From NCBI GenBank assembly GCA_965205425.1, contig CBDBGZ010000009.1:384001-448000 (forward strand): 64,000 nucleotides of DNA, given 5' to 3'. Shown here one piece after another: positions 1-64,000 of this stretch. The notes under the pieces were generated by a model. The model was not told the DNA's origin, searched no databases, and worked only from the letters and a program-made list of their open reading frames with translations. Position 1 is the first letter of the stretch. The number at the start of each line of letters is the position of its first letter. The translations under genes were made by a program, and so were the position numbers. Source of the stretch: Nitrosopumilus sp. Its GTDB lineage: Archaea > Thermoproteota > Nitrososphaeria > Nitrososphaerales > Nitrosopumilaceae.

Positions 1-1
1 T

Positions 2-451
2 GAAGCAACAGGACATTCTCGTGATTCTATCAGGGCTTTAGTAATTGGTGAACATGGAGAAAATATGTTACCGTTGCCAAGATTTTCATCAGTATCAGGA
101 ATTCCATTATCATCATTTCTTCCAAAAGAAAAATTAGATGAATTAGTGATCAATACAAAACAAGTTGCAGCTAAAGTAATTGAATTAAAAGGTGCTACGG
201 TTCATGCTCCAGGAAATGCAATTTCTGCAATTGTAGAATCAGTTGTTAGAGATAGAAAGCAAGTCATTCCAGTTGCAACATATCTTGATGGAGAATATGG
301 ACATTCAGATGTAACAATTGGAGTTCCAGTAATAATTGGTAAAAAAGGAGTAGAAAAAATTATTGAGTTGGACCTAAATGATGAAGAAAAACAAGTGTTT
401 GATAAAGCAGTTCAAAGTGTAAAAGGCGCTATTTCAGGTATTGAGATCTAA
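2..451 (+). CDS. mdh: Malate dehydrogenase (LDH/MDH family), C-terminal part; 5' end outside window
   Basis: [11 protein letters not shown] catalytic His motif, [18 protein letters not shown]. Confidence 0.9.
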
Positions 452-484
452 GCATTTTTTTATACTAACGTAGAAAATCCATCA

Positions 485-1267
485 TTGGAAATACATGAAA
501 TTTTAGAGTCATTAAAAGCAGGAAAAATTTCAGTTAATAATGCAAAAAAACTTTTGTCATTATATTCAATTGAAGAGATAGAAGGAATTGCTAAAATTGA
601 TATCAACCGAAGAAAACGAAGGGGGATTCCAGAAGTAGTTTTTGCAGAATCAAAGGAACTAGATGAGATTAAAAAAATTGCAAAAAAAACACTAGAGAAA
701 ACAAATTCAATGATCATATCAAGGATTAAGAAAAAGGATTATCCAAAAATTATGACTTTTGTAAAAGGGTTAAAAGTGAAAATTAAAACAGGTAAAAATT
801 CATCATCACTGCTATTATTTAAAAAACCAATTAAATTTCATGGTGGAAAAGTTGGAATAATAACTGCAGGTACGTCAGATATAGGAGTTGCAGAAGAATC
901 AAGATTGATGTGTGAGGCAATGAATTGTAAATGCATTACAAGTTATGATGTAGGGATTGCAGGCATACAAAGAGTATTCCCAATATTAAAAGAAATGGTA
1001 AAGGAAGATGTAGATTGCATCATAGTTGCTGCAGGAATGGAAGGTGCCTTAGCTACGCTAGTTTCTACGTTGGTAGATATTCCAATTATTGGAATTCCTA
1101 CTTCAGTAGGGTATGGATATGGAGAAAAAGGGATTGCAGCTCTTGCATCCATGCTTCAAAGTTGTTCTTTAGGATTATCAGTAGTGAATATCGATAATGG
1201 AATTGCAGCTGGTGGAATTGCTGCAAATATTGCAAACAGAGCAATTAGAAAAAAGGATTCAGATTAG
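485..1267 (+). CDS. larB: Nickel-pincer cofactor biosynthesis protein LarB (PurE-like)
   Basis: AGTSD, DVGIAG, AAGMEGAL, PTSVGYG, VVNIDNG motifs. Confidence 0.88.
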   Translation: MEIHEILESLKAGKISVNNAKKLLSLYSIEEIEGIAKIDINRRKRRGIPEVVFAESKELDEIKKIAKKTLEKTNSMIISRIKKKDYPKIMTFVKGLKVKIKTGKNSSSLLLFKKPIKFHGGKVGIITAGTSDIGVAEESRLMCEAMNCKCITSYDVGIAGIQRVFPILKEMVKEDVDCIIVAAGMEGALATLVSTLVDIPIIGIPTSVGYGYGEKGIAALASMLQSCSLGLSVVNIDNGIAAGGIAANIANRAIRKKDSD

Positions 1268-1325
1268 ATTAAGGGCTAACCAACCTCGTAAATGATATAT
1301 AACATACCAAAAAGAAGTTGGGTAA

Positions 1326-2906
1326 TTGTCTGGCAAACGTGTTGTACTTACTGCTGATCGTAGTTTAATGACAAATTATAGAGGGAATTTTCTTTACGGA
1401 TTTATTGCATGTGGACCATATGAGGTTCTACCGGAATGGGTTTTTGATAAAGTATTCTGTCCTTCAGTAGAAACAGACCCAATAACAGGTCAAGTAAAAG
1501 TTGCCCAAGTTGGATTAAGAAGAATTGAAAGTTCATTGATTCAAGGAGGATATAAAAGAGAGGATGTGTTCATGGCACATCCTGAAATGCTTAACAAATC
1601 AATTGGACCAGATACCAAAGTTGTTGGAATTAATGTTATGGATCCTCTAGGAATGGCCCCAGTTACAACAACAATGTCACCAGAGAAATTATCCTATGTA
1701 GCAATGAAATTCAAAAAAATGTGTGCAAGTATAATTCAGCTAAAAAAGAAATATGATTTCAAAGTAGTAGTTGGGGGTAATGGGGCATGGGAATTAGCAA
1801 AATCAGATAGAATGAAAATCCATGGTATTGACACAGTTGTTGTTGGAGAAGCAGATGAATTAGCAGTAGATTTATTTCAAGATTTAGAAAAAAATGATGC
1901 TCCAGAATTAATGCATTGTTTTGTAAGAAACCTGGAAAATATCCCAGTAATAGAAGGTCCAACAATTAATTCATTGATTGAAGCAATGCGTGGATGTGGA
2001 AGAGGATGTGACTTTTGTGATGTAAACAAAAGATCAAAGAAAGATCTTCCACTAGAAAGACTACAACATGAAGCTAAAACAAACTTAGATTACGGATTTG
2101 ATTCTATATGGTTACATTCTGATGAGATGTTGCTATATGGATGTGATAACAGGGATTTTGTTCCAAATAGAGATGCAATTGTGGATTTGTGGAAAGGACT
2201 CAAAGGCTTAGGTGCAAATTTCATTGGTACTACTCACATGACATTTTCTGCAGTTGCAGCAGATCCTACATTAATGCAACAAATTTCTCAGATTAATGAA
2301 CAAGATAAAACTGGAAGATGGCTTGCAACTAATCTTGGAATTGAAACAGTTGCACCAGATATGGTAAAGAAACATCTAGGAGTTAAAACAAAACCATTTG
2401 CACCAGAAGAATGGGGAAGTGTTGTAAGAGAAGGTGCAAAAATTCTGAATGAAAACCATTGGTTCCCAGCTGCAACAATCATTATTGGTTGGCCTGATGA
2501 AACTCCGGATGATATTCAATACACCATAGACATGATGAGTGACTTTAGAGAAATGAACTTTAGAGGATTAGTAGCACCATTGCTCTACCAAGACTTTAGT
2601 GAAAAGAATTCAATGCACTTTGGTAACTTGAACGAAGCACAATTTACATTATTTTGGAAATGTTGGGAGAATAACTTACGCGTCATTAATGATATTATTC
2701 CAATTATTCTCAGAAACAAAAGTTTTGGTCCACCTATGAAAGTATTCATGTATGGAATTCTTAAAGCAGGAACTTGGGCAATTATGAGATATCTGCGAGG
2801 ATTATGTAAAGACTTGTTTAATGGTAGAACCCCAGATGAAATAATCGACAAATATGCCAGAAGCAGATCAGTAACTGCACCTAAAATTCAAACCAAAAAA
2901 TTATAG
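1326..2906 (+). CDS. B12-binding radical SAM protein, GDGT ring synthase (Grs)-like
   Basis: CGRGCDFC CxxxCxxC motif, N-terminal cobalamin-binding region (VVGINVMDPLG, VVVGGNGAW), VLTADR N-terminus; TTG start. Confidence 0.75.
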   Translation: MSGKRVVLTADRSLMTNYRGNFLYGFIACGPYEVLPEWVFDKVFCPSVETDPITGQVKVAQVGLRRIESSLIQGGYKREDVFMAHPEMLNKSIGPDTKVVGINVMDPLGMAPVTTTMSPEKLSYVAMKFKKMCASIIQLKKKYDFKVVVGGNGAWELAKSDRMKIHGIDTVVVGEADELAVDLFQDLEKNDAPELMHCFVRNLENIPVIEGPTINSLIEAMRGCGRGCDFCDVNKRSKKDLPLERLQHEAKTNLDYGFDSIWLHSDEMLLYGCDNRDFVPNRDAIVDLWKGLKGLGANFIGTTHMTFSAVAADPTLMQQISQINEQDKTGRWLATNLGIETVAPDMVKKHLGVKTKPFAPEEWGSVVREGAKILNENHWFPAATIIIGWPDETPDDIQYTIDMMSDFREMNFRGLVAPLLYQDFSEKNSMHFGNLNEAQFTLFWKCWENNLRVINDIIPIILRNKSFGPPMKVFMYGILKAGTWAIMRYLRGLCKDLFNGRTPDEIIDKYARSRSVTAPKIQTKKL

Positions 2907-3224
2907 ATTTTCAATAGCAACATCGGCTATGGTGTTTCGTTTTGGAGTTAATGAAATAAAGTATACTTTATCTGCTCTTTCAATACTCTCAACTTTTTTG
3001 AATGATTTTGATGAAACATCAAATTCATAAATTCCAGATTCAAGTGTACCTTTTGAATATAGCATAAGATATGTTTCTCCAGTTGAAGGACTAAGTGGAA
3101 TAAATGACATTACATGATCTTTGTATGAACTAATTGGCATTGTATTTTTCATTGGTGGAGCAGCTGATGCCATATACATTAAAAGATCTTCAATTGATTC
3201 AAATTCTTCATATTCAATATGCAT
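2901..3224 (-). CDS. Hypothetical protein
   Basis: 107-aa ORF with globular composition, convergent with upstream gene. Confidence 0.7.
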   Translation of the reverse strand: MHIEYEEFESIEDLLMYMASAAPPMKNTMPISSYKDHVMSFIPLSPSTGETYLMLYSKGTLESGIYEFDVSSKSFKKVESIERADKVYFISLTPKRNTIADVAIENL

Positions 3225-3274
3225 GAAAAACGATAAGGTGTTTCAGTATAATAACCTACTAGCGAAAAAATTGA

Positions 3275-4258
3275 TTATTTTCTAGATTTGATGTGTTGAC
3301 TAACTTTGAATCCAATTACTGCAGGAGCTGCAATATACATTCCCAAATTAAGAGCAATTACAGAAATGCCCAATCCTAAAACTTCTGCTTCTGAACCTTC
3401 ATTTGCTAATGACATTATAGATAATGTTGAAAGCATTGGAGTGATGAGTGTCTTTACTGTTTCTTTAAACATTGGGCTTTCTCGTTCCCAATCTGCAACT
3501 GTTGGTGCAAATGAATAGTACAATGTGTTAAAGCCAGCCATAAATGAAGTTCCAGAAGCAGTACTGAATAATGTATTATCTCTAATTTCTCTAAGTAATT
3601 GTACTTGAGGAGCTAATTCAGTTCCATAAGCTGCTGTTGCAATTAAACATCCACTGTCATCATCTATTGGTTCAGGTGCAACCACTTGACAAATTCCATT
3701 TACTAACTGAGTTCCTGCACCACATGTTGGTTCTGGTTCTGGTGTAGTTGGTTCAGGTGTAGTTGGTTCTACAGGTGGTGGTTCAGGTGTATCTGGTTCT
3801 ACAGGTGGTGGTTCAGGTGTATCTGGTTCTACAGGTGGTTCAGGTTGACCAGAAACCACTTGTTCTCCACCAACATAATTTACTGTAACTTCAGATTTAT
3901 CAGCACCATATTGTAATTTAACAGTGTAATCACCAGCTAGATTCCAAAGAGGACCACCAGCAACAAATCTCTTTTCAAATGAACCATCAGAGCTTGGAGT
4001 TAATTGCCCAATTTGGACAATGGCATTATCAGGAGATACGATGAGAAAAGTGAGTCCTTTACCAGATGAAGAATCATAGTCTGGAAGAGTTCCAGATATT
4101 TTTACTGATGCTCCATTTGAAGCAAGATCTATATCAGTGGATACAGGTAATGCAGGATTTGGATCACTAGTAGCAAAAGCGGGACCACCAATACCATAAG
4201 ATAAAATTGAAAATGTTAATAATGCAAATGCTAAGAATCCAGTTAATCTCATTTTCAT
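3275..4258 (-). CDS. Secreted/surface CFI-box-CTERM protein with Pro-rich linker
   Basis: Signal peptide from ATG 4258, Ig-like region, PE/PT linker, CGAGTQLVNGIC, CLIATAAYGTELAPQVQLLREIRD, C-terminal TM. Confidence 0.85.
   Translation of the reverse strand: MKMRLTGFLAFALLTFSILSYGIGGPAFATSDPNPALPVSTDIDLASNGASVKISGTLPDYDSSSGKGLTFLIVSPDNAIVQIGQLTPSSDGSFEKRFVAGGPLWNLAGDYTVKLQYGADKSEVTVNYVGGEQVVSGQPEPPVEPDTPEPPPVEPDTPEPPPVEPTTPEPTTPEPEPTCGAGTQLVNGICQVVAPEPIDDDSGCLIATAAYGTELAPQVQLLREIRDNTLFSTASGTSFMAGFNTLYYSFAPTVADWERESPMFKETVKTLITPMLSTLSIMSLANEGSEAEVLGLGISVIALNLGMYIAAPAVIGFKVSQHIKSRK
3729..3846. repeat. Coding tandem repeat, ~3 x 30 bp (PEPPPVEPDT units)
   Basis: ggttcaggtgtatctggttctacaggtggt repeated in tandem. 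Confidence 0.9.
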
Positions 4259-4313
4259 TTTTGATTCGTGAGTTGAGGTATTTATATTTTCAATGAAAGA
4301 AAAATTGACCATA

Positions 4314-7300
4314 TCATATTCGAATTATACCTTTTTCGACTAAGTATTGAATTGATTTAATAAAATCCCCATCAGAAATTTGATCATTTGCCCACCATTT
4401 TGCATTATTTTTAATCCAATCAGGAATGTTTTGTTCAGAAATTGAAATTGTAGTACCTGAATTAACAGTTATGAGGCCCTCATCTATAAGATATTCAAGT
4501 CCATCAATAAATTCAGAGTCAGAAACGGTGTCAGATGACCACCATTTTGCATTATTTTTAAACCAATCAGGAATAATTGGATTTGAAACTACAAAAGAAA
4601 GAGTCTTTACAAATGAATTATTATGAAATAAATCAATTTTGTAAATACCAGCTAAAGAATTTTCATTAACTGAGATTAAAGATTTGAAACTTCCTGCACT
4701 AGATAAAATTGCACCAAAATTTTGAGTTTGTTCATCTGGTGTTGTAATTATAACATCTAATGGGATTCCTCGTCTAGGGTTATCTACAGTACCAGAAAGA
4801 ATAATTTCTTCAATTTGTCCTGAAATAGGTTTTACCACTTCATATTCACTAAGTTGTGCAGATGTATGAAATGATGTGGGCGTAGATCTCAACAAACTGA
4901 AAGTATTTGCATTACCGAAATCATCTCTAGAATCATAATATTTTGCATCAAGACTTCCTCCTGCTGAAGAGATTATCTCAGTTCCAGACTTGTTGCATAT
5001 TTTTGAAGGCATTTTAAACACCCCTTCAAAAATTCCTGTACTTGGTCCCGTCTCTACTAAAGTGAAACCAGTATCACCTAGACCACCATATGCTATACCA
5101 TCTACAGTACAACGTTTGTATCTAATGTCTTTGATCAAAACTTCCAATAAAGCAATTCCATCTTTTCCAACAGTGTCAACATTAGAGGAGTTTGGATCAT
5201 TGATTACAAAATAGATATCAAATAAATCATTTTCCAAATTTAGATCAGGATCATTTAATGTTAAAGTTACAGGTTGACCGAATCGGTAAGATTTTGAATC
5301 AGAAGAAATTATTCCAGCACTTGTGTTAATATCAGATTGTGACGAAGTGATTGTAAAAATTCCAGTAGCATCAAGATCAGAATAAGAAATTAAAATTCCT
5401 TCATCATCAACTAACCTGTCAGTAACAATGAATTTTATTTGATCATCTATTGGTTGAATGGTTTTGATAAACAATGGATCCAAAATATTCAATTGATTTG
5501 CAACAGAATATTCCATAGTCCCATCAAAGGTTGCAGAATTATCAGATGTTTCTTCTAATTCAAAACGATAAATAGAATTGTTCACATCATTTGAATTTTT
5601 AATTCCAAATGAAAAGAAATCAAATACTATTGGTTGTTTGTTGACTTCATTAGAAATTGTTACCACATCACCAGTTCCTGTAGAATCAAAATCAATTACA
5701 AGAAACACAGTTCCACTTTCATTGGAAATATTTGTGATATCTGCATCATCAATTTGGATAAATCCATGAGATGAAGAAATATCTCCAGCATCAACAATAG
5801 TAATTGGGAAAGTTCCTAAAATTCCAAAAGAAAGTGTGAATGAAGTATCGCTGAAATCAGAAATACCATAATCATTTTCAAATGATCTTAAATCATAATT
5901 TATCCAATTGGTTCCATCAGTATTGGATTCAGAAATATCAAGTAACGATGACGATAAAGTAGATGCTGAAATTCCCAGATTGATTGAAATCATTTCATAT
6001 GAACTAGATACATTTGATGAATCTATTACAAGTCGGTCAGAATTAGAATCAGGCACAGATGAATCAAAATCATCTCCGCCTACAAGAATAGGAGATAATG
6101 AGTGAAATTGAACATCTTGAGCATTCTCAAAAGTTATAGGTTTCCCAATTGTCAATGAAGGAATAATTGCGGTTTCTCTAAAAACATCCAGATCATCACG
6201 TGCACCTGAATTGATATTCTGATCAGGATCTACAAGAGTTACAGGAAATTCAGTGCCAGGTTTCAAGGATTGAAAACCATTTCCAATATTCAAAGTTGGA
6301 TTTTCTAAAGAAACAGTAGCTGATGAAGAACCAGTAAGAATTGAAATTGAATTTTTGTTATATGTTATGGAGCCTGTTTGTCCTCTTGGAGCATCATCTA
6401 AAATTCCCATAGTTGATTGATCATTATTATCTCCAGTATCAAAAATTCCAGAATTAGGACCATCTTCTACTAATGTAACAATTTCAGAATATGTTGTAGT
6501 TCCATCAGTTACACTAGTACTAGATTGTTCATCATTTGATTGTAATTCAATTACAGAGTTTAGATTTACAGATAGTTTTCCATTATCTTCAAAACCTATG
6601 TTAGAAAGATTAGAAGTTAGATCTACTAGTCCAATTCCTCCATTTGCAGAACTTTGCCCATTTTCATCAAATGCTTGATAGAAAGTAGACGAAGTATCTA
6701 CATCAAAAGTCCAAGAATCTTCATCGGTAGGATCTTGATTTAGTTGAAAATCATTAATTGTTAAAAAAACTTCAGCATTGTTTGGATAAATAGATCTATC
6801 AATTTCCATAGAGATGTTTTGGCTTTCATCATATTCTAATGAAACAATTTGAGGTGGACCACTAGGATTGTATTGGATTGTAACTTCACTAAATGAATAA
6901 AGTTGGATTAATGGCCAAGCATTTTCATCTAATCCTATTTGTCCAGTAGAAACATTAGGATTAGTATTAATTGATTTTGCATTTCTAACTACATTATTCA
7001 AGTTTGTTCCAGATGGAGATACAGTGCATTCAGAGAATGATGTATTTCCATTAGTTGAACCAGTTGAAAAGCGTGGAATAGCAAAACCATCAGTATCAGA
7101 AAGAGAGATTCCAATTATTGGAGAAGAAGTATCTCTACTACAAAAGACTCCAAAATCCAATCCTTCCCCAGATAATCCTACAGTAGAATCTGCTTGTTTA
7201 GCCTTGTCTACATTTGCAAAATATGCATACCAACTACCATCAGTTGCTTGAGTCATTCGTAATGATTTTCCATTAATAGTTACATCAGGTTCACCCTTAC

Positions 7301-7496
7301 CCTCATCAGTATCAGATAGATTTGGATCAATTACTACTACTTCAATAACCATTGAACCAGAAAAAGAATTGTTGAATTGTGAACTTTCTGCAGAAACAAA
7401 CAGATTTGGATTACTTGATGCTTCAACATCAAATATAGGAATAGACAATAATATTGAAAAAGTAGCCACTAAGATGAAATATTTCAGATCCAACAC
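4314..7496 (-). CDS. S-layer-protein-like secreted protein with two C-terminal IPDW-KNNAKWW repeats
   Basis: Signal peptide; NLFVSAESSQFNN...VIEVVVID...KGEPDVTING resembles thaumarchaeal S-layer N-terminus; repeated TLVE-G-NSGIF-G Ig-like motifs; very acidic. Confidence 0.75.
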   Translation of the reverse strand: MLDLKYFILVATFSILLSIPIFDVEASSNPNLFVSAESSQFNNSFSGSMVIEVVVIDPNLSDTDEGKGEPDVTINGKSLRMTQATDGSWYAYFANVDKAKQADSTVGLSGEGLDFGVFCSRDTSSPIIGISLSDTDGFAIPRFSTGSTNGNTSFSECTVSPSGTNLNNVVRNAKSINTNPNVSTGQIGLDENAWPLIQLYSFSEVTIQYNPSGPPQIVSLEYDESQNISMEIDRSIYPNNAEVFLTINDFQLNQDPTDEDSWTFDVDTSSTFYQAFDENGQSSANGGIGLVDLTSNLSNIGFEDNGKLSVNLNSVIELQSNDEQSSTSVTDGTTTYSEIVTLVEDGPNSGIFDTGDNNDQSTMGILDDAPRGQTGSITYNKNSISILTGSSSATVSLENPTLNIGNGFQSLKPGTEFPVTLVDPDQNINSGARDDLDVFRETAIIPSLTIGKPITFENAQDVQFHSLSPILVGGDDFDSSVPDSNSDRLVIDSSNVSSSYEMISINLGISASTLSSSLLDISESNTDGTNWINYDLRSFENDYGISDFSDTSFTLSFGILGTFPITIVDAGDISSSHGFIQIDDADITNISNESGTVFLVIDFDSTGTGDVVTISNEVNKQPIVFDFFSFGIKNSNDVNNSIYRFELEETSDNSATFDGTMEYSVANQLNILDPLFIKTIQPIDDQIKFIVTDRLVDDEGILISYSDLDATGIFTITSSQSDINTSAGIISSDSKSYRFGQPVTLTLNDPDLNLENDLFDIYFVINDPNSSNVDTVGKDGIALLEVLIKDIRYKRCTVDGIAYGGLGDTGFTLVETGPSTGIFEGVFKMPSKICNKSGTEIISSAGGSLDAKYYDSRDDFGNANTFSLLRSTPTSFHTSAQLSEYEVVKPISGQIEEIILSGTVDNPRRGIPLDVIITTPDEQTQNFGAILSSAGSFKSLISVNENSLAGIYKIDLFHNNSFVKTLSFVVSNPIIPDWFKNNAKWWSSDTVSDSEFIDGLEYLIDEGLITVNSGTTISISEQNIPDWIKNNAKWWANDQISDGDFIKSIQYLVEKGIIRI

Positions 7497-7591
7497 GATC
7501 CTAAAAGCCTATTTTATCACAAATAACGTTGTCGTAGGATTACTTCGTAGAAAACGGTAATACGTGATTCAAATCATCAAAAATAAGGGAA

Positions 7592-8944
7592 ATGTTTGTT
7601 CAAAGAACCAGAGTTTTACAGATTTCACTTTTAGCTATTTTTTCAGCATTTTTAGTAGAATTAATTTTTGGGTTAATTTCAAACAGTCTAGCACTCATTA
7701 CAGATAGTATTCATGCATTACTAGACAGTGTAGTTACATTGATTTTACTTTTAGTAGCAAGATGGGCAATCAAACCTCCAGATGCGGAACATACGTATGG
7801 ACATGGAAAAATTGAATCATTAGGAGGGCTAATTGGAGGAATAGCAATTTTCATAATTGCTTGCTTTTTCATTTATGAATCCATCAACAGATTACAAAGT
7901 CCACCTCCAAGTGTTTTGCCAGGATTATTTGCAATAATTGGTGGCCTATACACAATCGGAGTTGATTTTTTCAGGATTATTATTCTGAGAAGATCTATTA
8001 AGAAAATTGGTGGGGCTACACTAAAAGCGGATTTTTATCATGCATTCATGGATCTTGGTTCTACATTAGTTGCAATCGTAGGAATTGTTCTAGTTTCATA
8101 TGGCATGTATTTTGGGGATTTTGTTGCTGCATTAATTTTAGGAGTATTGTTAGCAGCATTAAGTGTAAAACTAGTATACAAAACTGCATTAGATTTAACG
8201 GATGTAATTTCCCCAGAACTTGTAAAAAATGTTAGAGAAATTTCAATTTCTACAGAAGGGGTAATAGATGCAGGGCCAATCCTCATGAGAAGATCAGGAG
8301 ATACAATTTTTGCAGATATTACCATTTCATTAAGAGGAGATACTAGTTTTGATAAAGCACATGAAATTAGTGACAGTGTAGAGGTAAACATAAAAAATAA
8401 AATTCCAAATGCTTCTACCACCATACATTTTGAACCAAATTGGAAAAATGTTCCATTAGATGCAAAAATTTTAGAGATTGCAAAAAATGTAGATGGAGTC
8501 AAAGGAGTTCATAATGTCAGTACACATAAAACAAAAGGAAAAACATACTCTAATCTTCATGTAATGGTAGATAGAGAAATCAATCTATTATCAGCTCATA
8601 AAATTTCAGAAATTATCGAACATGAAATCCAAGAACAAGTACCAGAAATTATACATGCAACTATTCATTTAGAACCATTTGTCACAGTTCCAGAGAATTT
8701 CAATATTGAAGATATTGAAACTGAAGAAAAAATCAAGGGGATTTTAGAGAAATATCCAGATATTAAAAAAATTGGCAGGATATTATCTTTAAAATTTGAA
8801 AACATACTCAAAATAGATATTGATTGTTCATTTGACAAGGATTTATCAATTGAAAAAGTTCATGATTTGACATCAGAGATTGAACACATCATTAGAATAG
8901 AAATAAAAAATTCAGTGATTACTATTCATCCAGAACCAAATTAA
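7592..8944 (+). CDS. Cation diffusion facilitator (CDF) transporter with repeated C-terminal dimerisation domains
   Basis: SLALITDSIHALLD, PPDAEHTYGHGKIE, ADFYHAFMD, three IH-EP-ending domains. Confidence 0.9.
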   Translation: MFVQRTRVLQISLLAIFSAFLVELIFGLISNSLALITDSIHALLDSVVTLILLLVARWAIKPPDAEHTYGHGKIESLGGLIGGIAIFIIACFFIYESINRLQSPPPSVLPGLFAIIGGLYTIGVDFFRIIILRRSIKKIGGATLKADFYHAFMDLGSTLVAIVGIVLVSYGMYFGDFVAALILGVLLAALSVKLVYKTALDLTDVISPELVKNVREISISTEGVIDAGPILMRRSGDTIFADITISLRGDTSFDKAHEISDSVEVNIKNKIPNASTTIHFEPNWKNVPLDAKILEIAKNVDGVKGVHNVSTHKTKGKTYSNLHVMVDREINLLSAHKISEIIEHEIQEQVPEIIHATIHLEPFVTVPENFNIEDIETEEKIKGILEKYPDIKKIGRILSLKFENILKIDIDCSFDKDLSIEKVHDLTSEIEHIIRIEIKNSVITIHPEPN

Positions 8945-10119
8945 ACTAAGATACTAGTAAGATACATCACCAACATTCCAACTGCAAATCCAGATGCCAC
9001 TGAAGCACTTGAGAGATTATTATCACCTTCATCTCTAATCCATTTCATAATTACAACAATGACCTGAAATATTGCTCCAGCACCAATTGAGAGGAAAATT
9101 ACAGATGTAAATGGAGAATATGAAAAACCACCAATCCAGGCACCAAAAATAGCTGGAGCTCCTGCTATCATGCCCATAGTAGCCAATTTTCCAATCATTA
9201 GTTTTCCTCGTGACATTGGTGTGGCAATTGCTATTCCTTCAGTTGTGTTATGCAAGGCAAACCCTACAATCAGAAATGTACTAAATGCAACAGATCCTAA
9301 TCCAACTGCAGCACCAATTGCAAGACCTTCTCCAAAATTATGTAAACCTATACCAATTGAAATCATTAATGCAATGGCAACTGGTTTTGCAAGTTTTGAT
9401 GAACTAGCTCGTTCAACAAGTTTGTTTCCGGAATAATATAATCCAAGAAAAGACAATATTGTTACAGTAGCTACCAACAAAGAACCATTGAAACTTCCTG
9501 CTAGATTTTCGTCAGAAACTTCTATTGCCTCTTCAATAGAATCAATTGCTAAGAAAAGCAATAATCCGACAGTTAATGCTAAAAAGAAATGGAATTTTTG
9601 TTTACTTATCTTCTTGATAAAAGGAAGCCACAATAATCCAATCATTACTGGAATTATTCCAACATATGTTCCAATTATTGCAAAAAATATTGCAAGATCT
9701 AAAGAAGGTTCTAATGCAGGTGCTGCAGCTTCAACTTCTTTTTCAAATCTTGTTCCATCTTCAATAGTAATTCCAATAATGTAAGGTTCTGCCTCATTCC
9801 ATTCAAAAGGAATTCTAACAAGAGTAGTTTCAAATCTTTCCAAAAATCTGTCAGGCTCTACTGCTGCTGGTTGAATTCTGTCATTGATATCAGCCATTAC
9901 AACTTCAACGGGAATTGGACCAGTATTTCTGACGGTTGCTTGAACTTCAGAATTAACAAAATCTACTTTTTCAATTGTAATTTCAGGTAAAGGAGTTCCA
10001 AAATCTAACAAATCAGCACCAGGGCCAAAAATATAGACCATCATCAGAATAACAAAAGCAAATGGGATAATTCCACTAGCAATTACTTTTCCTTTTGAAA
10101 AATTATTATCAAGTTCCAT
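8941..10119 (-). CDS. ZIP-family divalent metal transporter with N-terminal extracellular domain
   Basis: GLHNFGEGLAIG and LHNTTEG motifs; start uncertain (10119 or 10155). Confidence 0.88.
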   Translation of the reverse strand: MELDNNFSKGKVIASGIIPFAFVILMMVYIFGPGADLLDFGTPLPEITIEKVDFVNSEVQATVRNTGPIPVEVVMADINDRIQPAAVEPDRFLERFETTLVRIPFEWNEAEPYIIGITIEDGTRFEKEVEAAAPALEPSLDLAIFFAIIGTYVGIIPVMIGLLWLPFIKKISKQKFHFFLALTVGLLLFLAIDSIEEAIEVSDENLAGSFNGSLLVATVTILSFLGLYYSGNKLVERASSSKLAKPVAIALMISIGIGLHNFGEGLAIGAAVGLGSVAFSTFLIVGFALHNTTEGIAIATPMSRGKLMIGKLATMGMIAGAPAIFGAWIGGFSYSPFTSVIFLSIGAGAIFQVIVVIMKWIRDEGDNNLSSASVASGFAVGMLVMYLTSILV

Positions 10120-11164
10120 AATCAGAATCCTGAATATTATCATCGTGGTTGTCATTTACTAGGAAAATTCCAACCCAACCTTTCTCTGAAAATTCTACCT
10201 TATGAGCATGAAATAGATATTTTCCTGGGAAATCATATACAAATTCCATGATTCCACGCTCGGTTTGAGATAATGTAACCATGTCAGTGTAAAATGAAGG
10301 TACAAGATCAGTACCGGTCGGATAGTATTTGTACAAATTTCCATGAAGATGAAGATTGTTTATTGGATCGAATTCTACCATATTTACTACATAAACTCGA
10401 ATTAATTCATTCGTGTTGATTTGAATTGGATGGTGTTGATAGTAAAAAGGAATGGTATTTGCAGCATAAAAATTATTTTCAGTATCAAAATCGGTATCCA
10501 ATCCATTTAACACCATAACCATTTCATCAGCTGGTGGACGTTCTTCTTTAGGATCAACAATGAACACACCATAAAGGCCATGAACAATATGTTCTTCCAA
10601 AGGCATAACATGGCAATGGTAAGGATGTACCCCTACAGGTCCTGCTGTGAATTCATAAACAAATTGTCCTCCATTACCACCAACGGGTTCAAAAACTCCA
10701 TCCATTCCAGCAGGATGAATTCCATGGAAATGCATTGTGTGTTCTTTTGAACCATTATTGATGAATTTGATTTTCAGTAAATCTCCTTCTGTTGCTCTAA
10801 TTGTTGGTCCTGGAACCGTTCCATTAAAAGTCCACACATTATAAAATACACCAGGAGAAACTTCCATTATTTTATCATCTTCAGCAATAATTGTAAATTC
10901 TCTTAGAACGGTACCGTCAGCTAATTGTGAAACATTACCATAATTGAATTCTCTCAAATATTCCATCGGATCAAATTCTACAGTAGAAACAGTATAGAGA
11001 GGATCAATTATTTCGCCAGATGTTTGAACTATCGCACCGGAGTGAGTTACAAATGTTTTGGGTTCAGACTGTGCATCAGAAAAGGTTGGAAAGAATACAA
11101 TGATCGAGAATCCAATCACTACAGAAAGGAAAGAAATCATAATAGTTGATCTGCCAATTCGCAA
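10109..11164 (-). CDS. Two-domain multicopper oxidase
   Basis: HTMHFHG, YHCH...HIVHGLYG, LHLHG, FHAH copper ligands; N-terminal anchor. Confidence 0.88.
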   Translation of the reverse strand: MRIGRSTIMISFLSVVIGFSIIVFFPTFSDAQSEPKTFVTHSGAIVQTSGEIIDPLYTVSTVEFDPMEYLREFNYGNVSQLADGTVLREFTIIAEDDKIMEVSPGVFYNVWTFNGTVPGPTIRATEGDLLKIKFINNGSKEHTMHFHGIHPAGMDGVFEPVGGNGGQFVYEFTAGPVGVHPYHCHVMPLEEHIVHGLYGVFIVDPKEERPPADEMVMVLNGLDTDFDTENNFYAANTIPFYYQHHPIQINTNELIRVYVVNMVEFDPINNLHLHGNLYKYYPTGTDLVPSFYTDMVTLSQTERGIMEFVYDFPGKYLFHAHKVEFSEKGWVGIFLVNDNHDDNIQDSDYGT

Positions 11165-11194
11165 GATGTATCAAAACTCAAAAATTCTTTATTT

Positions 11195-11254
11195 AAAGTT
11201 ACCCTAAGCTAACTTTTTTAGCCTTGGCTAACTTTTTTGTATTAGGCTAACAAA
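11195..11254. promoter_or_regulatory. Three tandem putative DtxR/MntR-type operator sites
   Basis: AAAGTTA-N8-TAACTTT, TTAGCCTTGGCTAA, TATTAGGCTAAC; GCTAAC at 11208, 11227, 11246 (19-bp period), beside MCO-ZIP promoter. Confidence 0.6.
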
Positions 11255-11300
11255 TTTTGAAGAAAACTAGGTTTAAACTAAAGAAAATTAGTCTGAATCT

Positions 11301-11807
11301 GTGCAAAAGTCAGGATTAATTATAGTAATTTGTGGATTATTAATCGTCGGAGGATTAGCAATTTCGGTAGTTGAAAATCAAATCACATTAGAAGGAATCA
11401 ATCAAGGTAATGGGAAAGTTACGTCATCTGAAACAGTTACTGTTTCAGTAGATATTGACAGAGAAAAAACACAAACTGGAATTTTTGCAGTTCAAGTAAT
11501 GGAATTTAAAGAAAATATAATATCTGTAAAAATATTAGATCCAACAAATATAGAAATTATATCTCAAAAAGTAAATGAAGATATACTTGAAGAAGAATTT
11601 GATGTGATTGAATCTGGAACTTATCAACTAATAATTCAAAGTTCTGACGATGATGAAATTTATGTGTCAGGTGCAATTGGGCCACTTCCAGATACGGATA
11701 AAAAATTAATTCTTTCTTACATATCTCTAACAATTCTGATTATTGGAATGGGAGGTTTAGTAATTACAGGAATATTAGGAATTAAAAATAGGGGAAAATC
11801 AGTTTAG
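11301..11807 (+). CDS. Membrane protein (N- and C-terminal TM helices)
   Basis: Hydrophobic termini flanking a beta-rich domain. Confidence 0.75.
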   Translation: MQKSGLIIVICGLLIVGGLAISVVENQITLEGINQGNGKVTSSETVTVSVDIDREKTQTGIFAVQVMEFKENIISVKILDPTNIEIISQKVNEDILEEEFDVIESGTYQLIIQSSDDDEIYVSGAIGPLPDTDKKLILSYISLTILIIGMGGLVITGILGIKNRGKSV

Positions 11808-12110
11808 ATAACTATCCATTTTTTCCAATCCACTAATAGTTGCATCAAAATTATCACCATCTTCAATAATGCTAGTTAATTTTTCAGAATTTGCAGATAG
11901 CATACATTTTCCTTCATCAGAATTTTTTGAAATAAATCCATGTTCAATCAAATATGAAAGTCGTTCAAGAACTTCAAATTTAGAAATAGATGATTGTTCA
12001 GCCAAGAATGAACAATCTTTTTCACCATCTTCAAGCTCAGCTAAAATTGAAGCAGTTATTGGATCAAACATACATTCAACAATTTTTTCTCGATCAAATG
12101 TCTCACTCAT
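11799..12110 (-). CDS. Winged-helix (ArsR-like) protein
   Basis: From ATG 12110: FDPITASILAEL...FLAEQSSISKFEVLERLSYLIEHGFI. Confidence 0.65.
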   Translation of the reverse strand: MSETFDREKIVECMFDPITASILAELEDGEKDCSFLAEQSSISKFEVLERLSYLIEHGFISKNSDEGKCMLSANSEKLTSIIEDGDNFDATISGLEKMDSYLN

Positions 12111-12194
12111 GATTAAATGAAAAATTTTGAAAGTTATAACTTTTTGAGCAGATTCTTCCAATAAGATAATTAAGAAAAGATCTCCAACAAAATC

Positions 12195-12347
12195 ATGCAA
12201 AAACTCTGTAGTAAGGATCCTTCTGGGAAGGGAATACATTGTTTTTGTGTGGAAATTGATGCTCAAAGAGGCGTCAAAAAATGCTGTAAATGTAATCAAT
12301 GGAATGTTCAAGGTAACGACTGGACAAGTGATGAGGACTTTAGATAA
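12195..12347 (+). CDS. Small Cys-rich protein (50 aa)
   Basis: Manual translation MQKLCSKDPSGKGIHCFCVEIDAQRGVKKCCKCNQWNVQGNDWTSDEDFR; fills intergenic gap. Confidence 0.55.
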   Translation: MQKLCSKDPSGKGIHCFCVEIDAQRGVKKCCKCNQWNVQGNDWTSDEDFR

Positions 12348-12473
12348 TAAAGTTCAAAAAAAATTATCAAAATTAGGCATAATCTTAAAATGAAAATTAA
12401 TCAACATTCTAAAAATTATCTAATTTGATGCCTAGCATGGTTTTTATCGGGGATTCTTTGAATTTTTGAATAC

Positions 12474-13046
12474 TTGAGCGCACAAGAATATAGACATATT
12501 GTCAGAATTGTAGGAAACGATATTCGTGGAGAGAAGAAAATGATTATCGGATTGACTCAGATAAAGGGTCTTGGCTATAATTTTGCAACTGCCATTCTTG
12601 ATACTCTAAAAATTAATCCAAATTCCAATATCGGCAATCTTACAGAAGAAAATGTTCAAGCAATTGAGAAATTAATCACAGATCCAATTGCCAGTAACTT
12701 TCCAACATGGTTCCTTAACAGAAGAAAAGATATTGAAACTGGGAAGGATATGCATTTGTTAACTTCAGATATTCCATTTACATTAAGAAATGATATTGAA
12801 AGAGAAAGAGTCTCTGCAAGTTGGAGAGGTTATCGTCACCTAAGTGGTCTTAAAGTCAGAGGGCAAAGAACCAGATGTACCGGTAGAAAAGGCGGCGCAG
12901 TTGGTGTAGCCAAAGGTGGATTAGCAGCTCCAGTTAAGAAAGGAGGAGCAGGTGCTCCAGCAGCAGAAGGTGCAGCAGCTCCAGCAGAAGGTGCAGAAGG
13001 TGCAGCAGCAGAAACCCCAGCTCCAGCAGCGGAGAAAAAAGAATAG
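12474..13046 (+). CDS. rps13: 30S ribosomal protein S13 (uS13)
   Basis: [23 protein letters not shown]; Ala-rich tail. Confidence 0.97.
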
Positions 13047-13055
13047 GTGTTTTGA

Positions 13056-13652
13056 ATGGGAGATCCTAAATATCCACGTAAAGTTTGGAGAAAACCAAAA
13101 CGACCTCTTAACTATGAATTAAAAATGGAAGAATTAGAAACTCTTGGAACGTTTGGATTAAGAACTAAAAGAGAATTATGGAAAGCACATACAGAATTAT
13201 CACGTGTAAGACATCAAGCCAGATCATTGCTTGCATTAAGACAAGAGGTTAGAGCAGAAAAAGAACCAATTTTGATGAAATCACTGGCAAGAATAGGATT
13301 AGTAAGTGGTGATGCAACATTAGACGATGTACTTAACCTAAATGCAAAGGATTTACTTGCAAGAAGATTACAAACTATTGTTTCAAAGAAACTTGGATTC
13401 AAAACACCATACCAAGCAAGACAAGCAGTAATTCACGGCCACATTATGATTGGTGAAAGAAAAGTAGACATTCCATCTTACACCGTTACAGTTGAAGAGG
13501 AAAGTAGTGTTCGTTTTTCACCAGAATCAAAGATTCCAGAAATGTTAGAGAAAACAAAGAAAGATGAACCAGTAGAAGCTCCTGCAACTGAAGAGGAAAC
13601 TGAGGCTCCTGCAACTGAAACCTCAAAAAGTGAAAGTTCTTCAACTGAATAA
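13056..13652 (+). CDS. rps4: 30S ribosomal protein S4 (uS4)
   Basis: MGDPKYPRK, RRLQTIV, QARQAVIHGHI. Confidence 0.97.
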   Translation: MGDPKYPRKVWRKPKRPLNYELKMEELETLGTFGLRTKRELWKAHTELSRVRHQARSLLALRQEVRAEKEPILMKSLARIGLVSGDATLDDVLNLNAKDLLARRLQTIVSKKLGFKTPYQARQAVIHGHIMIGERKVDIPSYTVTVEEESSVRFSPESKIPEMLEKTKKDEPVEAPATEEETEAPATETSKSESSSTE

Positions 13653-13660
13653 TTAAAAAA

Positions 13661-14569
13661 GGTGATTGTAAACCTATTACCACCAACTATTTTTGAGTAA
13701 TTATTGGAAAAAACAATCAACATAATTGAGTTATCTAAAATAATTCACAACAAATCAACTGCATTGGAATTTCTCTGCAACCAATTCAAAAAGAAAAACA
13801 CAATTCATTGTTCATCATGTAACTCTGAGAATTACTATATTATTTCAAGAGGGAAACTAAGATGCAAAGATTGCAAGACAGATTATAGACCGTTTGCTGG
13901 AACATGGTTTGATATCATCAACATTAATTTTACAAAATGGTTGGCCCTAGTCAAACTATTTGATATTGGGATTAGTGCAAGACATGCAGCTAGAGAAGCA
14001 GATGTCAGTTATCCAACTTGCACTAAATGCTTTTGATTGCATCAGATATTCAATACTGTATCACTTGGCAGAATCAGACAAGAAATTAAAAGGGGAAATT
14101 GAGGCTGACGAGGTACTATTTTGGAGGAAAAAGAAAGGGAAATCGTGGCAGAGGTGCCAAGAACAAGACCATCGTATTTGGCATACTGGAAAGAAAGGGA
14201 AAAGTTCACGTTGAGATTGTAAACAATGTCAAGGCAAAGACATTGCTTGCAGGAACAATCAAGAAAATAAAGAAAGGAAGCATTGTGTATACGGACAAGA
14301 GGAGAGGATATGATTCGCTAGTTTTCAACGGCTACAAACATCTCTCAATAGACCACCGCAAGATGTTTGGCAAAGGTGATGTGTACATAAATGGAATCGA
14401 AGGGTTTTGGAGTTTTGCAAAAGAGAACATGGCAAAGCATCATGGTGTAAGTCCAGGAAAGTTTTTGTTGTACATCAAAGAAATGGAATGGAGATACAAC
14501 AACAGAGATGGAAGATACTTTCTCATTATTGTTAGATTATGTGTTGGTGGTGAATAATTGATAATCACC
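13661..14569 (+). mobile_element. IS1595-family element (ISXO2-like transposase, frameshifted over 13704-14557)
   Basis: Imperfect TIRs ggtgattgtaaacctattaccaccaac / gttggtggtgaataattgataatcacc; 8-bp TSD TTAAAAAA (13653-60, 14570-77); Zn ribbon, EADE-YFGG, YTD, INGIEGFWS. Confidence 0.92.
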
Positions 14570-14621
14570 TTAAAAAAATAGGCTTATCAGTAAATAACCC
14601 CAATTATCAAAGAGAATCATA

Positions 14622-16382
14622 ATGTGTTCAATTATCGGTTATTATGGCAAAGAATTTGCGGCCCCAATCATAGTCAAGGGGTTAAAAAGAATGGAATATC
14701 GCGGATACGACAGTGTTGGAGTTGCAACAGAATCTGACCATCAAATTGAATTAAAAAAAGGGATTGGAAAAGTAAATGAAGTAAATTCAAAAATTCAACT
14801 TGATTCACTTCCAGGAAAAATTGGAATTGGGCATACAAGATGGGCAACTCATGGAAAAGTTACAGATTTTAATGCCCATCCACATTCAAGTAACTCAGGT
14901 AAAATTGCCATAGTACATAATGGAATAATTGAGAATTTTGAAGAATTAAAAAAACAATTAGAAGATGAAGGATATGATTTCAAAAGTGAAACAGATAGTG
15001 AAATCATTGCAAACCTTCTTCAAAAATATTATGAAGAAACAAATGATGTCAAAGAAACAATTTTGAAAACAGTTTCAGTAATCAAAGGACATTATGCCTT
15101 TGTAGCAATGTTTGAAAATGGTCAATTAGCTGCTGCAAGATTTCATGAACCACTAATTGTAGGAATAGGTCAGAATGATTTCTTTTTATCTAGTGATGTT
15201 TTGGGTTTTATTGAATTTACAGATGATGCAATTTATTTAGAAAATGGAAATTTTGTTATTTTAGAGGAAAACAAATTTCAAATTTTAGATTTTCAAGGCG
15301 AACATGCAAAATATGGAATTACAAAAGTATCTAAAGAATTTGGAGATGCTTACAAAGGTGATTATGCACATTACACGTTAAAAGAAATCTATGAACAACA
15401 CGAAACAATATTGAAGGCAGGGGGAAAAACTCAAGAAGCAATTGACAAGACAGCAGATTATATCAAACATGCCAAAAATATCTATGTAACAGGAAGTGGA
15501 ACCAGTTACAACTCTGCTTTAATTGCAAAACAGATTTTTTCAAAATATGTAAAAATTAAGGCTGAACCTATCATGTCAAGTGAACTTCAATTTGCACCTG
15601 ACAGTATTGAAGAGAATTCAATTATAATTGCAATATCTCAAAGTGGAGAAAGTGCTGATGTTTTAGAAGCAGTAAAAATTGGAAAACAAGCAAATTGTAA
15701 AATCATAGCAATTGTTAATTTGATGACATCATCACTTGCACGTGAAGCAGACGTAGTAATAGGAATGAATTGTGGTCCGGAAATAGGAGTTGCTGCAACA
15801 AAAAGTTTCACATCGCAACTTGTTATTTTGTACAAAATTGTACAAAAATTAAGTGATAATGGTATCACAATTAATTTTGAAAAATTCTCAGAGTCAATTA
15901 TAAAAATATTAGAAAATCCTAAAAATATTCAACATATTGCTACAAAACTAAAAGATGTTTCAGATGTCTATATCTTAGGTAGAGGAATTAATTATCCAAT
16001 TGCAATAGAAGCAGCATTAAAACTTAAAGAATTAACATACATGCATGCAGAAGGGATTCCAGGAGGAGAATTAAAACATGGACCTCTTGCATTAATGGAT
16101 TCAAATGTATTTGTAATAATTTTTAATCCAAATGATTCTACATATGCAGATACACTAACAAGTGCAAGAGAAATCAAAGCCCGTGGTGCAAAAATTATTG
16201 GAATTTCAGATATCAAAAGTGATGTTTATGATTTTTGGATTGAAATGCCAAAAATAGATGAAGTGTTATATCCAATTTCAGAAATAATTCCAATACAATT
16301 TTTGGCATATTATGCAGCATTAGAAAAAGATGCAGACCCAGACTATCCTAGAAATCTTGCAAAATCAGTTACTGTGAAATAA
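14622..16382 (+). CDS. glmS: Glutamine--fructose-6-phosphate transaminase
   Basis: N-terminal MCSIIG, GHTRWATHG, PRNLAKSVTVK. Confidence 0.97.
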   Translation: MCSIIGYYGKEFAAPIIVKGLKRMEYRGYDSVGVATESDHQIELKKGIGKVNEVNSKIQLDSLPGKIGIGHTRWATHGKVTDFNAHPHSSNSGKIAIVHNGIIENFEELKKQLEDEGYDFKSETDSEIIANLLQKYYEETNDVKETILKTVSVIKGHYAFVAMFENGQLAAARFHEPLIVGIGQNDFFLSSDVLGFIEFTDDAIYLENGNFVILEENKFQILDFQGEHAKYGITKVSKEFGDAYKGDYAHYTLKEIYEQHETILKAGGKTQEAIDKTADYIKHAKNIYVTGSGTSYNSALIAKQIFSKYVKIKAEPIMSSELQFAPDSIEENSIIIAISQSGESADVLEAVKIGKQANCKIIAIVNLMTSSLAREADVVIGMNCGPEIGVAATKSFTSQLVILYKIVQKLSDNGITINFEKFSESIIKILENPKNIQHIATKLKDVSDVYILGRGINYPIAIEAALKLKELTYMHAEGIPGGELKHGPLALMDSNVFVIIFNPNDSTYADTLTSAREIKARGAKIIGISDIKSDVYDFWIEMPKIDEVLYPISEIIPIQFLAYYAALEKDADPDYPRNLAKSVTVK

Positions 16383-17429
16383 CCTATCATATTCTTTTTC
16401 AGTTATCTCTAAAAATTTTGTAGAATCGTTTCCAGTTTTTATCATTGAAGAAATAATACTCCCACCAGCTCCAACTCCTTCTTTTGCAAATCCTTCAGAA
16501 AATGCTTTTAATCCAGCATATTGTGAATTTTTCAAGCCTGGATTTACTGAAATTGCAGGAATATCAGCAATTTCTTTTACAAGACTAGTGAAATTTGCAG
16601 TATTGTCATCAGTAATGTAAGAAGTTGTTCCAATTGCAGTATTTTCTTCATTAAATCCAATTTTTGAGGCAAACGCCAAAACAGCTGCCATTTGTGTTCC
16701 ACCAGCTAACATTACATTTGATACACCAGATGCTGAACTTAACATTCCTGCAACAAAAGGAATCATAGGATCGCCAACCTTTGCCAAAATACTGTAAGGA
16801 TGTTCAGAATCTATTCGTTCTAGTGCAGAATTTACAATTTGATTTTTCAACTCTGTCGGGTTATTTGGAATACTGGAGCTAACTTTTGCATCAAATCCTA
16901 ATGCTTTCAATACTGCCAATGCAGTAGTAGTTCCACCAGGAATACTTTCTCCAATTACTAAACAATCAGTTAATGATGCCATACTTCTACCAACAATTCT
17001 TCCATAATCAACAGCATGAGAAACTTGAGAATCAGTCATTGCATCTTCATTTGAAATATTTTTTCCAAATGTCATACCAGTATCCATGAATGGAAGTTGG
17101 GGTGAAATTTTACTTCCAGCATTAATTGTCAAATGAGGGATACTTGCAGATTCTAATGCAGTCTTTGTAAGTAATCCTGGAGTAGGCTTTCCATCAGGAG
17201 TCATCGGGATTTTATCTATAGATTTACAATATCCATAATGAAGATATTCAGCATCTGCAGGAGGTGTATATTGTATAGAATTCTTGTCAGCACCTGCAAA
17301 AGTTATTCCTGGAATTTCACATGTTTCAGTATATGAAATAACGAATGAAAAAAGAAATTTCTTAGATTTCATTGATTCGAGAAAACTTTGTCCTTGTTCT
17401 ATGTTTCCAAAGAGTTCAAAATTTTCCAT
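16365..17429 (-). CDS. cobT: Archaeal nicotinate-nucleotide--dimethylbenzimidazole phosphoribosyltransferase
   Basis: GESIPGGTTTA, LAGGTQM, KEGVGAGG. Confidence 0.85.
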   Translation of the reverse strand: MENFELFGNIEQGQSFLESMKSKKFLFSFVISYTETCEIPGITFAGADKNSIQYTPPADAEYLHYGYCKSIDKIPMTPDGKPTPGLLTKTALESASIPHLTINAGSKISPQLPFMDTGMTFGKNISNEDAMTDSQVSHAVDYGRIVGRSMASLTDCLVIGESIPGGTTTALAVLKALGFDAKVSSSIPNNPTELKNQIVNSALERIDSEHPYSILAKVGDPMIPFVAGMLSSASGVSNVMLAGGTQMAAVLAFASKIGFNEENTAIGTTSYITDDNTANFTSLVKEIADIPAISVNPGLKNSQYAGLKAFSEGFAKEGVGAGGSIISSMIKTGNDSTKFLEITEKEYDRLFHSN

Positions 17430-17438
17430 GATAATTCC

Positions 17439-18047
17439 TTAGCCCATCATATCAAGAAATTGTTGCTCAGTTCGTTTTTGCATCACATGGTTGGTGAGTT
17501 TTTCTTGTCCCAAAGTAGAAATTTCAGCTGAACCGTAATTATGGCCAGAATACATGACTAGATTTTCATCTAAATTGTGTAAAACATCAAAAAGACTGTG
17601 ATAGAGTTCTTTGGCTGATCCTCCAGGCAAATCAATTCTTCCACAATTTCCAACAAATAGTGTATCTCCAGAGAAGATTTTTCCATCACCTATAAGACAA
17701 ATACTATCTTGTGAATGACCCGGCGTATGAAGTACTTTTAATTTTGAATTACCAAATTCGATAAAATCCCCATCCTTTACTGTAATGTCATGTTTTAATT
17801 CTGATTTTTCATGTTGAATGATTGGGGCTTTGGTAGATTCAACCATTGCCTCATTACCTAAAGTATGATCAAAATGGTGATGAGTGTTTACAATGTATTT
17901 GATTTTGAGATTGTTTTCTTTAATGATCATTTCCAATTCTATCAAATCCCAAGATGGATCAATTATGATGGATTCACTAGTATCTTCATCCTCAACAATA
18001 TATGAGAAATTCTGCATATTTCCTACTTGGATTTGGTGAACTTTCAT
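17439..18047 (-). CDS. Glyoxalase II-like MBL-fold hydrolase
   Basis: THHHFDH, HTPGHS, FSGDTLF. Confidence 0.9.
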   Translation of the reverse strand: MKVHQIQVGNMQNFSYIVEDEDTSESIIIDPSWDLIELEMIIKENNLKIKYIVNTHHHFDHTLGNEAMVESTKAPIIQHEKSELKHDITVKDGDFIEFGNSKLKVLHTPGHSQDSICLIGDGKIFSGDTLFVGNCGRIDLPGGSAKELYHSLFDVLHNLDENLVMYSGHNYGSAEISTLGQEKLTNHVMQKRTEQQFLDMMG

Positions 18048-18700
18048 AGTATACCCTCTTCAGCTTCAGGAGGAATTCCAATTTTTTCAGCATGTAATTC
18101 ACCAGTCAAATCTTTTCGTTTAGGAATTCCTTGTTTCATTTTGTGAAATGTTACCGTCATGTTACATTTTGTGTAAATATTTGCAGTTTCACCAGTTTGT
18201 GGATTTAATCCAGATGGAATGTCTACTGCAAACTTGTAACAATCAGTTTCATTGATGTAATTTATTGCAGATGCATAGGGTTCTCTAATCTCTCCAGTGA
18301 TTCCAGTACCCAAAATTCCATCAATTATAACATCAGGTTTAAAATCAAATTCTAAGGAACTACCGGACAATAATTTTACAGAAGGCATTTTTTCTAAAAT
18401 TGACCAATTCCAATTACTTTCCTCAGTCTTTATTTTATCAGAACTGCCAAGAAGCATTACTGTTACCTTAGCAGCATATCCTGCTAGATGTCTTGCCATT
18501 ACCAAACCATCACCACCATTATTGCCTAATCCTACAAAAATCAGAATATTTTTTGATTCTACATTATCAATTTTTTCAAGTAATCTCCTAACTGCTGCAG
18601 CCCCTGCATTTTCCATCATGAATTTTTTCAAAAATCCCATATCATGGCCTTTGTTTTCAATATTGTACATTTGATCTACAGTAATTTCCATATCTTTCAT
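18044..18700 (-). CDS. nnrE: NAD(P)H-hydrate epimerase (YjeF N-terminal)
   Basis: MMENAG, GLGNNGGDG, DGILGTG, AVDIPSG. Confidence 0.9.
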   Translation of the reverse strand: MKDMEITVDQMYNIENKGHDMGFLKKFMMENAGAAAVRRLLEKIDNVESKNILIFVGLGNNGGDGLVMARHLAGYAAKVTVMLLGSSDKIKTEESNWNWSILEKMPSVKLLSGSSLEFDFKPDVIIDGILGTGITGEIREPYASAINYINETDCYKFAVDIPSGLNPQTGETANIYTKCNMTVTFHKMKQGIPKRKDLTGELHAEKIGIPPEAEEGIL

Positions 18701-18769
18701 GAAATAATATCCAAAATAAGAGCTTTGAATTCTTTATGAGTCTAAAAGAAAAGAATTATGTGATTATAT

Positions 18770-18856
18770 TCAACCAAAATAATGATTCATTCCAACAATC
18801 ACAATAGCCATCCCCAATGCAGCATATCCTAGATTTACAATATTTTGAGGTTCCAT
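18770..18856 (-). CDS. Putative 28-aa single-pass membrane microprotein
   Basis: Manual translation MEPQNIVNLGYAALGMAIVIVGMNHYFG. Confidence 0.45.
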   Translation of the reverse strand: MEPQNIVNLGYAALGMAIVIVGMNHYFG

Positions 18857-18955
18857 CACAGCACAGTAGTTAATCAAGTACTTTAGCTAGATATTTTGAG
18901 TTATTCCTAAGAGTTTAGCAAACGGCTTTATCCTAGCTTCAAAACATGTCTAACC

Positions 18956-19570
18956 ATGACATTAAAGAATGTAAAACCATCATTAAATAAAATTGCAAAA
19001 GATTTAGGGGAAACTCAAGATTCCAGAGAATTTCTTTTAAAGAATACCAGAGAAATAATTATTCTCTGTAGTAAATCAATTATCGCAGTTCATAGAGGAG
19101 ATTTAACAACTGGTAAAAATAATCTGAAACAAGCAGAGACATTATTAAAAAAATACAAGAAAAAAGCAACAGGAGGATTGAGAAGATATCTCATTACACC
19201 AGAACAGGAATTTGTAGAAGCTGCATGTTTGATTGCAATTGTTGAGCAAAAAGAAATACCTTCAGATAAAAAATTAGCAGTGATGCCAGAATCATATGTC
19301 TTAGGATTACTTGATTGTATTGGTGAATTGAAAAGACAAGTATTTGACAAAATTAGGATGGATAAAATTGATGAGGCAACAAGAATGTTTGAAATTATGG
19401 AAAACTTGTATCTCCAACTCTACACTTTTTCAATGTATGATAAAGTAGTCAAAGAAGCGAGAAGAAAAATTGATGTCAATAGGATCCTAGTAGATGATGT
19501 CAGATCGGTAATTACAGAAGAAAAAAGGCGAACTGAATTAATCAAAATTTTACGAAAATTAGAGAAATAG
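18956..19570 (+). CDS. Translin/TRAX-like (archaeal C3PO) protein
   Basis: EQEFVEA, YVLGLLDCIGELKR, RRKIDV. Confidence 0.8.
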   Translation: MTLKNVKPSLNKIAKDLGETQDSREFLLKNTREIIILCSKSIIAVHRGDLTTGKNNLKQAETLLKKYKKKATGGLRRYLITPEQEFVEAACLIAIVEQKEIPSDKKLAVMPESYVLGLLDCIGELKRQVFDKIRMDKIDEATRMFEIMENLYLQLYTFSMYDKVVKEARRKIDVNRILVDDVRSVITEEKRRTELIKILRKLEK

Positions 19571-19581
19571 AATAGAATTAG

Positions 19582-19669
19582 TGGTGCGGACGATGGGATT
19601 TGAACCCACGAACTCCTGAAAGACTAGCCCCTCAAGCTAGCGCCTTTGGCCAGGCTGGGCGACGTCCGC
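19582..19669 (-). tRNA. tRNA-Leu(GAG), CCA genomically encoded
   Basis: GCGGACG acceptor, anticodon arm CTAGC-TTGAGGG-GCTAG, long variable arm, GGTTCAAATCC, ends ACCA. Confidence 0.95.
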
Positions 19670-19719
19670 AAAGGAATTTTCTTGCATGGTTTTTATAATC
19701 CTTGGTTACTTTTTCGTTC

Positions 19720-19956
19720 GTGTTAATTCCTGTTAGATGTTTAACTTGTGGAAAATTAATTGCAGATAAATTTGATGATTATCAAAATAAAATTAAAGCA
19801 GGAGAAGATCCTACAAAAACTCTTGATTCGTTAGGAGTTGAGAGATATTGTTGCAGAAGAATGCTTTTGACTACTGTTGAAACAATACAACAAGTAATCC
19901 CATTTTACGAAGCAATTCAGAGAAGAAAACAAGAAGTTCAATCTGAGTTAGAATAA
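19720..19956 (+). CDS. rpoN: RNA polymerase subunit N (Rpo10)
   Basis: IPVRCLTCG, RYCCRRM; likely GTG start 19720. Confidence 0.95.
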   Translation: MLIPVRCLTCGKLIADKFDDYQNKIKAGEDPTKTLDSLGVERYCCRRMLLTTVETIQQVIPFYEAIQRRKQEVQSELE

Positions 19957-19957
19957 C

Positions 19958-21196
19958 TTGGCTAAGATTTCCTCAATTGAAGGACGTATTATATACAATA
20001 GTAGAGGAAGTAAAACTATCGAAGTAGATGTTCAATCTGAGAATAAATTTTTAGGAAGAGTTTGTGCGCCATCAGGTGCAAGTGTAGGAAAATACGAAGC
20101 AGTAAGTTTTCCAAATGAAAAACCTGAAGAAAGTCTTAGAATTTTAAAAGAAAATTCTCAAAAATTTATCGGTTTAGAGTCATCAGATTTGGAAGGTATT
20201 CATGGAGTTCTAAAAGAATTGGATGGCACTACAAATTATTCAGTAATTGGTGGAGCATTAGCTTTTGCAGTTACAATTGCATCTATGGAATCATCATCAA
20301 AAGCAGATGATGAACCATTGTTTAAAACACTCTCATCCGAAAACTCTTTCAAAGTTCCATTTCCATTAGGTAATATTTTAGGAGGAGGAGCACATGCAGG
20401 GCCTGGAACTCCAGACATTCAAGAAATATTGATTTGCGCTATAGGCTCAAAAACTATTGAAGATGCAATTGCAACTAATTTATCAGTCCATAAGGAATTA
20501 CGTCGTGTTTTAGAAAAAGAAGATCCAAATTTTACAAACGGTAGAGGAGATGAAGGTGGATGGGCACCTAAACTAGAAAATCAAAAAGCATTAGAGATAT
20601 CTGCAAAGGCATGTGAGAATCTTGGATTTACTTTAGGAAAAGAAGTATCTTTGGGAGTAGATTTTGCATCTTCAACACAATGGAATGAAGAAAAAGAAAA
20701 ATATGTTTATGATAGAGCAGGATTTGAAAATTCAACTGGTGAGCAAATTGATTTTGCTACAGATATTATTGAGAAATTTAAATTGATTTATGCAGAAGAT
20801 GCTGTTCATGAAGAAGCATTTGAAGATATGTCAAAATTGACAAAAAAATTCCCTAATACTTTGGTTACAGGGGATGATTTGACTGTGACTAACAAAAATA
20901 TCTTGAAAAAAGCAATTGATGTAAAATCATGTAATGCTGCAATTTTAAAAGTCAATCAAGCAGGTAGTCTTTTTGATGCTTTAGAATTTGCAGATGAAGC
21001 ATCTCAAAATAATATCAAATTAATCACATCACATAGATCTGGAGAATCTACAGATTCACAAATATCTCACATTGGTCTTGCAACAAAGTCAAAAATGCTC
21101 AAAGTTGGCATAGTTGGAGGAGAAAGAGTGGCAAAACTGAATGAATTATTACGACTAGCAGAGCATGATTTAATACGCGGTATGGCAGAGATTTAA
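19958..21196 (+). CDS. eno: Enolase
   Basis: NSRG, PSGAS, GDEGG, LKVNQAG, SHRSGES. Confidence 0.95.
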   Translation: MAKISSIEGRIIYNSRGSKTIEVDVQSENKFLGRVCAPSGASVGKYEAVSFPNEKPEESLRILKENSQKFIGLESSDLEGIHGVLKELDGTTNYSVIGGALAFAVTIASMESSSKADDEPLFKTLSSENSFKVPFPLGNILGGGAHAGPGTPDIQEILICAIGSKTIEDAIATNLSVHKELRRVLEKEDPNFTNGRGDEGGWAPKLENQKALEISAKACENLGFTLGKEVSLGVDFASSTQWNEEKEKYVYDRAGFENSTGEQIDFATDIIEKFKLIYAEDAVHEEAFEDMSKLTKKFPNTLVTGDDLTVTNKNILKKAIDVKSCNAAILKVNQAGSLFDALEFADEASQNNIKLITSHRSGESTDSQISHIGLATKSKMLKVGIVGGERVAKLNELLRLAEHDLIRGMAEI

Positions 21197-21203
21197 AATC
21201 GTC

Positions 21204-21827
21204 ATGAGTCAACAAACTGAAGCAACTGACATCAAAAAGAAGGTTCTAGCTACTGGAATCAGGGTAGGAACACAAGTCAAGACAAAATTCATGAAACCAT
21301 TCATCACTAAAGCTAGTCCTGAAGGACTTTACATGCTTGATTTAGATATTACATTGGAGAAAATTCAAACAGCAGCCAAATTCATCAACAGATTAGGTAC
21401 TGAGAATTTGATTGTATGCTCAGGTAGACAATATGCAGAAACACCAATAGAAAAATTCTGTGAAGGTTTAGGCTCAAAGAAATTACTTGGTAGATTTATG
21501 CCAGGAACTTTAACAAATCCTTCATTACCATATTACATTGAACCAAAATTAGTTTTAATTTCAGACCCTCAAGTAGATGAACAAGCAATTATTGAAGCAA
21601 CAAATGCAGGTATTCCAATTATTGGAATTGCAAACACAGACAACATCACATCTAATTTGGATGTAATTATTCCAGCAAACAATAGAGGAAGAAAAGCCTT
21701 AGCAACAGTTTACTGGTTATTGGTACGTCAAATCTTAATTGAGAGAGGAGAATTAAAAGAAGATGAACCAATGAAAGAAGAAATCGATGATTTTGAAACA
21801 AAGATTACCGAAGAAGAAATTGAATAA
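21204..21827 (+). CDS. rps2: 30S ribosomal protein S2 (uS2)
   Basis: GRFMPGTLTN, IPANNRG. Confidence 0.96.
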   Translation: MSQQTEATDIKKKVLATGIRVGTQVKTKFMKPFITKASPEGLYMLDLDITLEKIQTAAKFINRLGTENLIVCSGRQYAETPIEKFCEGLGSKKLLGRFMPGTLTNPSLPYYIEPKLVLISDPQVDEQAIIEATNAGIPIIGIANTDNITSNLDVIIPANNRGRKALATVYWLLVRQILIERGELKEDEPMKEEIDDFETKITEEEIE

Positions 21828-21850
21828 ATTTTCAAAATTTTAGTATTCTA

Positions 21851-22792
21851 TTGAAATCCAAAGCTTCAGCACCAGGAAAAGTAATTCTTTTTGGAGAACA
21901 TTTTGTAGTATATGGTGTCAAAGCAATTCTGTGTGCAATTAACAAAAGGGTTACAGTAACTGCAGAAAAAATTGATGGGAATAAAATTTCTATTAAATCA
22001 AACATTGGAGATTTGGTATTAGAACCTAACAAAGCAATTTCAGAAATTAATTCCCCCCTAAAACCATTTTATTTTTTAGCAAATAAAATGATAAAAAATC
22101 AAAATACAGGAATTGGAATTGTTGTAGAATCAGACATTCCATTAGGGGTGGGTTTAGGATCATCATCAGCATGTTGTGTAGCAGGTGCTGCAGCAATCTC
22201 AGGATTATTTGAAAAAACATCTAAAGAAAAAATTCTTGAATTTGCAATTGAAGCTGAAAAAACAATATTTGAAAATACATCCGGAGCTGATTGCACGGTC
22301 TGCACATATGGAGGAATAATGGAATATGACAAAGAAAATGGATTTAATAAAATAGAATCTGAGCCTAATTTTCATCTAGTTATTGCCAATTCAAATGTTG
22401 AACATTCTACAGAATCTGTAGTTGCAGGAGTTAAACAGTTTAAAGAAAAGGATGTGAATAAGTTTTCCACCTTATGCAATAAAGAATCAAAATTAGTAGA
22501 AGATGTTTTGGAATTATTAAAAGAAAACAATGTGAAAGAATTAGGAAACAAAGTGACTGAAAATCAGGAATATTTAGAAGTAATAGGAATATCAAATGAA
22601 AAATTAAGAGATATGATCAAAATAGGTCAAAACAAATCATTTGGTGCAAAAATTACCGGTGCAGGTGGAGGCGGATGCATCTTTGCACTTACAGATGAAT
22701 CAAATCTTGATCAGACCATAAATCAATTCAAAAATGAAGATTATGATTGTTTTTCAGTTAAAATTGATTTTCAAGGACTGGATACTTTTTAA
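21851..22792 (+). CDS. mvk: Mevalonate kinase
   Basis: APGKVILFGEH, GLGSSSA, KITGAGGGG. Confidence 0.93.
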   Translation: MKSKASAPGKVILFGEHFVVYGVKAILCAINKRVTVTAEKIDGNKISIKSNIGDLVLEPNKAISEINSPLKPFYFLANKMIKNQNTGIGIVVESDIPLGVGLGSSSACCVAGAAAISGLFEKTSKEKILEFAIEAEKTIFENTSGADCTVCTYGGIMEYDKENGFNKIESEPNFHLVIANSNVEHSTESVVAGVKQFKEKDVNKFSTLCNKESKLVEDVLELLKENNVKELGNKVTENQEYLEVIGISNEKLRDMIKIGQNKSFGAKITGAGGGGCIFALTDESNLDQTINQFKNEDYDCFSVKIDFQGLDTF

Positions 22793-22815
22793 TTGATCAG
22801 ATAAATCTGAGAAAT

Positions 22816-23559
22816 ATGATTCTGATAAAACTAGGCGGTTCAATAATCACAAATAAGGAAAAACCATTATCAGCTAGGAAAAAAACAATAGAGAATATTT
22901 CTAAAAGTTTGAAAAAAATTAAAGAGCCAATCATAATTGTTCATGGGGGAGGTTCTTATGGACATTATTGGTCCGTAAAATATGACATGCATACTAAAGA
23001 AAAAAAATATAATCCCAGAGGAGTTGCAATTGTTAAAAATTCAATGATTGAATTGAATAAAAAAATATTAGATTCGTTATTAAAAAATAAATTAAATCCA
23101 TATTGTCTTCCACCAACTGATTTTATGTCAGGGAATAAACCAATTATAAAAAAAGTGAAAGAAATTGAGAAAATTGCAAAATCAGGCTTAATTCCAGTCA
23201 CATATGGAGATGCATTATGGTATGGTCAAAATAAAACATACATTTTATCTGGAGATAAAATAATGACTCATCTAGCAAAAATTCTAAAACCTAGACTTGT
23301 TATTTTTGCATTAAATGAAGATGGTTTGTATTCCGATTTAAAAACAAAAAAATTGATTAGTGAACTACATGGAGAACGTCCATCAATTTCTGAAAACAAA
23401 ATGGATGTCACTGGTGGAATGACAAGAAAAGTTGAAGAGGCATCAAAAATTGCCAAGATGGGAATGAATGTGTTCTTTGCAAATGGCAATAAACCAGAAA
23501 GGATTGTGAAAGCGGTTAAAAATAGGACATTTGAAGGAACATTGTTTAGAGGTAAATGA
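22816..23559 (+). CDS. ipk: Isopentenyl phosphate kinase
   Basis: KLGGSIITNK, HGGGSYGH, DVTGGM. Confidence 0.9.
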   Translation: MILIKLGGSIITNKEKPLSARKKTIENISKSLKKIKEPIIIVHGGGSYGHYWSVKYDMHTKEKKYNPRGVAIVKNSMIELNKKILDSLLKNKLNPYCLPPTDFMSGNKPIIKKVKEIEKIAKSGLIPVTYGDALWYGQNKTYILSGDKIMTHLAKILKPRLVIFALNEDGLYSDLKTKKLISELHGERPSISENKMDVTGGMTRKVEEASKIAKMGMNVFFANGNKPERIVKAVKNRTFEGTLFRGK

Positions 23560-23560
23560 A

Positions 23561-24211
23561 ATGTCTGAAGAATTTGTTATACTAGTTGATGAAAATGACA
23601 ATCCAATTGGCACTGAAGAAAAAGTAAAATGCCATTTACCAAACGGAAAATTACACAGAGCATTTACAGCATTATTATTTGATAATGAAGGAAGATTAGT
23701 TCTTACAAGAAGATCTAAAGAAAAAATGTTATGGCCAAATGATTGGGATGGAACATTTGCTAGTCATCCAAGAGAATCAGAATCGTATGTTTCATCAGGA
23801 GAAAGGAGAATGCCAGAAGAATTGGGAATAGATGGCACACTAGATTATCTACATAAATTTGAATATCATGTTCCATACAAAGATGTGGGTTCTGAAAATG
23901 AAATTTGTGGAACATTGATTGGTGTTATTGATAAATCTACAGAACTAAAAGAAATTGAGGGTGAAATTGATGAGATCAAATACATTTCATCAAAAGAATT
24001 AGTTTTAGAATTAAAGACTAATCCAAAAATTTATTGTCCATGGATGCTTATTGCTCTTAAATTATTAGATAAATCTGAGAAATCTATGCTTGAAAAACAT
24101 GAAAATGTCTTATCTACATGGATGAATAGTGAAATTCAGGATGAATTACAAAAAGCAATTAAAATTCATCTATCAAATGATAAATGGAGACTAGTAAATG
24201 AAAAAAACTAA
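23561..24211 (+). CDS. idi: Type 1 isopentenyl-diphosphate delta-isomerase (Nudix fold)
   Basis: LHRAF, ASHP, EELG, ENEIC; in MVA operon. Confidence 0.88.
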   Translation: MSEEFVILVDENDNPIGTEEKVKCHLPNGKLHRAFTALLFDNEGRLVLTRRSKEKMLWPNDWDGTFASHPRESESYVSSGERRMPEELGIDGTLDYLHKFEYHVPYKDVGSENEICGTLIGVIDKSTELKEIEGEIDEIKYISSKELVLELKTNPKIYCPWMLIALKLLDKSEKSMLEKHENVLSTWMNSEIQDELQKAIKIHLSNDKWRLVNEKN

Positions 24212-25178
24212 ACAAATTGAACAGAATGCAAAAATAGTAAACAAATATCTTAATTCAAAATTAAAAGGAAATCCAAAAAAACTCTATGATGCAGCAGGGC
24301 ATCTTATTGTAAATGGTGGAAAAAGACTTAGACCGTACATGGTAATTAGAAGTTGTCAAATTTTAAAAGGAAAAGTTTCCAATGCAATGCCGGCTGCAAG
24401 TGCAGTAGAGATGGTACATAATTTCTCATTAGTTCATGATGATATTATGGATAATGATGAAATGCGTCACGGCGTTCCCACAGTTCATAAAAAATTTGGT
24501 ATGCCAATTGCAATTCTTGCAGGGGATGTATTATTTTCAAAAGCATTTCAAGTGATTACAGATTCAAAATTATCAGCTAGTGCAACTACACAACTTGTTT
24601 CCAGACTTTCAAAAGCTTGTATTGATATCTGTGAAGGACAGTTATTGGATGTCAAAATGGCTGAAGAGAGAAAAATTCCTTCACAAGCAGAGTACATTAC
24701 AATGATTGGTAAAAAAACTGCGGCATTATTTGATGTATCTTGTGCAATGGGAGCAATTTGTGCAACAAATAAACCAAAAGATATTTCAAATCTCTCATCA
24801 TTTGGAAGGAATTTAGGAATTGCATTTCAAATTACAGATGATCTTATTGGGGTTATGGGGGATCCTAAAATTACAAAGAAACCAGTGGGGAATGATCTAA
24901 GAGAAGGTAAAAAATCACTCCCTATTCTAATGGCAATAAAATTAGCAAAAGGAAATGATAAAAAAATAATTTTAAAAGCATTTGGAAATTCCAAAGTATC
25001 AAGGAATGATCTCAATAAAGCTGTGAGTACAATTCGTACTCTAGGAATTGAAGAAAATGTCAGAAAACAGGCTCTAAAATATGCTGAAAAAGCTGAAAAA
25101 TCACTATCAAAATACTCAGGTCCAGCAAAAACAGAATTAATTTCATTGTTGGATTTTGTGGTTAAACGAAGTGTATAG
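24198..25178 (+). CDS. Geranylgeranyl diphosphate synthase
   Basis: GGKRLRP, HDDIMD...R, FQITDD. Confidence 0.92.
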   Translation: MKKTKQIEQNAKIVNKYLNSKLKGNPKKLYDAAGHLIVNGGKRLRPYMVIRSCQILKGKVSNAMPAASAVEMVHNFSLVHDDIMDNDEMRHGVPTVHKKFGMPIAILAGDVLFSKAFQVITDSKLSASATTQLVSRLSKACIDICEGQLLDVKMAEERKIPSQAEYITMIGKKTAALFDVSCAMGAICATNKPKDISNLSSFGRNLGIAFQITDDLIGVMGDPKITKKPVGNDLREGKKSLPILMAIKLAKGNDKKIILKAFGNSKVSRNDLNKAVSTIRTLGIEENVRKQALKYAEKAEKSLSKYSGPAKTELISLLDFVVKRSV

Positions 25179-25198
25179 TTGCAAGAGGACGAATTAGT

Positions 25199-26908
25199 AT
25201 GGATGACGAATTAAGAAAAGAATTAAGAAAAATGACTCTTCAAAATGCTTTTGAGCATGGTGGAGAAACTAGAGATAAAATAATTTTAGGAAAAGTTCTT
25301 GGAACAAAACCCGAATTTCGTAGTAAAGTAAAAGAAATATCTGAAGATATTTCTGAAATTGTTGCAACAGTTAATCAGTTATCAATAGAAGAACAAGAAA
25401 AAGAAATTAAAGAAAATTTTCCAGAAATTTTAGCTCCTAAAGAAAAAATTGTAGAAAGAGAAGGTCTTCCAGAATTAAGAGATGCAGAACAAGGTAAAGT
25501 CATAACTAGATTTCCTCCAGAACCAAATGGATATCCACACATTGGTCACGCAAAAGCTGCAATCATTAATTCTGAATATGCAAAAATGTATGGGGGGAAA
25601 TTTATTTTACGAATGGATGATACAAATCCAGAAGCAGAAAGAATGGAATATCATGCAGCCATTAAAGTCGGATTAGAATGGTTAGGAATTGAATTTGATA
25701 CTGTAAAGAGTACATCAGATGATATGGAATTGTTTTATGAGAAAGGAAACGAATTGATTGATTCAGGTAAGGCTTACGTTTGTACTTGCAAGAGAGAAGA
25801 CATTAGTAAAAACCGAAGAGAAAGAAAAGATTGTAAGTGTAGTAAAAGGGACATTGAGAAAAATAATAAGAATTGGGAAAAGATGAATGAGAAATTTAAA
25901 CCGGGAGATGCCATTGTTAGATTTCGTGGAGATATGAAAGCAGATAATGCAGTAATGCGAGACCCAGTATTATTCAGAATTATTGAAGGAAAACACTACA
26001 CATTAGGCGAAAAATATAGAATTTGGCCTAGTTATGACATGGCCGTAGCTATAGAAGATAGTATTGATGGAGTCACTCATGCATTTCGTTCTAAAGAATT
26101 TGAACTTAGAAAAGAGCTAATTGATGCAATTTTAAACGCATTAAACATGAGAAAACCTAGCCAAGGGTTTTTCTCCAGATTAGAATTCAAAGGCATGCCT
26201 ATTTCAAAGAGAATTATCAAACCGTTAATCGAAGAAGGCAAGGTTTCATGGTATGATGATCCAAGACTCCCAACTTTAGAGGCATTAAGACGAAGAGGGA
26301 TCAAACCTGAAGCCATTAGAAAATTTATCATGTCTCTAGGGTTAACAAAAGCAAATACTTTAGCACCATTTGATGCACTTGAAGCATTTAACAGGAAATT
26401 TGTAGATGCAGATAGTATTAGGTTATTCATGGTAAGTAATGCAAAAAAACTGACTGTACGAAACTTGTCAATATCATCAGTTGAAATTCCAAATCATCCA
26501 ATAAATGATATGGGAAAAAGAAAGATTGAGATTAATGAGAATTTCTACATTTCAGGAGACGATGCACAAAATATCAAAGAAGGTACACAGATTCGTCTTT
26601 TAGGATTAGGGAATGTATCTATTACTAAATCAGGAATAGAATTAGAAGGAGAATTTATTGAAAATGGTGAAACAGCAAACATAACAAAAATTCAGTGGGT
26701 TCCTCAAAAGACAGCACATGAAATCAAGATGGTCATTCCAAAAACATTGTTCAATGGAGATGAATTTAATGAGGATAGTTTAGAAGAATTAGATGTGTAT
26801 ACAGAACCACATTACCTACAGTTAAAAGAAGGAGAAGAAATTCAATTTGTTAGATTTGGATATTGTAGAAAAGATTCACAAAATCAAGCAATTTTTACAC
26901 ACAAGTGA
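25199..26908 (+). CDS. gltX: Glutamate--tRNA ligase
   Basis: RFPPEPNGYPHIGH, ISKR, QFVRFGY. Confidence 0.96.
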   Translation: MDDELRKELRKMTLQNAFEHGGETRDKIILGKVLGTKPEFRSKVKEISEDISEIVATVNQLSIEEQEKEIKENFPEILAPKEKIVEREGLPELRDAEQGKVITRFPPEPNGYPHIGHAKAAIINSEYAKMYGGKFILRMDDTNPEAERMEYHAAIKVGLEWLGIEFDTVKSTSDDMELFYEKGNELIDSGKAYVCTCKREDISKNRRERKDCKCSKRDIEKNNKNWEKMNEKFKPGDAIVRFRGDMKADNAVMRDPVLFRIIEGKHYTLGEKYRIWPSYDMAVAIEDSIDGVTHAFRSKEFELRKELIDAILNALNMRKPSQGFFSRLEFKGMPISKRIIKPLIEEGKVSWYDDPRLPTLEALRRRGIKPEAIRKFIMSLGLTKANTLAPFDALEAFNRKFVDADSIRLFMVSNAKKLTVRNLSISSVEIPNHPINDMGKRKIEINENFYISGDDAQNIKEGTQIRLLGLGNVSITKSGIELEGEFIENGETANITKIQWVPQKTAHEIKMVIPKTLFNGDEFNEDSLEELDVYTEPHYLQLKEGEEIQFVRFGYCRKDSQNQAIFTHK

Positions 26909-26914
26909 TCAATT

Positions 26915-27784
26915 ATGAAAATTGCACGATTGTCATATGATAATAATGAAACATATGGTTTTGTTAAAGGAGATAAAGTATCTACGAAAGATGAAATTAC
27001 TTACTTGACTGGAGTTCCAATTCCTCAAAATGTAAAAGATTTTCTTTTTGATGGATGGTACGATGAAATAAAAAATAAAATTAATGATTTGCCTTATGAA
27101 GAAAATATTTCAAAATTCAAATTATTGCCACCAATTCCAAATCCAAACAAAATCATTTGTTTAGCATTTAACTATGTAGACCATGCTAAAGAGCAAGGAT
27201 TACATGCACCAGAAGATCCGGCCATAGTAATAAAACCACGAACTGCATTAAACAGTACAAATTCAGATATCGTATGTCCAGATTTTGTTACTCAATTAGA
27301 TTATGAAATAGAATTAGCCTTGATTATTGGAAAAAATTGTAAAAATATCAGCGTTAATGACGTTTATGATGCAATATTTGGCTACATGATTTTCAATGAT
27401 GTCTCTGCAAGAGATATTCAATTCAAGGATAAACAATTTACAAGAGGGAAAAGTTTCGATTCTTTTGCACCATGTGGACCATGGATAACAACAAAGGATG
27501 AAATCAATGATCCTCAAAATCTAAAAATGACAACCAAAATCAATGGTGAGTTAAGACAAAATTCTTCATCAAACAATATGTTTATTAAAATTCCAGAAAT
27601 TGTTTCAAAAATTTCTCAAGTAATGACATTAGAAAAAGGAGATATTATTTCTACAGGAACACCTGCAGGTGTAATGTTGAATAAACCGAATGCAGTATTT
27701 CTAAAAAATGGAGACAAAGTAGAAATGGAAATTGAAAATTTGGGAATTTTAAACAATACGATAAAAATTGTCAAAACAAATTAG
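26915..27784 (+). CDS. Fumarylacetoacetate hydrolase family protein
   Basis: DYEIEL, NDVSARD, GKSFD, STGTPAGV. Confidence 0.92.
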   Translation: MKIARLSYDNNETYGFVKGDKVSTKDEITYLTGVPIPQNVKDFLFDGWYDEIKNKINDLPYEENISKFKLLPPIPNPNKIICLAFNYVDHAKEQGLHAPEDPAIVIKPRTALNSTNSDIVCPDFVTQLDYEIELALIIGKNCKNISVNDVYDAIFGYMIFNDVSARDIQFKDKQFTRGKSFDSFAPCGPWITTKDEINDPQNLKMTTKINGELRQNSSSNNMFIKIPEIVSKISQVMTLEKGDIISTGTPAGVMLNKPNAVFLKNGDKVEMEIENLGILNNTIKIVKTN

Positions 27785-28566
27785 ATTAAAGATTTCATCA
27801 TTAAATGAAACGAAATTTTCCATTCCAATGAATCAAAATTAGGTAATTTTTCTCTAGTTAAAATTTGAATTCTTTCATAATTTTTTTCTATACCTAAATT
27901 TTGTAAAAATGATAGAATTTCTAAGACGGAATCATCTGAATTTGAAAATAGTGTTACAATTAGAGTTCTCTTAAAATGTTCTGAGTCTGTAAGAATTGCA
28001 GTAGAAGTTTTATCACCAATACAAGATGAGACAATGCTATTTGTCATATTAAATAATGCTAGAGTTTCATCATCAATAGGAAGCCATCTCCAAGATTTGA
28101 CATAATGAGAACATAATTGACTGTCAAGGGATTTTTCAAAAACAACATTATGTTTTAGATTAATTTTTGGAACAATAGAATAGAAATTCCAAGTTTGAAA
28201 AATTGTGTAATTTAGAGAATTAGCCATTGAAAGGGATACCGAATTTTCAGTATCAATTAACATATAAGAGGAAGATAGATTTTTTTCTTTTCCAATTATT
28301 TCAGCATGTTTGATCAGTTCTGTAGCAATATTTTGACGGCGATGATTGGGATCAATTCTGATTCCCTCAATCCATATTTGATCTTTTGAGTATAATGCAT
28401 GGCAAATTCCAATTGGATATTGTTTTTGACCTAAAAACAAATGACCTTCAGAGATCCAATAATCCCATACATGATCTACATAATCACCCCAAGAAAAAGT
28501 ATTTTTACAAAATTTTAAAATTGTAGATTTATCAGAGTCATTTGCATCTCTAATTTTCAATTCCAT
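27781..28566 (-). CDS. GNAT family acetyltransferase
   Basis: WIEGIRIDPNHRRQNIA; start at ATG 28566. Confidence 0.8.
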   Translation of the reverse strand: MELKIRDANDSDKSTILKFCKNTFSWGDYVDHVWDYWISEGHLFLGQKQYPIGICHALYSKDQIWIEGIRIDPNHRRQNIATELIKHAEIIGKEKNLSSSYMLIDTENSVSLSMANSLNYTIFQTWNFYSIVPKINLKHNVVFEKSLDSQLCSHYVKSWRWLPIDDETLALFNMTNSIVSSCIGDKTSTAILTDSEHFKRTLIVTLFSNSDDSVLEILSFLQNLGIEKNYERIQILTREKLPNFDSLEWKISFHLMMKSLI

Positions 28567-28610
28567 GATATACAAAAAATTATTAAGAATAATTAGATAA
28601 AAAAACTTCA

Positions 28611-28919
28611 ATGGGAAAAATTATAGCTGGTAAAACATCAGATATCCCACCTGGAAAAATGATTAAAGTGTCAATTGATGGCAGAGACGTTTTAGTTGCA
28701 AATATAGACGGAGAATATTGTGCCACCGATGATTCATGTACACATTCTGGGTCTAGCCTATCTGAAGGAAAGTTAGATGGGTGTACAATTACTTGTGGAT
28801 GGCATGCTGCAGAATTTGATTGTAAAACTGGAAAACTATTAAAATTCCCCGCAAAAATTAGAGATTTAACATCATACAGTGTTGTTGTAGAATCAGATAA
28901 TGTTTTTGTAGAGATGTAA
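28611..28919 (+). CDS. Rieske-type ferredoxin
   Basis: CTH...CGWH. Confidence 0.92.
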   Translation: MGKIIAGKTSDIPPGKMIKVSIDGRDVLVANIDGEYCATDDSCTHSGSSLSEGKLDGCTITCGWHAAEFDCKTGKLLKFPAKIRDLTSYSVVVESDNVFVEM

Positions 28920-28955
28920 CTATATACTTCTAATTTTTAAGAAAAGGTGTAAAAT

Positions 28956-29225
28956 ATGGCTGATGATACTCAAAATAAAGAATCGATGAAAGAAGCAATT
29001 CAAACATTAGAACAAATTACTGCTAGTAGTTCCACTCCAAAAACAATTAAAAAATCAATTACAGACTTAATTTCGGATCTTAACAATCCAGAATATTCAT
29101 TATCAGTTAGAGCAGCTAATACAATCAGCTTACTAGATGATGTTACACAAGATCCTAACATGCCTTCATACGTTAGAACACAATTATGGCAAGCCGTTTC
29201 AAAATTAGAAAGCATAAGAGAATAA
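28956..29225 (+). CDS. UPF0147 family protein
   Basis: VRAANTISLLDDVTQDPNMP...RTQLW. Confidence 0.88.
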   Translation: MADDTQNKESMKEAIQTLEQITASSSTPKTIKKSITDLISDLNNPEYSLSVRAANTISLLDDVTQDPNMPSYVRTQLWQAVSKLESIRE

Positions 29226-29250
29226 ATTCTCGTTTATTGAAAAAATTATA

Positions 29251-30012
29251 ATGAAAATTGAAGAATATTTAGAAACTCTACCAAATAATTTACTTAGTGG
29301 TGAAGATGTTCAGTTACCTGAAAAATCACTTAGGGGGATTTTTAAATTTGTGGAGTTAGGTAAAAAAGATATTTTTTATCATTTAGGATGTGGAGATGAA
29401 AAAGGACTAGAAATAGCTGTAAAGGAATTTGGAGTAAAAAAAGCAATAGGAATTGACAATAATTCGGAAAAAATAAAGAATGCAAATAAAATTCTTGAAG
29501 AAAAAAATATCAAGGTAGAATTAATTTGCCAAGATATTCAAGAAGCAGATTTTTCAGATGCTTCAGTAATATTATTCTGGTTTACTGATGAAACAATAAT
29601 TAACAATATGATTACAAAATTTGAAAATCTAAAACCTGAAACAAAAATAGTTACCATATGGGGACCTCTCCCAGATTGTCTTCCAGATAAAGTAGATTTT
29701 CCATACATAACTAACAAAATTCCTTTCAAAAAAGCACAAAACATGCAAGAACAGTTGTTGGCAATTTTCGGTGTAAAATGTGTAGATTTTGTAACAGCGT
29801 GGGAATTTGCTGAGAGATATACAAAAGCCATTGGAACACCAGAAATCAAAAATGATCGATTTTTGACAATTATTCAAACTTTGACTATTTGGATTAATGC
29901 AAAAAAATTAGGGGTTGTGTGTGAAGATAAAATTCCAGAATCAATTAAAACATACATTAACATCATGAAAATGCATTTTGATATAGATTTTGAATATCTA
30001 TTAAAAGAATAA
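29251..30012 (+). CDS. SAM-dependent methyltransferase-like protein
   Basis: FYHLGCGD, AIGID. Confidence 0.8.
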   Translation: MKIEEYLETLPNNLLSGEDVQLPEKSLRGIFKFVELGKKDIFYHLGCGDEKGLEIAVKEFGVKKAIGIDNNSEKIKNANKILEEKNIKVELICQDIQEADFSDASVILFWFTDETIINNMITKFENLKPETKIVTIWGPLPDCLPDKVDFPYITNKIPFKKAQNMQEQLLAIFGVKCVDFVTAWEFAERYTKAIGTPEIKNDRFLTIIQTLTIWINAKKLGVVCEDKIPESIKTYINIMKMHFDIDFEYLLKE

Positions 30013-30052
30013 TCTGTGTAATCCTTTTATTTTGTTTTTACGTGAATTAATT

Positions 30053-30400
30053 ATGGAAAGTAGAATTAACATCAATGTCTCTTCGGTAGATTATGATAAA
30101 ACTAGTAAAGCATTAACTCACCAATTGACGCTTTTAGAAGAAATGGTTCACAGTGGAGAGGATTTTGTTATGACTGATTCAGAATTTGCTTTTGGATGGC
30201 ATTTTTTTGTCTTAAGCGTGAATAGATCATTGGTTGAAAAATTACAAGAAATGATGGGAGCAGATTTTGATAAAATAAAGGGAAAAGGAGTTGAAAAGAA
30301 ATTTTTGACATGGTTATCTAAAAACATAGAGAGTAAATCCCCTAGATTCAAACTCGCAATCAAAGAAGAGATGGAGTCTAGTAAATTTGGAATTTTTTAA
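30053..30400 (+). CDS. Hypothetical protein
   Basis: ORF with host-like codon usage; ATG 30053. Confidence 0.7.
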   Translation: MESRININVSSVDYDKTSKALTHQLTLLEEMVHSGEDFVMTDSEFAFGWHFFVLSVNRSLVEKLQEMMGADFDKIKGKGVEKKFLTWLSKNIESKSPRFKLAIKEEMESSKFGIF

Positions 30401-30410
30401 AATTATAGAG

Positions 30411-30483
30411 GGCCCTCGAGGGGAATCGAACTCCTGTCCGAGGATCCACAATCCTCTATACTAACCACTGTACTACGAGGGCC
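30411..30483 (-). tRNA. tRNA-His(GTG) with encoded G-1
   Basis: (G)GCCCTCG acceptor, GAGGA-TTGTGGA-TCCTC anticodon arm, GTTCGATTC, discriminator C. Confidence 0.93.
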
Positions 30484-30577
30484 ACAAAAAAAGAAATTTG
30501 TTCATCCTGTAATAATCTTTAAGATTTTGTTGGAAATTGGGCTGTAGATTTATTATTGACTAAATAAAATAACTAGT

Positions 30578-30658
30578 ATGCGTCTTTGGTGGGCTGCAAT
30601 GGGAGCAACAATAGCAGTGGTATGGGTTGGAGTTAACTATCTTCTACCATGGGTATGA
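30578..30658 (+). CDS. Putative 26-aa Trp-rich membrane microprotein
   Basis: Manual translation MRLWWAAMGATIAVVWVGVNYLLPWV; TATA-like tttattat ~25 bp upstream. Confidence 0.5.
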   Translation: MRLWWAAMGATIAVVWVGVNYLLPWV

Positions 30659-30762
30659 TGAATAATTTATTCAAAATAAACTAGCCTCAATATAACAATA
30701 AAATTAATTTAGATTTATCATAGCGATCGCTTTAAATTTGTTAGATTAGTGTATGTTTCGAC

Positions 30763-31785
30763 ATGAGAAAGGGATTCATCACAAATAGATTACGTTCGAA
30801 TAGAAAGTCAGTAGAAATCCCTATTGAAAATAAGATAGAAACTATACAAGGAGAGAAATTTGTATGGATTGATTTGCAAAATCCAGACAGAAATGATGTT
30901 GAGAAATTAGCTGAAAAATACAATTTCAACGCATTAAACATTGAAGATTGTATGACTAAATTTGAGCTTCCTAAATTAGATAGTTATAATGATCATTTCT
31001 TTGTAATTCTCCATTTTCCACCACTGGCACAAAAAATAGGAATTTCAAAAAATAGTCAATTATCAATATTTGTAGGAAAAGATTTCCTAGTTACCGTGCA
31101 TCAAGGAGATCTAAAACCCCTTGTAGAATTAGTAGAAATATGTAAAACTAATTCTGATCAACAAAGAAAAGATAGATTATTAGGAAAATCTTCAGGATTG
31201 TTACTTCACGAAATCTTAGACGTGTTAGTAGATGATCTTTTACATACATCAAGAAAAATCATTGCAAACCTTGATGAGATTGAAGATAGAGTTTTTGATG
31301 AAACAAAGCCAGTAGCAAGAAGCATTGCATTACTTAGAAGGGAAATTAACAGATTAAGAAGAATTGCAAATCCATTAAAGAAATTTGTCTTGGAAATAGC
31401 AAAAAATGTGAAGCAATTTTCAGGTAGTGAAGATAATGAACTTACATTATACTATGATGATGTAATTGACCATATTGACAAAGTAATTGAAACATTAGAA
31501 GAATCAAGAGAGACTATGGAAATTTACAAAGATACAGATTTTGTGTTAAGTACTGAAAAAACAAACAAAGTTCTTGCAGTGTTGACAATTATATTCACAT
31601 TAGCAATTCCATCAACAGTAATTGGCACATTTTATGGAATGAATGTTGATTTACCAGGAGGAATTGGAAGTAATTCAATGATTTTAGGACCATTTACTAC
31701 ATTCATTATTGTGATAATTGCATCAGCAATTCCAGCAATCATGATGTTTACATATTTCAAGAAATTGGGCTGGATCAATAGTTAA
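30763..31785 (+). CDS. corA: CorA Mg2+ transporter
   Basis: FYGMN motif, two C-terminal TMs. Confidence 0.93.
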   Translation: MRKGFITNRLRSNRKSVEIPIENKIETIQGEKFVWIDLQNPDRNDVEKLAEKYNFNALNIEDCMTKFELPKLDSYNDHFFVILHFPPLAQKIGISKNSQLSIFVGKDFLVTVHQGDLKPLVELVEICKTNSDQQRKDRLLGKSSGLLLHEILDVLVDDLLHTSRKIIANLDEIEDRVFDETKPVARSIALLRREINRLRRIANPLKKFVLEIAKNVKQFSGSEDNELTLYYDDVIDHIDKVIETLEESRETMEIYKDTDFVLSTEKTNKVLAVLTIIFTLAIPSTVIGTFYGMNVDLPGGIGSNSMILGPFTTFIIVIIASAIPAIMMFTYFKKLGWINS

Positions 31786-31853
31786 AATAAAAGATTCAGA
31801 TCTACGCACGAAAAATGAGCTTAGATAAATACAAGACAATTTAATTATAATTT

Positions 31854-32114
31854 ATGGGGAAAATTAGAATTAGAACAGGTAGAGGTACAGGAACCATCGA
31901 AGTTGATGACGATCCTACAAAATGGTCTGGGGATGAATTTAAGAAAGTCCAAGAAGCAAGAAAAAAAGCATCTTCTAACAGAACGGTCTCATCAGGTAGA
32001 GGAACTGGCTCTAGGAAACTAGGAGATATGCCTGAATCTAAAAAAACACCAGATACCAAAGGAATGACTAGAAGTACAGGTAGAGGAACTGGCTCTAGAA
32101 AAAGTAGAGGATAG
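31854..32114 (+). CDS. Small basic low-complexity protein with GRGTG repeats
   Basis: Three (T/S)GRGTG(T/S) units. Confidence 0.65.
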   Translation: MGKIRIRTGRGTGTIEVDDDPTKWSGDEFKKVQEARKKASSNRTVSSGRGTGSRKLGDMPESKKTPDTKGMTRSTGRGTGSRKSRG

Positions 32115-32171
32115 AAGAATTAATATAATTTTTCAATAAAGATTTTTCTTTAATCTTCTCAAAAAATTTTA

Positions 32172-32837
32172 TTATATTTTGATATCAGGATTTCCTGATT
32201 TTAGTTTGTCCCAATCAGCTAAAAAGTTTTCCAGACCAATTTTTGTCAAAGGATGTAACATCATTTTATCCAATACTCCAGGTGGTAACGTAACAACATC
32301 GGCACCAATTTTAGCTGCATCAACTACATGTAATGGATTACGAACACTTGCAACAAGAATTTGAGTTCCAAAATCATAATTAGAAAAAATTTCTTTTATT
32401 TCTTTAATTAATTGCATACCATCTTGACCAACATCATCTAATCTCCCAATAAATGGACTAACATATTTTGCACCAGATTTTGCTGCAAGTAAAGCTTGAT
32501 TTGCAGAAAAGATCAATGTGACATTAACTGGAATACCGTCAGAAGAAAGTGACTTACATGCTTTGAGACCATCAGGAGTCATTGGAACTTTTACAACAAC
32601 ATTTTCCCCATATTGACGAAGACGTTTACCTTCTTCCATCATTCCAGAATATTCAGTACTAACAACTTCTAAACTTACATCACCTTTGATAATTTTTGTA
32701 ATTTCTTCCATTGCATCTTTAGGGTTACCTCCTTCTTTTGACATCAATGAAGGATTAGTTGTTATTCCATCTAACAATCCCATATCATTAAATTTTCTAA
32801 TTGATTCAAGATTAGCAGTATCTAGAAAAATTTTCAT
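32172..32837 (-). CDS. tal: Transaldolase / fructose-6-phosphate aldolase
   Basis: FLDTA, GITTNPSL, VVKVP, SPFIGR. Confidence 0.93.
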   Translation of the reverse strand: MKIFLDTANLESIRKFNDMGLLDGITTNPSLMSKEGGNPKDAMEEITKIIKGDVSLEVVSTEYSGMMEEGKRLRQYGENVVVKVPMTPDGLKACKSLSSDGIPVNVTLIFSANQALLAAKSGAKYVSPFIGRLDDVGQDGMQLIKEIKEIFSNYDFGTQILVASVRNPLHVVDAAKIGADVVTLPPGVLDKMMLHPLTKIGLENFLADWDKLKSGNPDIKI

Positions 32838-33808
32838 AACTTTTTACTCCTAATTTCTTTGACTTGTTTTGCCATATTAAAAGATGTTATTCCATGTTTT
32901 TCCAAGAGTAATGGAACTTCATTATCACGAGCAGACTCTCCAAACATATCTTGGGCTCCAATCCTCTTTATTGGTACAGGATAAGATTCAGAAACAGATT
33001 CTGCTACTGCGGATCCCATCCCACCTACAATATTATGCTCTTCTGTAGTTACTATACATCCAGTTTCTCTAGCAGCTTTTTCCAAAATTTCATTGTCAAT
33101 AGGTTTAATCGAAAACATGTCTAATACCCTACAAGAAATTCCTTCTTGTTGTAAAGATTCAGCAGCTTCTAAAGCCATTCTAACAGTGATTCCACATGCA
33201 GCAATTGTGCAATCAGAACCATCTCGTAATGTAATTCCTTTTCCAATTTGAAATTCTTGAGACTCTGAATGAACAAGAGGTGTTTTGGATCTTGCCATTC
33301 TCATGTAAAATGGACCATATTCTCTTGCCATTAATTGAGTCAATTTTGAAACTGCAATAGTATCAGCAGGAATAAAAACTCGGAAATTTGGAATTACTCT
33401 CATAATTGCAATATCTTCTATAGTTTGGTGGGAACCACCATCAGGTCCTACAGATAACCCACCATGAGAAGTGACTAGTTTCACGTTAAGACCTTTTTTT
33501 CCAGGAGGTGAAGGATAAGCAATGTTATTTCGAATTTGATCAACAGCCCTACCAGGTAAAAATATGGCATAAGTACTAGCAAATGAAATTTTTCCAGATA
33601 CTGCCAATCCTGCCGAAACAGTTACAAGATTTGCTTCAGCAATTCCAACATTAAAAAATCTGTCAGGGAATTCTTTTCCAAACCCAGAAGTTTTAAGAGA
33701 ATCAGTTGTATCTGCACCTAAAACAACAACATTGTGATTATCTTTTCCAACTTGAATTAATGATTTAGAATATTCTGAACGCATGTCAGTCATTATAGGA
33801 TCATTCAA
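32834..33808 (-). CDS. Transketolase, C-terminal subunit
   Basis: NVGIAEAN, GPDGGSHQ, EEH. Confidence 0.93.
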   Translation of the reverse strand: MNDPIMTDMRSEYSKSLIQVGKDNHNVVVLGADTTDSLKTSGFGKEFPDRFFNVGIAEANLVTVSAGLAVSGKISFASTYAIFLPGRAVDQIRNNIAYPSPPGKKGLNVKLVTSHGGLSVGPDGGSHQTIEDIAIMRVIPNFRVFIPADTIAVSKLTQLMAREYGPFYMRMARSKTPLVHSESQEFQIGKGITLRDGSDCTIAACGITVRMALEAAESLQQEGISCRVLDMFSIKPIDNEILEKAARETGCIVTTEEHNIVGGMGSAVAESVSESYPVPIKRIGAQDMFGESARDNEVPLLLEKHGITSFNMAKQVKEIRSKKL

Positions 33809-35478
33809 AGATACCCTTCCTCCTGTGCAATTTTTTTAATTTGGTCTTGTTTTTCTCCAATAACATGCAAACCAATCCATTTGGTGACCAAGTCAGATCC
33901 ACCTAGTTCATTTGCTTTATCAAGTAAACCTCGTCTTCTAGATTTCAAAACTTCAGTTCTAAAATCCCTTATGGCAGCTCTAACATCTTGTTGTCCAATA
34001 ATTGCACCACCTCCAACAAAAGCACGTGCACCATCATCAAAGACAGAACCAATATTTTCAAGATTTACTCCCCCATCAGCCTCGATATATCCTGTAAAAT
34101 TATGTTCTTTTAGAGTAGAATTCAATCGAGACATTTTTGCATGTGTCTCTTCAATGTATTTTTGACCAGATTTTCCAGGCACTACAGACATTACAATTAG
34201 TTGATCAAGAGATTGCAAAAATTTGTAAGACCATTCAGGTAATTCAGTATCAGGATTTATTGAAAACCCAACACCAACTTGATTTTGTTTTAACAAATCA
34301 TGGATTTCACCAAAACTAGATTCATCTGTAACCTCAGCATGTACAGTGATTATATCACTACCTGCCTCGATGTAGTCTTTAACATATTTTACAGGTTCAT
34401 TAATCATCAAGTGAGTATCAAATGGAATTACAGTTAATGGTCTTAGTTCTTTAATTTTAGTATGATCAAAAGTTTTTGTCGGAACAAATTGCCCATCCAT
34501 CACATCAAGATGAATGTAATCCGCTCTACCAGTAACACATCGTTTAATTTCATTTTCTAAATTTGTCATATCGCCAGCAATAATTGAGGGGGAAATCATG
34601 AATTGTGAATTTAATTCAAGATTAATTATTGGAACAACATCATTGTCTGGTGCTTTTCCATGCCATTGTGGATTGTCTTCCATATGTTCTACAGATTTTC
34701 CTTTAATGGTTCTAGAAATAATCATCGTAGGAACTCCTTTAGTTGTATTTGCTTTTGCAATTGCTGCATCTATTTGTTCAACTCTATGTCCATCAATTTC
34801 AATTACATTCCAACCAAAAGATCTCCATTTATCACCTGTTTTCCAACGAGATGCATCCTTCCACATTTCAGATAGATCATCTCCTTCTAATTTTTCATCA
34901 AGAGGCATTATTTTTTCAGTGTATGAATCCTGTTGAATGAAATTTCTATCAAGAAATGCTGTCAGGTTATCAACTTTGTATTTTGATGCAGTCATTGCAG
35001 CCTCCCAAACTTGTCCTTCATCAGATTCTCCATCTCCAATAATGGTATAGACATGATGATCTTTAGAATCAATTTTTGCAGCTAGTGCAATTCCAACAGA
35101 ATAAGACAAGCCAGTTCCCAAAGAACCTCCACAAAATTCCACACCAGGACATTTTAGATCAGGATGTCCTTGTAATTTACTGCCAAATTTTCGCAATGTT
35201 TCGATTTCAGATTCTGGAAAATAACCTGCAACTGCCATGTTTGAAAATAATCCGGGGGCGGCATGGCCTTTAGACAGAATTAATCTATCTCGATCTTCCC
35301 ATTGCGGATTTTTAGGATCAAATTTTAGATATTTGTTGAATAAACACCCCAATATTTCAGCCATAGAAAATGAACCTCCAGGGTGACCAGAACCTGCAGT
35401 ATTGGTTCCTTTAATTACTAATTTACGAGCTCGAAGAATATTTTTCTTAATTTGATAATAGTTAAGCCCCATCTGCAT
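33805..35478 (-). CDS. Transketolase N-terminal subunit fused to ribulose-phosphate 3-epimerase
   Basis: SGHPGG, LSKGH, GDGE (TK); ISPSI, HLDVMDG, MSVVPG, ADGG (Rpe). Confidence 0.93.
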   Translation of the reverse strand: MQMGLNYYQIKKNILRARKLVIKGTNTAGSGHPGGSFSMAEILGCLFNKYLKFDPKNPQWEDRDRLILSKGHAAPGLFSNMAVAGYFPESEIETLRKFGSKLQGHPDLKCPGVEFCGGSLGTGLSYSVGIALAAKIDSKDHHVYTIIGDGESDEGQVWEAAMTASKYKVDNLTAFLDRNFIQQDSYTEKIMPLDEKLEGDDLSEMWKDASRWKTGDKWRSFGWNVIEIDGHRVEQIDAAIAKANTTKGVPTMIISRTIKGKSVEHMEDNPQWHGKAPDNDVVPIINLELNSQFMISPSIIAGDMTNLENEIKRCVTGRADYIHLDVMDGQFVPTKTFDHTKIKELRPLTVIPFDTHLMINEPVKYVKDYIEAGSDIITVHAEVTDESSFGEIHDLLKQNQVGVGFSINPDTELPEWSYKFLQSLDQLIVMSVVPGKSGQKYIEETHAKMSRLNSTLKEHNFTGYIEADGGVNLENIGSVFDDGARAFVGGGAIIGQQDVRAAIRDFRTEVLKSRRRGLLDKANELGGSDLVTKWIGLHVIGEKQDQIKKIAQEEGYL

Positions 35479-35579
35479 CGTTATCCTTGTAAATTGAATA
35501 AAAATCTACTTCTAAAGAAACTCTCTATTTTTAAAACTCTAAAGGCGTGTGGATCTTAAAAATATAATTCAAACAATTA

Positions 35580-36140
35580 CTAGATTAAAGATGATTCAAC
35601 TTTATCTAACATAAATTTCAAAAATTCAGATAGTGGTTTTTTTCTCCAATGCTTTGCATTCCATTCCTTTACAAGTTCACCATAGAATTTCCACTCAGAT
35701 TCATCTTTTTTAAGATGAGTTACCATCATTTTCTCAAATTCTACAAGATCCCAATCTACGGGACACATTATGTTGTTCATCTGAGTTAATTTACCATTTT
35801 TCATTGTAAATGGATATGATTTACACACTCCTGGCTTGATATCATTGACAGTACATCTAAAGACATCTTTAGTTTCTTCTAGAAATTCACACGCATCATT
35901 TTTTTGTTTCAAAGCGAGATCTATCAAACCTTCTTTTACTTTGATTCCAAGAGAATAGTCCTTTGTTCCATAAATCTCCAAAAAAGTCTCAGGTGCTATT
36001 TTCAATCCCTCTGAAAGTCGATAAACATCATGGGCATTGACAAAAATCACATATTCCTTACAACAGTCTGTATGACATGAAACACATGGGAATTCTCCAG
36101 TCTTAGTCTGACTAGAATCTGGATTAGTAATTAATGTCAT
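35580..36140 (-). CDS. YkgJ-family cysteine cluster protein
   Basis: CxxCxxxCC, CEFL, KPGVCKSYPF. Confidence 0.85.
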   Translation of the reverse strand: MTLITNPDSSQTKTGEFPCVSCHTDCCKEYVIFVNAHDVYRLSEGLKIAPETFLEIYGTKDYSLGIKVKEGLIDLALKQKNDACEFLEETKDVFRCTVNDIKPGVCKSYPFTMKNGKLTQMNNIMCPVDWDLVEFEKMMVTHLKKDESEWKFYGELVKEWNAKHWRKKPLSEFLKFMLDKVESSLI

Positions 36141-36208
36141 AATTAATCAAAATGAATTTCAAGTATTAAGTTTGTAAGATTTTAATTTGATCGTTATGTT
36201 GTAATATT

Positions 36209-36586
36209 ATGGAAATTAAAGAAAATATTCCAATTGTGTTATTTGATAATCAATGTTATTTGTGTATGAAATTTGCAAAAATGATTAATTTTTTTGCTAG
36301 AGACAAAATTACAATGGTAGGACATTATTCAGAATTTGGAAAAAAAATCAGAGAGAGTATTTTAGATGAATCGGCATTGGATATGTTTTGGTTTATTAAT
36401 CAAAAAAGAGCTTATGGGGGAAGAGCAGCTTTATTTCCATTATTAAAATCAATTTTATCTGAAAAAACAAAAAAATCATCAATGTCTAAAATTAATGATT
36501 ATTGTGAGCAAGATTGTAAAACAGTTAAAGCAGTATTTGTAAGATCATCAAGTCTGATTACCAATAGTAAGATAATAGATCTATAG
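36209..36586 (+). CDS. DCC1-like thiol-disulfide oxidoreductase (DUF393)
   Basis: LFDNQCYLC DxxCxxC motif. Confidence 0.75.
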   Translation: MEIKENIPIVLFDNQCYLCMKFAKMINFFARDKITMVGHYSEFGKKIRESILDESALDMFWFINQKRAYGGRAALFPLLKSILSEKTKKSSMSKINDYCEQDCKTVKAVFVRSSSLITNSKIIDL

Positions 36587-36623
36587 TAAATCTAAATAAT
36601 ACTTCAAAAAAGAGAATTTCATA

Positions 36624-38096
36624 GTGAAGATAAAAACTGAAAGCTCTGGAAAAAAGAAAACAAATCTTCTATGTGGATTTGTACTAGAAAATTCTAACAA
36701 AGTTCTAGGATTACCAAAATTTGATACCAAAACCACCTCAACAATTAATCAATCACTAAAAGACATGGAAGGGAAATTAGGAAAACTAAGCATAATTCCT
36801 ATGTCGGGGGAAAAACCTGTACAAAGAATCTTGCTTGCAGGTATTGGAAAGAAAGAGAATATTACAAAAGATACGATTAGATTTGTTTCAGGAAAAATTG
36901 CTCTAAAAGCAAGAGAGTTGAAACTGTCTGAATTTTCAATAATATCACCTTCAAGTTTTATCACTGAACCAATTTCTGCAGTATCTCAAATAATTGAAGG
37001 TACTAAAATGGCTCTTTACAAATTTGATAAATTCAAGGCAGAAAAAACAGAAACTTCCCCAAATCTAACCATCATTGTTTCAAAATCAAAAAAAATTTCT
37101 AAAGCCATCAAAATAGCTGAAACTGTTGCAGATGGTGCAATATTTACCAAAAGTATTGCTAATTTGCCTCCAAACGAATGTACTCCTACAACATTAGCAA
37201 ACTTTGCAAAAAATATGTCTAAGAAAAATAAAATGAAGTGTAATATCATTTCAGAACCAGAATTAAAGAAAAAAGGGTTTGGTGGAATTTCAGCAGTAGG
37301 TCAAGGAAGTAGTAATCGACCAAAATTAATTATTTTAGAACATAATCGAGGACAAAAAAATGAAAAACCAATAGTCTTAGTAGGAAAAGCAGTAACATTT
37401 GATACAGGGGGTATTTCCTTGAAACCTGGAGCTGCAATGGATGAAATGAAATTTGACAAATGTGGAGGATGTACAGTTCTAGGCATAATGAAATCTATTT
37501 CAGAATTAAAACTCCCAATCAATGTAGTAGGTATTGTTCCTTCAGTCGAAAATATGCCAGGTGGAGAATCATACAGACCAGGAGACATCATAAAATTATA
37601 CAGTGGAAAAACTGCAGAAATTCTAAATACAGATGCAGAAGGCAGATTGATTTTAGCTGATGCGTTATCGTATGGAGAAAAACACTATTCGCCCAAGGCA
37701 ATTATTGATTTTGCAACTCTTACAGGTGCATGTATTGTAGCACTAGGTACCAATGTAGCAGCAATTGTATCAAATGATGAGAAACTAACAAAGAAAATCA
37801 ACGACTCTTCAAAAAGAACAACTGAAGAAGTGTGGGAGTTACCATTGAATCAAGACTATATGGATATGATAAAATCAGATGTTGCAGATATGAAAAATGT
37901 TGGAATAGGTAGAGCAGCTGGTACAATCACAGCAGCAGCATTTTTGAAAAATGCAATTGAGAAAACCCCATGGACACATATTGACATTGCAGGAGTTGCA
38001 TGGACACAAGGAGCTACAAAAGAAAAATCATACAATCCAAAAGGAGCAACAGGTTTTGGGATAAGATTGATTGTAGATTATTTACAAAATTTGTAA
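36624..38096 (+). CDS. pepA: Leucyl aminopeptidase (M17)
   Basis: GKAVTFDTGG, NTDAEGRL, ATLTGA, HIDIAG. Confidence 0.95.
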   Translation: MKIKTESSGKKKTNLLCGFVLENSNKVLGLPKFDTKTTSTINQSLKDMEGKLGKLSIIPMSGEKPVQRILLAGIGKKENITKDTIRFVSGKIALKARELKLSEFSIISPSSFITEPISAVSQIIEGTKMALYKFDKFKAEKTETSPNLTIIVSKSKKISKAIKIAETVADGAIFTKSIANLPPNECTPTTLANFAKNMSKKNKMKCNIISEPELKKKGFGGISAVGQGSSNRPKLIILEHNRGQKNEKPIVLVGKAVTFDTGGISLKPGAAMDEMKFDKCGGCTVLGIMKSISELKLPINVVGIVPSVENMPGGESYRPGDIIKLYSGKTAEILNTDAEGRLILADALSYGEKHYSPKAIIDFATLTGACIVALGTNVAAIVSNDEKLTKKINDSSKRTTEEVWELPLNQDYMDMIKSDVADMKNVGIGRAAGTITAAAFLKNAIEKTPWTHIDIAGVAWTQGATKEKSYNPKGATGFGIRLIVDYLQNL

Positions 38097-38097
38097 A

Positions 38098-38226
38098 TTA
38101 ATATCCCCGACTATTTCTATCAGGTGTACCAACATTCGGATTTCTCCAACCATGTTTTTCCATCATATGATTTAGTAATCTAATATCATTATCACATATT
38201 TCTCCACAAACACTACAATTTGGCAT
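38098..38226 (-). CDS. Small C2H2 zinc-finger protein (42 aa)
   Basis: MPNCSVCGEICDNDIRLLNHMMEKHGW..., C-x2-C-x12-H-x4-H; alternative in-frame ATG at 38235. Confidence 0.7.
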   Translation of the reverse strand: MPNCSVCGEICDNDIRLLNHMMEKHGWRNPNVGTPDRNSRGY

Positions 38227-38282
38227 TGAATTCATATCAATCCAATTAATTGAATATTAAAAGATTGATTGTAAAATAGAAA

Positions 38283-38400
38283 ATGCCAGCACCGTTGCTT
38301 CCCAAGAGCTCTCGCATCTTAGTAACACAACAGCGACGTCAGGTTTGACTTCCAAGTTCGGAACGGGATTGGGTCGCACCCTAACGCTATGGCCGGCTTG
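38283..38400 (-). rRNA. rrf: 5S rRNA (unlinked)
   Basis: Reverse complement GCCGGCCATAGCG...CCCGTTCCGAAC..GGAAGTCAAAC...GGTGCTGGC; ends approximate. Confidence 0.93.
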
Positions 38401-38493
38401 AAAATTGATGTCAAATTCTCATCTATTAACGTAACGCCAGATTTGAAACATGCTCAAAATAGGTATAAAGCAAAGAAAATACCGGTTTACAAC

Positions 38494-40281
38494 ATGACTC
38501 ATAGAGTAGCCGTTTTAGATCAAGATCTATGTCAGCCACAAAAATGTGGTTTAGAATGCATAAAATATTGCCCAGTCAATAAATCAGGAGCAGAATGTGT
38601 CACAATCAATGAGACTTCAAAAAAGGCACAGATTGATGAGGATATTTGTAATGGTTGTGGAATCTGTGTCAAAGTATGTCCATTTGATGCAATAACAATT
38701 GTCAATCTGGCAAGTGAGTTAGCTACTGATAAAATTCACCAGTATGGAATGAATTCATTTAGACTTTACAAATTACCTACCCCTAAGAAAGGTGAAGTTG
38801 TAGGATTATTGGGAAGAAATGGAATGGGCAAAAGTACAGTTATCAATATTCTATCAGGGAATCTTAAACCAAATTTAGGAAGATATGAAAATCCCCCAGA
38901 ATGGGATGAAATTTTAAAACATTACAGTGGAACAGAGTTAAAACAACATTTTGAAAAGATTGAGCAAAAACAAATTCGTGCATCAATTAAACCACAACAA
39001 GTACATCATATTGCTCAAGCATTTGAAGGAACAGGGAAAGAACTTCTTGACAAATATGATGAACGTGGGGTATCAAGAGAACTAATCAAAGAATTAGGAT
39101 TAGAAAACTCAATGGAGCAGAGTTTAAAGGAATTAAGTGGTGGGGAATTACAAAGAATCGCAGTTGCTGTTGCTGCATCAAAAGATACAGAATTTTATTT
39201 TTTCGATGAACCGTCATCATACAATGATGTTTTTCAGAGAACAGGTGTTGCACGAGTTATACAAAATTTAGCAAAGATAGGAAAAAGTGTAATGGTAGTA
39301 GAACACGATTTAACATTATTAGATTTTCTAAGTGATTATATCGAAGTATTGTATGGTGAACCTACAGCATATGGAATTGTTTCAAATATTTTATCCACTA
39401 AAGTTGGAATTAATGTTTTCCTAGATGGATATTTACCAACTGAAAATGTAAGATTTAGAGACAAGAAATTTTCAATGGATGTATCATCATCAACTACAGA
39501 TATTTTTCAAGAAGGAAGTGAAGTTGTTTCGTATCCTAAATTAGTAAAAAAATATCCTACATTTTCAGTTGAAGTTGAGCCTGGATTTGTAAGAAAAGGT
39601 GAAGTTGTAGGCATAATGGGTGCTAATGCACTAGGTAAAACTACAATGATGAAAATGATTGCAGGTGTTGAAAAACCAGATTCAGGTAGTGTAGATAAAA
39701 AAATTAAGATTGCATACAAACCACAATATCTTCAAAATGATCTGGATGTAGAAGTAATATCAATTTTAGATAAAGCAAATGAAGATCCAGTAGAAGGAAG
39801 TATGGAAGAAGAACAAATTCTTGATCCATTGAAAATTAAAAAACTCTACAACAAATCTATCAAAAATCTTTCTGGGGGAGAACTGCAAAAAGTAGCAGTT
39901 GCATCATGTCTATTACAAAAAGTTGATTTGTATGCATTGGATGAACCTTCAGCATTTTTAGATGTAGAAGATAGGATTGCAGTTGCAAAATTCTTGCAAA
40001 AATTTGTTCGCTCTTTTGGAAAATCAGCAATCATTATTGATCACGATTTACAATTAATGGATTTAGTTTCAGATTCAATGATAATATTTGAAGGTGAATC
40101 AGGTTCTGCAGGTAAAGCAACATCACCATTGCCAAAAGCTGATGCAATGAACAGATTTCTAAAATCACTAGACATGTCATTTAGAAGAGATGAAAAAAGT
40201 CTAAGACCGCGTGTAAATAAATTAGAAAGTAGATTGGACAAGGATCAAAAAATAACTGGAAATTTCTATTACAAGCATTGA
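38494..40281 (+). CDS. ABCE1/RLI ribosome recycling ATPase
   Basis: N-terminal 2x[4Fe-4S] motifs, two ABC domains with LSGGELQ; true start ATG 38494. Confidence 0.96.
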   Translation: MTHRVAVLDQDLCQPQKCGLECIKYCPVNKSGAECVTINETSKKAQIDEDICNGCGICVKVCPFDAITIVNLASELATDKIHQYGMNSFRLYKLPTPKKGEVVGLLGRNGMGKSTVINILSGNLKPNLGRYENPPEWDEILKHYSGTELKQHFEKIEQKQIRASIKPQQVHHIAQAFEGTGKELLDKYDERGVSRELIKELGLENSMEQSLKELSGGELQRIAVAVAASKDTEFYFFDEPSSYNDVFQRTGVARVIQNLAKIGKSVMVVEHDLTLLDFLSDYIEVLYGEPTAYGIVSNILSTKVGINVFLDGYLPTENVRFRDKKFSMDVSSSTTDIFQEGSEVVSYPKLVKKYPTFSVEVEPGFVRKGEVVGIMGANALGKTTMMKMIAGVEKPDSGSVDKKIKIAYKPQYLQNDLDVEVISILDKANEDPVEGSMEEEQILDPLKIKKLYNKSIKNLSGGELQKVAVASCLLQKVDLYALDEPSAFLDVEDRIAVAKFLQKFVRSFGKSAIIIDHDLQLMDLVSDSMIIFEGESGSAGKATSPLPKADAMNRFLKSLDMSFRRDEKSLRPRVNKLESRLDKDQKITGNFYYKH

Positions 40282-41114
40282 CTCGAATGTTAAAAAAAGC
40301 ACTAGAAAATGTGCTTACAGAAAAAGAAAGTGTTGAATTAATTTCTGCATTTGATCAGATAGGAGAAATTATTATTGTGAGAATTCCTGACTCTTTACTC
40401 TCAAAAAAGAAAATCATTGGAAAAGCATTGTTAGATGAAGTAAAAATTGTTAAAAGTGTATTTTATCAGGCATCAGCAGTAGAAGGTAATTTTCGTACAA
40501 GAGATCTGGAAATTCTTGCAGGAGAAGACAATACGGAAACAGAATACAAAGAATTTGGGTGTAGATTTAGAGTAGATGTCAAAAATGCATTCTTTTCACC
40601 TAGACTATCTACAGAAAGGGAAAGAATTGCGAATTTGGTTCAGGAAGGAGAAGTGATGACTAACATGTTTGCAGGAGTTGGAATGTTTTCCATAATGGCT
40701 GCCAAGAAAAAGAAATGTACAGTGTATAGTCTTGACATTAATCCTGTAGCTTCAAAATTATGTGAAACAAATATCAGTTTAAACAAACTTGCATGTAATG
40801 TAATTTCAATAAATGGGGATGCTACTGAAATAATCAACAATCAATTAGAAGATAAATCAGATAGAACACTAATGTTGTTACCGGAAAGATCTGATGAATT
40901 TTTAGATTCTGCAATTAAAACAACCAAAAATGGTGGCATAATCCATTACTATTCACATATTCATGCAGATAAAAAAACTGATGCTGGAAAACTTTCAGAG
41001 GAACACTATCTCAAAATCTCACCTGTAAAATCAGAAATTTTAGATTCAAAAATTGTTCGGGCAGTAGGTCCAAGATATTACCAAACAGTTGTAGATGTAA
41101 AAATTTCTAAATAA
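40278..41114 (+). CDS. Trm5/Taw2-type tRNA methyltransferase
   Basis: FFSPRLSTERERI, MFAGVGMF, DINP. Confidence 0.85.
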   Translation: MTRMLKKALENVLTEKESVELISAFDQIGEIIIVRIPDSLLSKKKIIGKALLDEVKIVKSVFYQASAVEGNFRTRDLEILAGEDNTETEYKEFGCRFRVDVKNAFFSPRLSTERERIANLVQEGEVMTNMFAGVGMFSIMAAKKKKCTVYSLDINPVASKLCETNISLNKLACNVISINGDATEIINNQLEDKSDRTLMLLPERSDEFLDSAIKTTKNGGIIHYYSHIHADKKTDAGKLSEEHYLKISPVKSEILDSKIVRAVGPRYYQTVVDVKISK

Positions 41115-41115
41115 A

Positions 41116-41334
41116 TTAATCTTCAGACGTTATTGAAGCAGGTGAAGGTTTTGTTGTTGCCATAACATATCCAATCCATGCAATAACTCCTAAAATTCCC
41201 CCTGCAATCATCAAGACTGATAATTGTAATACAATTGGACTCCATTCAGATAACATTAACAAATATGCATAAAGGAAAAAACCACCAATGCAGAGTACAA
41301 AAATTGTGATGCCCATTCCTTTTCGCTTGTCCAT
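41116..41334 (-). CDS. Small two-TM membrane protein
   Basis: Two hydrophobic helices, WIGYVMATT. Confidence 0.75.
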   Translation of the reverse strand: MDKRKGMGITIFVLCIGGFFLYAYLLMLSEWSPIVLQLSVLMIAGGILGVIAWIGYVMATTKPSPASITSED

Positions 41335-41371
41335 GGCGAAGAATTTTTTGTGAGTTATTTATTGGTTTGAA

Positions 41372-41869
41372 CTATTGTAATTCAATTGCCATAAGATATG
41401 CATCTTCGCCATCTCGATAATAGGCGTTTAGTTGTTGTCTTATTACAAATCCTTGTTTTTCATATAATCGAACAGCCTCAGTATTACTACATCTTACTTC
41501 CAAATAGAACTCATCGCACTTTCTTAATTTTACACCATTAACTGATTCTTCAACAAGTGCATTTCCAATGCCTTTTTTTCTATGTTCATCAACTACTGCA
41601 ATAGAAACAACATGACCTTTTTTGACAAAACCTAATTTTTTAAAATTTGAAAAACCAAATTCAGTTTTACACATAATATATCCGACATGTTTTCCTCCAA
41701 TTTCTGCAATAATGAATGCCTCTGGAAGTTCAGCAAGTAAACTCTCATAGAAATAGTCAGAATAATGTTCAGGTAGAGTTTTCAAATTAATTTCCATGAC
41801 AGATATTAGATCGCTTGGTTCGGCTCTTCGAATATTACAATCTCCCAATTGTCTCAGAATAACTTGCAT
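41372..41869 (-). CDS. rimI: N-terminal acetyltransferase (RimI/Ard1-like)
   Basis: LPEHY, GHVVSIAV...RKKGIG, LEVRCSN, YYRDGEDA. Confidence 0.9.
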   Translation of the reverse strand: MQVILRQLGDCNIRRAEPSDLISVMEINLKTLPEHYSDYFYESLLAELPEAFIIAEIGGKHVGYIMCKTEFGFSNFKKLGFVKKGHVVSIAVVDEHRKKGIGNALVEESVNGVKLRKCDEFYLEVRCSNTEAVRLYEKQGFVIRQQLNAYYRDGEDAYLMAIELQ

Positions 41870-41973
41870 GATGGTGTATAGTATCATCAATATTTAATTT
41901 TAAACCAAATACCATTTAATGATGTGTTTTCCACATTTTAATTTATTAAAAAATATTATTTCATGCCTAATCA

Positions 41974-42054
41974 CTATCTTCTCTTCAAATAACTTGACAA
42001 TATTTCATCTGCCATCTCAGTAACTTCTACATCTTTCTTCATAGCCAAACTATG
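41974..42054 (-). pseudogene. 3' fragment of a small RHH/CopG-like protein, cut by IS
   Basis: HSLAMKKDVEVTEMADEILSSYLKRR* ends at the IS boundary. Confidence 0.35.
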
Positions 42055-43198
42055 TGAGACTTGGGCATAATTATTTACAAAAATAACTCTCAGTCATTTC
42101 CTAACAGCAAAGCATTCTCTTTACAGTTCTTGGATTTTCTGCTCCAATTATACAGTTGTAATATACTACAAGTTGATACACCAACACACAAACCAATACA
42201 AATGATTTCACGTTGTCAAATCCTTTCACATGTACAGTTCTAATGTTGAACGTATCTTTGAATATTTCAAATAAAGGTTCAATTGAGATTTTTCTTTGTG
42301 AGTACAACTCTTGACCTTGTACAGAATTATAAAAATCTGCAAGTTTGATTCGCTCTGGCGGTGTTGATGGATATATTTTGATAGGACAAATCAATCTCAA
42401 ATGTCTCTCATCACTAAACTGATATAATTTGGAATCATCATATGCTGGATCACATAAAATATTTTCAACCAGTCCTGCAAGTGGTTTGACTAACGTTTCA
42501 TACATTTTACCATCAGAAACATTTGCAGTTGAAACATCAGCAGACAATGGAACTATCAGTTTTCCAGTACTGCAACTCATGTGCAGTTTGTATCCAAATA
42601 TCCAACCCTTTGATTTTGAAAAACCCCATTTTGCATCAGTATCAATTCCTGGGATTGGTAGACGATTGTTCTTTATGTCTGATTTGTGCCATACTGGACC
42701 ATCTGCTTTTAGCATTGAACTATCCCCTGATGCTGAAACATTTTCCACCAATCCCTCTGAGATGAATTTGTTGCCCATGGTACTAATCATGTCACTAATG
42801 GGTAGAAATTGAAATCGTCTGTCAATAGTTCTTCTGTCTGGAATTTGAGTTAATTTGCAAACCTTGAGCAGTTTGTCATTGGAAGGTTTGATTGAAAGGA
42901 AATAATGAAATGTGTTGTTGCTTGGTATTCTCATCCACAACTTTATGATGAACAATTGCACCATCTGGATGGTTGGATACACGTATGGTCTACCCGATCT
43001 GAATACTTCCTCATACAAAGACAACATTCCCACCAAATGTAACACGCCAATAAGAAATGATTCCGATAGAATCTTGCCTAGGGATTTTCATTTGTTTTGA
43101 CATTCCAATGAACGAAACATGATAAGATCCTTAGCTTTTTCTATTTGAATAATTTGAGAATTGACTCAAAAATTAGAATTAGTTATGCCCATGTCTCA
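42055..43198 (-). mobile_element. IS element with DDE_Tnp_1-type transposase (IS5/IS982-like; ORF 42101-43045, probable 5' frameshift)
   Basis: TIR TGAGAC(T/A)TGGGCATAA at both ends; DSS, AKWG...GYKLH, DPAYD, RKISIE; no TSD seen. Confidence 0.85.
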
Positions 43199-43288
43199 AT
43201 TAAATAGTAATTTCTCATAATTATTGTACAAACTTTGGTGTTTGTCTGTTTGTCTTGTGGTATGCCTTTGTATATCATAATAAAACAG

Positions 43289-43325
43289 GTTCTAGGTTCT
43301 GAGGTTTCCGCAACCAACCTAGAAC
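43289..43325. other. Stem-loop with 10-bp perfect arms
   Basis: GTTCTAGGTT-N17-AACCTAGAAC followed by T-run. Confidence 0.6.
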
Positions 43326-43357
43326 ATTTTTATTAATTTTATAGTTTTACAAGTTCT

Positions 43358-43421
43358 GCAGAGATAGCCTAGCTTGGTTATGGCGTTTACCTCAGGAGTA
43401 AATGGTTGCGGAACTACGGAG
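43358..43421 (+). pseudogene. Truncated tRNA-Leu(CAG), 5' three quarters
   Basis: GCAGAGA-TA-GCC..TGG..GGC D arm, TTTAC-CTCAGGA-GTAAA anticodon arm, variable arm; T-loop replaced by IS630 sequence; TATA-like tttattaa ~25 bp upstream. Confidence 0.75.
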
Positions 43422-43717
43422 ATTGTTCTTGGCCTACCAACTTCTTGGGTGGTCGTAGAGGCCATCTATCTCAAAACGACTCACCCATTTTCTCACCCAG
43501 CTTGTGCAGTGGTGTAATGTCTTTGCAGTGCACTGTATGTCCTTTCCATCCTTTAGAATCCTCAACACTGCAAGCATCCTTACTGCAACCTTGGAGTTTT
43601 CTTTTTTGTATGCTGCTTCAAGTGATTCTAACTTGTTCATCAAATTTTACCATACATAGTGATCAAAAAGTTTTTTGTTTTGGAATAATTTAGTTCATGA
43701 ACTTTATCTTTTCGCTA
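43418..43717 (-). mobile_element. IS630-family partial copy (left end and transposase 5' part)
   Basis: Near-identical to 56007-56306; ends ...TCGCTA|TA. Confidence 0.9.
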
Positions 43718-44672
43718 TACCAGTATAATTGCAAGAACTGCTCTGATAGTTTCAAGACAGATGGAAATCTTCCACCATGTGGATGCTTTGATTCCTCTGC
43801 AATACGTGAGGTAGTCTCATTATTCTCAAAGAGAATGCCATACGATACCATTAGAGTAACTCTTCAAGAAAGATATGGATTGAAAATTAGTTGCACTACA
43901 GTACAATCTATTCTTCGCACTGGCAGTATTATGTTAGAACCATTGTACCATGACATTAGTAGTGAAATTGTGACTGAAAAGATTCTTGGAATGGATGAGA
44001 CAACATTTCCAATTGACGGAAAGACTGGATGGATGTGGGTTGCAAGAAGCAAAACAGAAGCTCATTACACTTTAGAGTACAGTAGAGGTGCTAAAATCCT
44101 AAAGAGATGTTGGAAGAAATTCTCAGGGATTTTAATATCTGATGGATATGCTCCATACAGAACGGTATTTTGTGATAATGTAAAACAGAGATGCACTGCA
44201 CATCTGCAGCGTGATGCAAAACATCTTGCAAGAAAATCAAATGATAAACAGGCTAAAACCATTTATGGAAAACTCTCAAAACTATTGCATCGTGCAAGAC
44301 GGTATAGCATACAAGAACATTCAGAGAAACAACGTAAAAGATATGCGTTGAATTTACTAAAACAAACAGATTCTATAATATGTCAATACATGTCAGGTGA
44401 TAAAGAAATGATTCAGTTTGGTACGAAACTAAAGACTGCAAGAAATAGTCTGGTTACATTTGTGAAATATCCCTGTATTCCATCAACTAACAATGATGCT
44501 GAGAATTCTATTCGAAAGTGCATCATGCAGAGAAATGTTCGCGGACAGATGAAAAGCAATCAGGGAATGAAGATGCTTTCTATATTTTTAACATGCTTTG
44601 AAACATGGAGGATAAGGGAATTGAATATGTTTTCTGAGATGGCAAAATACATCTAAAGTGCTTGATACATAC
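43718..44672 (+). mobile_element. IS66-family transposase (TnpC-like), 5'-truncated by IS630
   Basis: CKNC, DETT, WMWV, LISDGY, QRCTAHLQRD, TNNDAENSIR; stop at 44656, right end approximate. Confidence 0.85.
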
Positions 44673-44702
44673 AAATGAATATCCTATAAAATCTGTTATT
44701 TT

Positions 44703-44767
44703 GGTAATTCTGATATTACCTTAGTACAACTTTTGATCAGTTTGTATACAAAATAATCACTAAGGTA
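44703..44767. promoter_or_regulatory. Putative autoregulatory operator of the Panacea-PIN operon
   Basis: GGTAAT-N6-ATTACC and TACCTTAGT-N33-ACTAAGGTA inverted repeats abutting TATA-like tattatag. Confidence 0.45.
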
Positions 44768-44796
44768 TTATAGTATGTAATTTTCTATTTCTCTAC

Positions 44797-45645
44797 ATGC
44801 CAGAAGAAATTCCAGAGAGAATGTGGCTGCCATTATTAATTTTAGAAACTACTGGTGACTTACATTCGAAAACAAAATTCCAAAAAATTGCATTTCTGAC
44901 ACAATACGAATCAAAATTTGACGTATATGATTTCATTAAACATCATTATGGCCCATATTCTGATGGTCTTGATTTAGACACAGTATGTTATCCTTCATTG
45001 ATTACTCAAACTACTTCTCAATTGTATTATGCACCAAGTAGACATTACTATTCTTATTACATTACAGAACAAGGAAAAAATATTTTATCAGAATTAAAAC
45101 AAAAAATACAACCAGAAATCCTTCAAACAATGGTTGACAAAATTAAAGAAATTAATGAAAAACCATTATGCGAATTACTTGAAGAAGTTTATGAAAAATT
45201 TGCTCTAAAGAAAGATGATTCTATACAACTTGAATTACAAGTTAAAGAAGAATTAATGAAAGTAATGCATCCAATTAATCATAGCTATACAAAATTTGGA
45301 AATAGACAAACTACTTTTGTTTTAGGTATTTTAGAAGCCATTTACAAAATTCTGTCAAAATCCCAAACAGAAGATACCGTGCAAAAAGGAGTTATTTTTA
45401 ATTTATCAAAAGAAATTATTCAACGATGCAAAGATTTAGCAAAAGATGTTATTCCTCCTACCAATTCTGATTTCTTACGTCCACAATTTTTAGAAATACA
45501 TGATCTTTATAGCTATCTTATTCAATACTGTGAAAATAGAAATATCGTTCAAGATCCTATGTCACAACCATTAGATGAAATACTAAACGAGGATGAAGCA
45601 TTACGTCTGTCTCAAGCACTGGAAGCAATAGAACTTCTATCTTAA
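44797..45645 (+). CDS. Panacea (DUF4065/SocA/YwgA-like) antitoxin with extra C-terminal helical domain
   Basis: KTKFQKIAFL...F..HHYGPYS, Y-IT-QG, LLEEVYEKF. Confidence 0.75.
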   Translation: MPEEIPERMWLPLLILETTGDLHSKTKFQKIAFLTQYESKFDVYDFIKHHYGPYSDGLDLDTVCYPSLITQTTSQLYYAPSRHYYSYYITEQGKNILSELKQKIQPEILQTMVDKIKEINEKPLCELLEEVYEKFALKKDDSIQLELQVKEELMKVMHPINHSYTKFGNRQTTFVLGILEAIYKILSKSQTEDTVQKGVIFNLSKEIIQRCKDLAKDVIPPTNSDFLRPQFLEIHDLYSYLIQYCENRNIVQDPMSQPLDEILNEDEALRLSQALEAIELLS

Positions 45646-46226
45646 CTGTCCTTGATACAAACGCTTGTCTTTTCTATTCGATTAATCATAGCGTAACAAA
45701 ATCAGGAAGAAAAATTCCTATAAAATTAAAGAATTCTGAACCTGTAAATCACTATCTTACACCAAAAATTTCAGAGAATTCAATTTATGTCATAGAAACT
45801 GTTAATCGAGAAACTACAGGAAAAATTTGGGATGAACTATCAAAAATTGGTTCTAGTCTTTCATTTCAAGCATCAACAATCCACAAATTGGTTCAGTTAT
45901 CTTCTTCAAATTTTAACAAATTAACTCAAAATCAAATCCATCCTGATGATCTATCTCTTCTTTCTGATGTCAAAAACATGTATGCAACAATTTGGAGTGA
46001 CACTGGAAAAAATGAAAAAAAGAAAAAATGGGCACAAATAAAAAAAACTACCATAGATAAAGGTCCTCCAAGTGGACCTGATCTAGATATTTTAGCAACA
46101 ACTGCAAAATTGGCGCAAGATGAAATTGTAGAATTACTAACGTTTGACAATGATTTTATTTTATTTGCAGATGAAATATTGAGCGAATTTGGAATTTCCA
46201 TCAAAAATGGATGGTTACTAGAATGA
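45600..46226 (+). CDS. PIN-domain ribonuclease toxin, start codon non-canonical or unresolved
   Basis: Frame open from 45597: TVLDTNA...TVNRE...SGPDLDILAT...LLTFDNDF (PIN acidic tetrad); track shows only 45888-46226. Confidence 0.7.
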   Translation: MTSVSSTGSNRTSILTVLDTNACLFYSINHSVTKSGRKIPIKLKNSEPVNHYLTPKISENSIYVIETVNRETTGKIWDELSKIGSSLSFQASTIHKLVQLSSSNFNKLTQNQIHPDDLSLLSDVKNMYATIWSDTGKNEKKKKWAQIKKTTIDKGPPSGPDLDILATTAKLAQDEIVELLTFDNDFILFADEILSEFGISIKNGWLLE

Positions 46227-46293
46227 TCGATCAAATTTCCCTCCTAAAATAACTCTAAACTATCTGAATTCTCACTAAAGTTAAATTGAATAT

Positions 46294-46566
46294 TTATGAA
46301 TAATTTTCTACAAGATCTGAAAAATATTCTATAATATCATTCACTAATAACTCATATTCAGGATTAGAAGGACTGGATTGAACCATCATCTTGCCATTTT
46401 TGTAATATGTGATCATAATTTTACCATTTGGAGTATCAACTTCTAAAGCTTCTTGGGTGCCAGGTTGAATAGATCTGTTATTCAGTCTATGCCTTTCTTT
46501 TAGAAATCCTTTGAGATTATGAAATTCACTTTCTCTAACATTTGGACAAACATGATATGACTTCAA
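46294..46566 (-). CDS. Small protein, possible TBP-like fold (RNase HIII N-terminal/DUF3378-like)
   Basis: IMITYYKNGKMMVQ motif. Confidence 0.45.
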   Translation of the reverse strand: MKSYHVCPNVRESEFHNLKGFLKERHRLNNRSIQPGTQEALEVDTPNGKIMITYYKNGKMMVQSSPSNPEYELLVNDIIEYFSDLVENYS

Positions 46567-46634
46567 AATAGTGATGATATATTGTCTTGATTAGTTATTA
46601 ACATTTAACGAAACTTTGTAGATCGATATAGTTG

Positions 46635-46658
46635 TGGGACAAATTTAATCCCCAAAAA
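46635..46658 (+). repeat. Boundary motif B, copy 1
   Basis: TGGGAC-aaatttaat-CCCCAAAAA. Confidence 0.55.
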
Positions 46659-46709
46659 TGGTTCAAGCCTTTACGGATTCAGTCATAATCTTTTAAATTT
46701 AACAGAATA

Positions 46710-47789
46710 TTGTTTTATTTTGTGAAGTTTGTTATTTTTGCATTAATTCCATTAATCCTCTCAATAGGAATTGTTCCTGCTTTATCATCTGATTTTGTTC
46801 CAGAAGCTAATGCTGCAAAGTCCAAAGGGAATTCTCTGACTGAAATTGGTTCAAAAAAAGTTTGTGGGGATAGATTATGCTCAGAAATTTCTGGAACAAA
46901 AAATGTCTCTCCTTCAATGATCATAAAATCTGAAAAGAAATTGTTTGCATCTGCAATGGATTACACAATTGCAGGACCTGAAATAGATCCTGAAAAAGGA
47001 TATGCAGTAATTGAAATTGGTGATGGTCTTTACTGGCTAACTGATGGAATGTATCAATTAATGTTCTTAACAACAGGAGAAGGAGTAATCTTAGTTGATG
47101 CTCCTATGGGAATGGGAACAAAAATTCAGCAAGCCATATCTGATGTTACTTCTGAAAAAGTAACTCATTTCATTTACTCTCATATTCATAAAGATCATGT
47201 TGGCTCTGCAAGTTTACTTCCTGCTGATACAGTCTACATTTCCCATATTGATACTGCTGAACATTTGATGATGAAAAATGATCCTCAACGTCCAGTTCCA
47301 ACTGTAACTTTTCATGATGATTTTACTTTGGTGGTAGGTGATCAAATTTTGGAATTATCTTACTTGGGACCATTTCATTCAAAAGGTGATATTGTGATTT
47401 ATTCTCCTGCTCACAAAACTATCATGGCAGTTGATTTGTTTCATCCAAATGCAGCACCATTCCAATTCATGGGAATTACAAGAGATGTAGGTGAGCATAT
47501 TGCAGTTCATGACAAACTTTTAGAAATTGATTGGGATGTAATTGTATCTGGCCATGAACCAATTTTAGGAACTCCTGAACATCTAAAATTTAACAAAGAA
47601 TTCACCTTGGCAGTTTTAGATAATGCAATAATTGCAATGCAAACAACGCAGTCAAGTGCAGATTACTTTGGAGATTTGGCAAACAAATGTGCTGAATTAA
47701 CTGTTGAACAATATTCAGATCTAAAAGACATTGAAGTTTATCCTGTAGAAAACTGCATTACAATGGTTTTCTTTGCCATGATTGACTAA
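46710..47789 (+). CDS. Secreted MBL-fold metallo-hydrolase
   Basis: Signal peptide, KVCGDRLCSE motif, SHIHKDHVG, HSKGD, VSGH. Confidence 0.85.
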   Translation: MFYFVKFVIFALIPLILSIGIVPALSSDFVPEANAAKSKGNSLTEIGSKKVCGDRLCSEISGTKNVSPSMIIKSEKKLFASAMDYTIAGPEIDPEKGYAVIEIGDGLYWLTDGMYQLMFLTTGEGVILVDAPMGMGTKIQQAISDVTSEKVTHFIYSHIHKDHVGSASLLPADTVYISHIDTAEHLMMKNDPQRPVPTVTFHDDFTLVVGDQILELSYLGPFHSKGDIVIYSPAHKTIMAVDLFHPNAAPFQFMGITRDVGEHIAVHDKLLEIDWDVIVSGHEPILGTPEHLKFNKEFTLAVLDNAIIAMQTTQSSADYFGDLANKCAELTVEQYSDLKDIEVYPVENCITMVFFAMID

Positions 47790-47791
47790 GC

Positions 47792-47815
47792 TGCGTCCAT
47801 TTTTGACCCCAAAAA
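47792..47815 (+). repeat. Boundary motif B, copy 2
   Basis: TGCGTC-catttttga-CCCCAAAAA, 2 bp after stop codon. Confidence 0.65.
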
Positions 47816-47893
47816 CGATTTGAATCTATAATTATGAAATAATAGGCACGATTTGCTTTTTCATTATTAATATTTTCTATACAATTATCCGTA

Positions 47894-48935
47894 TATCTTT
47901 TCCGGAAATTATTTCACCCCTTAACTAGGAGAGCATCATTCCCATACTATCGTATGCGTGGGTATCGTGGCATACCTATGGTAAAGTTAGATGAGAATAA
48001 GATCAGGTGGATTATACAATCTAAAAATGAAAAAGTCAAGAATTTAGATATTTCAGTAATCCTCAAGATAACGCCTAGAAGAGTACAACAAGTCTACTCT
48101 CAGTACAAAAAAACCAAAAAGATTCCCACACTCAAAAGACCAGGGCGTCCAAAAAAGCCAGTCACTGTACACGAGATAGAGCTAGTCAAACAAGTTCAAG
48201 AAAAATTTCATACAAACGCACTATACCTTGAGAAAATCATATCAAAATTGTACAATACCAAGATAAACCACAATCGCATCCACAAGATTATGCTAGATGA
48301 AGGATTATCAGTTGAGCAACCACGGAAAAAGATGAGAAGAAAGTGGATCAGGTATGAACGTGAATATTCAAATTCACTGTGGCATACTGACTGGCACACA
48401 ATACATGATTCACGCTGGGCAGGAAAACAACTAATTGCATTTGAAGATGATGCCTCACGATTTATCACGGGTTTCGGAGTGTATGATGAGGCAACATCTG
48501 TGAATTCTTCTGAAGTACTATCTGATGCAATAAAGAATCACGGTAGACCAGCATCTGTACTATCTGATAATGGAAAACAGTTCACATCAAATGTCAATAC
48601 TCTTGATCATAACAAGCCAGTAGACTTTGAGCAGCAACTAATGAGACATCACGTAAAGCACTCTCGTACAAGAGTGAGACATCCACAAACAAATGGTAAG
48701 CTAGAAAAGTTCTGGGATATCTTTGAGTGTAAAATAGAATACTTTGAGTCAGTGGAGCAGTTTATGCATTGGTACAATCACATTAGAGTTCATGGCGCAC
48801 TAGACTTGGATAACATGGAGACACCATCTGATGCGTATCACTCCAAGATGATAACAAACGAAATACTCATAGACCCAAGCATTCTATGGAGGAATTACTC
48901 ATGAAAGTGACACGAAATAATTTCTGGAAAGAACA
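47894..48935 (+). mobile_element. IS481-family element, intact transposase 47954-48904
   Basis: 22-bp imperfect TIRs, 15-bp TSD ATACAATTATCCGTA (47879-93, 48936-50); WHTD, SDNGKQF, PQTNGKLE. Confidence 0.93.
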
Positions 48936-48965
48936 ATACAATTATCCGTAGTTCTTTATATTATA

Positions 48966-49484
48966 ATGACTAGAAATCACATAATGAAAAAGATACAATT
49001 TCTAAGTGTAGTTTTTTCTCTGATATTGTTTTCTGGAATTACAGCAGGTGCTACTGCGTTTGCTGAACCAGGTAAATACAATCATACTGAAAAACTCAAT
49101 GCTTATTGTGACATGTCAGCTGAAGAACAAGCAGAATTAATTGCTAAACACAACAAATCTGAAGACAAAGTTACCAAAATGAATGAGTACTGCTCTTTGG
49201 ATGATGAAGGACGTGCAGCATTTATTGACGAACACAAAAAAGCATACAAAAATCATGACAAGAAAATGCATAAAGAAATGAAAAAACATGCAAAGAACTT
49301 ATCTTCTGAAGATAGATCTGGATTAAAATCTGATCTTAAAGCACTAAAATCCGAATTTAGAGAACTTAAAGCACAGTTATCTGAAGATGGAACTCTAAGT
49401 GCAGAAGAAAAACGTGATCTAAGAATGCAATTTATTGAAAAAGCAAGAGCAATTCAGTTGTCTTGGATAACTCCACAAAATTAG
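48966..49484 (+). CDS. Secreted alpha-helical protein
   Basis: Signal peptide, duplicated YC-(M/L) helical units, coiled coil. Confidence 0.7.
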   Translation: MTRNHIMKKIQFLSVVFSLILFSGITAGATAFAEPGKYNHTEKLNAYCDMSAEEQAELIAKHNKSEDKVTKMNEYCSLDDEGRAAFIDEHKKAYKNHDKKMHKEMKKHAKNLSSEDRSGLKSDLKALKSEFRELKAQLSEDGTLSAEEKRDLRMQFIEKARAIQLSWITPQN

Positions 49485-49524
49485 ATTTTTTCTAATTTTT
49501 CTTTTTGTTTATTTTACATCTATC

Positions 49525-49548
49525 TGCATCTCAAATAATCCCCAAGAA
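49525..49548 (+). repeat. Boundary motif B, copy 3 (ISH3 target)
   Basis: TGCATC-tcaaataat-CCCCAAGAA. Confidence 0.55.
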
Positions 49549-50868
49549 CAGTAGATGGGAAAGTAACTCAATTTAGATCAAAAACTATCAATTATTCAAT
49601 CAATCTATTCAGATAGAAAAAGCTTGATGGAAGTATGTCACTCCATCAAATATGCATTGTACTTCATTTGATACCATGACACACCAAGGCGTGATACTAT
49701 CTAAAGCATTTGAGATTATCACTAAAATAATGTACAATATCTTGTTGTTTCCATGCTCTAGTAAAAATAACTCACGGTTCCATAATGCTGATGCACACAA
49801 TTCTGTCATGTCATTGTGTTTGGGAAATTCGTATGCAGAATCAGGATTAAAGAGACTGGCAATGGAATCCCAGAATCATTCTCCAACGGGTTTCATGGTT
49901 GAGAAAAATTATATCAAAAATATCACAAAAAACAATGCAAATTCAATTACATCGTTCACTGGATAGTACCATATCAAAATTACAAGAATTGGGAGTATTG
50001 GAGCAACCAGTTACTGTGGCAATTGACAAACATCTAATCCCAAGATATGACAAATTGCCAAACCATTCTTTAATAAAATCAAAATCTAAAAACAGTACTA
50101 CTCATTTTGAGAGTTACTGCACCATGCAGTGCGTTGAAAAAAGAATCAGGGCTCAACTAGGTTGTTATCCTTTGTATGACAACATATCAAATGCCGATTT
50201 TGTGCGTAAATTACTCTCTGATGGCATCAATAATGGAATCAAGATTAAACTATTGCTAGTGGATAGGGAGTTTTTCACAGCTGGAACAATTTCAGAAATA
50301 AAACAAAAGAATTTAAAATTTCTAATGCCTGCAAAAAAGAATTCTCGAATCAAAGATGCCATTTTACAATACGTTAATGGAGATAGAAAATCAATCTCGC
50401 CATACACGATAAAATCATCATCAGGACATGTAGAATCATTTACTCTAGTTATTCTGCCAAACAAAAATGCAAGAAAAAAATCAGATATTATTGATCAGTA
50501 TGTTGTGTTTGCAACAAACGTTTCACCAAAAGAAATATCATATAACATACAAAACATTCCAACTGATTACAAGAAACGTTGGGGGATTGAAACAGGCTAT
50601 GCATGTGTGGGAAGGTTCAGACCAAAAACCACCAGTTCAAACCAATCCATAAGATTGTTGTATTTTTACTATTCATTGATTTTGTACAATGCATGGATAA
50701 TTGCTAATTTGATTATCTCAGAAGAAACCAATGTAAAAAATTACAAACCAATAATATCAATTGAAATTCTCAAATATTTCTTTGTAAAGATAATTATTCA
50801 TTACTTTAGAAATAACAAAAATAATTATTTCCTAGAATGTGTAATTTGATGTACTTTCCCATCTACTG
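49549..50868 (+). mobile_element. ISH3-like (IS4 superfamily) element; transposase split by +1 frameshift near 49890
   Basis: Perfect 17-bp TIR CAGTAGATGGGAAAGTA, 7-bp TSD CCAAGAA; AIDKH, VDREF, YKKRWGIETGY. Confidence 0.92.
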
Positions 50869-50876
50869 CCAAGAAA

Positions 50877-50924
50877 GGTTCAAGCCTTAACAGAATTGAA
50901 CCAAATCTTAGAACACTTTATGAA
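50877..50924 (+). promoter_or_regulatory. Motif A (GGTTCAAGCC...TTGAACC) followed by BRE/TATA-like box
   Basis: Similar sequences at 46660 and 53250, each upstream of a secreted-protein gene. Confidence 0.6.
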
Positions 50925-51020
50925 CTTCCTATGAAAAATTAGAATTGTGAAGTTATTTTGATTTTTAACCTTTACGTATCATTGTCAAGGATGAGATATA
51001 TCAAATTCTTCAAAATTTAA

Positions 51021-53237
51021 TTGTTGAATGCATGGGCAATACTATTACTTGTAGTTGCATTGCTGATCCCAAGTAGCATATTTGCACAATCAGAATCAAA
51101 TGAAAAACAACAATTAATTTCAAAACTTGCCGATGATAGTGACATTTTGAATGTAATTCTAAAATTTGAATTATCACGGATTGACAAAATAAAATCATTC
51201 GATGATGTTGATTCTATATTGCATATTTTACAGGAAATTTCTTTTCTTGAAAATCTTGATGAATCAAAATATTTTCCTATACAACATGAGTGGGAAACAA
51301 CAAAACGTGATCTGAAAATACAAAGCAACATAACAGATTTGCTATCTTTTAAAGAAAAAATCCATCAAATTTACGATGCAGTATTTTTGATACAATTATC
51401 TGAAAATATCACTAAAAGAATATCTGACACAGAAAATTTACCACATTTAAAATCTATTTTGAAATCAAAATGGAATTCTGTTAAATCTGGTCTTGCAAAT
51501 GCAAAATCAACTGATGATGTACTAAAACACAAATTAGAAATTGGATACACAGAAAAAATTCTGGATTCAGGATTGAGACTGTATGATAAAACAAATTATT
51601 TAAAAGCAAATCAACTAATTGATCCAACTATTACCCATACTTGGTCTTTATTTCTAAACAGCATTAGTGAGTCTACATCAATTACTAGTGCACATTCTCA
51701 TCTCACAGAATATATAAAAAAATTCTCTGAAATTGAAAATAAACTAATTGCAAAATCTGAATCAGAATACAAAAAACACATTAAAAATTCACAAAACCTT
51801 GGATTATCTGAGCAAACAAAAGAAATCAATAAAATTCTTGACAGTTTACACATGGCCAAAAGCATAAAATCAAACAAAAATCCTTTTGATAATTCTAATG
51901 ATGAAATAATAAACCACATTCTCTACAAATCAGGAACAAAATTCTCTGAAATTGATTCTAAAATCAAGTATTATCATAGTGATGAATATCAAAAAAATCA
52001 AGATGAATTAAAGGAAAAATCACTTCAACTACAAAAAATAATTGATGACACTTATGATGAAATACCTGTATATCATGACATATTATACAAGATTGAAAAT
52101 CGTCTTTCTTACTCTAAAACACTTGATCCTATAGAACTAGAAAAAACTCAACATCTAACTAGTGCCTTGTTTTTTGAGCTAGAAAATCTATACAGAGAAT
52201 ACAAATTTGTAAAAAATTATTCCCCAATATACGAGTCTGATCAACTATCTGCAATTGATAAAAAAACCATTTATTTTGAATTACTAGATGATATTCTAAA
52301 AATATTAGATACGTATGATGATTCTCGTTTTGATCAATACCGTAAAGAATTTTATTTAATGATAGAGGATGCACAAAAATCAATTGAGATCGGCAGTTTC
52401 AAATTGGGGCATGAAAAAACATATGATGCTTTAAAATTTCTAAAAAACAATCTACTAGAGGATGATCCAAGAATAATTTTTAATGTGTCCTTTGACGATT
52501 CTCAAAATCTCTGGGACATTGATGGAGGAGTGTACAAACATTCATTTAATTCAAGAGGCAAAATGTCTTTTGTACTGTATGATGTTGATGGTAACAACAT
52601 TGGTGAGTTGGATTTTCTTAATACAAAACATGGTGAATTCAAAGTCTTATGGCACAAAGATGTATCTCCTGGGTTATACATTGCAAAGATAAGCCATGGC
52701 AATTCCCATGATTATCAGATAATAAGTATACAAAATGAACATGGAACAAAGTTTAGTCAAAAGGAAATTGAAATAATGAGTTTTGCATCGCAATATGAAA
52801 AACTAGAAAACTTTTTGCATGTATTTGGTGGTGATAATTACAAACAATATGATTCTAAATTTACATCAATAATCCAAACAATTCAGAGCAAGCTTAAAGA
52901 GGGAACAACCTCAGATGTTCAGAAAAACATAGACGAATTAAAAAAAGTCACTCAAAGGTATATCCCCATTCATTCCACTGATGCAATTATTGAGGCAGAT
53001 AATGTGCATGGCATGATTTCAATATCTGGCAAGGTTTCAAAATTAATTGATTTTCGAGAGGCACTGTTTATCTCTATATTTGATGAGAATGGAAAACGAA
53101 TTTATGAAAAAATAATTTATGATGACTCTAAGGGCAATTTTGAGTTTTTGTTGGTAAAGCCTGCTCAAAGCGGACTAGTAGTAGTACAATTAGAGTATCA
53201 TGATTTTGTTGCAACAGACATAATTTCAATTACATAG
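51021..53237 (+). CDS. Large secreted protein, helical N-terminal region and two Ig-like C-terminal domains
   Basis: 738-aa ORF with signal peptide; beta-rich segments near C-terminus. Confidence 0.75.
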   Translation: MLNAWAILLLVVALLIPSSIFAQSESNEKQQLISKLADDSDILNVILKFELSRIDKIKSFDDVDSILHILQEISFLENLDESKYFPIQHEWETTKRDLKIQSNITDLLSFKEKIHQIYDAVFLIQLSENITKRISDTENLPHLKSILKSKWNSVKSGLANAKSTDDVLKHKLEIGYTEKILDSGLRLYDKTNYLKANQLIDPTITHTWSLFLNSISESTSITSAHSHLTEYIKKFSEIENKLIAKSESEYKKHIKNSQNLGLSEQTKEINKILDSLHMAKSIKSNKNPFDNSNDEIINHILYKSGTKFSEIDSKIKYYHSDEYQKNQDELKEKSLQLQKIIDDTYDEIPVYHDILYKIENRLSYSKTLDPIELEKTQHLTSALFFELENLYREYKFVKNYSPIYESDQLSAIDKKTIYFELLDDILKILDTYDDSRFDQYRKEFYLMIEDAQKSIEIGSFKLGHEKTYDALKFLKNNLLEDDPRIIFNVSFDDSQNLWDIDGGVYKHSFNSRGKMSFVLYDVDGNNIGELDFLNTKHGEFKVLWHKDVSPGLYIAKISHGNSHDYQIISIQNEHGTKFSQKEIEIMSFASQYEKLENFLHVFGGDNYKQYDSKFTSIIQTIQSKLKEGTTSDVQKNIDELKKVTQRYIPIHSTDAIIEADNVHGMISISGKVSKLIDFREALFISIFDENGKRIYEKIIYDDSKGNFEFLLVKPAQSGLVVVQLEYHDFVATDIISIT

Positions 53238-53241
53238 TTTT

Positions 53242-53297
53242 CCAAGAAAGGTTCCAGCCTTTTTGGGATTGAACCTATGAGTAGAACGCTTTATGAA
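53242..53297 (+). promoter_or_regulatory. Motif A copy upstream of serpin gene
   Basis: CCAAGAAAGGTTCCAGCC...TTGAACC...TAGAACGCTTTATGAA. Confidence 0.6.
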
Positions 53298-53320
53298 GAT
53301 CTTGTCTGAACAAAAAGAAA

Positions 53321-54952
53321 ATGAACAAGATTTTTCCAATTTTATTAGTAGTTTTAATTTCAGGAACTCTTCTTGCAACCACTGTACATGCAGGAGGACC
53401 ATCTCTGAAGATGCAAAAAGAATGGGGATATGATTCTGATGAATTTGGTTGCTGGTATGAAGCTAGTGTATTAGTTGAAAGACCAAATGGTGATTTTGCC
53501 TGTGTTTATCCTCAAACTGCTGAGACATTAAATCTGCGTGGATGGATTATTCTAGTATCTAATATTGTGAATCCAGATGAACCCAAAATTTCAACTCTTT
53601 ACATTGACTCTAAACTTGTCGATTGTGTTGGTGTAGCTCCACAACAATGTATGTTAGTTAGAGAAAATTCTGATGATGAATGGGGGATGTTTTATGGAAA
53701 CATTGATGGATTTGAATATCAAGAAGGAACCGAATACAAAATTAATGTAGAAATTACTGAAATTGATAATCCACCAGCTGATGCTTCTTCTTTAAAATAT
53801 ACTTTAACAAATATTCTAAAATCTTCCAAAGTATTACCTTCTGTTGACATATCTCATACTGTAAATGCAAATAATCAATTTGCACTTGATTTCTATTCTG
53901 ATGTTTCTCAAGATGATGATGATAATGTTTTCTTCTCACCTTGGAGTATTTCTACAGCAGCAGCTATAGTCTATGAAGGAGCAAGAGAAAATACTGCTGA
54001 TCAAATGCAACAAGTATTTGATTTTTCATCGGATTCTTCAACTAGACAATTAGAGTTTCAATATGCTAACTATCTTCTAAATCAAATCAATTCTGAATAT
54101 CGACTAGATGTTGCAAATGGATTGTGGATTCAAGAAGGATTTAACCCACATCCAGAATATGTCGAAATTGCTAGTACATTTTATGACAGTAAAGTCGAAA
54201 CTGTTGATTTTGAAACTAACGGTGTAGATGTAATTAATGAATGGGTGTCTGAGAAAACTCAAGAAAAAATCACAGAATTATTTCCACCAGGACCAAGACC
54301 TGACACAAAACTAGGAATCACAAATGCCATTTACTTTAATGGAACATGGGTATATCCATTTGATGTTGAAAATACTCGAGATGCTCCATTTTGGATAACT
54401 CCTGATGAAAGTATCGATGTTCCAATGATGAATCTTGGAACAAAATATTTGAATTCTACATGGACAGAAGATTTGCAAATTGTACAGCTTCCGTACAAGG
54501 GAGACAAACTATCAATGCTAATTATTTTGCCTCATGAAAAAGATGGTTTGTCATCAATTGAAGAAAATCTTTCTGCAGAAACTCTTGATACTTGGCAAAA
54601 TTCCCTTTACAGCAGCAAAACTCATGTATCTATTCCAAAATTTGAATTAGAAACTGATTATGGATTAAATCCCATTTTGAAAAACCTTGGAATGGTTGAT
54701 GCCTTTGATCCAATTGCAGCAGATTTTTCTGGAATGTCTAATTCGCAATTATTTGTAAGCGAGGCAGTTCACAAAGCATTTGTCAATGTAAATGAAAAAG
54801 GAACCGAAGCTGCAGCAGCTACTGGATTCTGGATGACTTTAGAATCTGCACCTATGCCAATAATAGCTGATCATCCATTTCTATTTGTGATTCAAGATGA
54901 CACTACTGGAAATATTCTCTTTATCGGACGAGTCACAAATCCATCAGAATAA
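53321..54952 (+). CDS. Secreted serpin with N-terminal Cys motif and DUF4377-like domain
   Basis: [28 protein letters not shown] hinge, [20 protein letters not shown]...[10 protein letters not shown]. Confidence 0.93.
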
Positions 54953-54954
54953 TT

Positions 54955-54977
54955 TGCGTCTATTTTGAACCCCAAAA
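54955..54977 (+). repeat. Boundary motif B, copy 4
   Basis: TGCGTC-tattttgaa-CCCCAAAA, 2 bp after stop; half copy TACGCC-tattttgaa at 55006-55020. Confidence 0.65.
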
Positions 54978-54985
54978 CAGTAGGT

Positions 54986-55002
54986 GAATCCCCGTGGGCC
55001 CA
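54986..55002 (+). other. tRNA 3'-end-like fragment (att-site remnant)
   Basis: GAATCCCCGTGGGCCCA resembles T-loop 3' half, T stem and acceptor of archaeal tRNA-Ile-type genes. Confidence 0.45.
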
Positions 55003-55041
55003 TTTTACGCCTATTTTGAATGTGAACATGAAGAAAATAGT

Positions 55042-55221
55042 CTAAAAACTATCTAATCCAATAATAAATGCAATTAGAAATCCTGCAACTGTAGCTAATG
55101 AAATATGATATCCTCCACTTTCATATGCTTCAGGCATCATAGTTTCTGCAAGCATATCTAGTATTGCTCCACCAGCAATACCTAATGTTATTGCGATTAC
55201 TTCAGGACCAAGTTGAGCTAT
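55042..55221 (-). pseudogene. C-terminal fragment of ZIP/ZupT-like transporter
   Basis: GIAGGAILDMLAETMMPEAY...VAGFLIAF; truncated at IS630 end. Confidence 0.75.
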
Positions 55222-55223
55222 TA

Positions 55224-56306
55224 TAGCGACGATCAAAAGTTCGCAAACATCTTTGCAGGATTTCTAAAGATATAATTTGCAACATCAAGCTTGAATTTTG
55301 TCACTCTGAAATATTTTGACACTGCCTTGTTCATTATTGTAAACATTGCATAATACTCTGAAACCAACAATGCATATTTGCTTATCTTCCAGCACTGCTC
55401 TATCATGTTCAAGTATGGTGATCCCTTTGGCAACCAGATTAGTTTGACATCTCTATTGTTTGCAAGGTATTCCTTTACCTTCTTTGATTTGTGAACTGAT
55501 GCTCTATCCAGCATGATTGCAATTTTGCCGTATTTCCAGTGTAACTCTTTTAGATATTCTACAAATGTTACAGCATTGAATTTGTCATAAACTCTAAACA
55601 GTTGATTGCCATTTTCTGTAATTGTACCATACACTGCCAGACTCTCATGTCGTCCTGTATATGGAAGAAATATTCTCTTGGCAACTGGTGACCAGTACTT
55701 TTTTCCTGTTTTTGTATCCCTTACAAAGAATGCTTCATCAGCCATTGCAATGACAAATCCTTTCTTTTTTAGGCGTGAAATTCTCTTTTTGATGCGTTGT
55801 TGCCAGCTTCTCACAGCAGATATACTTGCATGGTTGATGTGATATTTTTGTGCAGTTTTTGCAGACATGCCGTATTGGTGCATTATCTTTCTGATGTGGG
55901 TTATGTGAAATTTTACTCCAGTGGAATAAAAGATACTTTGTTGCAACATTATGGGGGTAAACAAAGTTAGCATTGCTTTTGACATGATAGCATCCATTCG
56001 AGTCTGGGAGATTGTTCTTGGCCTGCCACTTCTTGGGTGGTCGTAGAGGCCATCTATCTCAAAACGACTCGTCCATTTTCTCACCCAGCTTGTGCAGTGG
56101 TGTAATGTCTTTGCAGTGCACTGTATGTCCTTTCCATCCTTTAGAATCATCAACACTGCAAGCATCCTTACTGCAACCTTGGAGTTTTCTTTTTTGTATG
56201 CTGCTTTCAAGTGATTCTAACTTGTTCATCAAATTTTACCATACATAGTGATCAAAAAGTTTTTTGTTTTGGAATAATTTAGTTCACGAACTTTATCTTT
56301 TCGCTA
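55224..56306 (-). mobile_element. IS630-family element, full length (transposase 55233-56210, +1 frameshift near start)
   Basis: TA-flanked imperfect TIRs TAGCGA...AAAGTTCG; ADEA, LDRASVH, SPYLNMIE. Confidence 0.92.
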
Positions 56307-56584
56307 TAAAAGACAGCTTTTTGAACTTATTTTGTTTTTGTATGTATTTAGCAAGTATTGTTGATTTTTCTCAAAAATGGACTCAGTTGATATGATTTGC
56401 CCTTCTTGAATTTCATAGAATATTTTTTTAGTTTATCTGGTATGGTTTTATCCATTATTTTTGACATTACGATGTAATCAAATGCAGGTTTTACCATGAG
56501 ATACAATGTTTATTATAGTAAATAAATAACGTGAAAAATACTTATCAAAAGACCATTTAATGGAAAAATATAGTATTTAACAAG

Positions 56585-57706
56585 ATGGATGATTTTTCTC
56601 AGGAAGATGTTACAAAATGTGTAAATTCAATATTCAAAGTAACAGAGTTTACAAAAACAGAATACACATTAGAATACAAAATATCAGATAAGGAATTTAA
56701 ATCAAAATTTGAAGATTTGGCGAGAAGATTAGAAGATGAGAACTATATCTGCAAAATTGAAGAAATTGAAGGTGAATTAATTGTGATGATCCAAAAGTTT
56801 ACACAGAAAAAAAGATGGTGGTTAAATTCAACTTGGACACCTAGAATCTTGTTTGCAATAGTAATTGGTTTTGTCATGTTCGATGGATATGGTAGAACTG
56901 TGGATCTTAACAATATCATGAATTTAGGTAAACCCTTGGAAATGGCGATGATTTACACTATTTCGTTAATGGGGATTTTAGGAATACATGAACTTGGTCA
57001 CATGATTGCGGTTAAAAAACACAGATTAAAAACAACATGGCCATTTTTTATTCCAGGAATACCAACAATTACAATATTTCCAACATTTGGAGCGTTTATT
57101 CAATCACGAGGATTAACAATTAATCGACAAATTTTGTTTGATATTGCAATTGCAGGTCCAATTGCAGGATTAATTATTACAATTATTGTTGCACTGTATG
57201 GAGCATATTCTGCACCGCTTCTAGAATTAGAAACAATAGAAAGACTCTATGATGAAGGAGTAGTATCAGATTTTCCATTTGGAGAGCCATTACTTTTGAA
57301 AGGAGCATTTGCATTGTTTGGTAAAGGAGATGTTGGAAATCAGGTAATAATAACTCCTGTTTTGTGGGCATCATGGATTGGATTTTTTATTACATTTTTG
57401 AATTTAATGCCAGCATGGCAATTAGACGGAGGTCACATGGCAAGAACAGTATTTGGTCCTAGATGGCACAAGTATACCACATATGCTAGTTTTATTGTTT
57501 TGGCAGTTATAGGATTTGAATTTGCTGCATTAATTTTTTATTTTTTGAGTAGACGAAATTTTAGTGCATTTCCTTTAGACGATATTTCACCATTATCAAA
57601 GAATAGAAAATTTGCATACGTTGGAATTATTCTATTAGCAATATTGTGTATACCCATACCAGAAAATATCTGCGTTCCAATATTGAGAACTATATGTATT
57701 TTTTAA
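56585..57706 (+). CDS. Site-2 protease (M50 family)
   Basis: HELGH, AGP, NLMPAWQLDGGH. Confidence 0.93.
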   Translation: MDDFSQEDVTKCVNSIFKVTEFTKTEYTLEYKISDKEFKSKFEDLARRLEDENYICKIEEIEGELIVMIQKFTQKKRWWLNSTWTPRILFAIVIGFVMFDGYGRTVDLNNIMNLGKPLEMAMIYTISLMGILGIHELGHMIAVKKHRLKTTWPFFIPGIPTITIFPTFGAFIQSRGLTINRQILFDIAIAGPIAGLIITIIVALYGAYSAPLLELETIERLYDEGVVSDFPFGEPLLLKGAFALFGKGDVGNQVIITPVLWASWIGFFITFLNLMPAWQLDGGHMARTVFGPRWHKYTTYASFIVLAVIGFEFAALIFYFLSRRNFSAFPLDDISPLSKNRKFAYVGIILLAILCIPIPENICVPILRTICIF

Positions 57707-57708
57707 GA

Positions 57709-58791
57709 TCATCTTAACAATAATCTTGCACCATCTGTAACAACTGCAACTTTTTGTCGTACTCCTTGTGTTTTAAGAATATAATCCATAGAATATTTTA
57801 TTCCCTGCATAGAAATCATATTAAGTTTCTTAGCATAAAATTCAGGTAATATTGATACTAGTCCTATCTGGAAATTTTTTTGGATTTCTGAAAGGAATAG
57901 TAAATCTTCCATACCGTTAATGTATGTAGTAGGATTTCGTAATTGTTCTAGAGTTAATCTATCTTCAATATATTGTTGAAGTGCATCAGAGCCTAATCCA
58001 CCTTTACATTCAGCAACTAAAATAGCCAGACCATCTTTTTTGATAGCATTAGAGCAATTCCAAAGTGATGAAAAAGAGTTACCCAGATTATCATTACTTG
58101 CATCTTTTCCAGTACTTATCACCATTGTTTTATGTTGACCAATATCCTTAATGGAATTAGATTCAAGAATTTTTGTTGAAGAAATAGTTTCAGAAGGATG
58201 TGCAATTGAAAAATCTATAATTCCTTCAGAATTTGCAACAATTTCAATCCCTTGAATTTCAAAATTATCTGAAAATTTCTTGGCTTCAGTTAAACTTTCA
58301 GTGTATTGCCCAGGAGTAGGAAGATTTCCTTGTCTTTTTGCATATGCTGAAAGCATAGATTCCTGACCAAATTTTTTGATTAGACGTGTAGCTATAGTTT
58401 CATATCCAAATAATCCATTAAATTCCATCTCCCCCATAAATACAAGATTTGAATTAGAAATATCTACATCATCAAATTCGTTAATTGAACTACCTTCAGG
58501 TAATCCAGATTTTACTAAATTTAGAATTTTTTTATCAGTTAATATTTTTGGAAATGGTTTTGATTTTTGTTCACATAGTGTAAACAATGAAGAGATAATT
58601 TTTAAAATAGATTTAGAATTATGTAACACTACTAATTCCATCGGTTTTGACAAATCAAGTGAGTTTAGTTTTTCGTTGATCGCTGAATCATCTAAAATTT
58701 TACCCTCGGAATCAATTTTTTGCTCCAGATTTTCAGCCTTTATATCCAAAACCACGTCAGTGATTCCATAATTTAACCAGATTTCAGGCAT
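57709..58791 (-). CDS. Divergent LarA/DUF2088-like protein
   Basis: IWLNYG N-terminus; DGLAILVAECKGGLGS resembles LarA C-terminal domain. Confidence 0.55.
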   Translation of the reverse strand: MPEIWLNYGITDVVLDIKAENLEQKIDSEGKILDDSAINEKLNSLDLSKPMELVVLHNSKSILKIISSLFTLCEQKSKPFPKILTDKKILNLVKSGLPEGSSINEFDDVDISNSNLVFMGEMEFNGLFGYETIATRLIKKFGQESMLSAYAKRQGNLPTPGQYTESLTEAKKFSDNFEIQGIEIVANSEGIIDFSIAHPSETISSTKILESNSIKDIGQHKTMVISTGKDASNDNLGNSFSSLWNCSNAIKKDGLAILVAECKGGLGSDALQQYIEDRLTLEQLRNPTTYINGMEDLLFLSEIQKNFQIGLVSILPEFYAKKLNMISMQGIKYSMDYILKTQGVRQKVAVVTDGARLLLR

Positions 58792-58841
58792 AATTAATCC
58801 TCAATACAAAACAAAATAAATCCAGTGTAGTTAACTTTTGT

Positions 58842-59447
58842 ATGGAATTTGTAAAAGAGTTTGCAACCTTTTTGCATCAAAAAGGCATCATAAAATTTGG
58901 GGACTTTACACTAGCCAGTGGAAAAAAGAGTTCGTATTATGTAGATTTAAGATTGGTTCCGAGTTATCCTCTTGAATTTAGAAAGATGATAAAATATCTT
59001 GAAAATGAAATTGGTCATGGTATTGGATTAGACAATTTTGAATCAATTGTTTCAGTTCCAACTGGGGGATTAGTAATTGCATCAGCATTAGCAATTGAAA
59101 CTGTAAAACCTCTAATCTATGTTAGAAGCAAGCCAAAAGATTATGGAACATCAAAATCAGTTGAAGGGAAAATTCATGATGGAATGAAAGTAGTTATGAT
59201 AGATGATGTTGCAACTACAGGGGGTTCAGTTGTTAATGCAATTAAATCTCTGAAGGAAGTTAACATTCCAGTAAAAGACGCATATGTCATTGTAAATAGA
59301 ATGGAAGGAGCTGACGAAGCATTATTAGAATTAGGTGTAAAAATGCATTCAATTCTAAATATCTTACAAATCACTGAAGTCTTATTTGAACAAAATCTAA
59401 TTGATGTAGATGTTTTAGAAAAAGTGAAAAAACAAATCAACAAGTAA
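58842..59447 (+). CDS. pyrE: Orotate phosphoribosyltransferase
   Basis: FTLASGKKSSYYVD, IDDVATTGGS. Confidence 0.95.
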   Translation: MEFVKEFATFLHQKGIIKFGDFTLASGKKSSYYVDLRLVPSYPLEFRKMIKYLENEIGHGIGLDNFESIVSVPTGGLVIASALAIETVKPLIYVRSKPKDYGTSKSVEGKIHDGMKVVMIDDVATTGGSVVNAIKSLKEVNIPVKDAYVIVNRMEGADEALLELGVKMHSILNILQITEVLFEQNLIDVDVLEKVKKQINK

Positions 59448-59654
59448 ATTTTGGCAGCTCAGTCAAATGCCTTCCAATCATCAATTCAGATATAACTCTG
59501 ATTCTTCATTGCGGCCAAATAATTTTTAATATGCTCATTTTAAAACTAATGGGCATTTTTTGCCTAATAATTTTATTTTATCTTAAAAACCTAGTTTTCA
59601 TTTTCTATTTAACAATACAATCATAAATTTTCTAAAAAAATAGATGGAGAAGAT

Positions 59655-60134
59655 CTAGGCAGAATCTAGATCATCTTGTGGCGTATTTATCACCTTGAAG
59701 ATTTTGACAGTATAGTCGCCTTCAAAAAAATGGGTGACAGCGCCTTCATCTACTGACAATACTCGAAACCTGTATTCAAAAGAATCATCGCCTTTCAGAT
59801 TTACCTGTGCAACATGAATAGGATCTTCTTCAATTGATTTGAAGAATTGGATAATTACAGGGTATCCTTGAGACGGATCATTAACTTTGCCTTTAACAGT
59901 ACCCCATGGCAATGTATTGTTTTCAGGTACACTCATTGAAGTAACTGTTTTTTCAAGACTTATCTCATCATCTAATTTCAACACAGTAGTTTGAGATTTT
60001 TCTGCAAACACGGGTACGTCCAATAAAAAAATAGACATGCTCAACATCATTCCAAAAAAACAGAACGTTGCTAAGCTTTTTGTGTTTCTTGTGTTACAAG
60101 TTTGCAAGATATCGGATGTAGAAATTTTACTCAT
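59655..60134 (-). CDS. Secreted single Ig-like domain protein
   Basis: Hydrophobic signal segment, GYPVIIQF...FEGDYTVKIF. Confidence 0.7.
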   Translation of the reverse strand: MSKISTSDILQTCNTRNTKSLATFCFFGMMLSMSIFLLDVPVFAEKSQTTVLKLDDEISLEKTVTSMSVPENNTLPWGTVKGKVNDPSQGYPVIIQFFKSIEEDPIHVAQVNLKGDDSFEYRFRVLSVDEGAVTHFFEGDYTVKIFKVINTPQDDLDSA

Positions 60135-60325
60135 GCTGATGAATCACATCCAAATTTTTGATGACCTCTTCTTGACTTATTTTGATGTGCAGTCAAATTG
60201 CTAGAAATTATAGTATTCTTGCAAAAAGAGTCCAACGTGTTGGCATCATTAATTTTTTCTATTGGATTCCACTGCGAAGATGAAAATCCACCTCTAGAAA
60301 AAAATCTGCTGTCCAAAGGTTTCAT
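60131..60325 (-). CDS. Small coupled ORF (64 aa)
   Basis: ATGA overlaps at both ends; GAGGAG upstream. Confidence 0.45.
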   Translation of the reverse strand: MKPLDSRFFSRGGFSSSQWNPIEKINDANTLDSFCKNTIISSNLTAHQNKSRRGHQKFGCDSSA

Positions 60326-60432
60326 TTAATCATCTCCTCAACATGATTTTGTAGATGCAGCTGTTCAAGACGACAAACCATCATACTACATACAATCAGA
60401 TTATGATTGGGGAGAATAGATTGTACAGGCAT
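60322..60432 (-). CDS. Small coupled ORF (36 aa)
   Basis: MPVQSILPNHNLIVCSMMVCRLEQLHLQNHVEEMIK; GAGGAG upstream; stop overlaps next ATG. Confidence 0.4.
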   Translation of the reverse strand: MPVQSILPNHNLIVCSMMVCRLEQLHLQNHVEEMIK

Positions 60433-60434
60433 TT

Positions 60435-60602
60435 TTAATATCTCTCCTCAAACAAAACCCAAGATAGACCCATCAAATCCTCAACAGAGAATGTAATGGT
60501 TTTTGTTTGTTGCAAGTGTTTTGACACTGCTTTTACAGGGTTGCTTGCAACCTGAGTTTCAGAAGGCGAGTGTTGCCAGTTGTGCATGATTTGCTGCTTC
60601 AT
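60435..60602 (-). CDS. Small ORF (55 aa), first of coupled chain
   Basis: MKQQIMHNWQHSPSETQVASNPVKAVSKHLQQTKTITFSVEDLMGLSWVLFEERY; TATA-like box ~25 bp upstream. Confidence 0.4.
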   Translation of the reverse strand: MKQQIMHNWQHSPSETQVASNPVKAVSKHLQQTKTITFSVEDLMGLSWVLFEERY

Positions 60603-60651
60603 GTAGAAACTGAGCCTGAGTTATATATAACAAGAGATACCGTACAGCGGT

Positions 60652-61509
60652 ATGCCTTTTGAAGATGATGTGACCTATGGAAACTTACAAAATTACAAAT
60701 TATATCTTCGTCCCAACGCACATACTCACTATGGATCACCTAATGGGGAAAAATCATCATTAAGTAAACATCAACAAAATGTTCAGAATCTATTAAAAAT
60801 AATGAGTAAAAATGAATCAATGACCACGTGGGATTTAGCAAAAATATCCATACCAAATGACATCACCAAGCTGCGCGAACGTGAAAAAGTTTATCGAAGG
60901 TTGTTGATAGGTAGAAAAGATAAAGGAATACATTCAAACGGAATTTTAGATTTAGGACTTGTTGTAAAAGATGGGAAGAGTCTCAAGACAGGGATAGCTG
61001 ACAAGTATAGGCTGTCATTGTATGGTATTTTGTATTGTATTGATGTGTTAAATCTGAATGGAAATGAAATTGACAAAATTGCAGAAAAATATTCTAAAAC
61101 ATTACCAAAAGTTTTTGGGAAATGGGAATATATTAAATCAAAGATAGGAGATAAAATATATGGAATCAAATTATTGTCAAACGGATTACTTGCAGATAAT
61201 CCTCAAATCCAAGTTCATCAAGGAATTCCATTTTATGAATTAATGTCATATGTGCACATAAAATACCAAAGAAACTTTGAACATATTTCAGAAGAAAAAC
61301 TTGCAGAACAAATATCTTATTGGTTTTATATCAATTTGTTATATCAACCAATTAAAAAAAATAACATGACAGATGTTGGAATTAGTGGTTTGAATCATAT
61401 ATTTGAAGAGGATACGGAATTAAAAAAATGGTTTCAAGATTTTTTTAAGGAATCAAAAAAATACTACTATGAAAGATACAATATCTTAAAAAAGTCAGAG
61501 ATTAAATAA
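60652..61509 (+). CDS. Putative winged-helix regulator
   Basis: MTTWDLAK, LDLGLV...KYRLSLYG wing-like segment. Confidence 0.6.
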   Translation: MPFEDDVTYGNLQNYKLYLRPNAHTHYGSPNGEKSSLSKHQQNVQNLLKIMSKNESMTTWDLAKISIPNDITKLREREKVYRRLLIGRKDKGIHSNGILDLGLVVKDGKSLKTGIADKYRLSLYGILYCIDVLNLNGNEIDKIAEKYSKTLPKVFGKWEYIKSKIGDKIYGIKLLSNGLLADNPQIQVHQGIPFYELMSYVHIKYQRNFEHISEEKLAEQISYWFYINLLYQPIKKNNMTDVGISGLNHIFEEDTELKKWFQDFFKESKKYYYERYNILKKSEIK

Positions 61510-61514
61510 TATTA

Positions 61515-61880
61515 TTAATTTTTGGAAGTAATAATATTGTTCAATTCATTAAGATCAAAAGGTTTTGTAAGTAATCCAAATAATCCAGAAGCCTCTGCTT
61601 TTTCAAATTCTTCATTATTGATGGTATAAGAGGATGTAAAGACTATTTTTGCATCTGGATTATCTTTTTTTATTTTAAAAAATGCATCATATCCATTCAT
61701 TACAGGCATTTTCAAATCCATTAAAACAATATCTGGACTAGATTCTTTGTATTTTTTGATGGCTTCTTTCCCATTTTTAGCCGTAATTACCTCATAATTT
61801 TCATATTTTAACATGTATTCTGTTGCTTCTAAAAATTGAGTATCATCATCAACCAACAAAATTCTAGGGTTTAACGACAT
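61515..61880 (-). CDS. Response regulator receiver (CheY-like)
   Basis: LLVDDD, MDLKMPVMNG, KPF. Confidence 0.93.
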   Translation of the reverse strand: MSLNPRILLVDDDTQFLEATEYMLKYENYEVITAKNGKEAIKKYKESSPDIVLMDLKMPVMNGYDAFFKIKKDNPDAKIVFTSSYTINNEEFEKAEASGLFGLLTKPFDLNELNNIITSKN

Positions 61881-61923
61881 CAATATCTCCTAAATTGGTA
61901 AGCATTAGCCATTATTAGAATAC

Positions 61924-63570
61924 TCATTTAGGCAACCTGATTGAAAATACAACAGGATTTGTAGCCGCATTAATGGTTCCTTTGTGCTGCTCTACAATAT
62001 TTTTACAGCTAGAAAGACCAAGTCCAGTACCTTCAAGTTTCGTTGTAAATAATGTATCAAAAACATGTTTCAAATCTTTTGTAGATATGTTAGGGCCAGA
62101 ATTTTCAAATTCAATTTTGACGTTAGATGAAGTTTCAAGTAGACGGATTGTAACATGTCCTTCGTTTTTTCCAATGGACTGGATTGCATTCAAAAGGATA
62201 TTTACAAATACAATCAACATCTTCTCATGATCAAATTTTATTATTATATCAGTATCAGGAGTATTGATTTTGATATTTGATAATATGTCTAATGTATCTA
62301 CTGCTTGCTGAATAGTCTGATTAATCGAATGTGGTTTTAGGATTATCGGGGTTGTTCGTACATAATTTAACACTTCTTCAATCTGATGTGAGATACGTCG
62401 TACCGACAAATTAATACGATTTATTTCTCTTGAAATAATTTCATTTTTGTCTTTGTTTTCTTTTTCAATTATGACTCCTGCATTTTTAATTGTGCCTAGA
62501 GGATTACGTATGTCATGAGCAATATTAGAAGAGAGTTGTCCGATTACAGTGAGTTTTTCTTTTTTGAAGGTCTGTGTACGTTTTAGTAAAAACACCAATA
62601 GAACAACAATTGTAGACATTAGCAGAAAGACGGTTTGAATCTTGGTAAAAAAGATGATCTCGTCAATTTCTTGATTTATTGATTGAGTTGGAGTAACTAC
62701 TGCAAATAAAAATTCATTTTTACCATTAACAGTTATAGGAATTGCAGAATTAATTCTCTCACCGATATTATCATCCAAAGTAAAAATTACAGTAGACAAA
62801 TTACCGTCTAAAACATGTAAGATGTGTGTATTTAGAAATGTATTACGTTCAATATCTTGTTGGATTTCATCCTCAAAAAAATTCTTTCCTACATTTTCCA
62901 CATTTGGATGAATAAGCAACACATTATTTTCATCCATAACTATTAAAAATTGAGATTCTACATCGTAAATATTCCCATGTCTCTTAAAGAATTCACTTGA
63001 AGGAAATGTAACAAGTAAAAGACCTTCAGGGATGTTTGTTTGTTTATTGATTATTGGGAACGTTATTGCAATTTCAGGCTCATCAAACAGAGCGGTGTTA
63101 ATTGAGAGTATTTTTGATTTAGATTCTATTCCAATTTTTTCAGAAATAAGCAGTTCAGATAATCCTTTGACAGTAGCTCCAACAAAAGAATTATTCTTTT
63201 TACTAGCTTGTGAAAGGATTTTGAAATTCTTATCAAGGGCAAAAATTTGTGCAGTTGGTGAGATTAAATTTAAACGATCAAACGTTTGTTCTATTAAGAG
63301 ATTTGATTCCTTTGTACCAAGATCAGTTTGTAATTCATCAAATTCTGCAAGAAGAGTTAATTCAAATACAATTAATTCTAACTCAGAGTTTATGTTCTTA
63401 GAAATGGATTTTGTGATAATCTCTTGAATTTCAATTTGATTTTTAATAATAGTATTTTTAATATTTTCTTCTTCAATACTATAAATTTCAATTGTAATAA
63501 CCATCAACAAAATAATTATTGCAAACGTTATTGCATACCATGCTGATTTTTTCTTGTTTTGAGATAACAA
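61924..63570 (-). CDS. Membrane sensor histidine kinase with Cache-like extracellular domain
   Basis: Two TMs, AHDIRNPL, NILLNAIQ, FTTKLEGTGLGL. Confidence 0.93.
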   Translation of the reverse strand: MLSQNKKKSAWYAITFAIIILLMVITIEIYSIEEENIKNTIIKNQIEIQEIITKSISKNINSELELIVFELTLLAEFDELQTDLGTKESNLLIEQTFDRLNLISPTAQIFALDKNFKILSQASKKNNSFVGATVKGLSELLISEKIGIESKSKILSINTALFDEPEIAITFPIINKQTNIPEGLLLVTFPSSEFFKRHGNIYDVESQFLIVMDENNVLLIHPNVENVGKNFFEDEIQQDIERNTFLNTHILHVLDGNLSTVIFTLDDNIGERINSAIPITVNGKNEFLFAVVTPTQSINQEIDEIIFFTKIQTVFLLMSTIVVLLVFLLKRTQTFKKEKLTVIGQLSSNIAHDIRNPLGTIKNAGVIIEKENKDKNEIISREINRINLSVRRISHQIEEVLNYVRTTPIILKPHSINQTIQQAVDTLDILSNIKINTPDTDIIIKFDHEKMLIVFVNILLNAIQSIGKNEGHVTIRLLETSSNVKIEFENSGPNISTKDLKHVFDTLFTTKLEGTGLGLSSCKNIVEQHKGTINAATNPVVFSIRLPK

Positions 63571-63714
63571 TTAGAATCAAATCATTATGTCAAGATGGGA
63601 TTCATAAAGGATTCTACTATAGAGTTCAATTTCATATTTTTAGTATTGAAAATGGGCCCGAAGGGCATCAAAGTATCTTGTACATTATCAAAGTCCCATA
63701 CATATCCTCAAAAA

Positions 63715-63999
63715 TCATTTAATTTGAAGAGTTTGATTCAATGTAACTTTTTGGACATGATTGTGTAAGGTATCAAAATAATCTTCATGCTCAGTATGAA
63801 TTGGAATCAATGTTTCAGGATTAGATTCATCAATTACTTTTTTAATTTGATCACCTGATCCATGACCTGATACATGAATTGTGTTCCAATTACCACTTTT
63901 TGATATTAAACCAAAATGAATTAACCATCTTTTAATCCGTTCTTGATCAATCTTCATTTCATCGTTAAACGGTTCTGTGGATGAACGAATATAACTTGA
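63715..63999 (-). CDS. Beta-CASP/RNase J-like MBL nuclease, C-terminal part (5' end outside window)
   Basis: SSTEPF, IHVSGHG, LIPIHTEH. Confidence 0.8.
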   Translation of the reverse strand, partial: SSYIRSSTEPFNDEMKIDQERIKRWLIHFGLISKSGNWNTIHVSGHGSGDQIKKVIDESNPETLIPIHTEHEDYFDTLHNHVQKVTLNQTLQIK

Positions 64000-64000
64000 T

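Follow-up and report, generated by a model that had tools for sequence, protein, structure and literature searches.

Tandem accretion involving integrase-less units is already known from bacteria. It is described, together with cis-mobilizable elements (CIMEs), at the att sites of streptococcal ICE and IME families (PMC5704250), and has also been invoked for the ssrA islands of Dehalococcoides (PMC3146451). In thaumarchaea, Krupovic et al. (2019) described cryptic integrated elements at tRNA 3' ends, with att repeats of median 17 bp, and listed integrons among the classes undetected in these archaea (PMC6563490). A study of AOA islands mentions short tRNA-Glu/Gly matches in one island only (10.1101/2024.04.23.590705). 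The locus considered here lies in a 64,000-nt stretch of a Nitrosopumilus genome, hereafter the window, and is quite probably a decayed row of integrase-less units bounded by att-type sites, likely built up by repeated insertion at the 3' end of tRNA-Val(TAC) with an integrase acting in trans. A literature search, mostly confined to papers outside subscription, found no such system described in these archaea, and the accessible portions of two tyrosine-recombinase reviews (PMC8138268, PMC8371274) make no mention of such a site type.

The row in the window

An earlier, sequence-only reading of the window had pointed out four same-orientation copies of a motif (M), two of them 2 bp after a stop codon, and a half copy at 55006. 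All three observations hold: the exact pattern is found on the + strand at 46635, 47792, 49525 and 54955 and nowhere else in the 2.2-Mb genome, two copies start 2 bp after the stop, and the partial copy is real and may be read as a decayed second M. The features of the row, and the tRNA gene to which it is related, are the following.

46635..46685, +: junction J1, left end of the MBL unit, with M (46635-46655), a 4-nt linker, arms and a class-2 overlap
46660-46669, 46670-46675 and 46676-46685, +: T-loop-like left arm, class-2 overlap TTTACG and right arm of J1, from the sequence
46710..47789, +: cargo of unit 1, a metallo-beta-lactamase (MBL)-fold hydrolase of 359 aa with a hydrophobic N-terminus (PF00753)
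47792..47826, +: junction J2, collapsed; M, then right-arm-type sequence, no left arm, overlap or dyad
47894..48935, +: IS with rve-domain transposase (47954-48904; PF00665), upstream of the unit 2 gene
48966..49484, +: cargo of unit 2, a 172-aa helical protein with a hydrophobic N-terminus and a homolog in the row of genome G333
49525..50902, +: junction J3, with M (49525-49545), split by an IS (49549-50868)
50877-50886, 50887-50892 and 50893-50902, +: left arm, class-2 overlap TTAACA and right arm of J3
50909..50923, +: promoter-like motif, seen again at the left ends of units, mostly 30-45 nt upstream of a start codon
51021..53237, +: cargo of unit 3, a 738-aa protein with a hydrophobic N-terminus; no M behind the stop
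53242..53296, +: junction J4, with truncated M CCAAGAAA (class-2 model, 30.9 bits)
53250-53259, 53260-53265, 53266-53275 and 53282-53296, +: left arm, class-2 overlap TTTTTG, right arm and promoter-like motif of J4
53321..54952, +: cargo of unit 4, a serpin with a DUF4377 domain, 543 aa, hydrophobic N-terminus (PF00079, PF14302)
54955..55020, +: junction J5, the window's only intact attR-like site (HMM, E 6e-13)
54955-54975, 54981-54990, 54991-54996 and 55006-55020, +: M, left arm (after a 5-nt linker), overlap CCCGTG and, after the right arm, decayed M of J5
55030..56308, -: 3' part of a gene labelled ZIP-type transporter from reading its translation, interrupted by an IS630-type element
about 55222-56308, -: IS630-type element at the end of the row (PF13358)
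C9:1153149-1153225: tRNA-Val(TAC), with reversed M and then a frameshifted tyrosine integrase behind it

With one mismatch allowed, five matches to M are found against a shuffle mean of 0.83 (five attained in 1 of 100 shuffles), by a pattern that had been fitted to the window's own copies. Models built from other genomes are a stronger, independent test: an HMM trained only on other genomes recovers 54955 and 47792 (E 6e-6 for the latter), and a class-2 model trained likewise scores 40.5, 30.7 and 30.9 bits at 46648, 50865 and 53238, where a shuffled genome gave two matches of at least 15 bits. J1, which carries the highest of these scores, can be aligned to the left ends of MBL homologs, and its tRNA-type core, which should lie some 40 nt upstream, is decayed at best; J2 was recognized from the HMM and from comparison with the right ends of MBL homologs. 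Ahead of the serpin, where only CCAAGAA had been said to remain, there is in fact a complete dyad (53250-53275) together with a promoter-like motif. This motif, which we would read as BRE/TATA-like, was at one stage taken for a reversed M after J3 and J4, a view that was dropped because it recurs before start codons without any site. M is T-rich and lies just 3' of stops.

The genes between the motifs had all been called secreted. Four cargo proteins indeed have hydrophobic N-termini; the claim fails for two genes (47954-48904 and 49899-50849), since these are transposases, each within an IS with a target duplication. The first IS, presumably IS481-like, has many copies in the genome and a 15-bp duplication (47879-47893 / 48936-48950); the one in J3 carries a DDE_Tnp_1 transposase and a 7-bp duplication, CCAAGAA. 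Cargo more generally is enriched in exported proteins without being restricted to them: 43 of 92 have a hydrophobic N-terminus, against 422 of 1717. The MBL-fold hydrolase scores far under all NCBIfam beta-lactamase cut-offs, and among ten close homologs in other genomes M follows the stop in six, exactly 2 bp behind it in four. The 738-aa protein is short and distantly related to a conserved paralog of about 990 aa. A check for M beside conserved genes came out in favour of the sequence-only reading, as M is absent behind that paralog (0/29) and behind distant serpins (0/28). On the other side, M is missing from all homologs of the 738-aa gene and from the closest homolog of the 172-aa gene (in G291).

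The tRNA core, its integrase and rows in relatives

The pattern of M is matched in 262 of 401 genomes of the archaeal family. M lies 4-5 nt outside a dyad, GRRYC-N6-GRYY, which is perfect at 66 of 161 sites versus 0.23% of random places, and it is this adjacent dyad, not the 7-nt spacer of M, that has the inverted arms and 6-8 bp overlap of a tyrosine-recombinase core. M is the outer part of the integration site, not its crossover core. At J5, 17 nt (54987-55003) are identical to the 3' end of tRNA-Val(TAC). Crossover had been placed in the 7-nt spacer, with strain breakpoints to be expected there; breakpoints do fall at the site, at the neighbouring tRNA-Val-derived dyad with its 6-nt overlap. 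Filled and empty loci (G170/G201, G244/G388, G207/G388, L027 and L030) resume homology at AATC-CCCGTG and differ exactly at the tRNA-derived core. Genomes G207, G244 and G388 form a nested series (C; B+C; A+B+C), in which newer units adjoin the tRNA and older ones lie behind. At the right end, homology among homologous units fades where M begins, not at the overlap (15 pairs; identity within M 0.73 within and 0.74 between families), and these comparisons do not fix the point of crossover there. In four genomes the MBL unit stands alone between core genes; in G201, the case compared closely, the insert contains both outer arms, an arrangement for which simple insertion at a local site fails to account.

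Behind tRNA-Val(TAC) of the window genome, reversed M precedes the integrase; tRNA-Lys(CTT) is likewise adjoined by reversed M and an integrase, and relatives have the same layout at tRNA-Val, -Lys and -Arg, in the order tRNA, core, reversed M, integrase, cargo, M, core. M with its dyad closes integrase-bearing elements too, and the window sites match the ends of these tRNA-targeting tyrosine-integrase elements of Nitrosopumilaceae. Beside other tyrosine recombinases the reversed-M-then-integrase layout occurs at none of 33 loci, with a site beyond the 3' end of the gene at one. The seven tyrosine recombinases that Pfam detects in the genome were rejected as the cognate enzyme, M in the family layout being beside none. 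An assembly error as the source of the frameshift was likewise rejected, as contigs of runs X1, X2 and X4 span it without differences or gaps. In the integrase family the catalytic R, H-x-x-R and H are conserved, with a Tyr in the expected region. Three members match the archaeal XerA model of NCBIfam weakly (31.7-40.2 bits, far under the cut-off of 220, hence outside that equivalog) and, at E<=0.01, fit none of the other NCBIfam models; the nearest solved structures are XerA and XerH. The gene is patchy (80 of 401 genomes) and tRNA-linked. The system is tRNA-anchored and has a definable integrase family. That the recombinase would be encoded elsewhere was foreseen correctly: the window has no match to the cognate integrase, which follows tRNA-Val, and no transfer genes by Pfam. 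The parent elements have a tyrosine integrase and a short direct repeat at a tRNA 3' end (G201 versus empty G170); the window units, lacking the integrase, fall outside the cryptic integrated elements.

Behind tRNA-Val, several relatives have rows of units that hold one to three genes and no integrase, with the same units in varying order. Of 104 pattern matches in 12 genomes, 31 lie within 30 kb behind tRNA-Val, 30 of them co-oriented (1.6 expected), and the remaining 73 are not near this gene. Thirteen gene families adjoin the site in at least two genomes, where permutation gives a mean of 7.0 and attains thirteen once in 1000 runs; the test ignores kinship, and a few of the families are probably chance matches beside core genes. 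The same units recur in different order and species: one, placed differently in the two rows, shares 93.8% identity across species with a core identity of about 80%. In G333, the MBL homolog and the 172-aa homolog are separate site-bounded units, and at locus L355 five sites stand in a row with one gene per interval. Among 77 metagenome loci, 26 have at least two co-oriented sites, with an integrase in none of these; no match to the cognate integrase was found in the examined rows of relatives either. Both att ends are kept by units in G388, G333 and L355, and many unit left ends show no reversed M or integrase trace. The sequence-only proposal of a non-attC, integron-like row with tyrosine-recombinase sites was right in kind, units being shuffled between genomes. 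Assembled contigs of runs X1, X2, X4 and X5, which drop rare forms, show no excision joints at the sites; terminal repeats that would suggest a circle occur at 0 of the 77 metagenome loci; neither result implies that circles are absent. A viral origin was rejected, as viral contigs have neither the integrase nor the exact pattern of M.

Proposed mechanism and competing readings

We propose that a unit would leave as a small circle, by crossover in the 6-nt overlap CCCGTG, and re-insert at the tRNA, with M and the class-2 dyads, about 40-50 nt to either side, as putative extra binding sites of an integrase that lacks an arm-binding domain. Some units at least would be deletion products of integrase-bearing elements. 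The window row is probably frozen, since the integrase is frameshifted, four of the five junctions are without a tRNA-type core (retained at the last, J5, only) and IS activity has moved the row away from tRNA-Val, from which it is now detached; two of its units carry IS insertions. A bolder version, which we offer tentatively and consider doubtful, would make this a dedicated integron analogue of marine ammonia-oxidising archaea, based on a tRNA gene. Cassettes of one gene, each with standard ends and a promoter of its own, would be made, exchanged family-wide and inserted beside tRNA-Val by a visiting XerA-like integrase; this enzyme would use a three-dyad site and tolerate changed overlaps, so that cassettes would also reach non-tRNA sites.

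The units could instead be passive relics, shrunken from once-autonomous islands and now spread by IS or homologous recombination only. Apparent first integrase codons, seen by eye at the expected position in one G244/G388 unit, a truncated integrase in the first unit of L027 and the collapsed window junctions would fit this, as would the one recent transfer seen, a block shared at 99.7% by the window genome and G177 and bounded by IS, not by M, and the lack of a close integrase (E<=1e-30) in five array-rich genomes (none in G269, G142 and G207; G333 and G386 not among the matches). The last two observations also count against the proposed insertion in trans, as do the missing joints, the loosely placed right crossover, the lone MBL inserts, the homologs without M and the 73 matches away from tRNA-Val. 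The relic reading is nevertheless unlikely: among 83 sites the stop lies 2 bp away in seven and 14 bp in five, fixed distances that random deletion would not yield, identical ends accompany one-gene units to new row positions, and the dyad arms are retained at 24 of 90 sites in spite of an altered overlap. An IS target-site motif as the whole explanation was set aside, sites being without IS in many genomes, even if J3 harbours one.

Two other readings concern M itself. As an operator, promoter element or terminator of an exported-protein regulon, M or the class-2 dyad would account for the promoter-like motif after several class-2 dyads, for the T-rich position just after stops and for lone MBL inserts that retain both ends; yet M also lies behind opposite-strand genes (55 of 138), keeps a fixed spacing to tRNA 3' fragments, is reversed between tRNA and integrase, coincides with synteny breaks and is missing behind the conserved paralogs, which makes this role very improbable. 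That M is a recombinase core, with crossover in its 7-nt spacer by an unrelated enzyme, is hardly credible, even if homology between homologous units fades within M and MBL copies diverge about 10 nt into it: in filled and empty pairs the break comes 33-36 nt beyond the point where M begins, at the tRNA core, the halves of M are poor inverted repeats where the adjacent dyad is a good one, and a cognate integrase family has been identified. The row built by insertion in trans at tRNA-Val remains our preferred account.

Nitrosopumilaceae are abundant marine nitrifiers with streamlined genomes. An end motif present in about two thirds of the sampled genomes delimits accessory-gene units and lets their exchange be tested, and a predicted arm-domain-free integrase, whose site spans about 80 bp at a conserved tRNA, is a candidate tool for integrating DNA in these archaea. 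What the window shows is a decayed example; the value lies in the family-wide system.

Comparison with known systems

Integrons have attC sites with RYYYAAC and GTTRRRY ends. Such ends were looked for at the sites and not seen, and attC-like hairpin folding was no better than in shuffles (z -0.04 to 0.58 for J1 and J5, both strands; -1.42 for the J4 top strand; 0.19 and -1.63 for a full attP-like site); Rfam has no match in 44000-57000 of the window. Like integrons, the rows have co-oriented sites with order varying between genomes, and insertion appears, by the nested series and filled/empty pairs (comparison only), to occur at one proximal site. As far as the accessible text on integrons and CALINs goes, these share short, mostly co-oriented genes between sites, often with no nearby integrase (10.1101/2022.02.06.479319). 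Unlike integrons, the system has no attC hairpin and no IntI family match, its platform is a tRNA gene and not attI, and its sites resemble double-stranded phage-type att. In its working it would resemble an integron, from which it is set apart by integrase and site.

The parent integrase-bearing elements fit the thaumarchaeal cryptic integrated elements, a survey of elements of at least 2.6 kb whose accessible portions report no arm motif or integrase-less rows (PMC6563490). Additive flexible genomic islands of Alteromonas are likewise tRNA-anchored hotspots with cassettes variable in number and order, some followed, as here, by a partial tRNA repeat and near-identical in different species; these cassettes hold, for example, metal-resistance clusters, and the parts of that account available describe no defined arm or cognate integrase (PMC4898812), whereas the archaeal system has an identified integrase family and unit ends conserved over about 50 nt. 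CIMEs, too, are units free of integration genes, and newcomers at the target-gene end displace older ones (PMC5704250). CIMEs keep their att ends, as do the units of G388, G333 and L355; in the window the tRNA-type core persists at J5 only. The archaeal units differ from what is described there in their small size, mostly one to three genes whose stops lie directly beside the site, in being reordered across a whole family with no conjugation module seen, and in a site with extra dyads 40-50 nt from the core. The system appears to be a compact variant of the known tandem accretion of integrase-less islands, as in CIMEs and additive islands.

Anatomy of the site

The motif TG(C/G)(G/A)(T/A)C-N9-CCCCAA (M) is present four times in the window (C9:384001-448000), at the places read from the sequence alone, and nowhere else as an exact pattern in the 2.2-Mb, nine-contig genome (G000). 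The row that it marks has five junctions (J1 to J5) bounding units, and carries a metallo-beta-lactamase-fold hydrolase (MBL), a 172-aa protein, a 738-aa protein and a serpin.

Features of the row and its surroundings (window coordinates)
42101-44656: left border of the row, two more IS transposases (DDE_Tnp_1 and IS66)
44797-46226: toxin-antitoxin-like pair, weak DUF4364 and DarG matches, partner with no Pfam match
46635, +: M; J1, class-2 (AT-rich overlap) dyad alone kept
47792, +: M; J2, left arm and overlap lost
47894-48935: IS between M copies, 15-bp target duplication
49525, +: M; J3, class-2 dyad alone kept
49549-50868: IS splitting J3, 7-bp target duplication
51021-53237: 738-aa protein, short distant paralog (~26% identity) of a ~990-aa protein that has no Pfam match and is found in roughly half of the searched genomes of the genus
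~53242: J4, class-2 dyad alone kept
54955, +: M; J5, tRNA-type core present
54987-55003: continuation of J5, 17 nt identical to the tRNA-Val(TAC) 3' end
~63600-63680, minus strand: tRNA-Met(CAT) 3' fragment (C9 ~447,660), far end of an IS-riddled island

The feature is real, and its parsing by the sequence-only reading is partly wrong. That reading saw only secreted-protein genes between the M copies, and two of the intervening genes are transposases; the genome is IS-rich, with 394 of 2931 called ORFs having at least five near-identical copies. It also expected breakpoints inside the 7-nt spacer of M, whereas filled and empty loci break at a tRNA-derived core, where homology between them restarts exactly (G201 vs G170; G388 vs G244 and G207; plus tandem junctions in the retrieved loci L027 and L030).

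From M, the site runs through 4-5 nt of linker, then a left arm of 10 nt, an overlap of 6 nt and the right arm. Its dyad, GRRYC-N6-GRYY, shows no mismatch in 66 of 161 sites (0.23% at random) and has at most one mismatch in 90 of the 161 (3.1% at random); overlaps fall into two classes, the tRNA type (CCCGTG) and the AT-rich class 2, and 24 of 90 sites keep the arms though their overlap is strongly unlike the tRNA type. Since a second perfect dyad, mostly with an AT-rich overlap, lies 40-52 nt downstream in 13 of 110 tRNA-type cores (null 0.86%), and by eye a weaker one can be seen 40 nt upstream of the core, ending within the first half of M, the site can be read as a crossover dyad flanked on both sides by putative accessory dyads. 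All five window junctions are recovered by models whose training left out G000 and G177.

Same-family sites are scattered elsewhere in G000 (C5:7039, 10115, 14870, 230500; C8:70497; C7:108714; C9:123866, 638556, 1093304, 1099965), some of them with tRNA-Val fragments. Behind the tRNA-Met fragment come the same right-arm type and a promoter-like motif, ahead of a histidine-kinase-like gene; the island's own tRNA-Met(CAT) is at C9:457838-457911.

tRNA genes and the cognate integrase family

The weight matrix of the four M copies also matches, reversed, the flank of the genome's tRNA-Val(TAC), where the tRNA, reversed M and then directly a tyrosine-integrase gene in two pieces follow one another; the frameshift is spanned by contigs of three runs without differences. 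A broken relative lies behind tRNA-Lys(CTT), also after reversed M. A search with the N-terminal piece finds homologs in 80 of 401 family genomes (E<=1e-30), and close members begin 15-20 nt past reversed M behind tRNA-Val, -Lys or -Arg, a layout found in 0 of 33 loci of other tyrosine recombinases. The enzyme (~395 aa) starts with a core-binding region, has R, H-x-x-R, H and Tyr in the expected order, and ends in an extension that reads as a coiled coil; XerA and XerH are its closest solved relatives, and it matches none of the integron-integrase models. At an intron-containing tRNA-Val(CAC) in G122 (L035-L036, ~19771 of the joined region), a same-family integrase element has an unchanged outer motif and a different core.

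Recurrence, addition and shuffling of units

With up to three mismatches, M gives 772 matches in 262 of 401 family genomes, while the backwards-pattern control rarely gives more than one per genome; in 15 genomes picked for high counts there are 143 matches against 6 for the control. Twelve of the 15 offer a long contig and a located tRNA-Val; of their 104 matches, 31 lie within 30 kb behind the tRNA gene, 30 of them co-oriented, against 1.6 expected. Nine of the 75 tRNA-Val regions examined, ten with G388, have at least three forward sites and no integrase match; six of the ten were picked by site count and four come from 60 unselected regions, many of which are without any site. Among the 77 metagenome loci listed (of at least 123 stretches), 26 have at least two co-oriented sites, the cognate integrase is found in none and a tRNA in five, many of the loci being short; one (L355) has five sites with a single gene between each pair.

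The data show ends common to autonomous elements and integrase-less units, breaks at the tRNA core, proximal addition and changed order. In the nested series G207, G244 and G388 the newer units are next to the tRNA, and the units added have no integrase match. The MBL unit's left end is conserved among genomes on the unit side, while its overlap and all sequence further left vary; at right ends, excess identity between homologous units stops at the start of M (15 pairs), so that the right crossover point is not fixed by these data.

Thirteen gene families adjoin a site in at least two genomes (permutation mean 7.0, 1/1000, kinship ignored), some of them probably chance matches. G269 and G013, with ~80% identity across their core, share one unit at 93.8% identity, which occupies different row positions; in the G333 row, the window's MBL and 172-aa genes each form a site-bounded unit of their own, with another unit between. 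Among close MBL homologs in other genomes, 6 of 10 have M behind the stop, vs 1 of 18 among distant ones. For the 172-aa protein, M follows 2 of 12 distant homologs and is missing after the closest. It follows none of the 29 paralogs of the 738-aa gene and none of 28 distant serpins; one more serpin (50% identity), from a metagenome locus, does have it.

The assembly may include a second population, as 5.2% contamination, duplicated tRNAs and, in the same runs, a tRNA-Val locus that has diverged suggest. It may be the source of the second MBL and serpin copies, on C5 and C4, and these are therefore not counted as within-genome moves. On C4, C5, C6, C8 and C9, several tRNA genes have a duplicate on another contig, and there are recurring short, odd tRNA-like genes. 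At the tRNA-Val flank (L008:12120-12180), runs X1, X2 and X5 carry a second allele followed by reversed motif and non-integrase sequence, and the core genes upstream also have a divergent copy there; both point to a mixture of two populations in the samples.

Movement, mechanism and known systems

Several observations speak against rows built by such an integrase at tRNA genes. Recombination joints were found at no site in the assembled contigs of four runs, and most sites are not near tRNA-Val. No close integrase (E<=1e-30) was found in five array-rich genomes: either the enzyme reaches them as a visitor, or their rows are frozen. In four genomes the MBL unit stands by itself, inserted each time into a different core intergenic region, between genes that are neighbours in G000 (L159 in G201, L158 in G405, L161 in G142, L163 in G403); in G201 both outer arms are inside the insert and the empty place in relatives is without a core, which simple integration does not explain. 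That place is an AT-rich hotspot, with another 1.3-kb insert in G365, G254 and G361. In G177, another species, the stretch that runs from the toxin-antitoxin-like pair to a little beyond J2 has 99.7% identity, against 82-86% for the core genes next to it; there it is inverted, has IS at its borders and lies 1.3 kb from tRNA-Val. This recent transfer seems to be the work of IS, though it ties the window's row to the tRNA-Val locus.

The window's row is probably inactive. Units would have moved as circular intermediates, with the integrase acting in trans on those that lack it and M serving as an accessory binding place, and some may have been born by deletion; one retains apparent first integrase codons.

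A literature search found no description of M, nor of such rows, in these archaea. The system works like an integron or CALIN, as defined in parts of 10.1101/2022.02.06.479319, but tests for IntI and attC come out negative; according to passages of PMC6563490, no integrons were detected in these archaea, and tyrosine-recombinase elements build up arrays where sites are re-used. The parent integrase-bearing elements fit the thaumarchaeal cryptic integrated elements outlined there, and the closest described process, as far as the portions of the sources go, is accretion with CIMEs (PMC5704250, PMC3146451) together with additive islands (PMC4898812).
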